DNA of 60,610 nt, the filler included. It is 9 parts of 9 records of this genome, joined end to end, with 100 filler letters (N's around TTAATTAATTAA, not from the genome) between each part and the next. Parts side by side here need not be neighbours in the genome. Positions count along the whole stretch, not along the records: positions 49,480 to 55,253 come from SRR2962707_3145; 8 more parts are not named here. One strand, given 5' to 3'. Below are positions 1-60,610 of the stretch, piece after piece. Under the pieces are notes generated by a model, which was given only the letters and a program-made list of their open reading frames with translations, was not told the origin of the DNA and did no database searches. Positions within the stretch are counted from its first letter, which is position 1. Each line of letters starts with the position of its first letter. Made by a program: the position numbers and the translations under genes.

Positions 1-1176
1 GGTCTTGGACCAGAGGTGATGGTTTTCGTGCACCTTGACGTAGCCCTCGGGCGCGGTTTCCAGCTCGACCCCGATCTGGGCCTCGCGCACCTTATCGATG
101 TCAAAGGACCCGGCCTTTTCCACAGCAGCCTTCCACAGCCACGGGCCCAGATAGGCGGCCTGCGTCACGTCGCCGATGACGATGTCCTCGCCCCACATGT
201 CCTTGAACGCCTTGACAAAGGCGATATTGTTCTCGTTATCGAGGGACTGGAAATACTTCATGCAGGCATATGCGCCTTCCATGTTCTCGCCGCCGATGCC
301 GCGGATCTCGTCCTCGGTCACCGAAATCGTCAGCACGATCGGCGCTTCTTTGGTCATATCGATGCCGGCCGCCTTGAGCTGCTTATAAAAGGCCACGTTG
401 GACCCGCCGACGACGATGGCATAGATCACGTCAGGCTTTCTCAGACGGATCTTGTTGATGACCGAGTTAAACTGCGTGTGGCCAAGCGGATAGTAATCCT
501 CACCGACGACCTTGCAGCCTTCCATGAAGTTCTCGATGTGCTTGCGGGCGATCTTGTTCGATGTGCGCGGCCAGATGTAGTCGGACCCCAGCAGATAGAA
601 GGACTTGGCGCCCTTCGTCTCGTTCACCCAGTTCAGGCCGGCGATGATCTGCTGCGTCGCTTCCTGACCTGTGTAGATCACGTTTGGCGATTCCTCGAGG
701 CCCTCGTAGAAAGTTGGGTAGTACAGCATGCCGTTGTTCTGCTCGAACACCGGGAGAACCGCCTTGCGGCTGGCCGAGGTCCAGCACCCCATAACCGAGG
801 CCACCTTGTCATTGACCAGCAGCTTGCGTGCCTTTTCGGCAAAGGTCGGCCAGTCGGATGCGCCATCTTCCTGGATATATTCGATCTTGCGCCCCAGGAT
901 CCCGCCCTGTGCATTGATCTGCTCGATGGCAAGCTTTTCAGCCTGCACCGACCCGGTTTCCGAGATCGCCATCGTCCCGGTCACCGAATGCAAAATACCG
1001 ATGGTCACGGTGTCATCGGTGACGGCCAGACCGGTCGTGTTGATTGCGGCTGTGGGATAATCCTGTGCGAACAGCGCCTTTGGGGCGAACAGTGCAGCGG
1101 TCATTGCGGCGCTACTGGCCATAAAGGCACGGCGGCTGGGTCCGGCCGGGTTCTTTGGTATCTTGCGATCAGTCAT
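1..1176 (-). CDS. urtA: Urea ABC transporter substrate-binding protein (3' truncated at window edge)
   Basis: Not in the ORF track. Manual minus-strand translation from ATG 1176 (AAGGAG RBS upstream): MTDRKIPKNPAGPSRRAFM (Tat motif)...VTIGILHSVTGTMAISE...EDGASDWPTFAEKARKLL...GCWTSASRKAVLPVFE...YYPTFYEGLE...GSDYIWPRTSN, all typical UrtA motifs. Confidence 0.93.
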   Translation of the reverse strand, partial: MTDRKIPKNPAGPSRRAFMASSAAMTAALFAPKALFAQDYPTAAINTTGLAVTDDTVTIGILHSVTGTMAISETGSVQAEKLAIEQINAQGGILGRKIEYIQEDGASDWPTFAEKARKLLVNDKVASVMGCWTSASRKAVLPVFEQNNGMLYYPTFYEGLEESPNVIYTGQEATQQIIAGLNWVNETKGAKSFYLLGSDYIWPRTSNKIARKHIENFMEGCKVVGEDYYPLGHTQFNSVINKIRLRKPDVIYAIVVGGSNVAFYKQLKAAGIDMTKEAPIVLTISVTEDEIRGIGGENMEGAYACMKYFQSLDNENNIAFVKAFKDMWGEDIVIGDVTQAAYLGPWLWKAAVEKAGSFDIDKVREAQIGVELETAPEGYVKVHENHHLWSKT

Positions 1177-1276
1177 TTCAGCTCCTTGTCGGGTGATTGC
1201 GTCGGCATTTTGGGGCTTTTTCCACCCATTGCGTTTTTTATGCCTGCTCACTGTCCGCCATGATGCTGCGCAGCAG

Positions 1277-1296
1277 TATACGTTAATTGACGTATA
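1277..1296. promoter_or_regulatory. Palindromic operator TATACGT-N6-ACGTATA, candidate site for the adjacent LuxR-type regulator
   Basis: TATACGTTAATTGACGTATA, near-perfect 20-bp inverted repeat in the urtA/kinase divergent intergenic region. Confidence 0.65.
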
Positions 1297-1427
1297 TAGC
1301 TGCGCATAACGACCCTGTAGGTTTGGTCACAGAATGGATCTTGACGGGGGTTTTGGGGGACTCTGAGAGCCGCGAAATGCGGCGGCGCGCGTCCAATTCA
1401 AAAACGTTGCACAAGCGGGGGCATCCG

Positions 1428-4400
1428 ATGGCCACAACCTATCAGGCGACCAAGGAAAAACGGCGTTACAACCGCTGGGTCGCCAACGAAACGATGGAGG
1501 ATTTTGCCCTGCGCTTTACCGCGCGGCGGGCACGACACTGGTCTTCTGCGAGGGTTGCCAACACCGCGATCGGCTCAATCTCGTTCCTCGCGCTCGAGGC
1601 GATCGGCGGCGCCATCACCCTGACCTATGGCTTTGACATCGCCATCACCGCGATCATGCTGGTGGGCACGATCCTTTTTCTCACCGCTTTTCCAATCAGC
1701 TATTACGCTGCACGCTATGGCGTCGATATCGACCTGCTGACGCGCGGTGCCGGTTTCGGCTACATTGGTTCCACGCTCACCTCATTGATCTACGCCAGCT
1801 TCACCTTCATCTTTTTCGCGCTGGAGGCGGCGATCCTAGCCCTCGCGGTCGAATTCACCCTCGGTGTGCCGCTGGTCGTCGGCTACCTGCTGTCATCGCT
1901 GGTGGTGATCCCGCTTGTGATCAACGGGTTTTCAAAGATTTCCGTTTTTCAAGCCTGGACCCAACCGCTCTGGGTTGTGCTGCACATCACGCCCTTCATC
2001 ATGCTTGCCTTCGTCGGCTATGATATCGAAGGCTGGTCTACCTTTACCGGCTCCGTGCCCGAAGCGGGCACCCAGACCGGCCGGTTGATCATGCTTGGCG
2101 CTGCCGCCGGCGTGGTGTTTTCGCTGATCGCACAGGTCGGCGAACAGGTCGATTTCCTGCGCTTTCTGCCCGAACCGCGTACCCGCAAAGAACGGTGTCG
2201 ATGGTGGGCTGCGCTGATCACCGCCGGTCCGGGCTGGTCGGTTCTGGGCGTTCTCAAGATGCTTGCTGGCAGTTATCTTGTCACCCTTGCCCTGCGCAAC
2301 GGGGTGCCCATGTCCGAAGCCGCAGATCCCACCCGCATGTACCACGCCGCCTTTTCCGAGGTGGTTTCGTCACCGTGGCTGGTTCTACTGCTAACCTCGG
2401 CCTTTGTGATCCTGTCCCAGCTCAAAATCAACATCACCAACGCCTATGCCGGCTCTATCGCTTGGTCGAACTTCTTTTCACGCCTCACGCATTCGCATCC
2501 TGGTCGCGTTGTCTGGCTGGTCTTCAACGTCGCCATCGCGGTGATGCTGATGGAACTGGGGGTCTTTGGCGCGCTGGAAAGCACGCTGGCGCTGTACTCT
2601 CATGTCGCACTGGCCTGGATCGGTGCCTTGGTCGCGGACCTCGTGGTCAACAAGCCTCTTGGCCTTAGCCCGCCGGGGATCGAATTCCGTCGCGCACATC
2701 TTTACGACATCAATCCCGTGGGCATCGGCGCCATGGGTACTGCCTGCGTGCTGTCGCTGACGGCCTATGGCGGCGCCTTCGGGGCACTGGCTCAGGCGAT
2801 GTCCGCGCCCCTCGCTCTTTTCAGCTCATTCGCATTGGCCCCTGCCATTGCCTGGTGGACGGGCGGCAAATACTACATCGCCCGGCCTGCCCCAAAACTG
2901 TCCAGCTCGGACCTCACCTGCTCGATCTGCGAATACAGCTTTGACGCCGAGGATATGACCCACTGCCCGTTCCACTCGGGGCCGATCTGTTCGCTTTGCT
3001 GCACGCTTGACAGCGCCTGCCGCGACGCTTGCAAACCTGACGCGCGCCTCAGGTCTGTCGCCGCGCGCATCCTAAAGAACCGACTGCCAGCCAAGGTCGC
3101 TGCCGCCTTGATGACGCCCCTGTCGCGGTTCCTGATCGCCACGGTCGTAATCGGCACTATTTTTGGCCAGCTCCTCATCCTCGTGCGGTCTTTCCGCTAT
3201 GCGCAGAACTTTGATGCGGTGCTGTCAGTGATCTTTTGCATGGTGCTGATCGTCATCGGCGTGTCCGTCTGGATGTATATCCTGGTCAGTGAATCCCAGG
3301 ACAAGGCCCGGGACGAAGCAGAACGCCAGACCGAACGCCTGCTGATCGAGGTCCGCGCCCACGACCGCACCGATCAGGCACTGCAACAGGCCAAGGAAAA
3401 GGCCGAAGCGGCCAACCTCGCCAAGACACGCTATATGACCGGCCTTAGCCACGAGCTGCGAACGCCGCTGAACTCGATCTACGGCTTTGCCCAAATCCTT
3501 GAAAAAGACCCTAGAATGCCCGCGCACCGCCGCGCTTCGGTCACCACGATCCGCCGCTCTTCGGAACACCTGGCCGGCCTAATCGAAGGGTTGTTGGACA
3601 TATCGCGGATCGAGGCAGGTCGGCTCGATATCTCCCGCGATCGTATCCATTTGCGTATGTTCCTCAATCAGGTCTCGTCAATCTTTCAGGAACTGGCCTC
3701 TGAAAAAGATATCCATTTCAAACTGACGACCGCCGGTAAATTGCCCGACTGGATCACCTTTGATGAAAAACGCCTGCGCCAGATCCTGATCAACCTCCTG
3801 TCAAACGCCCTGCGCTATACCAACACAGGTTCGGTTAGCCTGCACTTGCGCTATCGCAACGAAGTTGCGGTGATCGACGTCACCGATACCGGCATCGGCA
3901 TCGCGCCGGACTGCCTGCCCCGCATCTGGGAACCGTTTGAGAGGGGCACCCATCCCTATGTGACCGGCTCTGGGCTTGGCCTTACCATCACCAAATTGCT
4001 GGTGGAAATCCTTGGGGGCGATATCGATGTTGAAAGCGCTGTCGGCAAGGGCAGCCGCTTTCGCGTTCGCCTGATGCTGCCATCGGTTCCCGTCACCAGC
4101 CTCCCCTCGACCTCCAGCACGGTTGCAGACGAGGCGCGCAGTCTTTCCGTCACGGGCTATGTCGGTGCGCGCAAGACAGTGCTTGTGGTCGATGACGACC
4201 TAAACCATCTGCAACTGGTCGAATTCCTGCTTGCGCCTATCGGCTTTGCCGTTCTTCTGGCGTCCAGCGCGGAACAGGCGCTTGAGATGATCGAAGATAT
4301 CGCTCCGGATATTTTCATCCTCGACATAGATTTGCCCGGTCACGACGGCTGGCACCTTGCGCAAATGCTGCGTGACGGCGCGCATCGGTCCACGCCGATC

Positions 4401-4784
4401 ACGATGATCTCGGGCCATGCGATGGACGGCGAAAAACCCGCACCCGAACTTAAACTCTGCGATGCCTTTCTGGCCAAACCTTACAACCTAGACGACCTCT
4501 TGGTCCGGTTAGGAGAGCTCCTGCGACTTGAGATGATCGTGGTATCTGACACTCCCGAGGCAAGGCCCAGCCTGGCGTCAATTGCGCTGACAAATGCTGA
4601 TCTGGCGGAACTGATTGCCTTTGCCCGCGATGGCCGGGCCCGTGATCTGAACGACAAGATCACAGCGCTGGCGGACGCGGGTTCCCTTGCGGGTGACAGG
4701 CTGAACCGCCTGCGCCGCGCATCCCGCCAGTTTGACATGGCACGCGTGATTGCCGAACTGGAGTCTCATGATGTCGCGACTTGA
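1428..4784 (+). CDS. Hybrid sensor histidine kinase with N-terminal NCS1/permease-like membrane domain, Cys-rich linker, HisKA, HATPase and REC
   Basis: About 12 TM segments, then SHELRTPL (H box), RLRQILINLLSNA (N box), DTGIGI, GSGLGL, and REC (VLVVDD, ILDIDLP). Start moved to ATG 1428 (MATTYQ). Confidence 0.9.
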   Translation: MATTYQATKEKRRYNRWVANETMEDFALRFTARRARHWSSARVANTAIGSISFLALEAIGGAITLTYGFDIAITAIMLVGTILFLTAFPISYYAARYGVDIDLLTRGAGFGYIGSTLTSLIYASFTFIFFALEAAILALAVEFTLGVPLVVGYLLSSLVVIPLVINGFSKISVFQAWTQPLWVVLHITPFIMLAFVGYDIEGWSTFTGSVPEAGTQTGRLIMLGAAAGVVFSLIAQVGEQVDFLRFLPEPRTRKERCRWWAALITAGPGWSVLGVLKMLAGSYLVTLALRNGVPMSEAADPTRMYHAAFSEVVSSPWLVLLLTSAFVILSQLKINITNAYAGSIAWSNFFSRLTHSHPGRVVWLVFNVAIAVMLMELGVFGALESTLALYSHVALAWIGALVADLVVNKPLGLSPPGIEFRRAHLYDINPVGIGAMGTACVLSLTAYGGAFGALAQAMSAPLALFSSFALAPAIAWWTGGKYYIARPAPKLSSSDLTCSICEYSFDAEDMTHCPFHSGPICSLCCTLDSACRDACKPDARLRSVAARILKNRLPAKVAAALMTPLSRFLIATVVIGTIFGQLLILVRSFRYAQNFDAVLSVIFCMVLIVIGVSVWMYILVSESQDKARDEAERQTERLLIEVRAHDRTDQALQQAKEKAEAANLAKTRYMTGLSHELRTPLNSIYGFAQILEKDPRMPAHRRASVTTIRRSSEHLAGLIEGLLDISRIEAGRLDISRDRIHLRMFLNQVSSIFQELASEKDIHFKLTTAGKLPDWITFDEKRLRQILINLLSNALRYTNTGSVSLHLRYRNEVAVIDVTDTGIGIAPDCLPRIWEPFERGTHPYVTGSGLGLTITKLLVEILGGDIDVESAVGKGSRFRVRLMLPSVPVTSLPSTSSTVADEARSLSVTGYVGARKTVLVVDDDLNHLQLVEFLLAPIGFAVLLASSAEQALEMIEDIAPDIFILDIDLPGHDGWHLAQMLRDGAHRSTPITMISGHAMDGEKPAPELKLCDAFLAKPYNLDDLLVRLGELLRLEMIVVSDTPEARPSLASIALTNADLAELIAFARDGRARDLNDKITALADAGSLAGDRLNRLRRASRQFDMARVIAELESHDVAT

Positions 4785-5682
4785 TCCCGAACGCCACAAC
4801 ATCGCCCTTGTCGTTGACGACAATCCCGACACGCTGGGCATGGTATCCACAGCCCTAGAAGAAAACGGTATCACCGTGCTGGTTGCGCGGGACGGCGAAA
4901 CCGCCATCGAACTCGCCAACCGGATACAGCCCGATGTGATCCTGATGGATGCGGTAATGCCCGCCCCGGACGGGTTTGAAACCTGCCGCCGTCTAAAATC
5001 GGGCAGCGCACCAATCCAGGCGCCCATCATCTTTATGACTGGGCTGACCGAACCGGAGCACATCTTGAAAGGTCTACGCTCTGGCGGGGTGGATTATATC
5101 ACCAAACCCGTGATCATTGAGGAGCTTTTGGCCCGCATCACAATTCATGTGATGAACGCCAAGATGATCAGCAGCGCACGCGAGGCGCTGGATTCCTCTG
5201 CCGCTTCGGTGATCGCCTTTGACAACAATGGCCGCGTGCTCTGGGGCAGCCCAAAGGCGCTCGAGGCTTTTGCCGCGCTGTCAAAACCGGATCTGCCCGC
5301 GCTTTCGACCTGTCAGGACTTCCGGCTTTGGCTGCGCGATTGCACCTGTCTTCCCGCCTCTCAGATACTGGCCTTTGAACACGCAAGGATGTCGATTTCC
5401 TTCATCGGATTATCTTCATCCCGCGAGGTGCTGGTCAAGCTGAACGGCATTCACGCGGGGACGCCCGCACAACTTTTGCAAAGCGCATTTTCCCTGACAG
5501 TTCGAGAATCCGAGGTGTTGTTCTGGCTGTCCATGGGCAAGACTAACCGCGATATCGCCCAGATCCTGGCCCTGAGCGCACGCACAGTGAACAAGCATCT
5601 GGAACAGGTTTTCCAGAAGATGGGCGTCGACAACCGGACGTCTGCCGCGGTACTTGCGGATCGTGTGCTGCACATGTCCTGA
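4768..5682 (+). CDS. Response regulator, REC + LuxR HTH
   Basis: LVVDD, ILMDAVMP, DYITKP; C-terminal LTVRESEVL..GKTNRDIAQILALSARTVNKHLEQVFQKMGV; overlaps the kinase stop. Confidence 0.92.
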   Translation: MMSRLDPERHNIALVVDDNPDTLGMVSTALEENGITVLVARDGETAIELANRIQPDVILMDAVMPAPDGFETCRRLKSGSAPIQAPIIFMTGLTEPEHILKGLRSGGVDYITKPVIIEELLARITIHVMNAKMISSAREALDSSAASVIAFDNNGRVLWGSPKALEAFAALSKPDLPALSTCQDFRLWLRDCTCLPASQILAFEHARMSISFIGLSSSREVLVKLNGIHAGTPAQLLQSAFSLTVRESEVLFWLSMGKTNRDIAQILALSARTVNKHLEQVFQKMGVDNRTSAAVLADRVLHMS

Positions 5683-5770
5683 ACCCGGGACCTGTCCGGA
5701 TTGACCACATATTTCTGCAACTCTGCTATGGTCTGCGGGGATTTTCCGATGTGAAATCAACCTAGGACCT

Positions 5771-5799
5771 CAGGCATCAGGCATCAGGCATCAGGCATC
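5771..5799. repeat. Heptamer tandem repeat (CAGGCAT)x4, cut by the contig end
   Basis: caggcatcaggcatcaggcatcaggcatc read directly. Confidence 0.85.
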
Positions 5800-5899
5800 N
5801 NNNNNNNNNNNNNNNNNNNNNNNNNNNNNNNNNNNNNNNNNNNTTAATTAATTAANNNNNNNNNNNNNNNNNNNNNNNNNNNNNNNNNNNNNNNNNNNN
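5800..5899. other. Artificial contig linker
   Basis: N44-TTAATTAATTAA-N44, stops in all six frames. Confidence 0.99.
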
Positions 5900-5900
5900 G

Positions 5901-8900
5901 CCCAAGGAGAGCTTCCCGGCCATCGACGTTCCCTATCTCTATGTTTCGATCAGCCAGACAGGTGTTTCGCCCAGCGACGCGGAAAACCTGCTCGCCAAGC
6001 CGGCGGAAGATGAGCTGACGGGCCTGCCTGGCCTCCAGACCATCACAACAACATCGACAACGGGTCACGCCTCGGTGCTGCTCGAGTTCGACATCAATAC
6101 CGACAAGGACCAGGCCCTGCAGGACACGCGTGCCCGCATGGACGCGTTGCGCGCCGCCCTGCCGGATGACGCCAACGACCCGACCGTTTCGGAGATCGAC
6201 TTCATCGGTCCGGTCATGTCGGTCGCCGTCTACGGTTCGGCTCCGGAAAAGGAACTCGTGCGTCGCGCGGAACTGCTGCAGGACGCCATCGAAGCCATTC
6301 CCGAAATCCGCGAAGCCGTGCTTTCCGGCGCTCGCAAGGAACAGCTCGAAGTGCGGGTCGACCTGCTGCGGCTCGAGGCCTATGGCCTGACAGCCACCCA
6401 GCTCTTCGACGCGCTGTCGCGCAACAATATGGTGGTAGCCGGCGGCACGCTGAACACCGGACAAGGCTCGTTCAATGTTGAAGTGCCGGGTCTGATCACC
6501 ACGGCCGAAGACGTCTTCAGCCTGCCCCTCAAGACCGATGGCAACACCATCGTGACCTTTGGCGATGTTGCCACGATCACCCGCACGCTGGCCGATGCGA
6601 CCGAGTTTACCCATGTCAACGGCTCCCCTGCCCTGATCATGGGCGTGTCCAAGAAGCCCGGCACGAACATCATCGATGTTTCCGACAAGGTGCGCGCGGT
6701 AACTGCAGAGGTTGCCAAGGACTGGCCGACCGGCGTGAGCTACTCGTTTTTCCTCGACCAGGCGGAAACGACAACGGCTCTGTTCCGCTCGCTAGAAGCG
6801 GCGGTGCTGACGGCGGTGGCCCTGGTGCTAATCACCTGTGTGGCAACGCTGGGCGTGCGCCCGGCCATCATGATCGGCATGTCAATCCCGCTGTCATTCA
6901 TGATGGCCTTCCTGGTTGCCCAAGGCCTGGGCATGACCATCAACATGATGGTGATGTTCGGCCTCGTGATCGCTGTGGGCGTACTCGTCGATGACCCTGT
7001 GGTGGTGGTCGAATATGCCGAACGCAAATTGCAGGAAGGCGTGCCCAAGCGCGAAGCCTTCATCATGGCGATGCGCAAAATGTTCGTGCCCGTGGTGGGC
7101 GCGACCGCAACGACGCTGGGCGCCTTTGTGCCGCTGCTGTTCTGGCCAGGCATTATCGGCAAGTTCATGAGCTATCTGCCGACGATCGTGATCATTGTCA
7201 TGATCGCATCCTTCATCTCGGCGCTGATCTTCATGCCGGTGATCGGCTCGATCATTGCCTCGTCCCATGTCGACGAGAAAGAAAAGGCCAAGGCCGATAT
7301 CGTTATGTATCCGGACAAGTTCGACTCCAGGAAGGTAGGCGGACTGACCGGGTTCTATGTGCGCGTGATGGAGAAGCTGTTGCACTGGCCGCTGCCAACT
7401 CTGGCCGTGGGCTTCGGCGTCATCGCCACCATCTTTGTGGCCTATGCGACCAACCCAACCGGATCGGAAGCCTTTCCGGCGTCCGAACCCGAGTTTGCCA
7501 CGGTCGCCGTGGTTGGCAGGGGCAACTACTCTCCCGAGGAAATCCGGGACATGCTGGTGGAGGTCGAAAACGAGCTGATGCAGGTCCAGGGCATCCAGGA
7601 CGTCATCATGCAGTTCGGAACGACCGGCGCCTTTGGCACCATGCCGCCCGATACAATCGGCAATTTCCAGCTGCAGCTGACCAACTGGAACCACCGCGTT
7701 CCGGCGTCGGAGATCTTTGCCCGTATCCGCGAGCGCGTCTCCGGCTTCGCCGGCCTCGATATCCAGTTGCTGGCGGCCGAAAGTGGCCCGCCGGCCGGCA
7801 AGGACATCAACCTGCGGGTGGAGAGCTCCAACTACGACGACCTTCTGCCGGTCGTGACCGCGATCCGCGATCATCTGGCCACCTGGCCGGAGGTCGTTGA
7901 CGCCGAAGACGGGCGTCCCTCCCCCGGCATCGACTGGGAGATCAAGGTGGACCGCGCCGAGGCCGGCAAATATGGCATCGGCGTGCGTGAACTGGCCCCC
8001 TATGTGCAGTTGGTAACCTCCGGCGTGAAGCTGGGCACCTACCGGGATGCCGAGACCGGCGACGAACTCGACATTCGCGTGCGCCTGCCGGAAGACGAGC
8101 GGACTTTCGATGCGCTCGACTCCATGCGCATTGCGACCAGCCAGGGTCTGGTGCCCGTTTCGAACTTCATCGAACGCACCGCCGTTCCCAAGGTGGCCAA
8201 TATCGAGCGGCGCAACCAGGTTTATACGATGGCCGTGGCTGCGGGGCTGACCAACCTGCCTGAAGGCGTCTATCCCGCCGACAAGGTGGAAGAGTTGCAG
8301 ACCTGGATCACCCAGCAGGACTTTCCGGATCGGGTGAACGTGGAGTTCGGCGGCGCCGAAGAGCAGATGGGTGACGCCAATGCCTTTATCGGTCAGGCGA
8401 TGATCATGGCGCTGGTTCTCATCTCGTTCATCCTGCTGCTGGAGTATAATAGCTTCTATCAGGTACTCGTGACGCTGATGACGGTGGTGATGTCCGTGGC
8501 TGGTGTGCTGCTGGGCATGCTGGTCACCGGAATGACCTTCTCGGCGATCATGACCGGGCTGGGCATCGTGGCACTGGCGGGTATCGTGGTGAAGAACGGC
8601 ATTGTGCTGATCGACACCTATAACGACTACCACCGGCATCAGAATGTAGAAGCGGTCAAGGCGATGCTGCTGACCGTGAGCCAGCGCGTGCGTCCAGTGT
8701 TGTTGACCGCATTCCTCACGGCTCTCGGCGTGATCCCGATGTGGGCCAATGTCGAGTTCGACTTCATCCGCCGTGAAATCGTGGTGGGCGGCATCGCCGG
8801 CTCGTGGTTTGTCCACCTCTCGGCAGCCCTCGTCTCAGGCCTGTTCCTGTCGACGGCCCTGACCCTGGTGATGGTGCCGGTGATGATCACCGCCCCCACG

Positions 8901-9137
8901 GTGATGTGGAGCCAGATCCGTTGGCTCGGGTCGGTCTTTGCAGCAATGGGCGTCTGGATTGCCAGCCCCTTCCGCCAGAAGCAAGCGGCAGCGCCGGCAG
9001 GGTTTGACGGCATGGCCGTGGAAATCCCGGAAGAGGCGGATAGCACCAAGCGCTATATCGTCTCCAAGCAGGCCGGGCTGACCGAAAAGGAAGCCAATGG
9101 CGTGACAGTGGTCAGCCGAAGAGATGCGGCAGAGTAG
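5901..9137 (+). CDS. RND efflux permease, AcrB/AcrD/AcrF family (5' truncated)
   Basis: Frame open from the contig start (PKESFPAIDVP); GVLVDDPVVVVE, GIVVKNGIVLID, RVRPVLLT; two TM clusters with large periplasmic loops. Confidence 0.93.
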   Translation, partial: PKESFPAIDVPYLYVSISQTGVSPSDAENLLAKPAEDELTGLPGLQTITTTSTTGHASVLLEFDINTDKDQALQDTRARMDALRAALPDDANDPTVSEIDFIGPVMSVAVYGSAPEKELVRRAELLQDAIEAIPEIREAVLSGARKEQLEVRVDLLRLEAYGLTATQLFDALSRNNMVVAGGTLNTGQGSFNVEVPGLITTAEDVFSLPLKTDGNTIVTFGDVATITRTLADATEFTHVNGSPALIMGVSKKPGTNIIDVSDKVRAVTAEVAKDWPTGVSYSFFLDQAETTTALFRSLEAAVLTAVALVLITCVATLGVRPAIMIGMSIPLSFMMAFLVAQGLGMTINMMVMFGLVIAVGVLVDDPVVVVEYAERKLQEGVPKREAFIMAMRKMFVPVVGATATTLGAFVPLLFWPGIIGKFMSYLPTIVIIVMIASFISALIFMPVIGSIIASSHVDEKEKAKADIVMYPDKFDSRKVGGLTGFYVRVMEKLLHWPLPTLAVGFGVIATIFVAYATNPTGSEAFPASEPEFATVAVVGRGNYSPEEIRDMLVEVENELMQVQGIQDVIMQFGTTGAFGTMPPDTIGNFQLQLTNWNHRVPASEIFARIRERVSGFAGLDIQLLAAESGPPAGKDINLRVESSNYDDLLPVVTAIRDHLATWPEVVDAEDGRPSPGIDWEIKVDRAEAGKYGIGVRELAPYVQLVTSGVKLGTYRDAETGDELDIRVRLPEDERTFDALDSMRIATSQGLVPVSNFIERTAVPKVANIERRNQVYTMAVAAGLTNLPEGVYPADKVEELQTWITQQDFPDRVNVEFGGAEEQMGDANAFIGQAMIMALVLISFILLLEYNSFYQVLVTLMTVVMSVAGVLLGMLVTGMTFSAIMTGLGIVALAGIVVKNGIVLIDTYNDYHRHQNVEAVKAMLLTVSQRVRPVLLTAFLTALGVIPMWANVEFDFIRREIVVGGIAGSWFVHLSAALVSGLFLSTALTLVMVPVMITAPTVMWSQIRWLGSVFAAMGVWIASPFRQKQAAAPAGFDGMAVEIPEEADSTKRYIVSKQAGLTEKEANGVTVVSRRDAAE

Positions 9138-9157
9138 AGTCATTTGTCCAATATATG

Positions 9158-9187
9158 AGAAAGGCCCGCAGCGATGCGGGCCTTTCT
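9158..9187. terminator. Bidirectional intrinsic terminator
   Basis: AGAAAGGCCCGCA-gcga-TGCGGGCCTTTCT between convergent genes. Confidence 0.85.
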
Positions 9188-9193
9188 GCATTT

Positions 9194-9667
9194 CTATTGG
9201 GATTGGAACGCCGTCAGCTTCCAGGTGTCACCATCGAACACGATGTCGCGGGACGTGACCAACCTGCCGCCGAGCGCCCGAGGCCAGAACGTCTGCGCTG
9301 CAACGTTGGCGTGGGGCACAGCGATATGCCAGGCGCCGGGATGTGCTGCCAGGGCAAGATCGAGCGCCGCTCTGCCGACGCCCCTGCCCCGATGGGTGCG
9401 CAGCACGAAGAACTCCGCCATGAACCAGCATGGTTTTCGACCGGTGAGCGGGCATTCGTCGATGACCAGCGCGAAGCCTGCTATCTCTTCGCCTGACATA
9501 ATGAAGTAGGGATAGCGCCAGAAACGGTCGAGGAAGCCGTATTCAAACCGGCCGTCCGGCCCGACTGGAAACGGCATGAACTCTGTCATGTCGTGGAGAT
9601 AAAGCTGGATCAGATTGGCGATTGCGGGTTTGTCCTCGTCCTTCGCCCGACGGATCGACACGGTCAT
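9194..9667 (-). CDS. GNAT family N-acetyltransferase
   Basis: AEFFVLRTHRGRGVG acetyl-CoA binding motif; NVAAQTFW. Confidence 0.88.
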   Translation of the reverse strand: MTVSIRRAKDEDKPAIANLIQLYLHDMTEFMPFPVGPDGRFEYGFLDRFWRYPYFIMSGEEIAGFALVIDECPLTGRKPCWFMAEFFVLRTHRGRGVGRAALDLALAAHPGAWHIAVPHANVAAQTFWPRALGGRLVTSRDIVFDGDTWKLTAFQSQ

Positions 9668-10497
9668 GCCGTTTCTCCCTTAGAGAACGCTTCGAACAGC
9701 GCCCTGATGCGCGCGGTCTGCCGCAATTCCATTGGGGTGAGGAGCCAGATGGCGATACTGAAGGCCGGGTCGTCCGACAGGCGAACCAGGTGGGCCGATG
9801 CACCGGCGAGCGCCGCGGGCACGAGGCCTGCGCCAAGGCCAGCCTCGACGGCCCGAAACATGGCGAGCGGCGTGGGCACACTGGCTTGGGGACGTGCCAT
9901 GGGGTGAGTCTTGCGCAACCAACGGGCGGCCGGTTGGCTGCAATCGCGATGGCCATATTCGATCCAGGGCAGATCCTCCGTTCTCGCCGCAAGGTCCGCG
10001 CGTACGTAGGGATGGAACACCAGTGTGCCGATTTCCCGACCGAACAGATGGTCATCGGGCGCATTGGTCGCCCGCAGCGCAACCTCGGCCTCGCGCCGGG
10101 ATAGATTGCGCAGTTCCGATCCAATTTCCAAAGATATGTCTATCTCCGGGTGGTGTGTGCGAAAACGCGCGATCGTCGGCATATAGAGCCAGGCCAGAGC
10201 ATCGACGGTGGTCAGCTTGATATGGCCGGTCAAACGATGATCGCGACCGGTGATGTCGCGCTCAAGTCCCGCCAACTCGGCTTCTATGCGGCGTGCCGTT
10301 TCGAGAAGACGTTCACCTTCGGGGGTCAAAACAACCCCGTCATCGCGACGCTCGGCCAAAAGCGTGCCGTAATGCGCTTCAAGCTCCTTGAGCTTGCGCG
10401 ACACAGTGGTGTGCGCCACACCGAGCCGCCGCGCGGCTCCGGTGAAGCTTCGCGCATCGTCCAGTGCTGAAAAGATCGACAGGTCTGGCGGATTCAT
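9664..10497 (-). CDS. LysR family transcriptional regulator
   Basis: SFTGAARRLGVAHTTVSRKLKELE HTH; LSRREAEVALR; 4-nt overlap with the GNAT gene. Confidence 0.92.
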   Translation of the reverse strand: MNPPDLSIFSALDDARSFTGAARRLGVAHTTVSRKLKELEAHYGTLLAERRDDGVVLTPEGERLLETARRIEAELAGLERDITGRDHRLTGHIKLTTVDALAWLYMPTIARFRTHHPEIDISLEIGSELRNLSRREAEVALRATNAPDDHLFGREIGTLVFHPYVRADLAARTEDLPWIEYGHRDCSQPAARWLRKTHPMARPQASVPTPLAMFRAVEAGLGAGLVPAALAGASAHLVRLSDDPAFSIAIWLLTPMELRQTARIRALFEAFSKGETA

Positions 10498-10592
10498 TGA
10501 ACATTCCTGCACACTTGGAGCGAATTATCGCGCGTTGACGGTGCGTGAATGAACCACAATATTCCGACTGTGACCAGTCAGGACCCCTTCTC

Positions 10593-10994
10593 ATGTTCGT
10601 TTCTATTGCCCTTCTTGCCACCGGCGCCCTTGTGTTTGCTTCGGCCGCCGTCCAGCACCTCAATACCGTCGGCTCGCGCGGCGTGGGCTTCATCTTCACC
10701 GACCGCGCAACGCCGTTGAGCCGCGAAGGCTTCGCCGGGCGGGCCGCCAGGACCTTGCAGAACAACCTTGAATCCATGGGGATGGTCACGCCGGCCGCAC
10801 TGGTGCTGCTGCTTGCCGGTGCAGATGGTGTGGTGGTGAGTGGTGCAGCGCTGATTTATGCATTGTCCCGTGCGGGGTTCACGCTCAGCTATTGGGCAAG
10901 CATCAACAAGATGCGCTCGTTCTTTTGGGGCATCGGCATGGCGATGATTGCCGTCCTGACAGTCAACGCCATGCTTGTTGTGGTGGGCGGCTGA
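10593..10994 (+). CDS. MAPEG family membrane protein
   Basis: GRAARTLQNNLE motif, four hydrophobic helices, divergent from LysR. Confidence 0.8.
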   Translation: MFVSIALLATGALVFASAAVQHLNTVGSRGVGFIFTDRATPLSREGFAGRAARTLQNNLESMGMVTPAALVLLLAGADGVVVSGAALIYALSRAGFTLSYWASINKMRSFFWGIGMAMIAVLTVNAMLVVVGG

Positions 10995-11002
10995 CCTGAC
11001 GA

Positions 11003-11326
11003 CTACTCAGCCGCCGGCGCGCCGCGCTTGACGAAGCCATCAGGGTCGTCCTGAGTGCGGGCCAGCAACTCGGCAGCCTCGTTTGCTTCGCGCTGTCGGT
11101 TCCACATCTGGGCGTAGAGGCCATCCTGCCGCAGCAGATTGGCATGATCGCCGCGCTCGGCGATCTGCCCGTCGCGCAGCACCAGTATCTCGTCGGCATT
11201 GACGACGGTGGAGAGGCGGTGGGCGATGACGACAGTGGTGCGGTTGCGCGACACCTCGTCCAGAGCGGCCTGAATGTCCCGTTCGGTCTTGGTGTCCAGG
11301 GCCGAGGTCGCCTCGTCGAGAATGAG
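11003..11326 (-). CDS. ABCB/Atm1-like ABC transporter, C-terminal fragment
   Basis: [15 protein letters not shown] (Walker B, D-loop), IAHRLST (H-loop), [10 protein letters not shown]. Confidence 0.88.
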
Positions 11327-11327
11327 G

Positions 11328-11427
11328 NNNNNNNNNNNNNNNNNNNNNNNNNNNNNNNNNNNNNNNNNNNNTTAATTAATTAANNNNNNNNNNNNNNNNN
11401 NNNNNNNNNNNNNNNNNNNNNNNNNNN
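11328..11427. other. Artificial contig linker
   Basis: N44-TTAATTAATTAA-N44. Confidence 0.99.
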
Positions 11428-11470
11428 AGGTACCTAAAACCTGCGTGTCTACCAATTTCACCACGCCCGC
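11428..11470 (-). tRNA. tRNA-Leu(TAG), 5' half (cut by contig end)
   Basis: Reverse complement GCGGGCGTGGTGAAATTGGTAGACACGCAGGT-TTTAGGT-ACCT: Leu-type D arm, TAG anticodon loop. Confidence 0.9.
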
Positions 11471-11526
11471 CCGAGCCTGCCATGGGGTTTGAAGCCCAAA
11501 AGCGCCCCGCCCCGAAGCGGTGCGAC

Positions 11527-11554
11527 ACTCTACTTATTTAGCCTACACTGTCAA
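11527..11554 (-). promoter_or_regulatory. Sigma70 promoter for tRNA-Leu
   Basis: TTGACA-16 nt-TAGAGT on the minus strand upstream of the tRNA. Confidence 0.55.
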
Positions 11555-11597
11555 TCGCAAGGAAATGGCTGAATTTAGGGGCTTATGGCCCTATGGC

Positions 11598-13022
11598 TCA
11601 GCCCTTGAGGAGCGCTCTGACCGAACTGGAGGTCGAAACCTTGCCCCGGGCGCTGTACGCTTCGTGGTTATCTTCAATCTTGTTGAGATGATACAGATAG
11701 TTGACCATCATCCCCGCGGACTGACGGATGCCGTTGGATGACGTGTCGCCCAGCCAGTTCAGCCGCTCAATCGCAGCCCCGTTCGACAGGTGGAAATGCG
11801 CGACCGGGTCGGCGGCGCGGCCTTCACGCCGTTTTTCCTCAACCAGATAACGGGCACAAAGGCGCATCAGAGGTGATTTCAACGCATCGGCCAGGGTTTC
11901 GTCCTGGTACCAGTCCGGCTTGCTCAGAACGTCCTTCACGACACCCTTGAGCCCTGTGTCTTTCTGGGTCACGGCCTTCAGGGCCTTGCGTTCCGCAGGT
12001 AAAAGAATCTTCGGATCACCTGCGGCAAACAGGTTATCCAGCCATTTGCGGAAACCGGGTATCGGCGACAGGGTCGAGAATGCCTTGAGATTATCGAATT
12101 CCTCACGCAGCTCGCCGACAACGCGCTTGATCAGGAAGTTCCCGAAGCTGATTCCGGCAAGACCTTGCTGGGCATTCGAGATCGAATAGAAAATCGCCGT
12201 GTCCGCTTCATGGGAATCCTGCAGCGGTGCATGTTCATCGAGCAGTTCCTGCACATTCCCGGCAATGCCGTTGACCAGCGCCACTTCGACAAAGATCAGC
12301 GGCTCATCCGGCATGCGCGGATGGAAGAACGCAAAGCAGCGACGGTCGGAATCGAGCCGGTTTTTCAGGTCATCCCAACCGGCAATGGCATGAACGGCTT
12401 CGTATGCGATGAGTTTTTCAAGAATGGTCGCGGGCGTTTTATCCCAGGATATCTGCCGCAGTTGCAGAAAATCGACATCAAACCAGGATATGAGAATGCC
12501 GCGTAAATCCCGCTCGAGGGCCTTCAACGCCTGGTCTTCCTTGGAAAAGCGCAGCAGTTCCGCGCGCATATCGACCAGGAACTTTACCCCGTCAGGCAGC
12601 GCATTGAACTGGGTCAGAAGCTTGGTACGGGGGGCATCGAGAGCTTTTTTGAGCAGATACTCGGCGTCGCGACGATCGTTTTCATCATCGGCGAGCTGAA
12701 CGGCATCCATGGCGGCATCGACCTGCCCCGGATCGGTGTCGAATTCACGGGCCAGAACGCCGAGAAAGCGTTTTCTGCCGTTTTCATCGAGGGCCAGATA
12801 AACCTGCCCCAGTTTTGCTGCTTCTGCCCTTGCAGAAACCTCGCCGCCTTTGTTGTTAAGGCAGGCGCGCATCTGTTTGCGCAGCGTTTCGATATCGGAA
12901 TCCGGCAGATCGGGCCGCGCCATGGCGACCGAAATGTCATAGCCGGACCCTGCAATCGCCCGCCATCCATCGCGGAGATTGTTGATCGTGCGGTCCAGAA
13001 AACTAGTAGGTTCACCATCCAT
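11598..13022 (-). CDS. Malonyl-CoA decarboxylase
   Basis: YEAVHAI, DRRCFAFFHP, FYSISNAQ.GL.GISFGNFLIKRVV, TLSPIPGF, DPVAHFHLSNGA. Confidence 0.95.
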   Translation of the reverse strand: MDGEPTSFLDRTINNLRDGWRAIAGSGYDISVAMARPDLPDSDIETLRKQMRACLNNKGGEVSARAEAAKLGQVYLALDENGRKRFLGVLAREFDTDPGQVDAAMDAVQLADDENDRRDAEYLLKKALDAPRTKLLTQFNALPDGVKFLVDMRAELLRFSKEDQALKALERDLRGILISWFDVDFLQLRQISWDKTPATILEKLIAYEAVHAIAGWDDLKNRLDSDRRCFAFFHPRMPDEPLIFVEVALVNGIAGNVQELLDEHAPLQDSHEADTAIFYSISNAQQGLAGISFGNFLIKRVVGELREEFDNLKAFSTLSPIPGFRKWLDNLFAAGDPKILLPAERKALKAVTQKDTGLKGVVKDVLSKPDWYQDETLADALKSPLMRLCARYLVEEKRREGRAADPVAHFHLSNGAAIERLNWLGDTSSNGIRQSAGMMVNYLYHLNKIEDNHEAYSARGKVSTSSSVRALLKG

Positions 13023-13087
13023 GTCGGTAAATTGCCCCTAATGTATGTCGATTTCAAGGCGGCTTCTTTAAGCCATTGATAACGTGT

Positions 13088-14533
13088 CTATTCGGATAAG
13101 ACGGATGGCAGCATATCGGCGATGTCCTCGGCGATCAGGCCGGGCCCAAAGCGTCCTGCAGCAGCTCCATGAAGCCAGACACCTGCCTGCGCAGCCATGA
13201 ATGGCGAAACCCCCGTCGCCATCAAACCTGCGATAATGCCCCCAAGCACATCCCCTGCCCCGGCAGTCCCCAGCCATGTCGGTGCATTGGCATTGATCGC
13301 GGTACGGCCGTCCGGCGCGGCGATTACGGTGTCGGCCCCTTTCAGAACAATAACGGCGTTTGTCAGTTCGGCGGCAGCGCGGGCGCGGCTGAGTTTATTA
13401 CCCGAAAACTTGAATAAACGCCGAAACTCCCCTTCGTGTGGGGTCATCACACAACGCCCCCGTATTTGCCGGAACAGGGTTTTCGGATCGTCGGCGAAAG
13501 ATGTCAGGGCGTCGGCATCCAGGACCACCGAACGCACGCCCTTGTCGATAGCCTGTAAAACCATCGCACGTGTCTCATCACCGACGCCGATTCCGGGACC
13601 GATCAACACCGCATTGCGGCGCACATCCGACAGATTGTCTTCAAAATGATCCCGAACTTCGACGATGTTGCCGGGATCACCCGCCAGGTAGGTTTGCAGA
13701 GCGCTTTCTGGGACCGCCAGCGTCACCAGCCCGGCCCCGGCCCTGCGTGCGGCTCGGGCTGCAAGCCGCGCAGCGCCGGTCATGGCGGCACTGCCGGCAA
13801 CAACCAGGTGTCCCCTGTCGTATTTGTGGTGTGTTACTGAGCGAAGGCCGAAAACCTGCGCCGACCAGTTGTCCGGCTTATTTTCAAAAGTTTCCGGGGC
13901 AATCCTATCAAGAGCCGAACCGGGAATGCCGATGTCCACGACATGAACCTGTCCGCAATGGCCACGTCCCGGATACAAAAGGTGACCGGGTTTTTTGCGA
14001 AAAAACGTGACCGTTTCTCGGGCTGGTAAAGCCGTTCCCATTACTGCACCGCTATCCCCGTTGATCCCGCTGGGCAGATCAACCGCGATGGATGGAAGTT
14101 CAAGTGCCGCCGCCGCATTGATGACGTGGGCGCATACCCCTTCGATATCGCGGGCCAACCCTGCACCGAACAGCGCATCGATCAGGATACAGCCTTCCTC
14201 CAGAACCATCGGGGCCATGGGCTCGACGGTACCCTGCCAGCGTTTGTAATTCGCCTTTGCATCACCGGTCAGTTTTTCCGGATCGCCGAGCGCTGCGATG
14301 CGAACCCTGTACCCCCTGTTTTTCAGATAACGGGCCGCGACATAACCATCACCGCCATTGTTGCCGGGCCCGCAGAGAACAACGATCGGCTTTTTACCGG
14401 CAAGCCGCTGGGCTCGTTCAGCAACCGCCCTGCCGGCCCGTTCCATCAGAGTCATTCCCGGGACACCGGATGCTATGGCAGCCCGGTCGGCAGCGCCCAT
14501 CTGAGCGACAGTCAGGAGTGCGTTTTCGTACAT
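13088..14533 (-). CDS. nnr: Bifunctional NAD(P)HX epimerase/dehydratase (YjeF)
   Basis: CGPGNNGGDG, DALFGAG, HKYDRG, VLDADAL, TPHEGEF, AGAGDVL. Confidence 0.95.
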   Translation of the reverse strand: MYENALLTVAQMGAADRAAIASGVPGMTLMERAGRAVAERAQRLAGKKPIVVLCGPGNNGGDGYVAARYLKNRGYRVRIAALGDPEKLTGDAKANYKRWQGTVEPMAPMVLEEGCILIDALFGAGLARDIEGVCAHVINAAAALELPSIAVDLPSGINGDSGAVMGTALPARETVTFFRKKPGHLLYPGRGHCGQVHVVDIGIPGSALDRIAPETFENKPDNWSAQVFGLRSVTHHKYDRGHLVVAGSAAMTGAARLAARAARRAGAGLVTLAVPESALQTYLAGDPGNIVEVRDHFEDNLSDVRRNAVLIGPGIGVGDETRAMVLQAIDKGVRSVVLDADALTSFADDPKTLFRQIRGRCVMTPHEGEFRRLFKFSGNKLSRARAAAELTNAVIVLKGADTVIAAPDGRTAINANAPTWLGTAGAGDVLGGIIAGLMATGVSPFMAAQAGVWLHGAAAGRFGPGLIAEDIADMLPSVLSE

Positions 14534-14712
14534 GCGTGAATCGTACACGGTGTTTCAGCGATGCTAAATACCTGCTGTTCGCAGTTCTAAAGATTTTTGC
14601 GGATAATGCCGATTGCCTTCGTACAGGCATTGAGAGAAGTCAAAGTCACCATTAAGCTGATCATTGTGCACTGCCGAAACCGGCGGTCGTCACCGGCATG
14701 AAGGAGCACGCT

Positions 14713-15345
14713 ATGCCTGCACGAATCATCGCCGTTGCGCAGCAGAAAGGCGGCGCCGGAAAAACCACACTTGCCGCGCAGCTGGCGGTTGCCTGGTCGG
14801 CCAAACGTAAGGTCGCGCTGATGGATATCGATCCGCAGTCCAGCCTGACGGCCTGGCATCGCCTGAGGGCATCCAGCAGCCGTGACATTGCACAGATACA
14901 CCTCAGTGATGTGTCGGGCTGGCGTGTCGGCACCGAACTCGACCGCTTGAAGAACAATTATGACATCGTGCTGATCGATTGCCCGCCGCACGCCGAAACC
15001 GAAACCAAGAACGCCATGCGCTCTGCGGATCTGGTGGTCATCCCGGTTCAACCCTCCCCCATGGATGTCTGGGCGACGACCCCGACGGCGGAATTCGCCA
15101 AGGATCAGGGAACGGATGTTCGACTTGTCCTGAACAGGGTCCCACCGCGTTCAAGGCTGGTCGATGCGGTGCAGGGATTGCTGCGGGAAAGCGATCTTAA
15201 GCTGACGACAAACACGCTCGGTAATCGTGTTGCCTTTGCTGCTTCGATGATGGAAGGCTTGGGCGTCACGGAAAGTGAACCGTCCTCGCAGGCCGCCGAT
15301 GAGATCAAGGCGCTCGCTCAGGAACTCGAAAAGGCTGCAAAATGA
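14713..15345 (+). CDS. Orphan ParA-family ATPase (short, no N-terminal HTH)
   Basis: QKGGAGKTT deviant Walker A, DIDPQ, IDCPP; AAGGAG RBS; no parB on this contig. Confidence 0.9.
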   Translation: MPARIIAVAQQKGGAGKTTLAAQLAVAWSAKRKVALMDIDPQSSLTAWHRLRASSSRDIAQIHLSDVSGWRVGTELDRLKNNYDIVLIDCPPHAETETKNAMRSADLVVIPVQPSPMDVWATTPTAEFAKDQGTDVRLVLNRVPPRSRLVDAVQGLLRESDLKLTTNTLGNRVAFAASMMEGLGVTESEPSSQAADEIKALAQELEKAAK

Positions 15346-15812
15346 TTGAACTATCTCCCTTAATGCTTGGGCTTCATGCCCTGTTCGCCGTGGTTTGGGT
15401 CGGCGGCATGTTCTTTGCCTATCAGGTGCTTCGGCCGAGCGTCCCGGGCATTGAGCCGCCGCCGGAACGTCTGAAGCTTTGGGATCGGGTGTTCGTCCGT
15501 TTCTTTTTCTGGGTCTGGATCGCCGTGGTTGCGTTGCCGTCCACAGGCTACTGGCAGGTCTTCGTCGATTTTGGCGGCTTTGCCGGTGCCGGGCTTCATA
15601 TTCACTGGATGCACGGTACAGGCTGGCTGATGATCATCCTGTTCGTCTACATGTACATGAAGCCCTACGCGGCGTTTCGGGGTGCTGTTGCAGATGAGAA
15701 CTGGGATCAGGCGCGCCAAAGTCTTGAGCGGATCCGCACCATCGTCGGCATCAATCTGGTTCTGGGTTTGATTACGGTCGTGCTTGGATCAACCGGCCGC
15801 CTATGGACCTAG
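15342..15812 (+). CDS. CopD-like four-TM membrane protein
   Basis: HALFAVVWVGGMFFAY..LRP motif; ATGA overlap with ParA. Confidence 0.75.
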   Translation: MIELSPLMLGLHALFAVVWVGGMFFAYQVLRPSVPGIEPPPERLKLWDRVFVRFFFWVWIAVVALPSTGYWQVFVDFGGFAGAGLHIHWMHGTGWLMIILFVYMYMKPYAAFRGAVADENWDQARQSLERIRTIVGINLVLGLITVVLGSTGRLWT

Positions 15813-15818
15813 TTACCG

Positions 15819-17051
15819 TTATTTGACCAGTTTCGCCGTCAGGCTGATCTCATGGGTGATGGTCTGATGGACGGGGCAGCGTTCGGCGATCTCGAAAATC
15901 TTCTGACGCTGTTCGTCACTCAAATCACCCTGAAGGCTGATCTCGGTTTCGATCCGGTCAATATTTCCTTCCCGGGTTTCACAGGTTTCGCAGTCTTCGG
16001 CATGGATTTTATCATGCCGAAGCGTGACCCTGGCCCGATCCAATGGCCACCCCTTGCGGTCCGCATACATGCGCATGGTCATGGATTTGCAACTGCCGAG
16101 CGCGGCCAGCAGATAATCGTAGGGTGACGGGCCGCTGTCATTCCCACCGACGCTGGGCGGTTCGTCGGCTGTCATCAGGTGGCGGCCGCCAACCGAAAGG
16201 GCATTCGCGAATTTACCCTTCCCGGTTTCCTCTACGACGACAGCATCTTCAGGTGCGTTCAGATCCGCAGAGGTTTCGGAATCGATAGAAGCCCCGATAT
16301 AGCGCGCCGCCCAGGCAGCGATGACATTGGCGCAATAGACCGCGTCTTCACGTTTCGACAGCAGATGATCGGCATCGTCAAGAGACACGAAGCTCTTGGG
16401 ATGACGTGCATGGAGGTAGATGTCCTGGGCGTTATCGATCCCGACAATATTGTCGATGGGTGAATGGAAGATCAGCAGGGCGCGTCCGAGATGAGCAACG
16501 CAATCCATGAGCTTTTGGCCGCGGATGTCGTCCAGAAACTGTTTTTTGATTCGGAACGGTCGCCCGACAAGCGTCACCTCCGCTTCGCCCTCGGCATCGA
16601 TTTTTTTGATGTCTTCGGCGAAGTTGTTGGCGACATGACCCGGATCCGACGGGGCACCAATGGTGCAGACGGCTTCAACCTCGTCAATCTTAGCCGCGGC
16701 GGCAAGGACGGCTGCACCGCCGAGAGAATGCCCGATCAGGATTTGCGGCGCAGACAACTGATCGCGCATGTAATCGGCAGCGGCGACCAGATCACCGACG
16801 TTTGAGGTAAAGTTGGTATTGGCGAATTCCCCTTCACTGGCGCCCAATCCGGTGAAGTCGAACCGCAGCACGGCAATGCCATGTGCTGTCAGACCTTCGG
16901 CAATCCGGCTGGCAGCAAAAATATCCTTGGTGCAGGTGAAGCAATGCGCGAACAGGGCATAGGCCTTGATTTGGCCATCCGGCACATCCAGCCGGGCCGC
17001 AAGTTCGTCACCAAGAGCCCCGGTGAATTTTATTTTCTCGCTTTTGGGCAC
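15819..17051 (-). CDS. Alpha/beta hydrolase-OsmC fusion protein
   Basis: AHCFTC, GHSLGG nucleophile elbow, ALGSCKSMT and AERCPVH OsmC cysteines. Confidence 0.92.
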   Translation of the reverse strand: MPKSEKIKFTGALGDELAARLDVPDGQIKAYALFAHCFTCTKDIFAASRIAEGLTAHGIAVLRFDFTGLGASEGEFANTNFTSNVGDLVAAADYMRDQLSAPQILIGHSLGGAAVLAAAAKIDEVEAVCTIGAPSDPGHVANNFAEDIKKIDAEGEAEVTLVGRPFRIKKQFLDDIRGQKLMDCVAHLGRALLIFHSPIDNIVGIDNAQDIYLHARHPKSFVSLDDADHLLSKREDAVYCANVIAAWAARYIGASIDSETSADLNAPEDAVVVEETGKGKFANALSVGGRHLMTADEPPSVGGNDSGPSPYDYLLAALGSCKSMTMRMYADRKGWPLDRARVTLRHDKIHAEDCETCETREGNIDRIETEISLQGDLSDEQRQKIFEIAERCPVHQTITHEISLTAKLVK

Positions 17052-17053
17052 GA

Positions 17054-17575
17054 CTAAATTCCTCGTTTAGGGACGGTTCCGTAATAGGCGTAGTGATCAT
17101 CGTTAATCGTCGCCGGGTCTATCGTGGAGAAAATTCGTGAAACATGCCTGCCATCGGTGCTGTAAGGCAGACGTATTGACATACGCGATGAATTGACCCC
17201 GGAACGTGTCACGATCGGCGTGTGACACAATACGGCTTTGCGGCGTTCCACCACATCCTCATATTCCTTGCGGTTGCCTTCGCGCATGGTTCTTTCGGCA
17301 ATAGCTGACAATAGCTTGCCGGACATTTCCGCCCCGATGAGATTGGTGCGTTCCGTCCCCCAGAAGCGGAAACGGAAATCCAGTGGATCGTCTTCGACGT
17401 CGACCAGCACGGACCATGGCAACAGCTTTGACGGAACCATTTCGAGCGAGAAATTGCTCTCCAAGGGTAAATCCGGTGACTTTGGAAATGATGCCCAGAC
17501 ATCATACATGCCCTTGAGTATTTCCGGCATGTCGGTTGTCTGATCAATGTCGATGATCTTTATGTTTTGCATCAC
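17054..17575 (-). CDS. Stand-alone PAS-like (PAS_5 type) protein
   Basis: LLPWSVLVDV..FRFRFWGT...RLP pattern. Confidence 0.65.
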   Translation of the reverse strand: MMQNIKIIDIDQTTDMPEILKGMYDVWASFPKSPDLPLESNFSLEMVPSKLLPWSVLVDVEDDPLDFRFRFWGTERTNLIGAEMSGKLLSAIAERTMREGNRKEYEDVVERRKAVLCHTPIVTRSGVNSSRMSIRLPYSTDGRHVSRIFSTIDPATINDDHYAYYGTVPKRGI

Positions 17576-17628
17576 CCACAGAATAGCATGGCAGTCCGTT
17601 AACGCATTTCAATTCTCATATCGACCGG

Positions 17629-18426
17629 TCAGCCTGGATACCAGGCGGCATTCCGCTTTTCTTTGAAGCTTAGCAGACCTTCGGCGGCATCATCCGTCTG
17701 ACGTTGCAGGGAATGACTTTCCGCAAGCTGCCCTGCAAGTGCATCGTCGATGTAAAGACCAGAAGTCTCAAACAGGATGCGTTTGGTTTCCGCCATGCCG
17801 GACGGCCCGTTCATCAGAATGGCGTTAATCACGGCCTCACCGGTTTCCGACAATTCGTCGCGTCCGCAGACAGCATGAACCAGTCCGAGTTTTTCGGCGG
17901 TATGAGCATCGAAGCGTTCCGCTGTGATGGCATAGCGGCGCACCTGCCTGGGGCCGATAGCGGCTGCGAGTTGCGGAATAATCGGACCGGCGTGTAGACC
18001 CCAGCGAACCTCGGCAATTGAAAACAGAGCATCATCACTGGCAATGACCACGTCACACGCAGCAAGAATGCCCGTGCCTCCGCCAAAGCAGGCACCGTGC
18101 ACCAGTGCAACGGTCGGTTTCATGCACTCATTCAGGACGCGAACGGCATCCGTGGTCTGCTGCGATACGGCGAGATTCTCTGCCGGAGTTCCCTTTCGCA
18201 CGGCATCGAGCCAGGCAAGATCAGCTCCTGCCTGGAAGTGTTTGCCGTTCCCCTTGATGATAATGACCCGGACACTGTCATCGCTGCCGAGTGCTTTTGC
18301 ACCTTCGAGCAGATTCTTCACCATATCACCGTCATAGGCGTTATTAACGTGTGGTCTGTTGAGCGTGACCGTTGCGACGCCGCGGCTATCGATATCGCAA
18401 AGGACGCTGGGCTGTTCTTCTGACAT
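17629..18426 (-). CDS. Enoyl-CoA hydratase family (methylglutaconyl-CoA hydratase-like)
   Basis: TLNRPHVNNA, FQAGADL, GACFGGG, EVRWGL. Confidence 0.9.
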   Translation of the reverse strand: MSEEQPSVLCDIDSRGVATVTLNRPHVNNAYDGDMVKNLLEGAKALGSDDSVRVIIIKGNGKHFQAGADLAWLDAVRKGTPAENLAVSQQTTDAVRVLNECMKPTVALVHGACFGGGTGILAACDVVIASDDALFSIAEVRWGLHAGPIIPQLAAAIGPRQVRRYAITAERFDAHTAEKLGLVHAVCGRDELSETGEAVINAILMNGPSGMAETKRILFETSGLYIDDALAGQLAESHSLQRQTDDAAEGLLSFKEKRNAAWYPG

Positions 18427-18500
18427 TATTTCCTCCGGGTAATTCGTGAACTTTCCTTTTAACGCTTCGATCCTGTCTGGACAAAAAGTCTTCAGTCCCG

Positions 18501-19151
18501 ATGATGGTTTTCATGAAAAAACCTGCATTCACCAAGCACGATGTCGAGGTCATCAGGAAGGAATCCGGATATTCGGGATTTTTTGATCTGAATATCTACA
18601 CACTGCGCCATAAGAAATTCGAAGGCGGTTGGGCACCTGAAATCACCCGTGAGATATTCGAGCGCGGCCATGCGGTTGCCGTTCTTCCCTATGACCCCAA
18701 ACTGGACACGGTGCTTTTGCTCGAACAGTTCCGGCCGGGCAGTTATTTTTCGATGTCATCCCCTTGGTTTGGCGATAATGCCTCCCCGTGGATGTACGAA
18801 GGGGTCGCCGGCATGATCGAGGACGGCGAGTCGCCCGAGGAAGTCGCTTACCGCGAAGCGGTCGAGGAAACCGGAACGCCGTTATCGGATTTGATTCCCG
18901 TGAGCCACTATCTGGTCAGCCCGGGCGGCACGACCGAGTCTGTCTTCGTGTTTATCGGCCTGGCTGATTTATCGAGCGTTGACGGTATACATGGGATTGA
19001 CCACGAAGGTGAGGATATTCGCCCATTCACCCTGCCGCTTCGCGAAGCTTACGAGATGATTGAAACCGGGACGATAAACAACGCGATGTCGATCATTGCC
19101 CTGCAATGGCTGATGTTGAACAAGGAGAAAGTTCTGGATAAATGGGGCTGA
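18501..19151 (+). CDS. nudF: ADP-ribose pyrophosphatase (Nudix)
   Basis: REIFERGHAV, EQFR, Nudix box AGMIE.GE.PEEVAYREAVEETG, SPGG, EGEDI. Confidence 0.88.
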   Translation: MMVFMKKPAFTKHDVEVIRKESGYSGFFDLNIYTLRHKKFEGGWAPEITREIFERGHAVAVLPYDPKLDTVLLLEQFRPGSYFSMSSPWFGDNASPWMYEGVAGMIEDGESPEEVAYREAVEETGTPLSDLIPVSHYLVSPGGTTESVFVFIGLADLSSVDGIHGIDHEGEDIRPFTLPLREAYEMIETGTINNAMSIIALQWLMLNKEKVLDKWG

Positions 19152-19273
19152 AGCGACCTTATCGGTCTGGAATTCAGCCGAATGCTTGATCGTGTGTGGT
19201 GCCGTCGATAATCTGAATTCATAAATGATCAAATCAAGTGTGAAAACGCGCTTACGACCGGGGAAATCATTCG

Positions 19274-19582
19274 ATGGATATCAAGAACGGTTTTGAAGAA
19301 ACCGTCGGCAACACGCCACTCATCAGGCTGGCTGCAATTTCAGAGGCCACAGGCTGTGAGATCTACGGCAAAGCGGAATTTCTCAACCCCGGGCAATCAG
19401 TAAAAGACCGTCCTGCTCGGCAGATGGTGCTGGATGCGGAAGAAGCCGGTATTCTGAAACCCGGCGGCACGATCGTCGAGGGGACTGCCGGAAATACGGG
19501 TATCGGTCTGGCTTTGATGGCCAATACGCGCGGCTACAAATGCAAGATCGTCATTCCGGAAACGCAGAGCCAGGAAAAGAAA
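19274..19582 (+). CDS. cysK: Cysteine synthase A (3' truncated)
   Basis: [22 protein letters not shown] (PLP lysine), [12 protein letters not shown]. Confidence 0.9.
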
Positions 19583-19682
19583 NNNNNNNNNNNNNNNNNN
19601 NNNNNNNNNNNNNNNNNNNNNNNNNNTTAATTAATTAANNNNNNNNNNNNNNNNNNNNNNNNNNNNNNNNNNNNNNNNNNNN
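19583..19682. other. Artificial contig linker
   Basis: N44-TTAATTAATTAA-N44. Confidence 0.99.
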
Positions 19683-19712
19683 CCGGTTCCCACTTTTCGG
19701 AACACGCTTTAG
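19683..19712. repeat. End of a Hyphomicrobiales-type palindromic intergenic repeat (RIME-like)
   Basis: CCGGTTCCCACTTTTCGGAACACGCTTTAG resembles the recurrent ACCGGTTCCCACTTTTCGG...GCT(C/T)TAG element; lies at a contig break. Confidence 0.6.
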
Positions 19713-19943
19713 TCCAACTCAATAGTCTGTCGAAGCAACCTGCTCCCAACCGAGCCAGAACGGTTGGATTTTTTGGTCCAATCATAGCCCCTGCGGGTTG
19801 CAATGGGGTGCATCTGCTGGTGGGCTTGAATGCGCGCATCGGTAAAGCCTGAGACAGTTCAATGACTTATTCAGGAACGCAATCAATTGCTCCGTGAAAT
19901 GGTCTGGGTTGCGTTGTGTCCAAGTGAATGATATCCCAGCCTC

Positions 19944-19988
19944 AATCATAATCCGCGTGTCGGGGGGCGAGTCCCTCTCCCGCTAGCA
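19944..19988 (+). pseudogene. Degenerate 3' half of a CAT-anticodon tRNA (att-site remnant)
   Basis: AATCATAATCCGCGTGTCGGGGGGCGAGTCCCTCTCCCGCTAGCA: CAT loop, T arm with GTTC mutated, CCA mutated to GCA, no 5' half. Confidence 0.7.
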
Positions 19989-20081
19989 AAATTTCCGGCA
20001 TCAATTGCAGCTTAAGGTTTTTTCTTGGCTGACTCGGAACATCCATTTCATCAAACGGTTTCCACTTAACAATGGACGGCT

Positions 20082-22040
20082 CTAGCAGGACAGTTCGGCT
20101 TCAGGGCCGGCGTCTATGATGAGGGCCAGCCGCAATGCGATGTGCAACTCGAGTGCCCGCACCGGATCCTCCCATCCTCCCGTGATCTGGCGGAGGGTTT
20201 CAAGCCTTTGGCGAACGGTGTTGATGTGCAGACCGAGGCTGTCTGCGGTGCGTTTGATATTGTACTGGCCGTCGAGATAGCACAGCAACGTCCGCTTCAA
20301 TTCGCCGGCCTGGCGGGGCCCGCGGTCTTCGATTGGCTCAAGTATCTGGCGCATGTATCTGGCAAGACTGGCGGGATCTCCAGTCTCGAAAATCTTTGCA
20401 AAAAAGTTCAATTCGGATTGAGCAACGAAATGATCCAGCGTCATGATTTTCATCAGCACATGAAGGGCCTTGTGCAAATTCGCATAAAGTGTGGACGCGG
20501 ATGTCAGGTCGGTGAACGGATCGGAGATGATGCCACCCGCCTTCCAGTCGCGGTTTGTCTTGGTGAGATGTTGCAGAAATCCGCGAAGATCGTCCTCGGA
20601 CCCCATGCTCACATAGGCGTCATCAAGCAAGTCGACGAGGACGTTGGCCCGGGATGCATGATTGCGAATGATAGCTGTTTGCGCGACCCGATCGACCCGG
20701 GACACCACGATCACGGCAAGCAGGACCGGCTCGTCGGGATGCAGGCCCAGCCGGTCGCGAATTGCCGAGATCATGGCCGGGTCTGGCGAGGTGACGAGAA
20801 CGAGGTGGCGCAGGAGCGTGGACGAGGCGATCAGCTTGTCCGTTTCGCGTTTTTCATTCCACAGCTTGGCAATGGACAGAGCGACGGCGCTTCGTTCCAG
20901 GTTGCGGATCTCGATGGCTTCGAGTTCTCCCTGATGGCAAAGGACCAGGCATTCGCCACTGCCGATCCAGCCGTGAAGTGCTATGACTCGGCATTGTTCC
21001 TCCGCCGTGTTGTGCATGAGCACGGACCGGCCGGTGTGCCTCGATTGCGAGGTTGAACGGATCAGCAGCGTGGTGTCGAATTCACCAGATTTGAGGTCGG
21101 AGGCAAACCGGCCGCGGTAGGTTGACGATATAAATTCGTCGCGGATTCCGAGTTCGTCGTCGAACAGAAAGATTGCGCCGCCAATCTGGTTGGCCATCCG
21201 TTGCAGGAATTTCTGCATTTCGCCGCCGGAGGCCAGCAAGGAGGTCATTTCGTCATGGGCCGCCGCAGACGCTTCGACACGCTGGATGTGTTCGATCAAA
21301 GCGTTGCGGTTTCGCTGAGCCTCGTCGAGTGCTTCAGACAGCAGCCTGAATGCATCGGCGTTGCGCATTGCCACGCCCGCATGCAAGGCAAAAGATCCAA
21401 GCACCGACATGTTGCGGCCACTCAGTTTGCGTGCGTGGCGATCAGCGACGAAGAGAAAGCCGTGAACTTCGCCGTCGGCCAGTATGGGGAAGCCCGCGAG
21501 CGAGACGATGTTCTCGATCCGAAAGGCTCGGTCGAGCTCGGGCAGATGTTTGAAACGGGTGTCGTTCAGATAGTCCTGGGTGTCAAAGAAGCTTTTTGAC
21601 TGCATGATCAGACTGACGGCGCCATACTCAAGATTGCTTGTCATGACGGCTGCTGAAGGGGAGAGATATCCTTCCGAGGCAACGGACCGAAACAGGCCGC
21701 TGTCTTCGTCCAGTGTCGTCACCCAGGCGAGATTCGCGCCCACCAGACTGCGTGCTCTTGAAACGATTGTGCGAAACAGGCTTTGCAGATCCAGGGTTTT
21801 TGAGAGGTCATGCGTTGTTTCGATGAGAAGATTCAGGCCTTTTTCCGAAAGCGAGGTGTCACGAAGCGACTGGCTGATCAGTTTGATCGTCGATTGCAGC
21901 TGCTTGAGCTCATCCGAACCCTGTGCGGATTGAGCCGCGGTCGCGAGCGCATCCGTGGCGGCCTCGATCTCTGCTTCGTCGGCATCGCGACTGACTTTCT
22001 TGAGGGCATCCAGCATCGCCGATATTAGCTCTTGTTCCAA
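20082..22040 (-). CDS. GAF + PucR/CdaR-family transcriptional regulator
   Basis: GAF segment (LQSLFRTIVSRARSL..GFLFVADR); C-terminal TLLCYLD..NIKRTADSLGLHINTVRQRL HTH; probable TTG start after GGAGAG. Confidence 0.85.
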   Translation of the reverse strand: MEQELISAMLDALKKVSRDADEAEIEAATDALATAAQSAQGSDELKQLQSTIKLISQSLRDTSLSEKGLNLLIETTHDLSKTLDLQSLFRTIVSRARSLVGANLAWVTTLDEDSGLFRSVASEGYLSPSAAVMTSNLEYGAVSLIMQSKSFFDTQDYLNDTRFKHLPELDRAFRIENIVSLAGFPILADGEVHGFLFVADRHARKLSGRNMSVLGSFALHAGVAMRNADAFRLLSEALDEAQRNRNALIEHIQRVEASAAAHDEMTSLLASGGEMQKFLQRMANQIGGAIFLFDDELGIRDEFISSTYRGRFASDLKSGEFDTTLLIRSTSQSRHTGRSVLMHNTAEEQCRVIALHGWIGSGECLVLCHQGELEAIEIRNLERSAVALSIAKLWNEKRETDKLIASSTLLRHLVLVTSPDPAMISAIRDRLGLHPDEPVLLAVIVVSRVDRVAQTAIIRNHASRANVLVDLLDDAYVSMGSEDDLRGFLQHLTKTNRDWKAGGIISDPFTDLTSASTLYANLHKALHVLMKIMTLDHFVAQSELNFFAKIFETGDPASLARYMRQILEPIEDRGPRQAGELKRTLLCYLDGQYNIKRTADSLGLHINTVRQRLETLRQITGGWEDPVRALELHIALRLALIIDAGPEAELSC

Positions 22041-22316
22041 AATTCTCTCCTGACGTGGAATGGGCCATACTGCGAATGCGTCGTGTGGTTCTTGCCGTCT
22101 GCAGCAATTCAAGTGAATGTCGAATGCATACATAAATGAAGCAATTGAATGGGCTTTAATCACATATACGGCTTCGGAGGCACGGGCTAGTCTCTTGCTA
22201 TCCGCACACAGGAAGAGTGCGGTTGGGGGGATTATGGAAAGTGCCGGGGGAGGCGGTCCGATCGTGACCGTGCAGCTATATTGCTTCGGATCGTCCGACG
22301 TGTCGGAGCGTGGCCA

Positions 22317-23285
22317 ATGAAGCCCACCAGACGCAAGGTCATCATTTCCTGTGCGGTGACGGGGTTCGTTCACACGCCGTCAATGTCGGACAGCCTGCCA
22401 TTCACGCCCGAGCAAATCGCCCAGCAGGCAATCGAAGCCGCGCGGGCTGGGGCGTCAATTCTGAATTTGCACGCTCGCAACCCGTCCGATGGCAGCCCGA
22501 CCAGCGATCCAGCGACTTTTGGCCTGTTCGTTCCGACGATTGCAGCGCAGACCGATGCCATCATCAACATTCCTGCCGCAGCGAGCGCATCTGTGCCCCC
22601 CGGCGATGGTCTGGCTTGCGAACTCGTCAGCAATCCAGAGCTTTGTTCGATTGACATGGGCTCGACCAATTACACGTTCCGAAAGGCGGCGCGGAGGATC
22701 TCCGAATGGAAGTTCGGCTGGGAAAAGGCCTATGTTGAAGCCTTCGAGGATGGTGTCCTGCGGAGCAGTTTTGGCGACATCAAATCCGTGCTTGCCCGGT
22801 TGGGGGACGGACACGACAGGCGCTACCAGTTCGAGTGCTATGATTTGGGTCACCTCTACAATCTTGCACAATTCGTCGACGAGGGGCTGATCAAGGGGCC
22901 GCTGTTCCTGCAGTGCAATCTCGGGATTGCCGGAGGCCTGAACACGGACCCCGAAAATGTCTTTTTGATGCGCAGTACAGCTGATCGCCTGTTTGGTCGG
23001 GAGACCTATGAGTTCTCCGTGCTGGCCACCGGGCGCCATCAGATCCCGCTGGTCACAATGGGGGCCATCATGGGCGGGCATGTTCGTGTCGGCCTCGGTG
23101 ACAGCCTGTTTCTGGGCAAGGGGCTGCTTGCCACATCAAGTGCTGCGCAGGTGCTCAAGATCCGCAGGATACTCGAGGATCTTTCTTTCGAAATCGCGAG
23201 CCCTGAAGAGGCGCGCGCAATTCTCCACATCAAAGGCGCCGGCGGGCCTGGCGTCGCCAACAGGGAAGTCGGGCTGCATGGCTGA
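22317..23285 (+). CDS. BKACE (3-keto-5-aminohexanoate cleavage, DUF849) family homolog with degenerate active site
   Basis: KVIISCAVTG.VHTPSMS, FECYDLGHL, GGHVRVGL; HxH reads NLH and GLED reads GLGD. Confidence 0.88.
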   Translation: MKPTRRKVIISCAVTGFVHTPSMSDSLPFTPEQIAQQAIEAARAGASILNLHARNPSDGSPTSDPATFGLFVPTIAAQTDAIINIPAAASASVPPGDGLACELVSNPELCSIDMGSTNYTFRKAARRISEWKFGWEKAYVEAFEDGVLRSSFGDIKSVLARLGDGHDRRYQFECYDLGHLYNLAQFVDEGLIKGPLFLQCNLGIAGGLNTDPENVFLMRSTADRLFGRETYEFSVLATGRHQIPLVTMGAIMGGHVRVGLGDSLFLGKGLLATSSAAQVLKIRRILEDLSFEIASPEEARAILHIKGAGGPGVANREVGLHG

Positions 23286-24285
23286 GGGGAAAGCCATATT
23301 CAACGCAGGCAAGCGCAAGGGCAGACTGCTTGAAATCGTCGTGATGGCGGTGACGGCAGCGCTTGTTGTGGCATTTTCCATCGCGGTTGATGGCTTTGCA
23401 ACGTTCGGAAACTTCAGGGTTGTTCTGTCGAACTCGGCTTCGCTGGTGATCCTGAGCTGCGGAATGGCTGTGGTCATCATTTCGCGCGGACTGGACCTGT
23501 CCCTGATTGCCGTGATGGTCGCCGGGGCAACCACCTTCAGCATCTTCATCAACGCAGATGTTTCCGTGCTGCTTGCCTTGCTGCTCACCGTGGCTGCAAT
23601 GGCGATGGTCGGCTTTGTCAACGCGTGGCTGATCGCTTACGTGGAAATTCCCGCAATGCTGGCCACGCTGGCATCGGCAATGTTCGTGACGGGATTGTTC
23701 CGCTTCGCCATCCTTCGCGGCGAATTTCTTCTTCTGCTGTCCAAATCCCATCCCGCTGTGATCTTCCTGTCGGGAGATTTGGTGCCAGGGATATCGACAC
23801 CGGTGGCGCTGATGGTGGCGACCCTTGTGATTACCTGGTTCCTGCTTCGGATCACGTCGGCGGGGCGGACCATCTATGCAATGGGCGACAATTTCCAGGC
23901 TGCGCGTCTGACCGGACTGCCGGTCCGTACTACCACAATCACCGTCTATGTCTTCGCCGCCCTGGCCGCCCTTTGCGCCGGGCTGGTCACGTCTGCGGCA
24001 AGCGGGGCAGTCGATTTTCGCACCGTCACCAACGGCACGCTTCTGTTCGAAGTCATTCTGGTTGTCGTGCTCGGCGGGATCCCGCTTCGGGGCGGGCGCG
24101 GCGGTGTGCGCAATATCATCATCGGCGTGGCGCTGATCGCGGTGCTTCGCAACGGAATGACGCTGATGAATTTCACTTCGCAGATGCAGGACGTCATCAA
24201 GGGCATGGTCCTGATCATCGCGATCGTCGCAGACAACTATCTCAACCCCAGAGACACGGAAACCGACGTCGTCGGCGATCTCTGA
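23278..24285 (+). CDS. Sugar-type (RbsC family) ABC permease
   Basis: GLDLS, GRTIYAMGDNFQAARLTG, VVLGG..LRGGRG. Confidence 0.9.
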   Translation: MAEGKAIFNAGKRKGRLLEIVVMAVTAALVVAFSIAVDGFATFGNFRVVLSNSASLVILSCGMAVVIISRGLDLSLIAVMVAGATTFSIFINADVSVLLALLLTVAAMAMVGFVNAWLIAYVEIPAMLATLASAMFVTGLFRFAILRGEFLLLLSKSHPAVIFLSGDLVPGISTPVALMVATLVITWFLLRITSAGRTIYAMGDNFQAARLTGLPVRTTTITVYVFAALAALCAGLVTSAASGAVDFRTVTNGTLLFEVILVVVLGGIPLRGGRGGVRNIIIGVALIAVLRNGMTLMNFTSQMQDVIKGMVLIIAIVADNYLNPRDTETDVVGDL

Positions 24286-24313
24286 CACACCTGAACCAAC
24301 ACTGGAGGAGAAC

Positions 24314-25024
24314 ATGTTGAACAGATTGGGAAACAAGATCCGCAATGCCGCCAATGGCATCATGATCGGGGCATGCGTCATGCTCGGCGCAAGCACACAT
24401 GCATCGGCGGACATCAACATCGCCGGCAAGAAGGTCATCTTCGTGCCAATCACTATGGGCATCTCGCTCACAGAGGGCTGGGTGCGCCGGATGCAGGAAC
24501 ATGCGGATATCCACGGATATACGCTGGAAATCCGTGACGCCGCATTCAACACCGGCGCCATGGCGGAACTGCTGGCCAAGGCAATCAGCGAAAAGCCCGA
24601 TGTCCTGGTGGTTCACAATCCCACCATTCAGCTGCTCGCCCGCCAGATCAAGCAGGCCGAGTCCGAAGGCATCAAGGTGTTGCAGATCAACCTGCAATCG
24701 AACCAGAGCTCATCGGCATTCGTTGGTGCGAACTGGGCACGCATCGGCCGGGAAATCGCCGAAGACATTGTCAAGGAATGCGGCGAGGGAAGCGGCAAGT
24801 CCGGCAAGGTTTCGATCGTGCCGGGTCAGCTCACCGCGGCTGACAGCGTGATCATGAACGATGCCGCCTTCAAGGTGTTTGAAGGCCACAAGGAGATTGA
24901 AGTCGTCTCCAACCAGGCGTCGGACTGGGAGCCGGAAAAGGCCCGCCAGATCACAGCCACCGTGCTTCAGCAGCATCCTGACCTGTGCGCCGTCTTCGGC
25001 CACTGGGATGTCCACACGATGGGC
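24314..25024 (+). CDS. Sugar ABC substrate-binding protein, RbsB-like (3' truncated)
   Basis: Signal peptide, GGAGG RBS, KPDVLVV, NQASDWEPEKA periplasmic binding protein pattern. Confidence 0.85.
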
Positions 25025-25124
25025 NNNNNNNNNNNNNNNNNNNNNNNNNNNNNNNNNNNNNNNNNNNNTTAATTAATTAANNNNNNNNNNNNNNNNNNNN
25101 NNNNNNNNNNNNNNNNNNNNNNNN
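25025..25124. other. Artificial contig linker
   Basis: N44-TTAATTAATTAA-N44. Confidence 0.99.
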
Positions 25125-25909
25125 GGGAACACGGCCGAGTTGATCTTCTTGGCGATGTCTTCGTCGTTGGTCAGCACAATACCGCCGCGTGGACCACGCA
25201 GGGTCTTGTGGGTGGTCGAGGTCGCCACATGGGCATGCGGGAACGGGCTTGGATGCGCACCACCGGCGACGAGACCGGCGAAATGCGCCATGTCGACCCA
25301 GAGAATGGCGTCAACAGAATCGGCAATCGCACGGAAGCGAGCGAAATCTATGCGGCGCGAATAGGCCGAACCGCCGGCGATGATGATGCGCGGCTTGTGC
25401 TCGCGGGCCAGAGCTTCGACCTGATCGTAGTCGATGGTGCCGGTCGCAAGATCCAGGCCGTACTGCACCGCATTGAACCACTTGCCAGACAGGTTGGGCC
25501 GGGCGCCGTGGGTCAGGTGACCGCCGGCATCCAGGCTCATGCCGAGAAGCGTGTCACCGGGCTTGGCCAGCGCCAGAAGCACGGCCTGATTGGCTTGCGA
25601 TCCGGAATTCGGCTGCACATTGGCAAAGCCGCAATCAAATAGCTTCTTGACCCGATCAATTGCCAATTCTTCAGCAATGTCAACGAAGTGACATCCACCG
25701 TAGTAACGGCGACCGGGATAGCCCTCGGCGTATTTGTTGGTCATCACCGAGCCCTGTGCTTCAAGCACGGCGCGGGAGACGATGTTCTCCGAGGCGATCA
25801 ACTCGATTTCGTGACGCTGGCGACCCAGCTCGCTCGTAATCGAGCTAAAAAGTTCAGGGTCAGATTCGGCGAGCGGCCGATTGAAGAGATCAGAAATCGC
25901 GTTGGACAT
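25125..25909 (-). CDS. glyA: Serine hydroxymethyltransferase (3' truncated)
   Basis: [42 protein letters not shown]. Confidence 0.97.
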
Positions 25910-26087
25910 ATTCCAGGTTCCTTGTCTGGCTCGGGTCTGGCAGAGCGTCTGCACGGTTTTGGCGGCGCTCCGGGAAACTGCTCGAATCCGGAACGCGGTG
26001 AGCGTCAAACCGGAAGCGGCTGTTTAACCCTGTCGCACGACAAGGGCAATATCCGCAGTCCCGATTGCGTCATTGCAGCGCGTCAAC

Positions 26088-26116
26088 AAAAAAGCCGCCC
26101 GGTGTGGGGCGGCTTT
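26088..26116 (-). terminator. Intrinsic terminator after the L,D-transpeptidase gene
   Basis: Minus strand AAAGCCGCCC-cacacc-GGGCGGCTTTTTT. Confidence 0.8.
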
Positions 26117-26139
26117 CGAAGAGTTTCCTGCGTGCACGC

Positions 26140-27411
26140 TTATTGCAGAGCCAATTCATCCACACCGTCGCGCTGATAGACGTCGTCGCGGAACTGGACA
26201 ACACCATCTTCCGAAGCCCAGGCCGAGAAATAGGTGAAGTAAACCGGCACCGGCGTGGTCAATTCGATGATCTTGTTTTCGCGCGAGGCAATCGTGGCCT
26301 CAATCGCCTGACGGCTCCAACCCGGAGTATCCCGTAGCAGCCAGGTGTTCAGGTCCCGAACGTTCTGAACCCGGACGCAGCCCGATGATTCGAAACGCAT
26401 CAGCTGGTTGAAGACGCCCTGCTGGGGTGTGTCATGCATGTAGACAGCATGGGGATTGTGGAAATTGATCTTGGTCGAGGACATGGCATTGCCCTTGCCC
26501 GGATCCTGACGGAACATCAGATTCGGCGCCTTTTCGGCGTTCCAGTCAATCGTTTCAGGCGGCACCTCGTTGCCCTGGTTGTCAAACAACCGGATGTTGT
26601 TGCGCGCCAGATAGGTGGGATCCTTGCGCATCAGCGGCACGATATCCTTTTCGATGATCGAGCGCGGCGACGTCCAGTAGGGATTAAGGATGATCTCGTG
26701 GATCTTCGAGTTGAGGATCGGGGTTTGACGGTCGATCTTGCCGACAATTGCCGTATGACGCAGCACGACGGAGCCGTTTTCAACGGCCTCGATCTGGGCG
26801 GCTGGAATGTTGACCATGACGTAACGGTCACCGAGGAAGCCCGACATCGAGCGCAACCGCACCAGATTGGTTTCGAGCTGGCCAAGACGCACGTCGGCAG
26901 ACACGTTGAGCGCCTGATAGGTGTAGTTGCCCAGAACGCCATCCGGCGGAAGGCCGTGACGCGCCTGGAATTTCTTCACCGCACCATCGACATAGGAATC
27001 GAACGCGTTTGAAAGACCTGCATTGCGATCAAGGTCACCGGACGCCATCAGACGCTGGCGCAGCATCCGGACCTCGGGTTCGGCAACGCCCATGCGCAGT
27101 TTCTTCGTTGGTGGAACAAATGGCCAGCCGCCTTGGGCGACCAGATTCTGATAGTCAAAGATGGAGCGTTCGACGAAGGCAATCGTGTCGGCGCTGGCGA
27201 TCGGGTGCCGGGTGGCAGTCTCGGCCACTGAGCGCGAGCTCTTTGCATCAAATTGATCATCCCAGCTGCCACGCCGCGGAGAGTTGATGATTTCCTCGAT
27301 CGCTGTCTGAGCCAAAGCCGGACCGGTCGCTACCGCTGCCGCTACGACACCCGCAGCACGCCCAATGAATCGGCGACGGGAGATTGCATCTGGTCGGGTT
27401 GGCTTGGTCAT
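26140..27411 (-). CDS. L,D-transpeptidase (YcbB/LdtP-like) with peptidoglycan-binding domain
   Basis: Tat-like SRRRFI; AVKKFQARHGL.PDG; catalytic VYMHDTP...SSGCVRV. Confidence 0.92.
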   Translation of the reverse strand: MTKPTRPDAISRRRFIGRAAGVVAAAVATGPALAQTAIEEIINSPRRGSWDDQFDAKSSRSVAETATRHPIASADTIAFVERSIFDYQNLVAQGGWPFVPPTKKLRMGVAEPEVRMLRQRLMASGDLDRNAGLSNAFDSYVDGAVKKFQARHGLPPDGVLGNYTYQALNVSADVRLGQLETNLVRLRSMSGFLGDRYVMVNIPAAQIEAVENGSVVLRHTAIVGKIDRQTPILNSKIHEIILNPYWTSPRSIIEKDIVPLMRKDPTYLARNNIRLFDNQGNEVPPETIDWNAEKAPNLMFRQDPGKGNAMSSTKINFHNPHAVYMHDTPQQGVFNQLMRFESSGCVRVQNVRDLNTWLLRDTPGWSRQAIEATIASRENKIIELTTPVPVYFTYFSAWASEDGVVQFRDDVYQRDGVDELALQ

Positions 27412-27776
27412 GCGTTTTCCACCATGAATTCGAATCTAGCGTTAGGTTTGCCACAATTGGTAGCATTCTTAACGTTAAAAATTGGGGACCAAAACCGGCC
27501 CTTCCAGCCTGTCGCAACACTTTTATGTGAGCGCGCAGCCCAAGAAAGACCCGGAGGATCCGTTCTCTGACATCAAGCCTGTTCTTACCATATTTGCTTT
27601 CACGGCAATATGGCTAATTCAAGGTTCTCATCAAAAATGAAGCGGCAAGACGCCCGTTAAAACAAGCATTCCGGCCATCATGAACCACCCCGGTTGGTGT
27701 GGGCGTTACATGCTTAGGCCGCGTAGTCATTGATTGTTCCCTGCCCCACACGTCACCAGCTCTGGCCTACACAAGG

Positions 27777-27808
27777 AAAAGGCGGCAGGATTGACCGTGC
27801 CGCCTTTT
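27777..27808. terminator. Intrinsic terminator after ldtR
   Basis: AAAAGGCGGCA-N10-TGCCGCCTTTT. Confidence 0.75.
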
Positions 27809-27831
27809 GGGTAGGTGATTTTTGCGCTTTT

Positions 27832-28356
27832 CTAGAGGCGATACTGGATCTGGTCGTTCCAGAACCGGTCGAGACGCTGCATCAGCTTGTTGAGTTCCTC
27901 GAACTCGCTGGTGCCAATCCCGCCGACCTTGGCAATCGAGTTGATGTGCCGGTCATAAAGTGCGGCAACGGTTTCGGCGATCTCTGTACCGTGCTCTGTC
28001 AGGCTGATGCGAACGGCACGGCGGTCAACCCGCGAACGCTGGTGATTGATATAGCCCAGATCAACCAGTTTCTTGAGGTTGTAGGAGACGTTGGAACCGA
28101 GATAGTAGCCGCGGCTGCGCAATTCGCCGGCGGTCAGCTCGGAATTTCCGATGTTGAACAACAACAGGGCCTGAATGGCGTTGATATCGGTGCGGTTGGC
28201 GCGGTCGAACTCATCCTTGATGACATCGAGAAGGCGGCGGTGGAGCCGCTCGACCAGCTGGAGCGATTCAAGATAGAGATCGCGCAGGGCTTCGGACTCG
28301 TCGTTTGCTGCTCCGGATTTGGGTGCCGTGGCGACTGCTGAATTGGTATATGACAT
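27832..28356 (-). CDS. ldtR: MarR family regulator LdtR
   Basis: VERLHRRLLDVIKDEFDR, TAGELRSRGYYLGSNVSYNLKKL; sits upstream of an L,D-transpeptidase as in Rhizobiales. Confidence 0.88.
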   Translation of the reverse strand: MSYTNSAVATAPKSGAANDESEALRDLYLESLQLVERLHRRLLDVIKDEFDRANRTDINAIQALLLFNIGNSELTAGELRSRGYYLGSNVSYNLKKLVDLGYINHQRSRVDRRAVRISLTEHGTEIAETVAALYDRHINSIAKVGGIGTSEFEELNKLMQRLDRFWNDQIQYRL

Positions 28357-28481
28357 GATGACTGCCTCACTGTTTGTTGTGGCGGTTATTGTTCCCGCCT
28401 TGAGTGAGACCCTATCGAATACGGCTAAAATTCTACTTAAAATGCAAGCTTAACAGCGAGTTACCGGAGACCGACTGTCAA

Positions 28482-28928
28482 TCAAAGTGAATCAGTTGTT
28501 ACCTGCCTTGCGTCGTGCCGGCTTTTGACAAACAGAGCGACGCGAAAGCCGATATAGACAGAAGCCACCATAGAATGGGCAATGACCAGCATCGGGCGCT
28601 CGCCAAACCAGAGCGGCAGGCCCTTGTGCATGATGATTTCCGAACCGGCCGCCACCACCCAGATCACCGGCCCCCACGACACCTGCATCCACAGGCCAAC
28701 CGCTGCCACCGGTAAAAGCACCGCCAGCGAGGCCGAAGCCAATTGCCAGTAGGACGGGATAAGATCAAAGCGAAAGTTGCCGCCCTCGGAATAGCCGATC
28801 AGGCGCGCCCAATACTGCAACCCTGCCACGATGCAGCTTATCGCGACCAGCCGCATGAACAGCCGGAAACTGGCTTCAAGCGCACCCGAGCCAACTTCGG
28901 GCGATGTGCCTATTTGCAGTATCGCCAT
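28482..28928 (-). CDS. Conserved four-TM membrane protein (DUF6163-like)
   Basis: GLQYWARLIG, AAVGLW..SWGPVIW; usual position between ldtR and hemB. Confidence 0.7.
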   Translation of the reverse strand: MAILQIGTSPEVGSGALEASFRLFMRLVAISCIVAGLQYWARLIGYSEGGNFRFDLIPSYWQLASASLAVLLPVAAVGLWMQVSWGPVIWVVAAGSEIIMHKGLPLWFGERPMLVIAHSMVASVYIGFRVALFVKSRHDARQVTTDSL

Positions 28929-29162
28929 ATACGGCGTCTCCTTGTTAGTGGCACCAAGACCCCGGCCACCCCCGGCAGGTGTGCACTCATAGCCAATCTG
29001 CGGCTTGCGGCGCAAGCCCAGCGCTTGCCCACCGCGCCCGTGAGGTCATTTGTCCGGCTTGACCGCCCTGCCCCCGGTGCGGTCTAAAGCGTCAGTCATG
29101 AGAATGGGCGAGTCCGCAAGGAAAGCCCGGTGCGCTGCACCGCGAGCCGAGGGATGAAGAGA

Positions 29163-30218
29163 ATGAGCGATAAATCGAGCAACACTGCGGCAGGACTGAA
29201 GGTCGCCGCGGCAAGCGACGTCGACGAGATCACCGGCCACCGCCGCATGCGCCGCACCCGGGTTGCCGACTGGTCGCGCCGGATGGTGCGCGAGACCCGG
29301 CTGAGCGTCGACGATCTGATCTGGCCTATCTTCATTGTTCCCGGCACCAACGTCACCGAACCCATCGACGCCATGCCCGGCGTCAACCGGATGAGCGTCG
29401 ACATGGCCGTGGAAGCGGCGAAAATGGCAGCCGATCTCGGTATTCCCGCACTCGCCACTTTCCCCAATGTGGAAATGGACAAGCGCGACGAGACCGGCTC
29501 GCACATTCTCGAGCCCGACAATCTGATCAACCAGACCACCCGTGCCATCAAGCAGGCGGTGCCCAATATCGGCATCATCACCGATGTGGCGCTCGATCCT
29601 TTCACCAGCCACGGCCATGACGGCATCCTGCGCGACGGCGAAATCGTCAATGACGAGACGGTGCGGCAGGTTGCGGCGGCGGCGGTGCATCAGGCCGATG
29701 CGGGCGCCGACATCATCTCGCCATCGGACATGATGGACGGGCGGGTTGGCGCGATCCGACGGGCGCTTGACGCGGCCGGGCACCAGAATGTGTCGATCAT
29801 GTCCTACGCGACAAAGTTTGCTTCCGCCTGCTACGGCCCCTACCGCGAGGCGATCGGCACCTCGGGGCTGCTCAAGGGCGACAAGCGCACCTATTATCTC
29901 GATCCTTCCAACGCCATGGAAGCCATCCGCGATGCGGGAATGGACGTCGAGGAAGGGGCTGACATGCTGATGGTCAAGCCCGGCCTTCCTTATCTCGACA
30001 TCTGCCGTGCGCTGAAAGACACCTATGGCCTGCCGACCTTCGCCTACCAGGTCTCGGGCGAGTATTCGATGATCAAGGCTGGCGCTGCGGCGGGTTACAT
30101 CGACGGCGAACGGATCATGATGGAAAAGCTGCTGGCCTTCAAACGCGCCGGCTGCGACGGCATTCTCACCTATTTCGCGCCGGAGGCGGCCCGGCTGATC
30201 GCCAAGGGGCTTGGCTGA
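29163..30218 (+). CDS. hemB: Porphobilinogen synthase (Asp-rich, non-Zn type)
   Basis: DVALDPFTSHGHDG, SDMMDGR, MVKPG, YQVSGEY. Confidence 0.97.
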   Translation: MSDKSSNTAAGLKVAAASDVDEITGHRRMRRTRVADWSRRMVRETRLSVDDLIWPIFIVPGTNVTEPIDAMPGVNRMSVDMAVEAAKMAADLGIPALATFPNVEMDKRDETGSHILEPDNLINQTTRAIKQAVPNIGIITDVALDPFTSHGHDGILRDGEIVNDETVRQVAAAAVHQADAGADIISPSDMMDGRVGAIRRALDAAGHQNVSIMSYATKFASACYGPYREAIGTSGLLKGDKRTYYLDPSNAMEAIRDAGMDVEEGADMLMVKPGLPYLDICRALKDTYGLPTFAYQVSGEYSMIKAGAAAGYIDGERIMMEKLLAFKRAGCDGILTYFAPEAARLIAKGLG

Positions 30219-30331
30219 CCGGACAGCGGTTGCGGCCAAAACCGGAGACAAAGCCTTTAATTGCTGGGTTTGAGTTCCTACATTTGGTTAAACGCGGACC
30301 ATTTGCCCGCGACCCACAACAGGAGAGCCCC

Positions 30332-30814
30332 GTGAGCCAACCGTTCCCAGACAGCGCAGCCGAGCCGACAACCGGCAGGTATGACGACATTGCGCTTTAT
30401 GACGGTGTGCGCACCAAGCGTGTGCTGGCATTTTTCGTGGACTACGCCATCGTGTTGGTTCTGTGCGTCCCGATGGCGGTGCTGGTGTTCTTCATCGGCG
30501 TCTTCACGCTGGGCCTTGGCTTCTTTCTCTATCCGATCCTGTTCCTGCTGGTCGTCATTCCCTATATCGGGCTGACCATGGGCGGACCCAACCAGGCAAC
30601 GCCCGGTATGCGGATGATGGGCATCCGCCTCGCCCGCCTTGACGGCCGCCCGGTCGATTTCATGCTGGCCGTCGTTCACGGCGTGCTGTTCTGGGCGCTC
30701 AACGCCGTGCTGACCCCCTTCATCCTGCTTGCCACGCTGGTGCTAGACCGCAAGCAGACGGTGCATGACTGGATGCTCGGCACAGTGGTGGTGCGGGATA
30801 ATTTAGACCGGTAG
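30332..30814 (+). CDS. RDD family membrane protein
   Basis: KRVLAFFVD, ATPGMRMMGI, HDWMLGTVVV; GTG start after AGGAG. Confidence 0.88.
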   Translation: MSQPFPDSAAEPTTGRYDDIALYDGVRTKRVLAFFVDYAIVLVLCVPMAVLVFFIGVFTLGLGFFLYPILFLLVVIPYIGLTMGGPNQATPGMRMMGIRLARLDGRPVDFMLAVVHGVLFWALNAVLTPFILLATLVLDRKQTVHDWMLGTVVVRDNLDR

Positions 30815-31273
30815 CCGCGTCTCGTGCTTCAACTGCCTCAGTATCAAATTGGTCTTGACCGTTGAAACGCCTTCGAGCGCGAACATGAACTCTTCCAGAA
30901 ATGCATTGTAGGCGCTCAGATCGCGGCAGCGGATGCGCAGGTGGTAGTCGGCGTCGCCGGTGGTGGCGAAGCAATCGAGGACTTCGGGGCGTGTCATCAC
31001 GGCAGAGATGAAGTTCTCGACATGGCCGGCCTGATGGCGTGAGAGCACCACGTGCACCATGGCGTGGAATGACAGTCCGACGGCTTCGGGATTGACCAGC
31101 GCCGTGTAGCGCTCGATGACGCCGCCCTCTTCCAGCGCCTTGACCCGACGCCAGCAGGCGGACGCAGACATATTGGCACGTTCGGCCAGGTCCTGATTTG
31201 AAATGCGACCGTCTTCCTGCAGGGCATTGAGAATCTGTCGGTCGTTCGCCTGAATTTCAGCACTCTCCGCCAT
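30803..31273 (-). CDS. Lrp/AsnC family regulator
   Basis: DRQILNALQEDGRISNQDLAE..SACWRRVKALE, TGDADY. Confidence 0.92.
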   Translation of the reverse strand: MAESAEIQANDRQILNALQEDGRISNQDLAERANMSASACWRRVKALEEGGVIERYTALVNPEAVGLSFHAMVHVVLSRHQAGHVENFISAVMTRPEVLDCFATTGDADYHLRIRCRDLSAYNAFLEEFMFALEGVSTVKTNLILRQLKHETRLPV

Positions 31274-31399
31274 TTCGGTATATCCTCTCAAAATTATCCG
31301 GAATTTCGGTAGATCCTGCCGACACAGTGATGCGACGCGACCAATCTGGCAAGCTCTGCCAGCCTGGTGATGCTAAAATTCGGGGCAGAGGAGCTGCCC

Positions 31400-32978
31400 A
31401 TGACATTCCATAGTTCTGCCAATTCCAGCTACACGCTGTCTGACCGCTACACGCTGCAGACCGGCCGGGTGTTCATGACCGGCACGCAGGCGCTTGTCCG
31501 GGCCGTGTTTGATCAGGCGCGGCGTGACCGTGAGGCGGGATTGAACACCGGCGGGTTCGTGTCGGGCTATCGCGGCTCGCCGTTGGGCGGTCTCGACATG
31601 GAATTGTGGCGGCAAAAGGCGCGGCTGGCCGATGACGGCATCGAATTCCTGCCTGCGGTCAACGAGGATCTGGCGGCGACCGCCGTGCTCGGCTCGCAGC
31701 AGGTGGAAACCAATCCGGGTCGCACAGTCGATGGCGTGTTCGGTCTCTGGTACGGCAAGGGTCCGGGCGTTGACCGGGCGGGTGACGCGCTCAAGCATGG
31801 CAACGCCTACGGTTCCTCGCCGCATGGCGGGGTGCTGGTGGTGGCGGGCGATGACCATGGCTGCGTTTCGTCTTCGATGCCGCACCAGTCGGATGTGGCC
31901 TTCATGGCCTGGTTCATGCCGACCCTCAATCCGGCCAGTGTTTCGGAATATCTCGAATTCGCCGAATACGGCTACGCGCTGTCGCGTTACTCGGGCATGT
32001 GGGTCGGCTTCAAGGCGATTTCGGAAACCGTCGAGGGCGCCAGTTCCTTCATGCTCAAGCCGGATCGTGTGTTTGCCGAGCCTGACTTCAAGGCTCCCGT
32101 CTCCGGACTGCACTACCGTTGGCCGGATCTGCCTGGTCCGCAGATCGAGGAACGGATGGAGGCCAAGAAACATGCGGTGTTTGCATTCGCCGAGGCCAAC
32201 CCGATCGACCGGGCGATCTACGGCATTGACGACGCGCGCTTCGGGTTCGTGACCACCGGCAAGGCGCATCTCGACCTGATGGAGGCGTTGAGGCTGCTCG
32301 GGCTGGACGAAGCCCGCTGCCGGGCGCTCGGCATCGATATCTACAAGGTCGGCATGGTCTGGCCATTGGCGCGGCGCGATGCGCTGGGTTTCGTGCGGGG
32401 AAAACGCGAAGTTGTGGTGATCGAGGAAAAACGTGGCATCATCGAAAGCCAGTTCAAGGAATATTTTTATGACTGGCCCGGCGACAAGCCGCAGCGGATG
32501 GTCGGCAAGCATGACGAGACCGGGCGGCGGCTGATCCCCTGGACCGGCGAGCTGTCTCCGAAACAGTTGCTACCGCTGATCGCCAAGCGGCTCGACGGCG
32601 TGTTCCGGGGCGAGAGCTTTGCCGCGCGGGCTGCCGAAATCATTGCCGAGCCGCTGATAGCGCTCAGCGATCCCGGCGCCACCCGCACACCCTACTTCTG
32701 CTCGGGTTGTCCGCACAACACCTCGACCAAGGTACCCGAAGGCTCAAAGGCGCTGGCCGGTATTGGTTGCCATTTCATGGCCAGCTGGATGGACCGGGAA
32801 ACCTCGTCTTTAATCCAGATGGGCGGCGAAGGCGTCAACTGGGCTGCCTCCTCTCGCTTTACCGGCAAGAACCACATCTTCCAGAATCTGGGTGAAGGCA
32901 CCTGGTATCATTCGGGTTCGATGGCGATCCGCCAGGCGATCGCGGCGCGCGCCAACATCACCTACAAGATCCTCTACA
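31400..32978 (+). CDS. Indolepyruvate:ferredoxin oxidoreductase family, fused type (3' truncated)
   Basis: GTQALVR, SGYRGSPLGG, NEDLAATA, WYGKGPGVDR, RTPYFCSGCPHN, QMGGEG. Confidence 0.93.
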
Positions 32979-33078
32979 NNNNNNNNNNNNNNNNNNNNNN
33001 NNNNNNNNNNNNNNNNNNNNNNTTAATTAATTAANNNNNNNNNNNNNNNNNNNNNNNNNNNNNNNNNNNNNNNNNNNN
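32979..33078. other. Artificial contig linker
   Basis: N44-TTAATTAATTAA-N44. Confidence 0.99.
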
Positions 33079-33954
33079 AAAAAAAAAAAAAAAAAAAAAA
33101 CAATAGATCTTACGATCTTAGCAAGACAGTTTCGAACTGTAGTCTACGCGCGGAACTTGAAAATAAATATGTTGTTTGTAGTGCCATGCCTCCCGCTCCT
33201 CCAACCGCGTGTAGATTTACCCGGGTCGTGCGTCGTCGTCGTCGGTGTCGTCCTCAATCTCTGCCATCTGCTCCATTATTTCATCCCGCTCTTTTGCCAC
33301 AAAAAATATCGATCTCGTCAGTGGTGATCGTTTTCGGTCTTACTGTACGTTTATTGTTCTCGGACAGGTCTACAGTCATCCTCGCCAGATGTCGGTTGCA
33401 CTACTTCGCCACGCGTTCGTTCACTCTTGTTGTGGGTCCGTTTGTGCTTTCTCTGCAGTTGCAGTTTCTTTGTGTTTGAATCTTCGACGAGCCAGTGCTT
33501 GCGTGGACGGACACGGCTGCATCCGTTTCAGTTTCCTTTTCATGCGGAAGATGTCACCGAGTAGTTGCTTCTTGTCGTAGCGGCGATGCAACGCCCTTTT
33601 CACACAGATATCACAGCGTGTTGCTGTGGGTAGTTTCTGGTGGGTGGTTTCTTTCCTTTCTTGTCGCTGTACGCTTCTTGTGAATGTATCAGAAAAAAAG
33701 CGTACTTTGTTTGTGCCGAGAGAGTTTGCTGCTAAACAACATGACGTCGCTACGTGATGGATGTTGATAATATTGTGATATTGCCAGTAATTGTGTGCTC
33801 GCTGACGTGCAATCGTGCAAGTCCTCCTCACGACTTTCGAAGACTCACCAGCGAATGCACCAGGATATTTGACCGCCACGAACGCGCCACAGCAATCGTA
33901 GAGGAGGCGGTAATGTTATGGCGACGGTCAAGACGTTGCGCACAAGTGTGCGTC

Positions 33955-36202
33955 TGCACAGACCCGCTGCTGAAGGAACCACGTGCGCTCGACGTCGGAC
34001 ATCCCGAACAGCCGAAGGTCTTCCACTGACAGAGCCGCCGGAGGGGTTTCTGCAGGGCCATCGACTGCCGGTGAAGCCTCGCTGTATTTGTGAGGCCAAT
34101 GAGATGTAGCTGGAGTAGACAGTCCTTCCTGCGTTGCACAAAGTTTGTTTATCCCGCTCAATTCAACGTAAAAACCACAAAAGACAACGAGTGAGATACT
34201 AACTGTTGAAAGCGTGACGACGCACCCAAACACGCTGTGCAATCGTAACCCGCTGTGCCAAAACATCAGGCGGGGCCTTTGTACGCGGAGTCATGCAGAC
34301 TAATAAAGCTGCACGAACGAGCTCTGTCGCCACGGATTCAGCATTTTTCATGGGTTGAGCACTGCTGTCCGCATTCGCGGGACGGCTGTCCATGAAGTTA
34401 CAATGTACGGTTCGGCTGTCCCAGACCAACATATCTCCCGCATCGAGCTCCTACCACAAGACGTGGCGCTTGTGAGGCTGCGCACGGAATTTCTCACTAG
34501 GCAAACAGAACGCCCTCCAGCACACCAGAGATTGCACAAACGAACAGGAATAAAAGGAGGATTCGGAGTCTCGCCCCCGACCACTGCGGGAAGCACGGAC
34601 ACTGGAATCTGGTCAAAAAGAGGAAACGAACAGCTTGTTTTTCAAAACGTGGATGAGGACACAAAAAAGTGAAAAAACAGCACGACGAAAAAACTCCCAC
34701 AACCAAACATACAAACCTGGAAGAAATCTGACGGGAACTGGGCGGACAGGAACATCGCTTTTTCAGCAACGTCGAGTATTTTATCCTTCGAATTCGATAC
34801 GAGCACTGGGCCTACCAAATCAAACCGCCACCCCAATTCAAATCGCCAGTCCCCAAAAGTGGCAGGATGCTACACACATGATCCACATTGGCACTGTACC
34901 TGCAGATTCAGATGTCGGCACAAGTGTCACTGATGCTTGTGCACTCTCAAACGACCGTGCGACTAAAGGGTGCTGATCAACATGCAGCCATGGGGCTGAC
35001 ATGGCCCCTGTGGCCATTGGACAAGGAAGTGCGGCCCCGTCGAACGAAGTGATCAAGTCTGACACACTGACATTCCATATTGAAGCAAATATATTGCGCA
35101 CGGCCTATGAAAGAGCCCCACAATAAAATATGAAAAGGAAACCACAAAGAAATATCGAAATATCTTGCGTGAGTTCCTGAATTCCATTGCGCTCCGCAGT
35201 GCAGCGCAAACTCAAACGTTGCAAGTCCACATACTGGGTGACGGCGAATAAACCATTGCACCTCGCTCTGTGATATTCCTTGACCAAGCACCAGACCACG
35301 GTCAGTCGTGCTTGGCCAACTGCTGCATTTCCAGGTGTGTGGCTGATGGCGATCAATACGTTCACCTATTGGTGGAAGGTTGCACGATCCAAACGTACAA
35401 TCCCAAAAAATGCATGCAATGTAACAATTTTCTGGCGGAAATAGACACAATCAACTGTGGAAAGCACAAGAATTTTGCTCTTGACAACAACACACCAGTA
35501 GCTGCAGCCGAGCCAACCTCAAACAACCAACGCCAAAGCAGTGACTTCCACGATGCGAAGGATCCCACCCGGCACGTAACAAAACAAAGCAATAATGTTA
35601 GCAATCTTGATCGGCCCTATTGTAAAACACCCAGGGGGCGGAAGATGAAAGTAGGCAACACTCAGCACCTTGGCATGATTCAACTCTGTCGCGCTCAAAG
35701 CCTTGAAAACAGAAAATCCATGCTTCCAAAAGTGCACAAGGCCTTTCTGCAATTCGACAGCGTCACGTGGGTCAAACTTTCGAACTTGCTGCAACTGTGG
35801 TGGCCACTGGGACGAAACAGTGTGTCGATTATCATTGATCCATTGTCCATATAAATAGTGATGGTCGGTGCATTCTGAAAACTCAACAAGCGACAATGCT
35901 CCGTTGCCATTTGAGTCACACCACAAAAAAGCGCGCGGAGCGACTTTTTCCTCAACATCTGTGTGGGATAAGTCGAGGCTCGAAAACCGTTGAAAAAATG
36001 CCTTCGTCAACCACAAAAACTCGTCCAACTGGAGCTCGTCGGAACTGTCCGTATTTGCCTCAGCAAATAAAGCCTCAAAATCTACGAAAGGCAGCCCACC
36101 GATGCGGCCTGCCTCCACAGTCCGAAGCGACGCAAACGACCACAACACACATAGAAAAAACGAGACCCCTACCCACACGAGCATCGGCCAGGCGGTGTTC
36201 AT
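33955..36202 (-). CDS. Multi-exon PhyH-like Fe(II)/2OG dioxygenase with signal peptide and two EF-hands (3' end uncertain, may extend to ~33217)
   Basis: Exon peptides: EF loops NTDSSDELQLDEF and DSNGNGALSLVEF; GISQSEVQWFIRRHP; IFASIW..DLITSFDG; WLHVDQ (HxD); LVWDSRTVHC; VRAALLVCMTPR; TSHWPH. Confidence 0.75.
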
Positions 36203-36420
36203 TTGATCAGCATCTCAATCGACGAGCAAAGGCTGTACAACCGCAGTCTCCGGTATCCGCCGGCCTAGCTCGAGCAAGATACATTTCCCCCGAGGCGGCA
36301 GTGAGCTCAAACTACTGCGTTCGAAAAAAAGCACAAGAAAATGATGGGGGAAAGTATACGTGCTTGCATGCATACCTCGCTCTGCTGCTCTTGCACATGG
36401 AGTCCAGTTCTTGCAAGCAA

Positions 36421-36465
36421 GTAAGTAAGTGTGAGTGAATGAGTGAGTGAGTGAATGAGTGAGTG
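36421..36465. repeat. (GAGT/GAAT)n microsatellite in a divergent intergenic region
   Basis: gtaagtaagtgtgagtgaatgagtgagtgagtgaatgagtgagtg. Confidence 0.75.
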
Positions 36466-36789
36466 CAGTCTTCGCTTTGTGTCGCGTGCCTGAGAGCCCC
36501 GTCGTGAACGTCGTCGTGAGAGGGACCCTGCGTGTGTCTTCGTGAACCTTCTACGTGCACCCATGTGAAGCATTCGTTCGTGAGTGAGAGTGGATGGGCG
36601 AGAGCGGGTTGATGAGAGGCACTGGATGCGCGATTGAAAATCTCTCGTTCTCTGCCTGCGAGAAAGTTAGGAAAGTGTTTGATTATTCATTTGATGTTTT
36701 TGAACGTCATTGTGCTTTGTGTGGTGTTTCAGACTGCGTGTGGCACTGAGGGTGAGTGAGTGCGTGGCGTTTGATTGTGCCGGGCCGCA

Positions 36790-39703
36790 ATGGCGGAGAA
36801 ATCCCCAGACATGAAATGCAGTGTGGTGGTGCTGCCAATTGCGTGTGCCTGCGCTGCCGCACTCGCAGTGACGCTTGTGGTCCGCAGCCGCCAGTCGCAG
36901 CGCGGGCTGCGACAGTTTCGCGTTGCCAAACGAAGGTTCGACACCTTGCTGACGGAAATCCAAGTGCTGCCACGCAATCGAAACCCGCAGCTCGGTCCTG
37001 CGCGCCGCCAGTTATTGCTGCAGTTGGTAAAGCTGTCCACACTCGGACTGCCGGAAGGCACTGTACGCGCACTTTGGGAGCACCGGAGAAACGCTCTGGC
37101 GGAGAGTGTTGACCACGGCCGGCTTGAATCGCAGAAATTGGTCCCGCCTGCACACCGCAAAGTGGTCGTGACCTGGCTTATTGAATGCGCCAAGCAGCTG
37201 CTCGCTGTTTTGACGCCGAGAAAGAAGTATCGAAAGATTGTTCCAAAGATTCGCATACGACTTGAAAAGTTGTCATCGCAGATGGAGACGAACGGGCAAG
37301 TGGAAGCCAAGTGCTCGGTGGGTGGGGCGCAGTCGGGGGAAAATACCGACAATCAGTCTCTACTCACACGGGAGTCTCCAGTAAAACTGCAGCACGACAC
37401 GGCACACTATGCGGCGTCACTGTTCCTTCCCTCTCCCGCAAACAATTCGACGGATACCTATCGCCCGGGCCTCGCAGTATACCTTGCCACCACGTTTGCA
37501 GGCTTCGAGCACGTGTGCGTGGAAGAAATATCTCGCTTGCTCGGAATACAGATGACGCACATATTTGTTGTGACACCAAAGGGTAGCCTTGTTGATGGTC
37601 ACTCAGTGATGGTGCGCCTATGATTTTGGAGTCTGCCAACACGCCATGACGTTCGTTGTCGAAGTCCCTGATTGTTTGAGTAATTCGTTGCTTGTATTTG
37701 ACAGGACATGTCCAAGAATGCGGCGCGCGGTTTTGCTAGCGGTCTTGGAGTGGAAGCAGGAGTTGCTTTCTGCGGGAAAGTGATATTTGCGGTGGCTGAG
37801 TCTGTGCCCTCGCATGTGTTTATGGAACGTCTTCGTACCGTGCAATCCCTCTATGCTTTTGTCGCTTCAACCCGAGATGTACTTCGCTGCAAGCCGGGAA
37901 ATAAATCAAAATTGGATCCACACGATGAAGGGCGTCCCATTGGTTCTCCAGACCAGCAGCTTCAAGAACTTAGCAAGTTACTGTCGACTCAGGAGGCCCG
38001 CAAAAGTTTTCAGAGTGCTTTTGCTTCGTGGAAAAACTTTCAGGTCTGTGAGTATTGCCAGCCGCTTGCTTCGGTTCTTCAACATTTCAAAACAGTCATA
38101 CGTATTTGGTCTTTGTTTTGCAACGAAAAGATGGCGCTCTCTAAAGCAGGTACTGCTGTACCGGAAATACGCGTTCGGGGTTCTACTGCACGAAGTGGGC
38201 GCCATTACGTGCCCAGCGTTGATATTGCACAAGTAGTGGCTTCTGCCGCCCTCGATGTGGTCGACTCGTTGCCGTGGGCGAAGGCCATAACCGTTGACCT
38301 TGACAACTTCAATTGCGAGGTGGCCGTGCTGGTTTCAGGTCAGCAGAACCACGCCAATGCCATGTCCCGTTGGTGCAGTTGGCTGTTGGAACGTGTGACC
38401 AACCAGTTTGCATTTGCGGACATAGGCCCGTTTTTGGCGGTGGGTATTCTTCTCACTTCTCGACCCCTCGTGGAGAATCACATGGGTTTGTTGAATCCGC
38501 TCAAGTTTTATTACTGCGTGTTCTCGCTTTTCAATGTGAGCGATTTGAGTCAAAAATCACTTTTGTGTTTTGGCAGGCAAAGGCAGGCTCCCAAAATCGT
38601 CTCGGTCGTGGATGGTTGCCAATGAAGGTGCCGGAGCCACACTCCGGCCAAGCACAGTGCGTTTTGCGGTAATGTCCCACGTCAATGTGGGGAATGTCCT
38701 TGAAGCACATCGGCTAAGGCGATGCACCTATGTGTAGGCGTATATTCTGTGCAAGATGGCCGGCGCGCGTCCTGGGGACGTTTTTGCAGATATTATGGGC
38801 GGAGCAGGGACAATACCGATGGAAGCAGCATCGTCAGCCGCGCCGCAGAGTGAGGAGCGTGTGTTTGCACTCACTGGAGATCGTGATTCTGCATGCACTG
38901 AAACGGCATCAGGAAACTATCGTCGCTTTCACCGTCATTTTGGTACGCCAAAGGAATTTTGTTGACTTGATGGCCGCAAGGTGCTGTTTCATGCCTATTC
39001 TTGGAGGATCGCGGCTTTAATTGCTCGTCTGGGCATGCCTTTGACTTATTCTGTTCAGGATTCAACCCAGGAGCTGTGTTGCAATGGAGTGCTGACAAAC
39101 TTCCACTTATTGACGGTCTGTCTGGTTGGCATGGTGCACTTTTTTTTGCCAATGACATGGGTCCCATCTTTTACTCCCTGTTGTGCTGCTTTCAAACATC
39201 TGCCGAATTGTTTCAGGTTGCGTTGACGTGGTATGCGTTGACATGCCCTTCGGAATGAGGTGCAGCCGCCCCAAAGAACTTCGGCGACTGTACCCGCGAA
39301 TCGTGGCCGAGGTTGCGCGAGTGCTGCGTGCTCCAGTTGCTTCATTGGGTCCCACACGAGTTCAAGCTCAGGATATTTACTCGTTCGAGGAATGGCAGCA
39401 GTATCCCGGGGGTCGTGCAGTCTTGATGACGATGCTACGTTCCATCCTCTTCAGAGCTCTAGATGCGCAAAAAAACAATCTTCAGGTAGTCTCCGAGGTG
39501 CAGGTATGTATGTATTTGGTAGGGGATGCAAGGGGCAGCGCCGCCCTGTTGACTTTGATTCTTGTGTCATGACAACTGTCGCTTTGGTCGTTATTTGATG
39601 TAATGTTGTGAAGGCCAACTGCGGAGGGTCAATTGTTACAATCGTGTACATTGTGGTAGCAAAAACCAGACATTCAGATGGCAAGACGGGCCGTTCTCAG
39701 TGA
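36790..39703 (+). CDS. Multi-exon THUMP-domain RNA m2G methyltransferase (THUMPD2/3, Trm14-like)
   Basis: YLATTFAGFE, GKVIF, VDLDNFNCEV, spliced LRPST|AYILCKMA, DIMGGAGTIPMEA (SAM motif I), VDMPFG, RVLR, GRAVL; inferred introns include 37612-37704, 38044-38130, 38339-38425, 38486-38576. Confidence 0.82.
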
Positions 39704-39817
39704 ATTTTCATTGTTCATTTCATTCTTTTACTTTTTCTGGAACCTATTTTCATCAATTATTTTCATAATTGAATGATTGCGGGTTCAACTTCCTGACGTG
39801 GAACCCCACCAAAAGCA

Positions 39818-41590
39818 TCACGGAGAGGCCGACTTTTTCTTCCCCCTGCCTTTCTTTTTCTTTTTGCCAAGATTTGCGCGCATGGCCATCATCTGCGCCA
39901 TCATTGATCCCGGTGGCGGAGGGGCTGGTGCGCCCGCCTCAGCGCCAGCACCTGGAATAATGGGTTTCGATTTGTCGACAGTTACCGTCTTCTTGAGTGC
40001 TGCGCCGCCACGAATAGCTGCCAGCAAGTCACCGCCGCCACCACCGCCGCCCTAATCAGTGCAACATACATAAAGAACGACATCAGAGCACAGCTTAGCA
40101 ATTCCAACGGAAACGCTGTGTACTGCCACGAGAGTGTACTCACCTTGAACTTCTTCTTGCGGCCCTTCTTCTTTTTCCCTGCAGCGGGGGGCTTTGGTGC
40201 CGGCGGGCCAGGAGGTCCAGGTGGCCCAGCGCCCGCGGGGGGTCTGCAAGCAACAAACGAGCCGAAAAAGACCACAGTGAGACTAACGATAAGCACGGCT
40301 TAGGCGACGAGAGCGAAAACCGCCCACGGATTGCCAGTCACACGCGTACCCTGGTGGCTTTGGGGGACCACCACCGCCCGGTGGTGCCGGTGGCCGTGGT
40401 GGGCCAGGGGGGCCGGGTGGTTTCGGAGCCGCGACGGGGCTCTTCTTCGGCGGCGATGGAGGTTTCGGTGGCTGCGGGACACTGCCGCCAGCAGCCGGCG
40501 GGCTCTTCGCGGGCTTCGGTGGCGCTTTCGGCGGCTTCGGGGCCTGGGGTGCTTTGGGCGGTGACGGGGCCCGGGGTGCTTTTGGCAGCTTGGGAGGCGA
40601 GGGCGCTTTTGGCGCCTTCGGAGGCGAGGGCGCTTTGGGCGCTTTGGGAGGCGAGGGCGCTTTGGGCGCCTTGGGAGCCTTGGGCGGAGCCGGCGCCTTC
40701 GGGGAAGGTTTCGGCGGCGAAGGTTTTCCAACGTCCATTTCCTCGGACTCATCACTGCCTTCATCGTCACCTCCGTCGCGGATTTCGAGGTCGGCCTCTC
40801 GGGGTGCGGACGGCTCGATCACGTCCATCGACTCGTCGGTGTCCTCGTCCGTGTCCTCGTCCGTGTTGTCGTCATTCTGGAGGTCTGCGCGCGGCGCGGC
40901 CGGTGGCTTGGGTGCCGCAGGGACCTTCGGAGCCGCGGGTACCTTCGGACTGCGCATGCCAGTCTTGGCGACGGGCGAGGTCCTGCGTGCACCCATGGTG
41001 GCGCCTCCTGCCTGACTTGACCGGCGCGGAGTCGACTTGGCCTGCAAGTCAAAGTCGCTCGCTTTGCGGACGCGGCGGCGGATGGGTTGCGACACTCCTT
41101 CGGTGTCCTCCAGGCGGCGATACATGACTGTGAACGGGTTTGACTCCTTCGACTCCAGCCGTGCGAGGAGCGGCGCATTGTAGCGCTCATCTTCCACCCT
41201 GGCAAAAAAAGGTAAATCCGCATCGGGGATGCAGCGCTCCTTGGCTGGAATCGTGCGCTTGGCCACGCGCATGAAGCACGGGCTTCGCTGCCCGATGTCG
41301 TACTTTACCATGTCCAGCGCCAGCTGCGTGGAGGCGACGGAGTTGCTGATCTCCTCCACAGTCGCGGCGCTCTGTTCGAGAGCCCCGCTGATCTCACGAG
41401 TCGCCTTGTGGATTTTGTACGAGATCAAGTGCAGCGCGTCCGCAGTGTACGCACGGTAGTTGTCGAACCAGTCGTGGTAGCTGCTCTTTGGGTCGTTCGT
41501 GAGGCTCCTCTGGGCCGTCCTCAGCTCTGGGGGCATTGCGGCGAGGATGGCCTTGCGGTCCTGCAGCTTCTTCTGCATGCTGGAAGACAT
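39818..41590 (-). CDS. Three-exon proline-rich WH2 actin regulator with WASH(WAHD)-like N-terminus
   Basis: Exons 41590-40350, 40243-40144, 40051-39818 join in frame; TADALHLISYKIHKATREISGALEQS resembles WAHD; PKAP repeats; WH2 DLLAAIRGGAALKKT. Confidence 0.75.
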
Positions 41591-41611
41591 GTCTCGCGCC
41601 CTTCGCTGCCA

Positions 41612-41640
41612 GCGAGCGAGAGCGAGAGAGAGAGAGAGAG
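41612..41640. repeat. (GA)n-rich microsatellite at the contig end
   Basis: gcgagcgagagcgagagagagagagagag. Confidence 0.85.
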
Positions 41641-41740
41641 NNNNNNNNNNNNNNNNNNNNNNNNNNNNNNNNNNNNNNNNNNNNTTAATTAATTAANNNN
41701 NNNNNNNNNNNNNNNNNNNNNNNNNNNNNNNNNNNNNNNN
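41641..41740. other. Artificial contig linker
   Basis: N44-TTAATTAATTAA-N44. Confidence 0.99.
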
Positions 41741-41817
41741 TTGTGCGCGGCATAATGATTGGGTGTTTGGCCCTTACATCCGTTTACAATTCCTCTGATA
41801 AGCCTTTGGACAGTGTA

Positions 41818-42921
41818 TTAATTCTCACGCCAACCCCGAATTATTTTGGTGAATATTGTTTCGGCATCACGAAGCTTATCTAATTTAATCCATTCATCTG
41901 TGCAGTGGACTTGTGATGGGTCGCCTGGCCCCAAAATCAATATTGGAGGATTATTGAGCACTGGGCCTAATATGGATGCATCTGTGAAGTAGTTCACACT
42001 TGCGGGAGGTGAAAAAATTCCGCTCACATCACTGACTAAATCAGATGTGTCGCAAACCCATGGGTCGCTTGGATCTGTCCAAACTGGTGCAAGATCCAAT
42101 AGTTTTGTTATTGTCGCGCTGGGCCCGGATAGCTTTGATATCTGACGTGCAATTTCTGCGTGATCGGCGCCAGGTATTGTGCGGATGTCTAACGTGACTT
42201 CGCAAAGATCAGGAACCGAATTAGTATTCATCCCCCCCTTTATCGTGCCAACGTTTAATGTTGGATGTCCCATTACTGGATGACTTTTACCTAGGTTAAT
42301 TCGCCGAATTTTCGCGAGCGCATCTACTGCCAAATCAATTGCATTAAGTCCACGGTCAGGCATTGCGCCGTGAGCAGTTTTACCTTGGAAAGCAAGGTGA
42401 AGCCAAAGCGCACCTTTGTGCCCATGAACTAAATTATTGTTCGTTGATTCAGGAACGACTAGCGCGCCAATTTTAGGCAATTGCCCCTCTGACACTAGTT
42501 GGCGTGCGCCCTCACATCCTGTCTCTTCACCAAAAGTCAAAAGTACCGCGATCCCGCCCGGCGGTGTGAAAGGGTGACGGCACGCACAGATTACCGCAGC
42601 TAAAGCACCTTTCATGTCAGAGGCGCCCCTTCCAAAAAGACGGTCGCCATCAAGTTCCGCTGATAGAGGTGGGTGAAGCCATTGGGCTGAGCCGAAGGGC
42701 ACGGTATCCAAGTGAGCGCTAAAGCCTATTGCTGAGCCATCGCCAGTGCCTCTGGTCGCGATAAGGTTTGCTCGATCGCCATCTGTTGCGTCGCGCGCTT
42801 CGCAGTTGAAGCCAGCTTTTGCGAGTATCCCAGCGCAAAGTTCAATCGCATGCTTTTCATTGCCAGGTGGGTTTACTGTGTTAAGTCCGACAAGCTCTTG
42901 AGTTAGCGCGATTACATCCAT
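41818..42921 (-). CDS. M20 metallopeptidase, ArgE/DapE-like deacylase
   Basis: AHLDTVP, GRGASDMKG, GEETG, GKTAHG, QVHCTDE. Confidence 0.92.
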   Translation of the reverse strand: MDVIALTQELVGLNTVNPPGNEKHAIELCAGILAKAGFNCEARDATDGDRANLIATRGTGDGSAIGFSAHLDTVPFGSAQWLHPPLSAELDGDRLFGRGASDMKGALAAVICACRHPFTPPGGIAVLLTFGEETGCEGARQLVSEGQLPKIGALVVPESTNNNLVHGHKGALWLHLAFQGKTAHGAMPDRGLNAIDLAVDALAKIRRINLGKSHPVMGHPTLNVGTIKGGMNTNSVPDLCEVTLDIRTIPGADHAEIARQISKLSGPSATITKLLDLAPVWTDPSDPWVCDTSDLVSDVSGIFSPPASVNYFTDASILGPVLNNPPILILGPGDPSQVHCTDEWIKLDKLRDAETIFTKIIRGWREN

Positions 42922-42944
42922 GTGATTGCCATGTAAAAAAATCC

Positions 42945-43817
42945 TCAGATGTAGCCACGACTAAATTTGCTGCCTAACATTTCATCGTACAGATCAGTTC
43001 GTCGATCGCGCAACGGTTGGTTAAAGTCATTCCAATTTCGATTGCGTCTTGCGTCCGATAGATTGATCGTGGCGATGAGTGTTTCTTCATCGTTCGAACT
43101 AGCGGGACCTGCTAGTGGCCAACCTGTTTGGGAAACGATTAGAGATTGACCGATGAAATCCTGCTCACGTTCACATCCGACGCGGTTTGCAGCGGCAACA
43201 AAGAGGGAATTGCTGTGAGCTGCGCCCATAACAATTATATTGGCCATCGCTTCGCGAAGAGGATCTTGGCCCGGAATTGGGACCCAATTGGTAGGAACGC
43301 AGATTAGTTCGGCACCCTGCATTGCTTGAAGCCGCCAGATTTCTGGGAACCAACAATCGTAACAGATGTGACACGAGATGCGCCCAAAAGGCGTATCAAA
43401 TACAGGAATTCCTAAGTCGCCGGGAGTAAAATAGACTGCTTCATCGCCCCATAAGTGAAGTTTTCGATAGGTGCCAATATATCCTTCAGGGCCGATAATG
43501 ACTGCGGAATTAAAAAGGCGCTGACCATCAATCTCAGTAATGCCTGCTACAATATAGATACCGAGCCGGTGCGCAGTCTCGACCCAAGATAATGTTGAAG
43601 GTCCGTTTGGCACATTTTCAGCCAGAGATCGTGCTTCGGACCGACTTTCAAACATGTATCCAGTGTTACATAGCTCAGGTAAAACCATAACAGTTGCACC
43701 ATTAGAAGCGGCAGCCTCGATCTTTTTTATGGAGCGGCTGACATTCTTTTCTGTGTCACCAAAAGTTGGTTCCATTTGAATCGCAGCAATCGTTAAACTG
43801 GCCTCGGTAATTTTCAT
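42945..43817 (-). CDS. Carbon-nitrogen hydrolase (nitrilase superfamily amidase)
   Basis: Glu-Lys-Cys triad: LPELC, YRKLHL, ICYDCWFPE; C-terminal DRRTDLY. Confidence 0.92.
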   Translation of the reverse strand: MKITEASLTIAAIQMEPTFGDTEKNVSRSIKKIEAAASNGATVMVLPELCNTGYMFESRSEARSLAENVPNGPSTLSWVETAHRLGIYIVAGITEIDGQRLFNSAVIIGPEGYIGTYRKLHLWGDEAVYFTPGDLGIPVFDTPFGRISCHICYDCWFPEIWRLQAMQGAELICVPTNWVPIPGQDPLREAMANIIVMGAAHSNSLFVAAANRVGCEREQDFIGQSLIVSQTGWPLAGPASSNDEETLIATINLSDARRNRNWNDFNQPLRDRRTDLYDEMLGSKFSRGYI

Positions 43818-44603
43818 CTATTTTACCGCCTCTTTATGGTTGGTAAGCCACGTAAGAAAATTGATCCACATTTGTCGATAACCAGGCCAATCAGAAAATT
43901 CGGCAGGTAGCCAATGGGGAGACATGTCTGACATCCAAGCTAAGGTTCTTCCTTTGCCATAGGTCGTTGAGGCAAGTAGTGGATGAGTGCCTTGTGCTGT
44001 AGCTGCGCTCGCGATGAGTTGAGCTTTAGGGGCGAGCACAACTTCGTTCAGCCCCAGTAACGGCGGCCATTCTTTTGGCACGGATGCCAGCAGGTTATGG
44101 CTAGGCGCGTCGATAATAACTCGCGTGCCTTCAGGAACCTCAATGCGGTCGTCATATGGATGACAACGCACAGGAAGTGTCCGCTCCACAGGTGTGTTAC
44201 GCCATCTGCCTCTGCCGTCGATGCCCTGGAAGGATAAGTAGCCGCCTACCATCGCTAGCCCGCCGCCTTGTTCTACGTAATCGTGTAGCAATGAAAGGCG
44301 ATTTGGAACTGGTTTTGAATGTATCCAAACATCAGGATGAAGGAGTAGCGAGCTTGCTCCTATGTCAGAAAGAATAATTGCATCCCACTCCTGAAGCTCC
44401 TCAAGCGTCAGGGGCATTTCTTGTGGGGCATCATGCGCAGTCATATGCGTAATTGAAAAATCAGAGCCTTCCATTGCCTTTAATAATGGACCGGCACCTG
44501 AATGAAAGGTGGTGGAGCTAAAGCCGTCAAAACCCTTGTAGTGTGTTGAGGAGCTAATCCAACTCTCACCAATCAAGAGTATTTTTTGACTAGTATTTGC
44601 CAT
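43818..44603 (-). CDS. GATase1-like protein (DUF1355/STM3548 type)
   Basis: LLIGESW, IILSDIG, GGGLAMVGGYLSFQGIDG, DDRIEVPEG, SPHWLP. Confidence 0.85.
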   Translation of the reverse strand: MANTSQKILLIGESWISSSTHYKGFDGFSSTTFHSGAGPLLKAMEGSDFSITHMTAHDAPQEMPLTLEELQEWDAIILSDIGASSLLLHPDVWIHSKPVPNRLSLLHDYVEQGGGLAMVGGYLSFQGIDGRGRWRNTPVERTLPVRCHPYDDRIEVPEGTRVIIDAPSHNLLASVPKEWPPLLGLNEVVLAPKAQLIASAATAQGTHPLLASTTYGKGRTLAWMSDMSPHWLPAEFSDWPGYRQMWINFLTWLTNHKEAVK

Positions 44604-44649
44604 GCTAAACCTACTTAACTTTTTTTAAAATGAATTAATCACAATTAAT

Positions 44650-44663
44650 TTGAAACGGTTCAA
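44650..44663. promoter_or_regulatory. LacI-type operator O2
   Basis: TTGAAACGGTTCAA, CG-centred palindrome with one mismatch. Confidence 0.75.
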
Positions 44664-44720
44664 TAATCAATATTGAAAATATAACATTTAAAATCAATGT
44701 TAAAAAAAATATTTTTTGTA

Positions 44721-44750
44721 TTGACATCCAACTATTGAAACGTTTCAATA
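44721..44750 (+). promoter_or_regulatory. Sigma70 -35 (TTGACA) followed by a perfect LacI-type operator O1
   Basis: TTGACA at 44721; TATTGAAACGTTTCAATA at 44733-44750, perfect 18-bp palindrome. Confidence 0.85.
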
Positions 44751-44800
44751 AATGAGATTTTTAAGCAGTTTCTTACGCCATAGTCAACAGGAGACATTTC

Positions 44801-45793
44801 ATGAATACGACCCGCCGCTCTATTTTAACGACTGCGATTGCATTGGCTTGCACAACCGCCTTCTGGGTGCCGATGTCTTCAGCACAGGAATTAACAAAGT
44901 TAACCTTTATTCAAGAATGGCCAACTCCAGACGGATTTTGGATTCCGTGGGTTATTGGTTCTGACAAAGGTTTTTATGCCGAAGAAGGTATTGAGCTGGA
45001 AATAGTAACGCCGCCTACAGTTGCGGACACAATGAAATTTTTAGGAACAGGTCGTGCAGAGGTAGCTTTCACAACCTCAATGGATATTATATTTGCGAAA
45101 GCCGAAGAGGCGCCAGTGGTCGCTATTGGCCGCTATGGGCGTGGCAATAATTGGGGTATAATTTCTGCTACAGGTGAGCCTATGAGTGTCGCTGACTTGA
45201 AAGGCAAGACTGTTGGAATCTATAATGACGCTTGGACAATGGCGCAATTAGGTATGGTGCTTGCCGATGCCGGATTATCAGTAAATGATATCAAGACAGT
45301 TGCCGCATCGGACGATACTGTTCCTTTACTATTGCAAGATCGTGTCGACGCAATAACCGGTATCACAAATGCAGAAGGTACTGAGGTTGTTGTTGTGACA
45401 GGCAAACAAGGTGAGTTTCTTCCTGCAATTGAACACGGCGCTCCGAATACACCAATCTTTGCATTAGCCGCCAACAGTGATTGGCTAGCTGATAATCCTG
45501 ATATAGCAAAAGCTTTTCTAAGGGCGACAAACAAGTCTATCGCTTACGCTGTAGCTAACCCAGAAGAAGCAGTAGCGGCGTTCGGTACGCGATACAGCAA
45601 GGCTTATGATCCAGCTTTTATTAATCAACAATGGCTCGATACAATTCCATTATTTGGTGCCGTTGATAGCAAGACAATGGCAAACCAAATGGAAGACTGG
45701 GAAACTTTAGTGGACGCGCTGAAGAAATTTAAAGTACTTGATTCCCTATTGCCTGCCTCTGAATATTTCACCAACGATTATCTTCCGGAGTAA
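44801..45793 (+). CDS. ABC substrate-binding protein, NMT1/THI5 (SsuA/ThiY) family
   Basis: TRRS export signal; KGFYAEEGIELEI, ADLKGKTVG, EYFTNDYLP. Confidence 0.88.
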   Translation: MNTTRRSILTTAIALACTTAFWVPMSSAQELTKLTFIQEWPTPDGFWIPWVIGSDKGFYAEEGIELEIVTPPTVADTMKFLGTGRAEVAFTTSMDIIFAKAEEAPVVAIGRYGRGNNWGIISATGEPMSVADLKGKTVGIYNDAWTMAQLGMVLADAGLSVNDIKTVAASDDTVPLLLQDRVDAITGITNAEGTEVVVVTGKQGEFLPAIEHGAPNTPIFALAANSDWLADNPDIAKAFLRATNKSIAYAVANPEEAVAAFGTRYSKAYDPAFINQQWLDTIPLFGAVDSKTMANQMEDWETLVDALKKFKVLDSLLPASEYFTNDYLPE

Positions 45794-45796
45794 AAA

Positions 45797-46510
45797 TTGC
45801 CCCAACTCGAAGATGGTAGGATAGTGCCGCCCTGGACGTATCGTCCAGGGCCAGATGTATCCATATTGCCTCCCAAAGGACTTGTAACTGCGCAAAAAAT
45901 CGCACGGGGGGCAGCAGAGGCTGGCTGTGCCGCTGCTCGTCCAGGTGCTACGGAGATGGATATTTTGTTGGAGGTTAGCCGCTGGTTAGCCGCACATAAT
46001 GTTTATAATGTCTGGACGATCACGAATGTGGGTGTCGGTAACAACGCCCACACATGTTTTCCGACGCAGGGCCCAAGTGATCTCGCGATGACCGACGATG
46101 ATTTGGTTATGATCGATGTACATCCCATTACTGAGGAAGGTTTCTGGTCCGATTGCACGCGTTGTTCAGTTGTAGGAGAAAATACAGCCGCGCGAACTGG
46201 TCTCGAAGACTTGAGCGTGATTTACTGGGAAGAGATGGCAAATGCATCATCTGGAATGGCGGCACAGGAACTTTTTAGTTCAATGCATGATCGTCTCCGA
46301 GCGGAAGGTTTTACTCTGCTAGATACTTTAGGAAACATCGGTCACTCTCTAACCTCTGGTGCAGCATACTTGCACGAATTCATCGATTCAAAAAACAGTG
46401 CGCCTATGTGGGGCGCCTGGGCTGTGGAGCCGTTTGTTGAACGAGATGGCGCCGCTGTAAAAATCGAAGACCTATTTTGGTTTGGCCGAGATGGATGCGT
46501 GATAATTTGA
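45797..46510 (+). CDS. Single-domain M24 (pita-bread fold) metallohydrolase
   Basis: ARPGATEMDI, IDVHP..GFWSDCTR, IGHSL, AVEP, KIED: D-D-H-E-E metal ligands; TTG start after GGAG. Confidence 0.8.
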   Translation: MPQLEDGRIVPPWTYRPGPDVSILPPKGLVTAQKIARGAAEAGCAAARPGATEMDILLEVSRWLAAHNVYNVWTITNVGVGNNAHTCFPTQGPSDLAMTDDDLVMIDVHPITEEGFWSDCTRCSVVGENTAARTGLEDLSVIYWEEMANASSGMAAQELFSSMHDRLRAEGFTLLDTLGNIGHSLTSGAAYLHEFIDSKNSAPMWGAWAVEPFVERDGAAVKIEDLFWFGRDGCVII

Positions 46511-46580
46511 GCCCTCACAACAGCCTAGACAGGTTGCGCAGCGCTTCCATGTTCGCTCATTTAAATAAATGGAGTTACTT

Positions 46581-47360
46581 ATGCCGGAATTAGCCACACC
46601 TAAATTGAGCCTTGCAAACTTATCGCGTCGTTTCGACGAGACGTTGGCCTTATCGCCCACCGACTTTGAAATTGCAGAAGGTGAATTCATTTGTGTGGTT
46701 GGTCCGTCTGGTTGTGGGAAAAGCACATTGTTCAATATAATTGCGGGCGTGCTTCCCCCGAGTGAAGGAACTGTTGAGTTAGATGGACGGGTAATTACCG
46801 GACAGTCAGGACAGGTCGGATATATGCTACAAAAGGATCTATTGCTGCCTTGGCGGACTGTACTCGACAATATTTGCCTCGGCGCGATTCTTCATGGCCG
46901 TGTAACCCGCGAGCAGCGAGCAGAGGGCGTCGCGTTGGCAGAGCGCTATGGCTTGGGCGACTACATCAACCATTACCCGTCCGCGCTGTCTGGAGGTATG
47001 CGGCAGCGTGTTGCGTTGATGCGAACTTTGGCAATGCACAGAGATGTTTTATTGCTTGATGAACCATTTGGTGCGCTTGATAGTATGACCCGAATGGCGA
47101 TGCAGAAATGGCTCCTGTCTGTTTGGGAGGCAGAAAAAAGAACGGTGCTTTTCGTCACCCATGACATTGATGAAGCAATATTTTTAGCGGATCGTGTCGT
47201 CGTAATGTCGCCGCGGCCAGGACGGATTCGCGATGTTTTGAATGTGAATTTGCAACGTCCTAGAGGGCGTGAAGTATTTACGGCGCCACAGTTCCTCTCG
47301 TTGAAAGCTCAAATCATGAATTATATTTACGACGAAGTGGATGTTGATGATGCAGCTTGA
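46581..47360 (+). CDS. ABC ATPase (TauB/SsuB type)
   Basis: GPSGCGKST, LSGGMRQR, LLDEPFGALD, VTHD. Confidence 0.95.
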   Translation: MPELATPKLSLANLSRRFDETLALSPTDFEIAEGEFICVVGPSGCGKSTLFNIIAGVLPPSEGTVELDGRVITGQSGQVGYMLQKDLLLPWRTVLDNICLGAILHGRVTREQRAEGVALAERYGLGDYINHYPSALSGGMRQRVALMRTLAMHRDVLLLDEPFGALDSMTRMAMQKWLLSVWEAEKRTVLFVTHDIDEAIFLADRVVVMSPRPGRIRDVLNVNLQRPRGREVFTAPQFLSLKAQIMNYIYDEVDVDDAA

Positions 47361-48156
47361 AAAACAATCACTGTGGCAGCAGATAATATATCCCATTATT
47401 GCTTTTTTCCTCGTGATCGGAGTTTGGTGGATTTCTGTTATAGCCTATGAAATTCCTCGCTATGTGATGCCTAGCCCCAGCGACGTTTGGAGTCATATTC
47501 GAGGCGATTATCAAACGCTTTGGGTCGGTTTCTTAGTCACGTTCAAAGAGTTCATTATTGGGTTTGTGCTTGGCGCCCTCTCGGGATTCATTATGGCGGT
47601 GATGATGGATGCATCAAAAAGTGTGCGCGGTGTGCTCTATCCTATTCTAATTGTTAGCCAAGCAGTGCCAATCATCGCTATTTCAGCAGCATTGACTATT
47701 TGGCTAGGCTTTGGCTTGGCCCCGAAGTTGGTCATCGTTGCGCTTGTCGTGTTTTTTCCTGTTGTCGTAAATGTGATGGACGGGCTTCGTTCTGTTGATG
47801 CTGATCTACTTAGATTAGCGCGTTCCATGGGAGGTGGGGATTGGTCGATTTTTAGGCACGTTAAATTGCCAGCAACGCTTACTCCACTTTTTTCTGCATT
47901 AAAGCTATCGGCAACATTTTCCGTCACTGGTGCCGTGATTGCCGAATGGTCTGCATCTACAAGCGGCGGCATCGGAGCGTATTTAATGCAGGCAAATTCG
48001 AGGTTAAATACTTCGGGCACTTTCGCAGCCATTGCATATTTAGCTGCCCTAGGTTTGGTGGCTTTTGTGCTCGTAATTCTGGTGGAAAAATTATTAACAC
48101 CTTGGCGAACTAACCCGATGGTACCGCGCTGGTCGCAACGCTTCTGGCGCAAATAA
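47347..48156 (+). CDS. ABC permease (TauC/SsuC type)
   Basis: QAVPIIA, FFPVVVN..DGLRSVD, GAVIAEW. Confidence 0.92.
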   Translation: MMQLEKQSLWQQIIYPIIAFFLVIGVWWISVIAYEIPRYVMPSPSDVWSHIRGDYQTLWVGFLVTFKEFIIGFVLGALSGFIMAVMMDASKSVRGVLYPILIVSQAVPIIAISAALTIWLGFGLAPKLVIVALVVFFPVVVNVMDGLRSVDADLLRLARSMGGGDWSIFRHVKLPATLTPLFSALKLSATFSVTGAVIAEWSASTSGGIGAYLMQANSRLNTSGTFAAIAYLAALGLVAFVLVILVEKLLTPWRTNPMVPRWSQRFWRK

Positions 48157-48194
48157 CTATGGACTGTTAATGCTTTGCAAAATAGGTAAAGCAT

Positions 48195-49244
48195 ATGCAA
48201 AATAAAAAAGCGAGCCTCAGAGGCCGGCCGACGATCAAAGATGTAGCAGCCGAGGCCAAAGTTTCAGTTGGCACGGTTAGTGCGGTTCTAAATGCACGCC
48301 CTCACGTAGCTCAAGACACGCAAGATCATGTTGAAGCGGTAATGAAACGCTTGGGTTATCAACCTAACAGTTCTGCCCGTGCTATGCGCCTGAACCGCGT
48401 GTCTACCATTGGTCTGATTATACCTGATCTACGCAATAGTTTTTTCAGTCAAGTTGCAGAGGGGGTGCAGCGCGGTACTGATGAACACGATATTCTGATG
48501 ACCCTTTGTCTTAGCTGGGCTCAACCAAAGCGAGAAGAGTATTTTGCTCAACTTCTTCGAAGCCAAAGACTCGATGGGGTCATCTATCTTTCTGGTACCG
48601 GCTTACCCTCACAATCTCTAATAGAACTAACCCAAAGCGGCGCTGTTGTTTTCGTGGATGAGGTGCTCCCAGGAATCGAATGCCCTTCAGTTTTGAGTGA
48701 TAATCGGCGTGGTGCGCGCGAAATTGCTCGTTGCGTCATGGAAGCTGGACATACTCGGATTGCTATAGTTGAGGGGCCACCGCGTCTATGGACCGCAGAT
48801 CAACGCTTGTCGGGCTTTCGCGAGGGTATTCTAGTCGGCGGTGTCGATCCAGACACTGCGACATATGTAATCGGTGATTACACCGATATTTCAGGCTATC
48901 AAGCAGCTATTGAGTTATTTTCCGGTCCGGAAAAGTCTTGGCCTACCGCAGTGTTATGCGCCAACGACCAAATGGCAATAGGGCTCATGAGATATTGTCG
49001 TCAGGCTTGTATCTCTGTTCCAAATAAACTCTCGGTAGTTGGCTTTGATGACATTTCAGAGGCGCGTTTGATGCACCCCGCTTTAACGACCGTTGCTCAA
49101 CCTGGATTTGAGATGGGGCTCTCAGCCGCACGCCTACTATTACACTCAATTGGTGTGAGCCAAGAGGCGCCTCCAATGACAATCTATCCCACCGTTATCC
49201 GAACACGTGACACAATTGCTCGTCCCGACACATTTTCTGTTTAG
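48195..49244 (+). CDS. LacI family transcriptional regulator
   Basis: TIKDVAAEAKVSVGTVS HTH, YQPNSSAR hinge, SVVGFDD, LTTVAQP. Confidence 0.95.
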   Translation: MQNKKASLRGRPTIKDVAAEAKVSVGTVSAVLNARPHVAQDTQDHVEAVMKRLGYQPNSSARAMRLNRVSTIGLIIPDLRNSFFSQVAEGVQRGTDEHDILMTLCLSWAQPKREEYFAQLLRSQRLDGVIYLSGTGLPSQSLIELTQSGAVVFVDEVLPGIECPSVLSDNRRGAREIARCVMEAGHTRIAIVEGPPRLWTADQRLSGFREGILVGGVDPDTATYVIGDYTDISGYQAAIELFSGPEKSWPTAVLCANDQMAIGLMRYCRQACISVPNKLSVVGFDDISEARLMHPALTTVAQPGFEMGLSAARLLLHSIGVSQEAPPMTIYPTVIRTRDTIARPDTFSV

Positions 49245-49271
49245 CTCTGGCGTGGCCAGCTGAATAGTTTG

Positions 49272-49379
49272 GCGGGTGTTGTCAGAGGAACTTATTGATA
49301 TTCGAAAACCGCATAAATTTCTAACATGACAACGAAAAACCCTTTCAAATATTCCAAAACATCGCCCGAAATTATCAAA
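49272..49379 (+). mobile_element. IS6-family element, left end and transposase start (truncated)
   Basis: ATG 49326 gives MTTKNPFKYSKTSPEIIK, matching the PFKYFKTSPEII N-terminus of alphaproteobacterial IS6 transposases; GGTGTTGTCAGA upstream is a possible left IR. Confidence 0.7.
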
Positions 49380-49479
49380 NNNNNNNNNNNNNNNNNNNNN
49401 NNNNNNNNNNNNNNNNNNNNNNNTTAATTAATTAANNNNNNNNNNNNNNNNNNNNNNNNNNNNNNNNNNNNNNNNNNNN
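49380..49479. other. Artificial contig linker
   Basis: N44-TTAATTAATTAA-N44. Confidence 0.99.
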
Positions 49480-49510
49480 GTCGCAGGTTCGAGTCCTGCC
49501 GGGCCCACCA
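49480..49510 (+). tRNA. tRNA 3' end (T arm + CCA); anticodon not visible, possibly Ile2(CAT)
   Basis: GTCGCAGGTTCGAGTCCTGCCGGGCCCACCA. Confidence 0.85.
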
Positions 49511-49687
49511 GCTTTCACTCGCGTCGCATGTTCAAGCCCGGCGAGCCAGCCATCTCCCTGTTCCGCACGCCCCAATTTTGCCCCTATCCGGCCCGAAGCT
49601 CGCGGCAATTCATTCAGGCCGGGTTCAGGGCGGGGCCTCCATAAAGACCGCAACGACAACCCCGCCACCAAGAAGGAGGCATAGAAA

Positions 49688-50443
49688 ATGCCGCGCTCCC
49701 GCTCTGCTTTCGCTCATTCCGCCCTCCCCTTCGCAACGCTCGCCCTTGCCGTTGCGCTTATCCTTCCCGGCCTCGCGCTGGCGCAGGACAAGGACGAGAC
49801 GCCGCGCACCATCACCATCACCGGCGAAGGCGAAGTCTCCGCCGCGCCCGACATCGCCTATATCGAGACCGGTGTCGTGACCGAAGGCAAGACCGCCGCC
49901 GAAGCGCTCGCCGCGAACACCGCCGCGATGGAGAAGGTTTTCGAGGGGCTGGAAGGCGCCGGCATCGAGAAGAAGGACATGCAGACCTCGCAATTCTCCG
50001 TCTACCCCGTATATGAGCAGGTGAAGAACGACGAGAACCGCCCGCAGACGCCGAAAATCGGCGGCTACCGCGTTCAGAACGAGCTCACCGTGAAGGTACG
50101 CGACCTCGACAATCTCGGCGGCATTCTCGACAAGGTGGTGACGCTCGGCTCGAACCAGCTTTCCGGCATCCGCTTCTCGATCGACGAGCCGAAGCCGCTC
50201 ATGAACGACGCGCGCAAGAAGGCCGTGAAGGATGCGCTCGACAAGGCGAAGCTCTATGCGGGTGCCGCAGGCGTCGCGCTCGGCCAGATCGTCTCGATTT
50301 CCGAAAGCGGCTATTCGATGCCCCAGCCCTTCTATGCAAAGGACATGGCGATGTCGATGCGGGCCGAATCGGCGCCCGTGCCAATGGCCGCTGGCGAACA
50401 GACGATCTCCGCCAACGTCACCCTCGTCATCAATATCGACTGA
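49688..50443 (+). CDS. SIMPL domain protein (BP26/YggE, DUF541)
   Basis: Signal peptide; ITITGEGEVSAAPDIA, ARKKAVKDALDKAKLYA, GEQTISANV. Confidence 0.93.
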   Translation: MPRSRSAFAHSALPFATLALAVALILPGLALAQDKDETPRTITITGEGEVSAAPDIAYIETGVVTEGKTAAEALAANTAAMEKVFEGLEGAGIEKKDMQTSQFSVYPVYEQVKNDENRPQTPKIGGYRVQNELTVKVRDLDNLGGILDKVVTLGSNQLSGIRFSIDEPKPLMNDARKKAVKDALDKAKLYAGAAGVALGQIVSISESGYSMPQPFYAKDMAMSMRAESAPVPMAAGEQTISANVTLVINID

Positions 50444-50534
50444 CAAGACTTACCAACTCGGCCGAAGGGGACTTCAGCCGAAACCTCGCCCCTTGCGCGG
50501 CTCCCCCCACGCGTAAAGGACCGGCAATTTGGGC

Positions 50535-50568
50535 AAGGGCGGCACCTGAGTATGGTGCCGCCCTTTTT
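50535..50568 (+). terminator. Intrinsic terminator
   Basis: AAGGGCGGCACC-tgagtat-GGTGCCGCCCTTTTT. Confidence 0.85.
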
Positions 50569-50597
50569 CTTTGCCCCTGCTTCATGAGATTTTCTTA

Positions 50598-50626
50598 TTG
50601 AAACGAGACAAAAGTCTCATTAAATA
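50598..50626 (+). promoter_or_regulatory. Promoter with candidate TetR operator GAGAC-AAAA-GTCTC in the spacer
   Basis: TTGAAA -35, inverted repeat at 50605-50618, AT-rich -10; upstream of the snoaL-tetR pair. Confidence 0.55.
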
Positions 50627-50667
50627 TCCTTGGCCGCCCCGGAAGGGGCTTTCGAGGAGAGACGAAC

Positions 50668-51105
50668 ATGGCGATGACACCCGCCGAAATGGACAAAAAG
50701 ATCGACGAACACTTTGGCTTCGAGGCGCGCGACGATGTGGAAGGCGTACTGGCGACGCTTGCACCCGACGTCGTGCATGACGTGGTCGGCTGGCCGGCAG
50801 GCCCTGCGCATGGCCGCGAGGCAGCCCGCCCCTTCTATGAGGCGCTGTTTGCGGACCTGACGGACGGCGAGGTGAAATGCCTGCGCCGCTATCACGGGGC
50901 CGGTTTCCTGGTTGACGAGTCGCTCTGGCGCGGCACGGCGCCGGGCCGGCCCTTCGGTATCGAGGGACGCGGCCGCCCGCTCGAATTCCGCCTGCTGCAT
51001 GTGATCGAATTCGCGGGCAACGGCGACATCAAGCGCGAGAATGTCTGGGTGGACCTCGCCGCCGTGATCGCGCAATTGCCGGAAGCGGAAGAAGCGGCGG
51101 CATGA
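50668..51105 (+). CDS. SnoaL/NTF2-like protein (ester cyclase family)
   Basis: EHFGFEARDDVEGVLATLAPDV, HGREAARPFY, IKRENVWVD. Confidence 0.85.
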   Translation: MAMTPAEMDKKIDEHFGFEARDDVEGVLATLAPDVVHDVVGWPAGPAHGREAARPFYEALFADLTDGEVKCLRRYHGAGFLVDESLWRGTAPGRPFGIEGRGRPLEFRLLHVIEFAGNGDIKRENVWVDLAAVIAQLPEAEEAAA

Positions 51106-51698
51106 CCGCGGCGAAGGGAAACCGCGAAAACCAGAAGCGGCGGACCCGCAAGGATCTGTTGCAGGCCGCCGCCCGGCTGATGAAGGAAGGCCGCAAGCCA
51201 AGCCTCGAAGAGATCGCGGAAGAGGCGCTCGTGTCGCGCGCGACGGCGTACCGCTACTTCCCGAATGTGGAGGCGCTGCTGATCGAGGCGCCGCTCGATC
51301 TCGCTCTGCCGGACGAGGATGAGATGTTCCGCGACGCGCCGGCCGCCGACCCCGTTGCGCGCATGGAGCGCGTGGACAGGGCCTTCCACGACATGATCCT
51401 CGAAAACGAAACGCCGCTGCGCCTCATGCTGGCGAAAGCGATGGAGCGCCGCGCGGCGGGCGACGACGGCCTCCCCGCCCGCCAGAACCGCCGCACGCCG
51501 ATGATCGAGGCGGCGCTGGCGCCCGCGCGAGCCGAGTTCACCCGCGCCTCGCTCGACAAATTGCAGAAGGCTCTCGCCCTCGTCATCGGCACGGAAGCGA
51601 TGATCGTTTTCAAGGATGTGCTGCAACTGGACGAGAAAGAGGCCCGCGACGTGAAACGCTGGGCCATCCGCGCGCTGGTCGATGCGGCGAGGAGGTGA
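51102..51698 (+). CDS. TetR/AcrR family regulator
   Basis: LEEIAEEALVSRATAYRYFP HTH; ATGA overlap with snoaL. Confidence 0.92.
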   Translation: MTAAKGNRENQKRRTRKDLLQAAARLMKEGRKPSLEEIAEEALVSRATAYRYFPNVEALLIEAPLDLALPDEDEMFRDAPAADPVARMERVDRAFHDMILENETPLRLMLAKAMERRAAGDDGLPARQNRRTPMIEAALAPARAEFTRASLDKLQKALALVIGTEAMIVFKDVLQLDEKEARDVKRWAIRALVDAARR

Positions 51699-51798
51699 CT
51701 CTCTAACCCAAGCGCATCAGCAAAAACCAACCCACAAAAAGTCCCGACTCACCTTAGAATACCAAAGCTTCTTCATAGAGAGTTGTCTTTGAACTTGT

Positions 51799-52398
51799 AT
51801 GGCCTGCAACGGGAATAACCATCCGCCCGATTGCAATTGTGAGTTTCGAGGCGGATCAAGAAAACCCGGTCGTCCACGATTGCGCGACTGGGGAACACGT
51901 GTTGCTCGCATATTTTCAAAAAGACCAAATGCAACCTGCCGCAAATGCGGTGCCCGCTGCTGGTACGTTCCGTGCGGCAAGGGGGGGTTCTACTCCGATG
52001 ACCCCGGCCCTCCTTGGCGGAAGCATCCGTGTATGGATGAATCTCTGCGCTACTCTCCTTTTAATGCAAATGGATCCCCTAAGCTGAGAAACCGAAAGTC
52101 ATCTTTCGAGCGCGGCGGATGGCTCCCCTTCATTGTTAGACATGTAGAAGTCTTCCCGAAAGGTATCCTCATAAGAGGTGTAGCATTAGACGACAAAACG
52201 CTGCACAACTTTGGGACGTTGGAATCACTAAGCATAGACAGGACACGTCCTATTTACTTCCGTCACAATCCTAGCAACACAGAAAAAATTGATTTCAGTT
52301 ACTTCGCAAATAATGCAATCGAACCCACGCTTTCATCTTTGCTAGACAACTGCGCGAATGAAATTGAGTTAGCGATAAAGACGAAATCTGACAGATAG
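51799..52398 (+). CDS. Hypothetical Cys/His-rich (putative Zn-binding) protein, low GC
   Basis: C-x4-H-x3-C-x-C at the N-terminus; PNATCRKCG...DDPGPPWRKHPC. Confidence 0.75.
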   Translation: MACNGNNHPPDCNCEFRGGSRKPGRPRLRDWGTRVARIFSKRPNATCRKCGARCWYVPCGKGGFYSDDPGPPWRKHPCMDESLRYSPFNANGSPKLRNRKSSFERGGWLPFIVRHVEVFPKGILIRGVALDDKTLHNFGTLESLSIDRTRPIYFRHNPSNTEKIDFSYFANNAIEPTLSSLLDNCANEIELAIKTKSDR

Positions 52399-52408
52399 AA
52401 ACCGCGGA

Positions 52409-53293
52409 ATGATCAAGTCAGGAACAATCGTTCGCGCATTCTCACCAGCAGGCACTTATTGGCGAAGTAATTTTGTCTGCGATAGTGCCGCATATGTGAA
52501 CGAAGGCGACCTAATCTTCAGCGCCTGCCACTTCGATGAGGACACGCTACCGGACAACACTGGATGGCGCGGTGAGTTTTACGAACCGACCGTGGAAGAG
52601 TTATGCCTCTTGGCATCGCTTTCCTTACCCATCGGGTATACGGACGGCATACTCCAAATTTATCCTCTACGCACTTCTTACCGGTTGCCGGAAAAGCTGT
52701 CTTTTTCTGAAAAGGAAGCGATTGCAGAAATCAGCAATCAAATAAGAAAGGACCCTCGCTTCAACACAAGAGCATCGTGGCGGAACGACATCCCTCCACC
52801 TGTGTTTGGCGGCTGCGAATACAGCTATCGTCACGCCCCTCCGCCACAGGAAATACAGAACCGCATTTTTGCGCGAATAGATTCTGCGGACAGCCTATTA
52901 ATGCGTGGTATCGGAGCCTTTATCCAAGGAGGCATGTTGAGTTGTCACGGTTCGCTATTTAGCGCTGCCCACTATGCTCTTTACATCAGCCTTGACGCAT
53001 CGTTCGAGTTAGTGAGACGAGAAATGGTGAACAGCGGATTCCTCAATCCCTCCGCCGTCGAAGTTGGAGACTATTTTGCGAGGGCTGTTGGAGATTCTCC
53101 AACAGGTCAACCATACTTCTCCGACTATTATGAAGACCGTATCCGAACCTTCCACACAGCAAGCCGGTTTGGTGCCTCTCCACATCTCCCATTGGGTCAC
53201 AGTGATTTCTTCCTGCTCTATTATGCGCTCCGCGAGGTCTACCGCTTCATCATACTGGCCGAGAGAGTCGATTTGGCTGACGCTAGCGACTGA
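52409..53293 (+). CDS. Hypothetical protein with C-terminal HEPN-like RxxxxH motif, low GC
   Basis: 294-aa ORF 10 nt after the previous gene; helical C-terminal half with LYISLDASF and YYEDRIRTFH. Confidence 0.7.
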   Translation: MIKSGTIVRAFSPAGTYWRSNFVCDSAAYVNEGDLIFSACHFDEDTLPDNTGWRGEFYEPTVEELCLLASLSLPIGYTDGILQIYPLRTSYRLPEKLSFSEKEAIAEISNQIRKDPRFNTRASWRNDIPPPVFGGCEYSYRHAPPPQEIQNRIFARIDSADSLLMRGIGAFIQGGMLSCHGSLFSAAHYALYISLDASFELVRREMVNSGFLNPSAVEVGDYFARAVGDSPTGQPYFSDYYEDRIRTFHTASRFGASPHLPLGHSDFFLLYYALREVYRFIILAERVDLADASD

Positions 53294-53445
53294 ACCAAAG
53301 ACCAAATAAAATCAGGTATAGGAAACTCTAACCTCCATATACCTTGCTTTCTTTGGCAGAAAACGCGCGTTACCTGTCCTTTCCGCCTGAGCCGTGCGGC
53401 GCGAGGATGCGGGGCATCGTTCGACACGAGCCCCGGAGCCTCGCC

Positions 53446-54558
53446 ATGCGCACTCAGAACATCGCCATTCCTCTCGCCTTCTTCCTGCTGATCGGCCTGA
53501 TGATCGCCGCGACGGCGGTGGGGGCGGAGACGCTCGATGCCGCGCCTGTCGAACCGAAGCCGGGACGCGAGCGCGTCGTTGTTGCCGTGACCGCACTGAA
53601 CGAGGGAACGGAGGTGACGGATTTTCTCGTGCCTTACGGCATTCTCTCCGAAGCGGGCGCGGAGGCTGTCGCCGTTGCGCCGGAGGCGGCGCCCGTGTCG
53701 CTCTGGCCGGCGGGGCGCATTCTTCCCGATGCGGACTTCGCGGGCTTCGACGCCGCCTACCCAGATGGCGCGAACATCGTGATCGTGCCAGCCATGATCG
53801 ACCCGGAAGACGAAGCGATGCGCGGCTGGCTCAAGGCGCAGGCCGCGAAGGGCGCGATCATGGTGTCGATTTGCGAGGGCGCGCGCGTACTGGCAGGCAC
53901 CGGGCTGCTCGACGGACACCGCGCGACCGGACATTTCTACGAACATGACGGCCGCGAAGACGATTTCGAAGCGGTTGAGTGGGAGCGGAACGCCCGCTAT
54001 GTCGTGGACGGCGACAGGATTTCATCCGCCGGGGTCAGCGCCTCGCTGCCCGTCTCGCTGATGCTCGCGGAGCGGATCGCCGGACGCGAGCGCGCGGAAG
54101 AAATTGCCGCGCGCTACGGCGTGGCGGACTGGGGCACCGCCCACAACAGCGACGCCTTCGGCATCGGCATGAGCGAGATGGCAACGGCGCTTAAGAACCT
54201 GATCCTCGGCTGGCCGCGCGCGGACATCCTCGTCGTGGCGGAAGACGGCGTGAGCGAGGTCGACGTCGCCTTCCCGCTCGACTTCGCGGCGCGAAGCTGG
54301 CGGAGCAGCGCCGGGCTTTTCGCAAGCGAGCCGGAAGTAACGACGCGGAACGGGCTGACCCTGCTCGCGGACGAGACGGGAACGCCGCCCGGCGGCGCGC
54401 TTGTTGTCCGCCTGCCCGGCGGCGAAGGCGAAGCAGATGTGACGCTCGGCAGTTCCGCGACGCTGCGCGAGGACATGCTCGCCTGGATCGAAACCCGCTT
54501 CGGCGGGGGCACGGCGCGCTTCGTCGCGATCCAGCTCGAATATCCGGCGGCAAACTGA
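53446..54558 (+). CDS. DJ-1/PfpI family protein, exported, tandem-domain
   Basis: Signal peptide; GTEVTDF, IVIVPA, SICEGA (nucleophile Cys), ATGHF, SSAGVSAS; second degenerate DJ-1 domain (DGVSEVD..TRNGLTL). Confidence 0.85.
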   Translation: MRTQNIAIPLAFFLLIGLMIAATAVGAETLDAAPVEPKPGRERVVVAVTALNEGTEVTDFLVPYGILSEAGAEAVAVAPEAAPVSLWPAGRILPDADFAGFDAAYPDGANIVIVPAMIDPEDEAMRGWLKAQAAKGAIMVSICEGARVLAGTGLLDGHRATGHFYEHDGREDDFEAVEWERNARYVVDGDRISSAGVSASLPVSLMLAERIAGRERAEEIAARYGVADWGTAHNSDAFGIGMSEMATALKNLILGWPRADILVVAEDGVSEVDVAFPLDFAARSWRSSAGLFASEPEVTTRNGLTLLADETGTPPGGALVVRLPGGEGEADVTLGSSATLREDMLAWIETRFGGGTARFVAIQLEYPAAN

Positions 54559-54605
54559 GCCGCAAAGAGCCATTTTCCGCAGGAAACCGCCGAATTCTGC
54601 GTGCC

Positions 54606-54633
54606 CTTGTTTTTCCGGTCAGGCACCCCATAT
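54606..54633 (+). promoter_or_regulatory. RpoH (sigma32)-like promoter
   Basis: CTTGTT-14 nt-CCCCATAT. Confidence 0.6.
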
Positions 54634-54640
54634 CTCTATC

Positions 54641-54799
54641 ACCGAGGCATGTTCCAGCGCGCAACGCGCGGCAGGAGCGGCCACCCGGCTCAAGGCCGGG
54701 CCCGAAAGGGCGGTAATTCATTTCGGCGCCCGACCACGGATGTAATGGCGATGCAGTCGAAATGATTGGGACAAGGCCGGGAGACTCCCGGCCTTTTTT
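54641..54799 (+). ncRNA. Candidate ~160-nt structured small RNA
   Basis: Own promoter, consecutive hairpins (GCGCG/CGCGC, CCCGGC/GCCGGG, CCC-GAAA-GGG, TCATTTCGGC/GTCGAAATGA), U-tailed terminator, no credible ORF. Confidence 0.6.
54773..54799 (+). terminator. Intrinsic terminator
   Basis: AAGGCCGGGA-gac-TCCCGGCCTTTTTT. Confidence 0.85.
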
Positions 54800-54864
54800 C
54801 ATTTCTGGCTCCCCGCGCGGGATTTGGCGTGGCGCGCCGCCCCGACACGGAAAGGAGCGACCTC

Positions 54865-55125
54865 ATGTCCGCACGAAAAAAGGCCCTCTTCAAGGATACG
54901 CCGACGCAGGTCCGCGCCACCAAGGCCGACAAGACGACGGAAATCGCCATGCAGATTGCCGAAAAGGAAGCAAGCGACCGCGCCACCAAGACGGAAAAGC
55001 TGAAAGCGCTCCGCCTTGAGAGAGAAGCCGTCGAGGCGGCCGAAGCGAAGAAGGCCGAGGCCGCAAAGAAAAAGACCGCCACGCCGAAAAAGAAGGCCCG
55101 GGCGAAAGTACCCGAACCCGCCTGA
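54865..55125 (+). CDS. Small basic Lys/Ala-rich hypothetical protein (86 aa)
   Basis: AAGGAG RBS; KTEKLKALRL motif seen in small alphaproteobacterial proteins. Confidence 0.75.
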   Translation: MSARKKALFKDTPTQVRATKADKTTEIAMQIAEKEASDRATKTEKLKALRLEREAVEAAEAKKAEAAKKKTATPKKKARAKVPEPA

Positions 55126-55145
55126 ACGCAGAGCAGCGGAAAAGC

Positions 55146-55176
55146 AAAAGCCCGGATCTTTCGATCCGGGCTTTTT
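55146..55176. terminator. Bidirectional terminator
   Basis: AAAAGCCCGGATC-tttc-GATCCGGGCTTTTT. Confidence 0.88.
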
Positions 55177-55195
55177 GTTTGAGCCGCGCGGCGCC

Positions 55196-55252
55196 TCAGT
55201 TGTCGAGGAAGGAACGCAGCTTCCGCGAGCGCGACGGATGCTTGAGCTTGCG
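55196..55252 (-). CDS. rpoD: RNA polymerase sigma factor RpoD, C-terminal fragment
   Basis: RKLKHPSRSRKLRSFLDN* is the sigma70 C-terminus. Confidence 0.93.
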   Translation of the reverse strand, partial: RKLKHPSRSRKLRSFLDN

Positions 55253-55253
55253 C

Positions 55254-55353
55254 NNNNNNNNNNNNNNNNNNNNNNNNNNNNNNNNNNNNNNNNNNNNTTA
55301 ATTAATTAANNNNNNNNNNNNNNNNNNNNNNNNNNNNNNNNNNNNNNNNNNNN
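55254..55353. other. Artificial contig linker
   Basis: N44-TTAATTAATTAA-N44. Confidence 0.99.
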
Positions 55354-55362
55354 GAGTTTTTC

Positions 55363-57351
55363 ATGTCATCGGATGCACAATCCTTGGAAATGAGAATGGC
55401 GAATGCCATCCGCTTTTTAGCAGCCGATGCGGTACAGGCCGCAAAATCGGGCCACCCCGGTATGCCGATGGGCATGGCCGATGCGGCGACGGTGCTTTTT
55501 ACCAAGCATCTGAAATTTGACGCTGCAAACCCTGATTGGCCGGACCGGGACCGGTTCATTCTGTCGGCCGGTCATGGGTCGATGCTGATCTATTCGCTTT
55601 TGCATCTGACCGGCTATGAAGACATGACGATGGATGAACTCCGTAATTTCCGCCAACTGGGCGCGAAGACGGCCGGACATCCGGAATACGGTCATGCCAA
55701 GGGGATTGAAACAACGACCGGGCCGCTGGGGCAGGGTATTGCCAACGCGGTCGGTATGGCCCTTGCAGAGCGCATGATGAATGCCCGCTATGGGGACGAT
55801 CTCGTAGATCACTACACTTATGCCATCGTCGGTGACGGCTGCCTTATGGAAGGGATCAGTCACGAAGCGATTTCCATGGCCGGGCACCTGGGCCTTTCAA
55901 AGCTGATCGTTCTTTTTGACGACAACGGCATCTCGATTGACGGCAGTACCAACATGGCCGTTTCCGATAACCAGCAGGCACGTTTCGAAGCATCGAACTG
56001 GCATGTTCAGTCGGTCGACGGCCACGACCATGCAGCAATTGCGAAGGCGATCGAAAATGCAAAGGCAAGCGACAAGCCGTCGATGATTGCTTGCAAGACG
56101 ACCATCGGTTTCGGTGCACCGACCAAGGCTGGGACGGCATCAACCCACGGCGCGCCGCTTGGCGATGACGAAATCGCCGGTGCCCGCGAAGCCCTTGGCT
56201 GGGAAGCCGGTCCGTTTGAAGTTCCCTCGGATGTTCTCGACAACTGGCGTGCTGCCGGTAGCCGTGGCAGCTCGATAAGAGAATCCTGGGAAGCCCGTCT
56301 GGAAGCCTCGGACAAGGCGGAAGAATTCAACCGCACCATTGACGGGACCTTACCTGCCGGCGTCTCGGAGGCGGTCATCGCACACAAGAAGCGCGTTTCC
56401 GAGGAACAGCCGAAGTGGGCGACGCGCGTTGCATCCGGGGAGTCCCTGAATGTTCTGACGCCGGTTATTAAGGAACTGGTTTCAGGGTCCGCCGATCTGA
56501 CCGGTTCAAACAATACCAAAACACCGGATACGGACTCGCTGACCCCGGATAATTTTGCCGGTCGTTATATCCATTACGGTGTGCGGGAGCATGGTATGGC
56601 TGCGGCCATGAACGGCATAGCACTGCACGGCGGACTGATCCCGACCAGTGGGACGTTTCTTGTGTTCGCCGATTATATGCGTGGCGCCATGAGGCTGTCG
56701 GCGCTGATGGGCAAGCGCGTGCTCTATGTGCTGACGCATGACAGCATCGGGCTTGGCGAGGATGGCCCGACCCACCAGCCGGTTGAAACACTCTCCATGC
56801 TGCGGGGAACACCAAACTTCATGATGTTCCGCCCTTGTGATGGTGTTGAGGCGGTGGAATGTTGGCAGGTGGCTCTGGAAAACGCCAACGGCCCCTCTGG
56901 CTTTGCCCTGTCGCGTCAGGGGGTGCCGACACTGCGGACGGCGCACACCAATGAAAATCTGTCCGCGAAGGGTGGTTACGTGCTCGAAGATGCCATAGCA
57001 TCGGATCGCAAGGTTACGCTTTTGGCGACAGGTTCCGAGGTTCACCTTGCGACTGCCGCACGCGAGGTGCTGGAAGCAGACGGCATCGGGACGGCGGTGG
57101 TTTCCATGCCATGCTGGGAATTATTCGATCAGCAGAGCAAGGATTATCGGGATGCGGTCCTGGGCGAAGGTTCCGTCCGTGTCGCGGTTGAAGCCGCCGT
57201 GCGTCACGGTTGGGATAAGTACATCGGTCCCGAAGGGGGCTTTGTTGGGATGGACGGGTTTGGTGCATCAGCACCTGCAGGTGACCTGTACAAGCATTTT
57301 GGCATTACCGCCGAGGCAGTTGTCGCCGCGGCCAGGGAAAGACTGGTCTGA
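55363..57351 (+). CDS. tkt: Transketolase
   Basis: [40 protein letters not shown]. Confidence 0.98.
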
Positions 57352-57390
57352 CCGGTTGCCCGGTTAGACCCATGTTGGAGGGAATATAGA

Positions 57391-58398
57391 ATGAACAAGC
57401 AGGAATTATTTGAAACCGCGGTAGCAATGGTTGCTGATAACAAGGGATTGCTGGCTGCTGATGAAAGCACCGGAACCATGGGCAAACGCCTGGACTCGAT
57501 CGGTGTTGAGAACGTCGAGGAAAAACGCCGCGATTATCGCGAGATGATGTTCCGGTCCAACGGCATCGGCAATTATATCTCCGGCGTGATCCTGTACGAT
57601 GAAACGATCCGCCAGTCGGCAGCCGACGGCACCACGCTGGTTAAAGTCCTGCAGGATGCAGGTGTGATTCCAGGCATCAAGGTTGATGCCGGTGCCAAGG
57701 AACTGCCGGGACGACCGGACGAAAAGATCACCGAAGGACTTGATGGTCTGCCGGGTCGCGTCGCCGAATATTACGGTCTTGGTGCACGCTTCGCGAAGTG
57801 GCGTGCAGTGATCGACATCGCTGACGGTATCCCCAGCCGCTATGCCATTCATACCAATGCGCATGCGTTGGCCCGGTATGCCAAGATCTGTCAGGAAGGC
57901 GGGCTGTGCCCGATCGTCGAACCCGAGGTCCTGATGGATGGTGCCCACGATATCAATCGTTGTCAGGAAGTGACCGAGGAAGTGCTGGAAGCGGTCTACC
58001 GGGAACTGTACCTGCAGGAAGTCTATCTTGAAGGAACGATCCTCAAGCCGAACATGGTCATTGCCGGCAAGAAATGCGCAACACAGGCCGCACCTGAAGA
58101 GGTCGCAGCCAAAACCGTTGAGACTCTGCTGCGTTGTGTCCCGGCGGCGGTCCCGGGAATCATGTTCCTGTCCGGCGGTCAGTCCGAAGAGGACGCCACG
58201 CTGCATCTCGATCTGATGAACGCGGGTGCGGACCTGCCCTGGAAGCTCAGCTTCTCATATGGACGGGCGTTGCAGCAAAGTGCGCTCAGTGCATGGAAGG
58301 GCGATAATGCCAACAGCCCTGCGGCTCAGCAGGCATTCCTTGAACGCGCCAGCGCCAACAGCCGCGCCTGTGCGGGGACTTACTCCAAGGCTGCCTGA
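57391..58398 (+). CDS. Class I fructose-bisphosphate aldolase (eukaryote-like family)
   Basis: GLLAADES, PGIKVD, FAKWR, PIVEPE, LKPNMV (Schiff-base Lys), FLSGGQ, FSYGRALQ. Confidence 0.96.
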   Translation: MNKQELFETAVAMVADNKGLLAADESTGTMGKRLDSIGVENVEEKRRDYREMMFRSNGIGNYISGVILYDETIRQSAADGTTLVKVLQDAGVIPGIKVDAGAKELPGRPDEKITEGLDGLPGRVAEYYGLGARFAKWRAVIDIADGIPSRYAIHTNAHALARYAKICQEGGLCPIVEPEVLMDGAHDINRCQEVTEEVLEAVYRELYLQEVYLEGTILKPNMVIAGKKCATQAAPEEVAAKTVETLLRCVPAAVPGIMFLSGGQSEEDATLHLDLMNAGADLPWKLSFSYGRALQQSALSAWKGDNANSPAAQQAFLERASANSRACAGTYSKAA

Positions 58399-58410
58399 TC
58401 GGAAAAGCAT

Positions 58411-59061
58411 ATGACCAAAATCGCTCCCTCGATCCTGTCTGCGGATTTTGCCCGCTTCGGTGAGGAAATCCGCGCCATCGATGCCGCCGGGTGCGATTAT
58501 GTGCATGTCGACGTCATGGACGGGCATTTTGTCCCGAACATGACGTTCGGCGCGCCGATCATTTCGAAGCTTCGCCCGCACACCCAAAAGCCATTTGATG
58601 TGCATCTGATGATCGATCCGGCTCAGCCGTATCTTGAAGAATACGCCAAGGCCGGTGCCGACATCATCACGGTACATGCTGAAGCCGACAAACACCTGGA
58701 CCGGTCATTACAGGTGATCCGCTCTCTCGGCAAAAAAGCCGGGGTGTCGCTGAACCCGGCGACACCTGAGAGTGTTCTTGCCTACATTCTCGACAAGGTC
58801 GACCTGATCTTAGTGATGAGCGTCAATCCAGGCTTTGGCGGGCAGAGCTTCATTCCCGCCCAACTCGACAAGATCAGACGTATCCGCGAGATGATCGGGG
58901 ACCGGCCGATCGAACTGGAAGTTGATGGGGGTGTCAACGTCGACACCATTGCTGACGTGGTGGCTGCGGGAGCGGACGTTATCGTTGCCGGAAGTGCGGT
59001 CTTTAAAGGGGACGATTACACCAAAACGATCAGCGATTTACGTGCGGCTGCCAAGGCCTGA
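58411..59061 (+). CDS. rpe: Ribulose-phosphate 3-epimerase
   Basis: [37 protein letters not shown]. Confidence 0.98.
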
Positions 59062-59076
59062 CCTTCGTTTATTGAT

Positions 59077-59988
59077 TCAGCCGGCTGTGCTCATGATTGA
59101 ATAGACGTCGGACGGACGCGTCGCGAGATCGATCAGAAGTTTCAAAGCCACGGAAATCACCATCATTGCCAGCAATCCTCTGAGTTGCTCGCCGTTGAGT
59201 TTTTCACCGATGCGTGCGCCGAGCTGTGCGCCGATGACGCCGCCGACGATCAGCAACAAGGCAAGAATGATGTCCACACTTTGATTGCCAACAGCCTGCA
59301 AGACAGTCACGTTTGCCGTAACGAAGATGATCTGAAACAGCGACGTGCCGATAACAACCACCGTCGGCATCCCGAGGAGATAGATCATTGCCGGCACCAT
59401 CACAAAGCCGCCGCCAACACCCATGATCGCGGACAGGATACCGACAAAGAACCCGACAGCAAGCGGGAGCAGGGCGCTGATATAGAGCCGCGAGCGGCGG
59501 AATTTCATTTTAAAGGGAAGGCCGTGTGTCCAGTTGTGGACGTGGCTTTTCTTGCGTTTCTGAGCTTTTTGCGCCCGCATCGCATTGATGCTCTCGATCA
59601 GCATCAATGTGCCGATAATGCCCAGAAAAACCACGTAGCAGATGTTGACCACGAGATCGACCTGGCCAATGGCTTTCAATGCGGAAAATACCCAAACGCC
59701 GACCGTTGATCCGATAAGGCCGCCGATCAGCAGGACGATGCCGATCTTGATATCGACGTTTCCGCGGCGCCAGTGGGCGAGGACGCCGGAAATGGACGCG
59801 GCAACAATCTGGTTTGCGCCCGTTGCCACGGCAACGGCAGGTGGAATGCCGATAAAAATCAGCAATGGCGTCATCAGGAAACCGCCGCCCACGCCGAAAA
59901 TTCCTGAAAGTGCGCCAATGCCGCCGCCGATGGCCAGCAACAGATAGACGTTGACAGACAACTCGGCGATCGGGAGGTAAATATCCAT
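59077..59988 (-). CDS. TauE/SafE (TSUP) family membrane protein
   Basis: YLPIAE, GVGGGF twice, GTSLFQI. Confidence 0.92.
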   Translation of the reverse strand: MDIYLPIAELSVNVYLLLAIGGGIGALSGIFGVGGGFLMTPLLIFIGIPPAVAVATGANQIVAASISGVLAHWRRGNVDIKIGIVLLIGGLIGSTVGVWVFSALKAIGQVDLVVNICYVVFLGIIGTLMLIESINAMRAQKAQKRKKSHVHNWTHGLPFKMKFRRSRLYISALLPLAVGFFVGILSAIMGVGGGFVMVPAMIYLLGMPTVVVIGTSLFQIIFVTANVTVLQAVGNQSVDIILALLLIVGGVIGAQLGARIGEKLNGEQLRGLLAMMVISVALKLLIDLATRPSDVYSIMSTAG

Positions 59989-60068
59989 AAAAATCCGTAA
60001 CATTGACCTTCGAAGTCACGTACCACATGCCGGACTACAAAGGTCACAACGTCTGCCCAGGGCAGATA

Positions 60069-60584
60069 TCAGGTGATCAGGGCGATCTCTTCTTCGCTTA
60101 AACTGCCGGGGACGATGGTGACCGGCACACGAAGCCGCCCTGCCATTTTTTCGACGAGATAGGAAACCAATGGCCCGGGTCCGTCGGTTCCCGAAGCGGC
60201 ACCAAGTACAAGAAGGGAAATCCCATCTTCTTCTTCGATCAGATTGACCACTTCTTCGCGAAGTTTGCCTTCGCGTATATAAAGTACTGGCATGTGCCCC
60301 ATGCGCTTTTGCACGACCGAAGCGACGACGTTGAGCATTTCCTCCGCTTCTTCACGGGCTTCTTCACGCATCCGCTCACCGACCGCCATCCAGTGAGAGA
60401 ATTCGGCTGGTTCGATCACATACAGGAGTGCGACACGCCCGTTGGAATTATGAGCACGGCGGCAAGCGAATTGTAGCGCAGCAGCGAATTCTTCGGTTTC
60501 ATCGACAACACAAAGAAAAGTACGACCGGTCAGTTTTTTGGCCGGGGTTTCTTCGTTCTGTTCATTTTCAGAGATGTCACTCAT
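60069..60584 (-). CDS. Universal stress protein
   Basis: FLCVVD, LLVLGA..GPGPLV, PVTIVPG; AGGAG RBS. Confidence 0.9.
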   Translation of the reverse strand: MSDISENEQNEETPAKKLTGRTFLCVVDETEEFAAALQFACRRAHNSNGRVALLYVIEPAEFSHWMAVGERMREEAREEAEEMLNVVASVVQKRMGHMPVLYIREGKLREEVVNLIEEEDGISLLVLGAASGTDGPGPLVSYLVEKMAGRLRVPVTIVPGSLSEEEIALIT

Positions 60585-60610
60585 GGCCTAACTCCTCCTG
60601 AAGGCGGCGT

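Follow-up and report, generated by a model that had tools for sequence, protein, structure and literature searches.

The locus at positions 54606-54801 on the plus strand of the window (the whole stretch of DNA analysed, 60,610 nucleotides) was identified, from its sequence and those of its relatives, as a real and conserved structured RNA gene with its own predicted promoter and terminator. By the same comparisons the RNA is a divergent member, from the Parvibaculum lineage, of the alphaproteobacterial ar35/Smr35B/SmelB053 family, and is not a new RNA class. What appears to be new is the additional 5' domain, which is unusual, and the constant pairing with a small ORF. The 3' half corresponds to the 'ar35b' module of that family, described in 2011-2012, and the novelty suggested by an earlier reading made from the letters of the window alone (the sequence-only reading) does not extend to it.

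The features of the locus are listed in Table 1. All hairpins, the terminator and the sigma32-like boxes of the CCCCATAT-promoted RNA were present, and the candidate RNA measures about 160 nt, from ~54640 to 54800 (+). The sequence-only reading had described the boxes CTTGTT-N14-CCCCATAT, an ACCG(54641)/CGGT(54711) helix closing three hairpins, and a long stem followed by a U-tailed terminator; each of these was recovered. Its statement that no ORF with a ribosome-binding site lies inside the element needs a qualification: a 54-aa GTG ORF is listed at 54601-54765, but it begins before the -35 box, and indels of 1-2 nt in close homologues disrupt its frame.

Table 1. Coordinates of the RNA gene and of its neighbours in the window
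Feature	Position	Strand	Basis or remark
404-aa ORF with DJ-1/PfpI domain	53344-54558	+	upstream neighbour of the RNA
Predicted RpoH (sigma32)-type promoter	54606-54633	+	boxes and conservation among relatives
-35 box CTTGTT	54606-54611	+	followed by a 14-nt spacer
Extended -10 box CCCCATAT	54626-54633	+	sequence
Predicted transcription start	~54640	+	inferred
Lineage-specific 5' domain, four-way junction	54641-54714	+	minimum free energy and consensus folds
Closing helix ACCG/CGGT	54641-54644 / 54711-54714	+	encloses three hairpins
Junction hairpin 1	54646-54682	+	fold
Junction hairpin 2	54684-54700	+	fold
Junction hairpin 3, GAAA loop	54701-54710	+	fold
Long stem TCATTTCGGC.../...GTCGAAATGA, the ar35b core hairpin	54718-54765	+	Rfam ar35 alignment
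Apical loop CGGAUGUAA	54737-54745	+	closed by CCA/UGG and a G-C pair with a bulged A
ar35b module (hairpin and AAGGCCGGG terminator), 3' half of the RNA	54718-54799	+	family comparison
Intrinsic terminator, hairpin 3 of the ar35 family	54766-54801	+	stem and T-run, extended by UGGGA/UUUCA pairing
Terminator stem AAGGCCGGG / CCCGGCCUU	54773-54795	+	10 pairs, 7 of them G-C
Terminator U6 run	54794-54799	+	run of six T in the DNA
86-aa basic ORF, Lys/Ala/Glu-rich	54865-55125	+	conserved; RBS GGAAAGGAG at 54850-54858

Next to the small ORF, positions 55196-55252 (-) encode the last 18 residues and the stop codon of an RpoD-type sigma factor (RKLKHPSRSRKLRSFLDN and stop). This rpoD tail abuts a run of 44 N at 55254-55297, and the transketolase gene tkt starts 66 nt beyond, at 55363 (+). 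Relatives carry a full rpoD convergent to the small RNA and the ORF, and the rest of the gene was therefore masked or lost at an assembly joint.

The whole 60.6-kb window gave zero matches in an Rfam scan at the gathering scores, in line with the sequence-only reading, which saw no motifs of SRP, 6S, tmRNA, suhB, cuckoo RNAs or common riboswitches; at permissive settings the full ar35 model (RF02346, model positions 1-144) aligned to 54683-54802 with 39.7 bits (E 5e-6; gathering score 45). ar35 was the sole family with a sizeable match to the locus, and the strongest part of the alignment was GACCACGGAUGUAAUGGC together with the terminator. The window copy thus stays below the gathering score of RF02346, and L146, a relative in synteny that shares the promoter, scored 47.4 bits, above it; Rhizobiales copies scored 42-142 bits on the same model. 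The other sub-threshold matches (sul1 on the minus strand, M23, 6C, asX1, SorX, P9 and CRISPR-DR4) were dropped, and the sul1 match at 54648-54706 (-) was judged to be a by-product of the G+C-rich hairpins 1 and 2 (28.2 against a gathering score of 36.2 bits).

The architecture of the family was taken from two papers. In del Val et al. (2012; PMC3346310) ar35 RNAs consist of three hairpins, of which the second and third make up the sub-module 'ar35b', with about 40 occurrences in Rhizobiales and a 5' hairpin that varies or is missing. Its Table 1 lists the S. meliloti members as discrete RNAs of about 139 nt (139 for ar35) with RACE-mapped 5' ends, the 3' ends being assumed at the terminator U-run and the positions matching deep sequencing. 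Reinkensmeier et al. (2011; PMC3927594) describe RFMSmelB053 with a most variable stem-loop 1, a stem-loop 2 that carries GGAUGUA and a terminator as stem-loop 3; the module also makes up 3'UTRs, which belong to cold-shock genes in 29 of 33 cases, and the stand-alone RNAs were suggested to be possible 'interceptor' decoys. Both papers treat the 5' hairpin as the most variable part, at times missing.

The window RNA shares with this family the second hairpin with its GGAUGUA loop, the sequence-conserved AAGG(C/U)CGGG intrinsic terminator as third hairpin (six T follow the stem), a promoter of its own and a 5' part that differs between lineages; a conserved hairpin 2 plus terminator behind a variable or absent 5' domain is what defines the ar35b sub-module. 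It differs in that a 74-nt four-way junction, with a closing helix and three hairpins, replaces the single 5' stem-loop of the three-hairpin form. ar35 RNAs range from 139 to 142 nt in length. The window RNA differs further in having one copy per genome in the Parvibaculum-like genomes searched, in its tight link to a small basic ORF, and in its Parvibaculum-like host, which lies outside the families named in PMC3346310 and PMC3927594. In the literature searched, no description of this RNA in Parvibaculum was found, the one small-RNA match there concerning cuckoo RNAs, and the 2020 review (PMC7143759), in its Table 1 and in the passages matching the search terms, gives no target for SmelB053.

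The exact 18-nt hairpin tip GACCACGGATGTANTGGC was found at at least 120 loci in public genomes, mostly of Hyphomicrobiales and also of other alphaproteobacteria; two of the loci listed are evident chance matches in coding sequence of Coriobacteriaceae. The tip crowns lower stems of quite different sequence with their pairing preserved, the AAGG(C/U)CGGG-type terminator stem also occurs in the Rhizobiales copies, and loop and terminator are identical between stand-alone RNAs and csp 3'UTRs. A Pfam scan covered 108 ORFs of 40 codons or more that lie upstream of the module at the 120 loci listed; 61 of them belong to Pfam CSD, one encodes ribosomal protein S21, and 38 had no family at E <= 1e-5, in keeping with the cold-shock 3'UTRs of PMC3927594. 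The Rhizobiales ar35b elements share the hairpin tip, the terminator and the portability of the module with the Parvibaculum-lineage RNA, whose shortest relatives (L137-L139) have the minimal form; they differ in lying mostly at the 3' ends of csp mRNAs, whereas the module in the window is placed 5' of a gene, behind a predicted stress promoter of its own, and no csp-linked copy was found in the Parvibaculum-like genomes searched. In Pleomorphomonas (L001) the module comes after the ribosomal protein S21 gene. At two further loci (L048 and L061) a csp gene and the module are followed by a small ORF with a K-T-x-R-L-R-x-L-R-L motif, as in the basic protein of the window.

Relatives were reached through a Parvibaculum MAG contig (L034), whose family of genomes was searched. 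The element was found in 27/61 genomes by blastn, and in 28/73 genomes (E <= 1e-4), mostly as a single copy per genome, with a covariance model trained on 10 close sequences. Twelve close sequences scored 148-191 bits on this model and the others 30-77 bits. The 28 loci and the window make up the 29 family sequences examined, and all 29 carry the promoter boxes, the GGAUGUAA hairpin and, without variation, the AAGGCCGGG...CCGGCCUUUUUU terminator. Measured from the -10 box up to where the U-run ends, they span between 90 nt and 207 nt, the variable part being the 5' part: three sequences (L137-L139) are without the 5' domain and span ~90 nt, two (L132 and L141) have it reduced, and six (L133-L135, L140, L144 and L145) have a closing helix and three hairpins like those of the window with different sequences. 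A second, degenerate module (loop GCGGAUGUACCGG, AAGGUCGGG terminator) was seen in L144 at ~1089-1187 (-) and in L145 at ~705-835 (+), about 120 nt past the stop codon of the small basic ORF, so that the gene is bracketed by the module.

The plus strand folded with a minimum free energy of -78.1 kcal/mol (z = -4.03; none of 200 shuffles was as good) and the minus strand likewise folded well (z = -3.42), so that folding energy alone cannot choose the strand. What singles out the plus strand is the T-run along with the promoter and the conservation of G-U pairs; several pairs are kept as U-G or G-U on that strand and would be C-A mismatches on the other. An RNAalifold consensus of the 10 close sequences held 56 pairs, just 2 of them with compensatory changes. 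The junction is present in 18 sequences, 16 of them distinct; in this set 97.0% of the cells were paired and the terminator sequence was invariant. Compensatory changes were found in 12 of the 56 pairs (16 distinct sequences), against a mean of 5.2 after shuffling (0 of 500 shuffles reached 12) and 2-5 in slid controls; the alignment was fitted to the model and the changes stem from about three clades, so that the independent covariation events are few. Within that limit, the homologues bear out the structure drawn from the single sequence. The junction helices 1, 3, 4 and 5 hold 2, 2, 1 and 4 such pairs, respectively. As judged from these alignments, the 5' junction (54641-54714) is a lineage-specific domain, kept in 18 sequences and with compensatory changes in all four helices; it is reduced or missing in other family members.

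The E. coli sigma32 consensus includes an extended -10 element, CCCCATNT. The window has a -35 TTG and an extended -10 box of this kind at a fixed spacing, its -35 box being of the TTGT(A/T)(A/T) type and not TTGAAA; dependence on RpoH is thus predicted. The pattern matched once in the window, where 0.10 matches were expected, and one or more matches also turned up in 9 of 100 shuffles, so that it is weak on its own; what gives it weight is its conservation. The arrangement TTG-N16-CCCCATAT persists in 28/29 family sequences while the spacer sequence varies, which supports the promoter type proposed earlier; the exception, L147, has N17 and GCCCATCT.

A search of 5 related genomes with CTTG-N15-17-CCCCATNT gave 35 matches; the reversed pattern, used as control, gave 3. 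Among the 30 motif loci listed (L151-L180; genomes G007, G022, G026, G028 and G047), 14 had an RBS-preceded ORF start 33-60 nt downstream; these comprised MsrB-like (4 loci), DUF1232-like (5), DUF2333-like (3) and NnrU-like (2) genes, and peroxiredoxin (AhpC/TSA) and MarR genes lay farther downstream of the motif. Pfam assignments (SelR, DUF2333, DUF1232, NnrU, AhpC/TSA and MarR) were made for a single locus from each group, 7 of the 30 in total, and the others were assigned by visible similarity. dnaK and groES of two relatives are preceded by CTTG...CCTATAT or CCTATCT boxes, not by CCCCATAT. By sequence, the promoter is of the RpoH (sigma32) type and groups with those of protein-damage and oxidative genes rather than of classical chaperones. 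A stress promoter, not necessarily a heat promoter, is therefore indicated, since the motif precedes msrB, DUF1232, DUF2333, NnrU and peroxiredoxin genes and not dnaK or groES; the heat-shock promoter of the sequence-only reading stands as to sigma-factor type and is not supported as to heat specifically.

In R. sphaeroides, RpoHI and RpoHII recognise alike sigma32-like promoters that have a conserved TTG and resemble those of E. coli sigma32, and RpoHII serves the singlet-oxygen response (PMC3441632), in which Msr enzymes increase (PMC7074977). The S. meliloti copy, SmelB053/smrB35, is listed with the predicted promoter motifs 'RpoD RpoH1/2' (PMC7143759, Table 1). It is possible that the window promoter is used by sigma70, the alphaproteobacterial consensus CTTGAC-N17-CTATAT quoted in PMC3346310 being similar to its boxes. 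The set of genes carrying the motif (MsrB/SelR, DUF1232, DUF2333, NnrU, AhpC/TSA and MarR) looks like an oxidative/protein-damage regulon of an RpoH paralogue in the Parvibaculum lineage.

Two RpoH-like genes were found in each of two relatives checked (381 and 284 bits on TIGR02392), and comparison of the regions upstream of dnaK, groES and rpoH did not distinguish which paralogue acts. About 130-150 nt before the start codon of the weaker paralogue lies GGAAC-N16-17-(C)GTT (L183 of G047 and L184 of G007), which we take to be an ECF/EcfG-like promoter motif and which suggests control of the weaker RpoH by a general-stress sigma factor. An inverted repeat, TTGGCACTC-N9-GAGTGCTAA, lies between promoter and groES in L187 (G007) and L188 (G047); it resembles the CIRCE/HrcA operator.

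A homologue of the 86-aa ORF was found by tblastn 3' of the RNA in 25 of the 28 related loci, starting 24-140 nt past the terminator, so that a conserved gene on the same strand directly follows the RNA. Two of the other loci (L137 and L139) lack the ORF and in the third (L142) the contig ends too early; in L139 the 3' end of rpoD lies 27 nt after the RNA. The 86-aa protein matched no Pfam or NCBIfam family, its homologues are named 'hypothetical protein [Parvibaculum sp.]', and the protein atlas places it in an unnamed cluster (0.90). At five loci (L132, L143, L144, L145 and L147) the ORF starts just 24-25 nt past the terminator, which leaves no space for a separate promoter, and a scan of 54300-55250 for sigma70-like promoters found none. 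The ORF is therefore most simply read as co-transcribed with the RNA through read-through, and the RNA is probably also the leader of the gene for the 86-aa basic protein, which would be expressed in this way.

To look for an antiterminator, the RNA was folded with and without the terminator. The fold with the terminator had -80.4 kcal/mol and that without it -64.1, a loss of 16 kcal/mol, and no competing antiterminator fold was obtained. Hairpin 2 was considered as an antiterminator, its CCCGGCU/AAGGCCGGG arms repeating those of the terminator, and was rejected, that alternative, in which its 5' arm pairs with the 5' arm of the terminator (-56.4 kcal/mol), being energetically far worse. Because its removal costs 16 kcal/mol and no fold competes, the terminator looks, by these calculations, too stable for much spontaneous read-through. 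The attenuating leader of the sequence-only reading is thus upheld in its link to the small basic gene and not in the switch that attenuation would employ; each of its two readings, an independent small RNA and a leader, probably holds in part.

The reading that we favour, with a probability of roughly 0.65, is that the RNA is a divergent ar35 member transcribed under stress, which acts in trans through its GGAUGUA loop and is, by partial read-through, also the mRNA for the 86-aa protein. Transcription would rise through an RpoH paralogue under protein-damaging or oxidative/heat-type stress, and most transcripts would end at the terminator, yielding a stable small RNA. It would act in trans through the exposed CGGAUGUAA (GGAUGUA) loop and the neighbouring A/U-rich linkers UAAUU and AUUGGGA, either by docking to a conserved partner, protein or RNA, or by pairing over a short stretch. 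The 5' junction would be a lineage-specific addition for specificity or stability. A fraction of the transcripts would pass the terminator and serve as mRNA of the basic protein, making the RNA both a small RNA and a leader. In favour of an RNA in its own right are the strong, invariant terminator and the two loci (L137 and L139) that keep promoter, hairpin and terminator without the ORF.

Those two loci, together with the lack of an antiterminator fold and the discrete ~139-nt RNAs of S. meliloti (PMC3346310, Table 1), tell against a purely cis-acting 5' leader of the basic ORF, working through regulated termination or mRNA stability and having no trans function. The constancy and closeness of the ORF downstream and the failure to detect a separate promoter in 54300-55250 would fit such a leader, as would the second GGAUGUA-like hairpin and terminator that bracket the gene in L144 and L145, and the attachment of the module elsewhere to genes as a 3'UTR element, after CSD genes in 61 of the 108 upstream ORFs scanned at the loci listed and in 29 of 33 cases in PMC3927594; on balance we consider it rather unlikely.

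We give still less credence to an 'interceptor' decoy, an RNA that under stress would titrate an RNase complex, Hfq or a Csp-type protein which otherwise reads the module on the 3' ends of cold-shock mRNAs. It was proposed for SmelB053 (PMC3927594), and the identity of loop and terminator between stand-alone RNAs and csp 3'UTRs agrees with it; loop and terminator stem are both conserved in sequence, which suits recognition by a protein. In 5 Parvibaculum-like genomes, however, the only GGAUGUA hairpin with a terminator was the small RNA itself: a loosened hairpin pattern gave 30 matches there against 36 in the control, and only the 5 small-RNA loci folded as a hairpin followed by a T-run. Since no csp 3'UTR in these genomes carries a competing module, the decoy idea is weakened in the Parvibaculum lineage.

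Finally, a minus-strand element (a sul1-like RNA, RF03058, E 0.0037), or chance G+C-rich palindromes plus the terminator of the DJ-1/PfpI-domain gene that ends at 54558, is highly improbable even though the minus strand folds well, given the sub-threshold sul1 score, the C-A mismatches expected on that strand, the location of promoter boxes, T-run and ar35 match all on the plus strand, and the fact that the element is conserved, compensatory changes included, in 28 of 73 family genomes.

The favoured trans-acting RNA resembles in outline SorY and StsR of R. sphaeroides, which are stress-induced alphaproteobacterial small RNAs, StsR being induced by RpoHI/RpoHII. It differs from both in that there is no relationship in sequence or structure and in that targets are known for SorY and StsR only; the related R. 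sphaeroides RNA SorX scored 14.5 bits on the window against a gathering score of 46.6.

A broader reading, which we regard as speculative and unlikely, is that the GGAUGUA hairpin and terminator form a portable post-transcriptional signal placed on genes for small nucleic-acid-binding proteins, and that in Parvibaculum this signal came under an RpoH-type promoter and yields a trans-acting small RNA and a factor-dependent read-through mRNA. The genes seen with the module encode CspA-type proteins, once ribosomal protein S21, and the Lys/Ala-rich 86-aa protein. If this reading is true, the heat/oxidative and the cold-shock post-transcriptional circuits would be linked through a shared reader of the loop.

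With the assignment made here, the ar35/SmelB053 family takes in a lineage that belongs to none of the families which the papers of 2011-2012 name. Because each genome searched has a single copy, the RpoH-type promoter is sharply conserved and the gene neighbour is fixed, the Parvibaculum lineage would offer cleaner conditions than the multi-copy rhizobial system in which to look for the reader of the GGAUGUA loop, and the locus offers a concrete case for whether the terminator of a small RNA gates the small-protein gene downstream of it.
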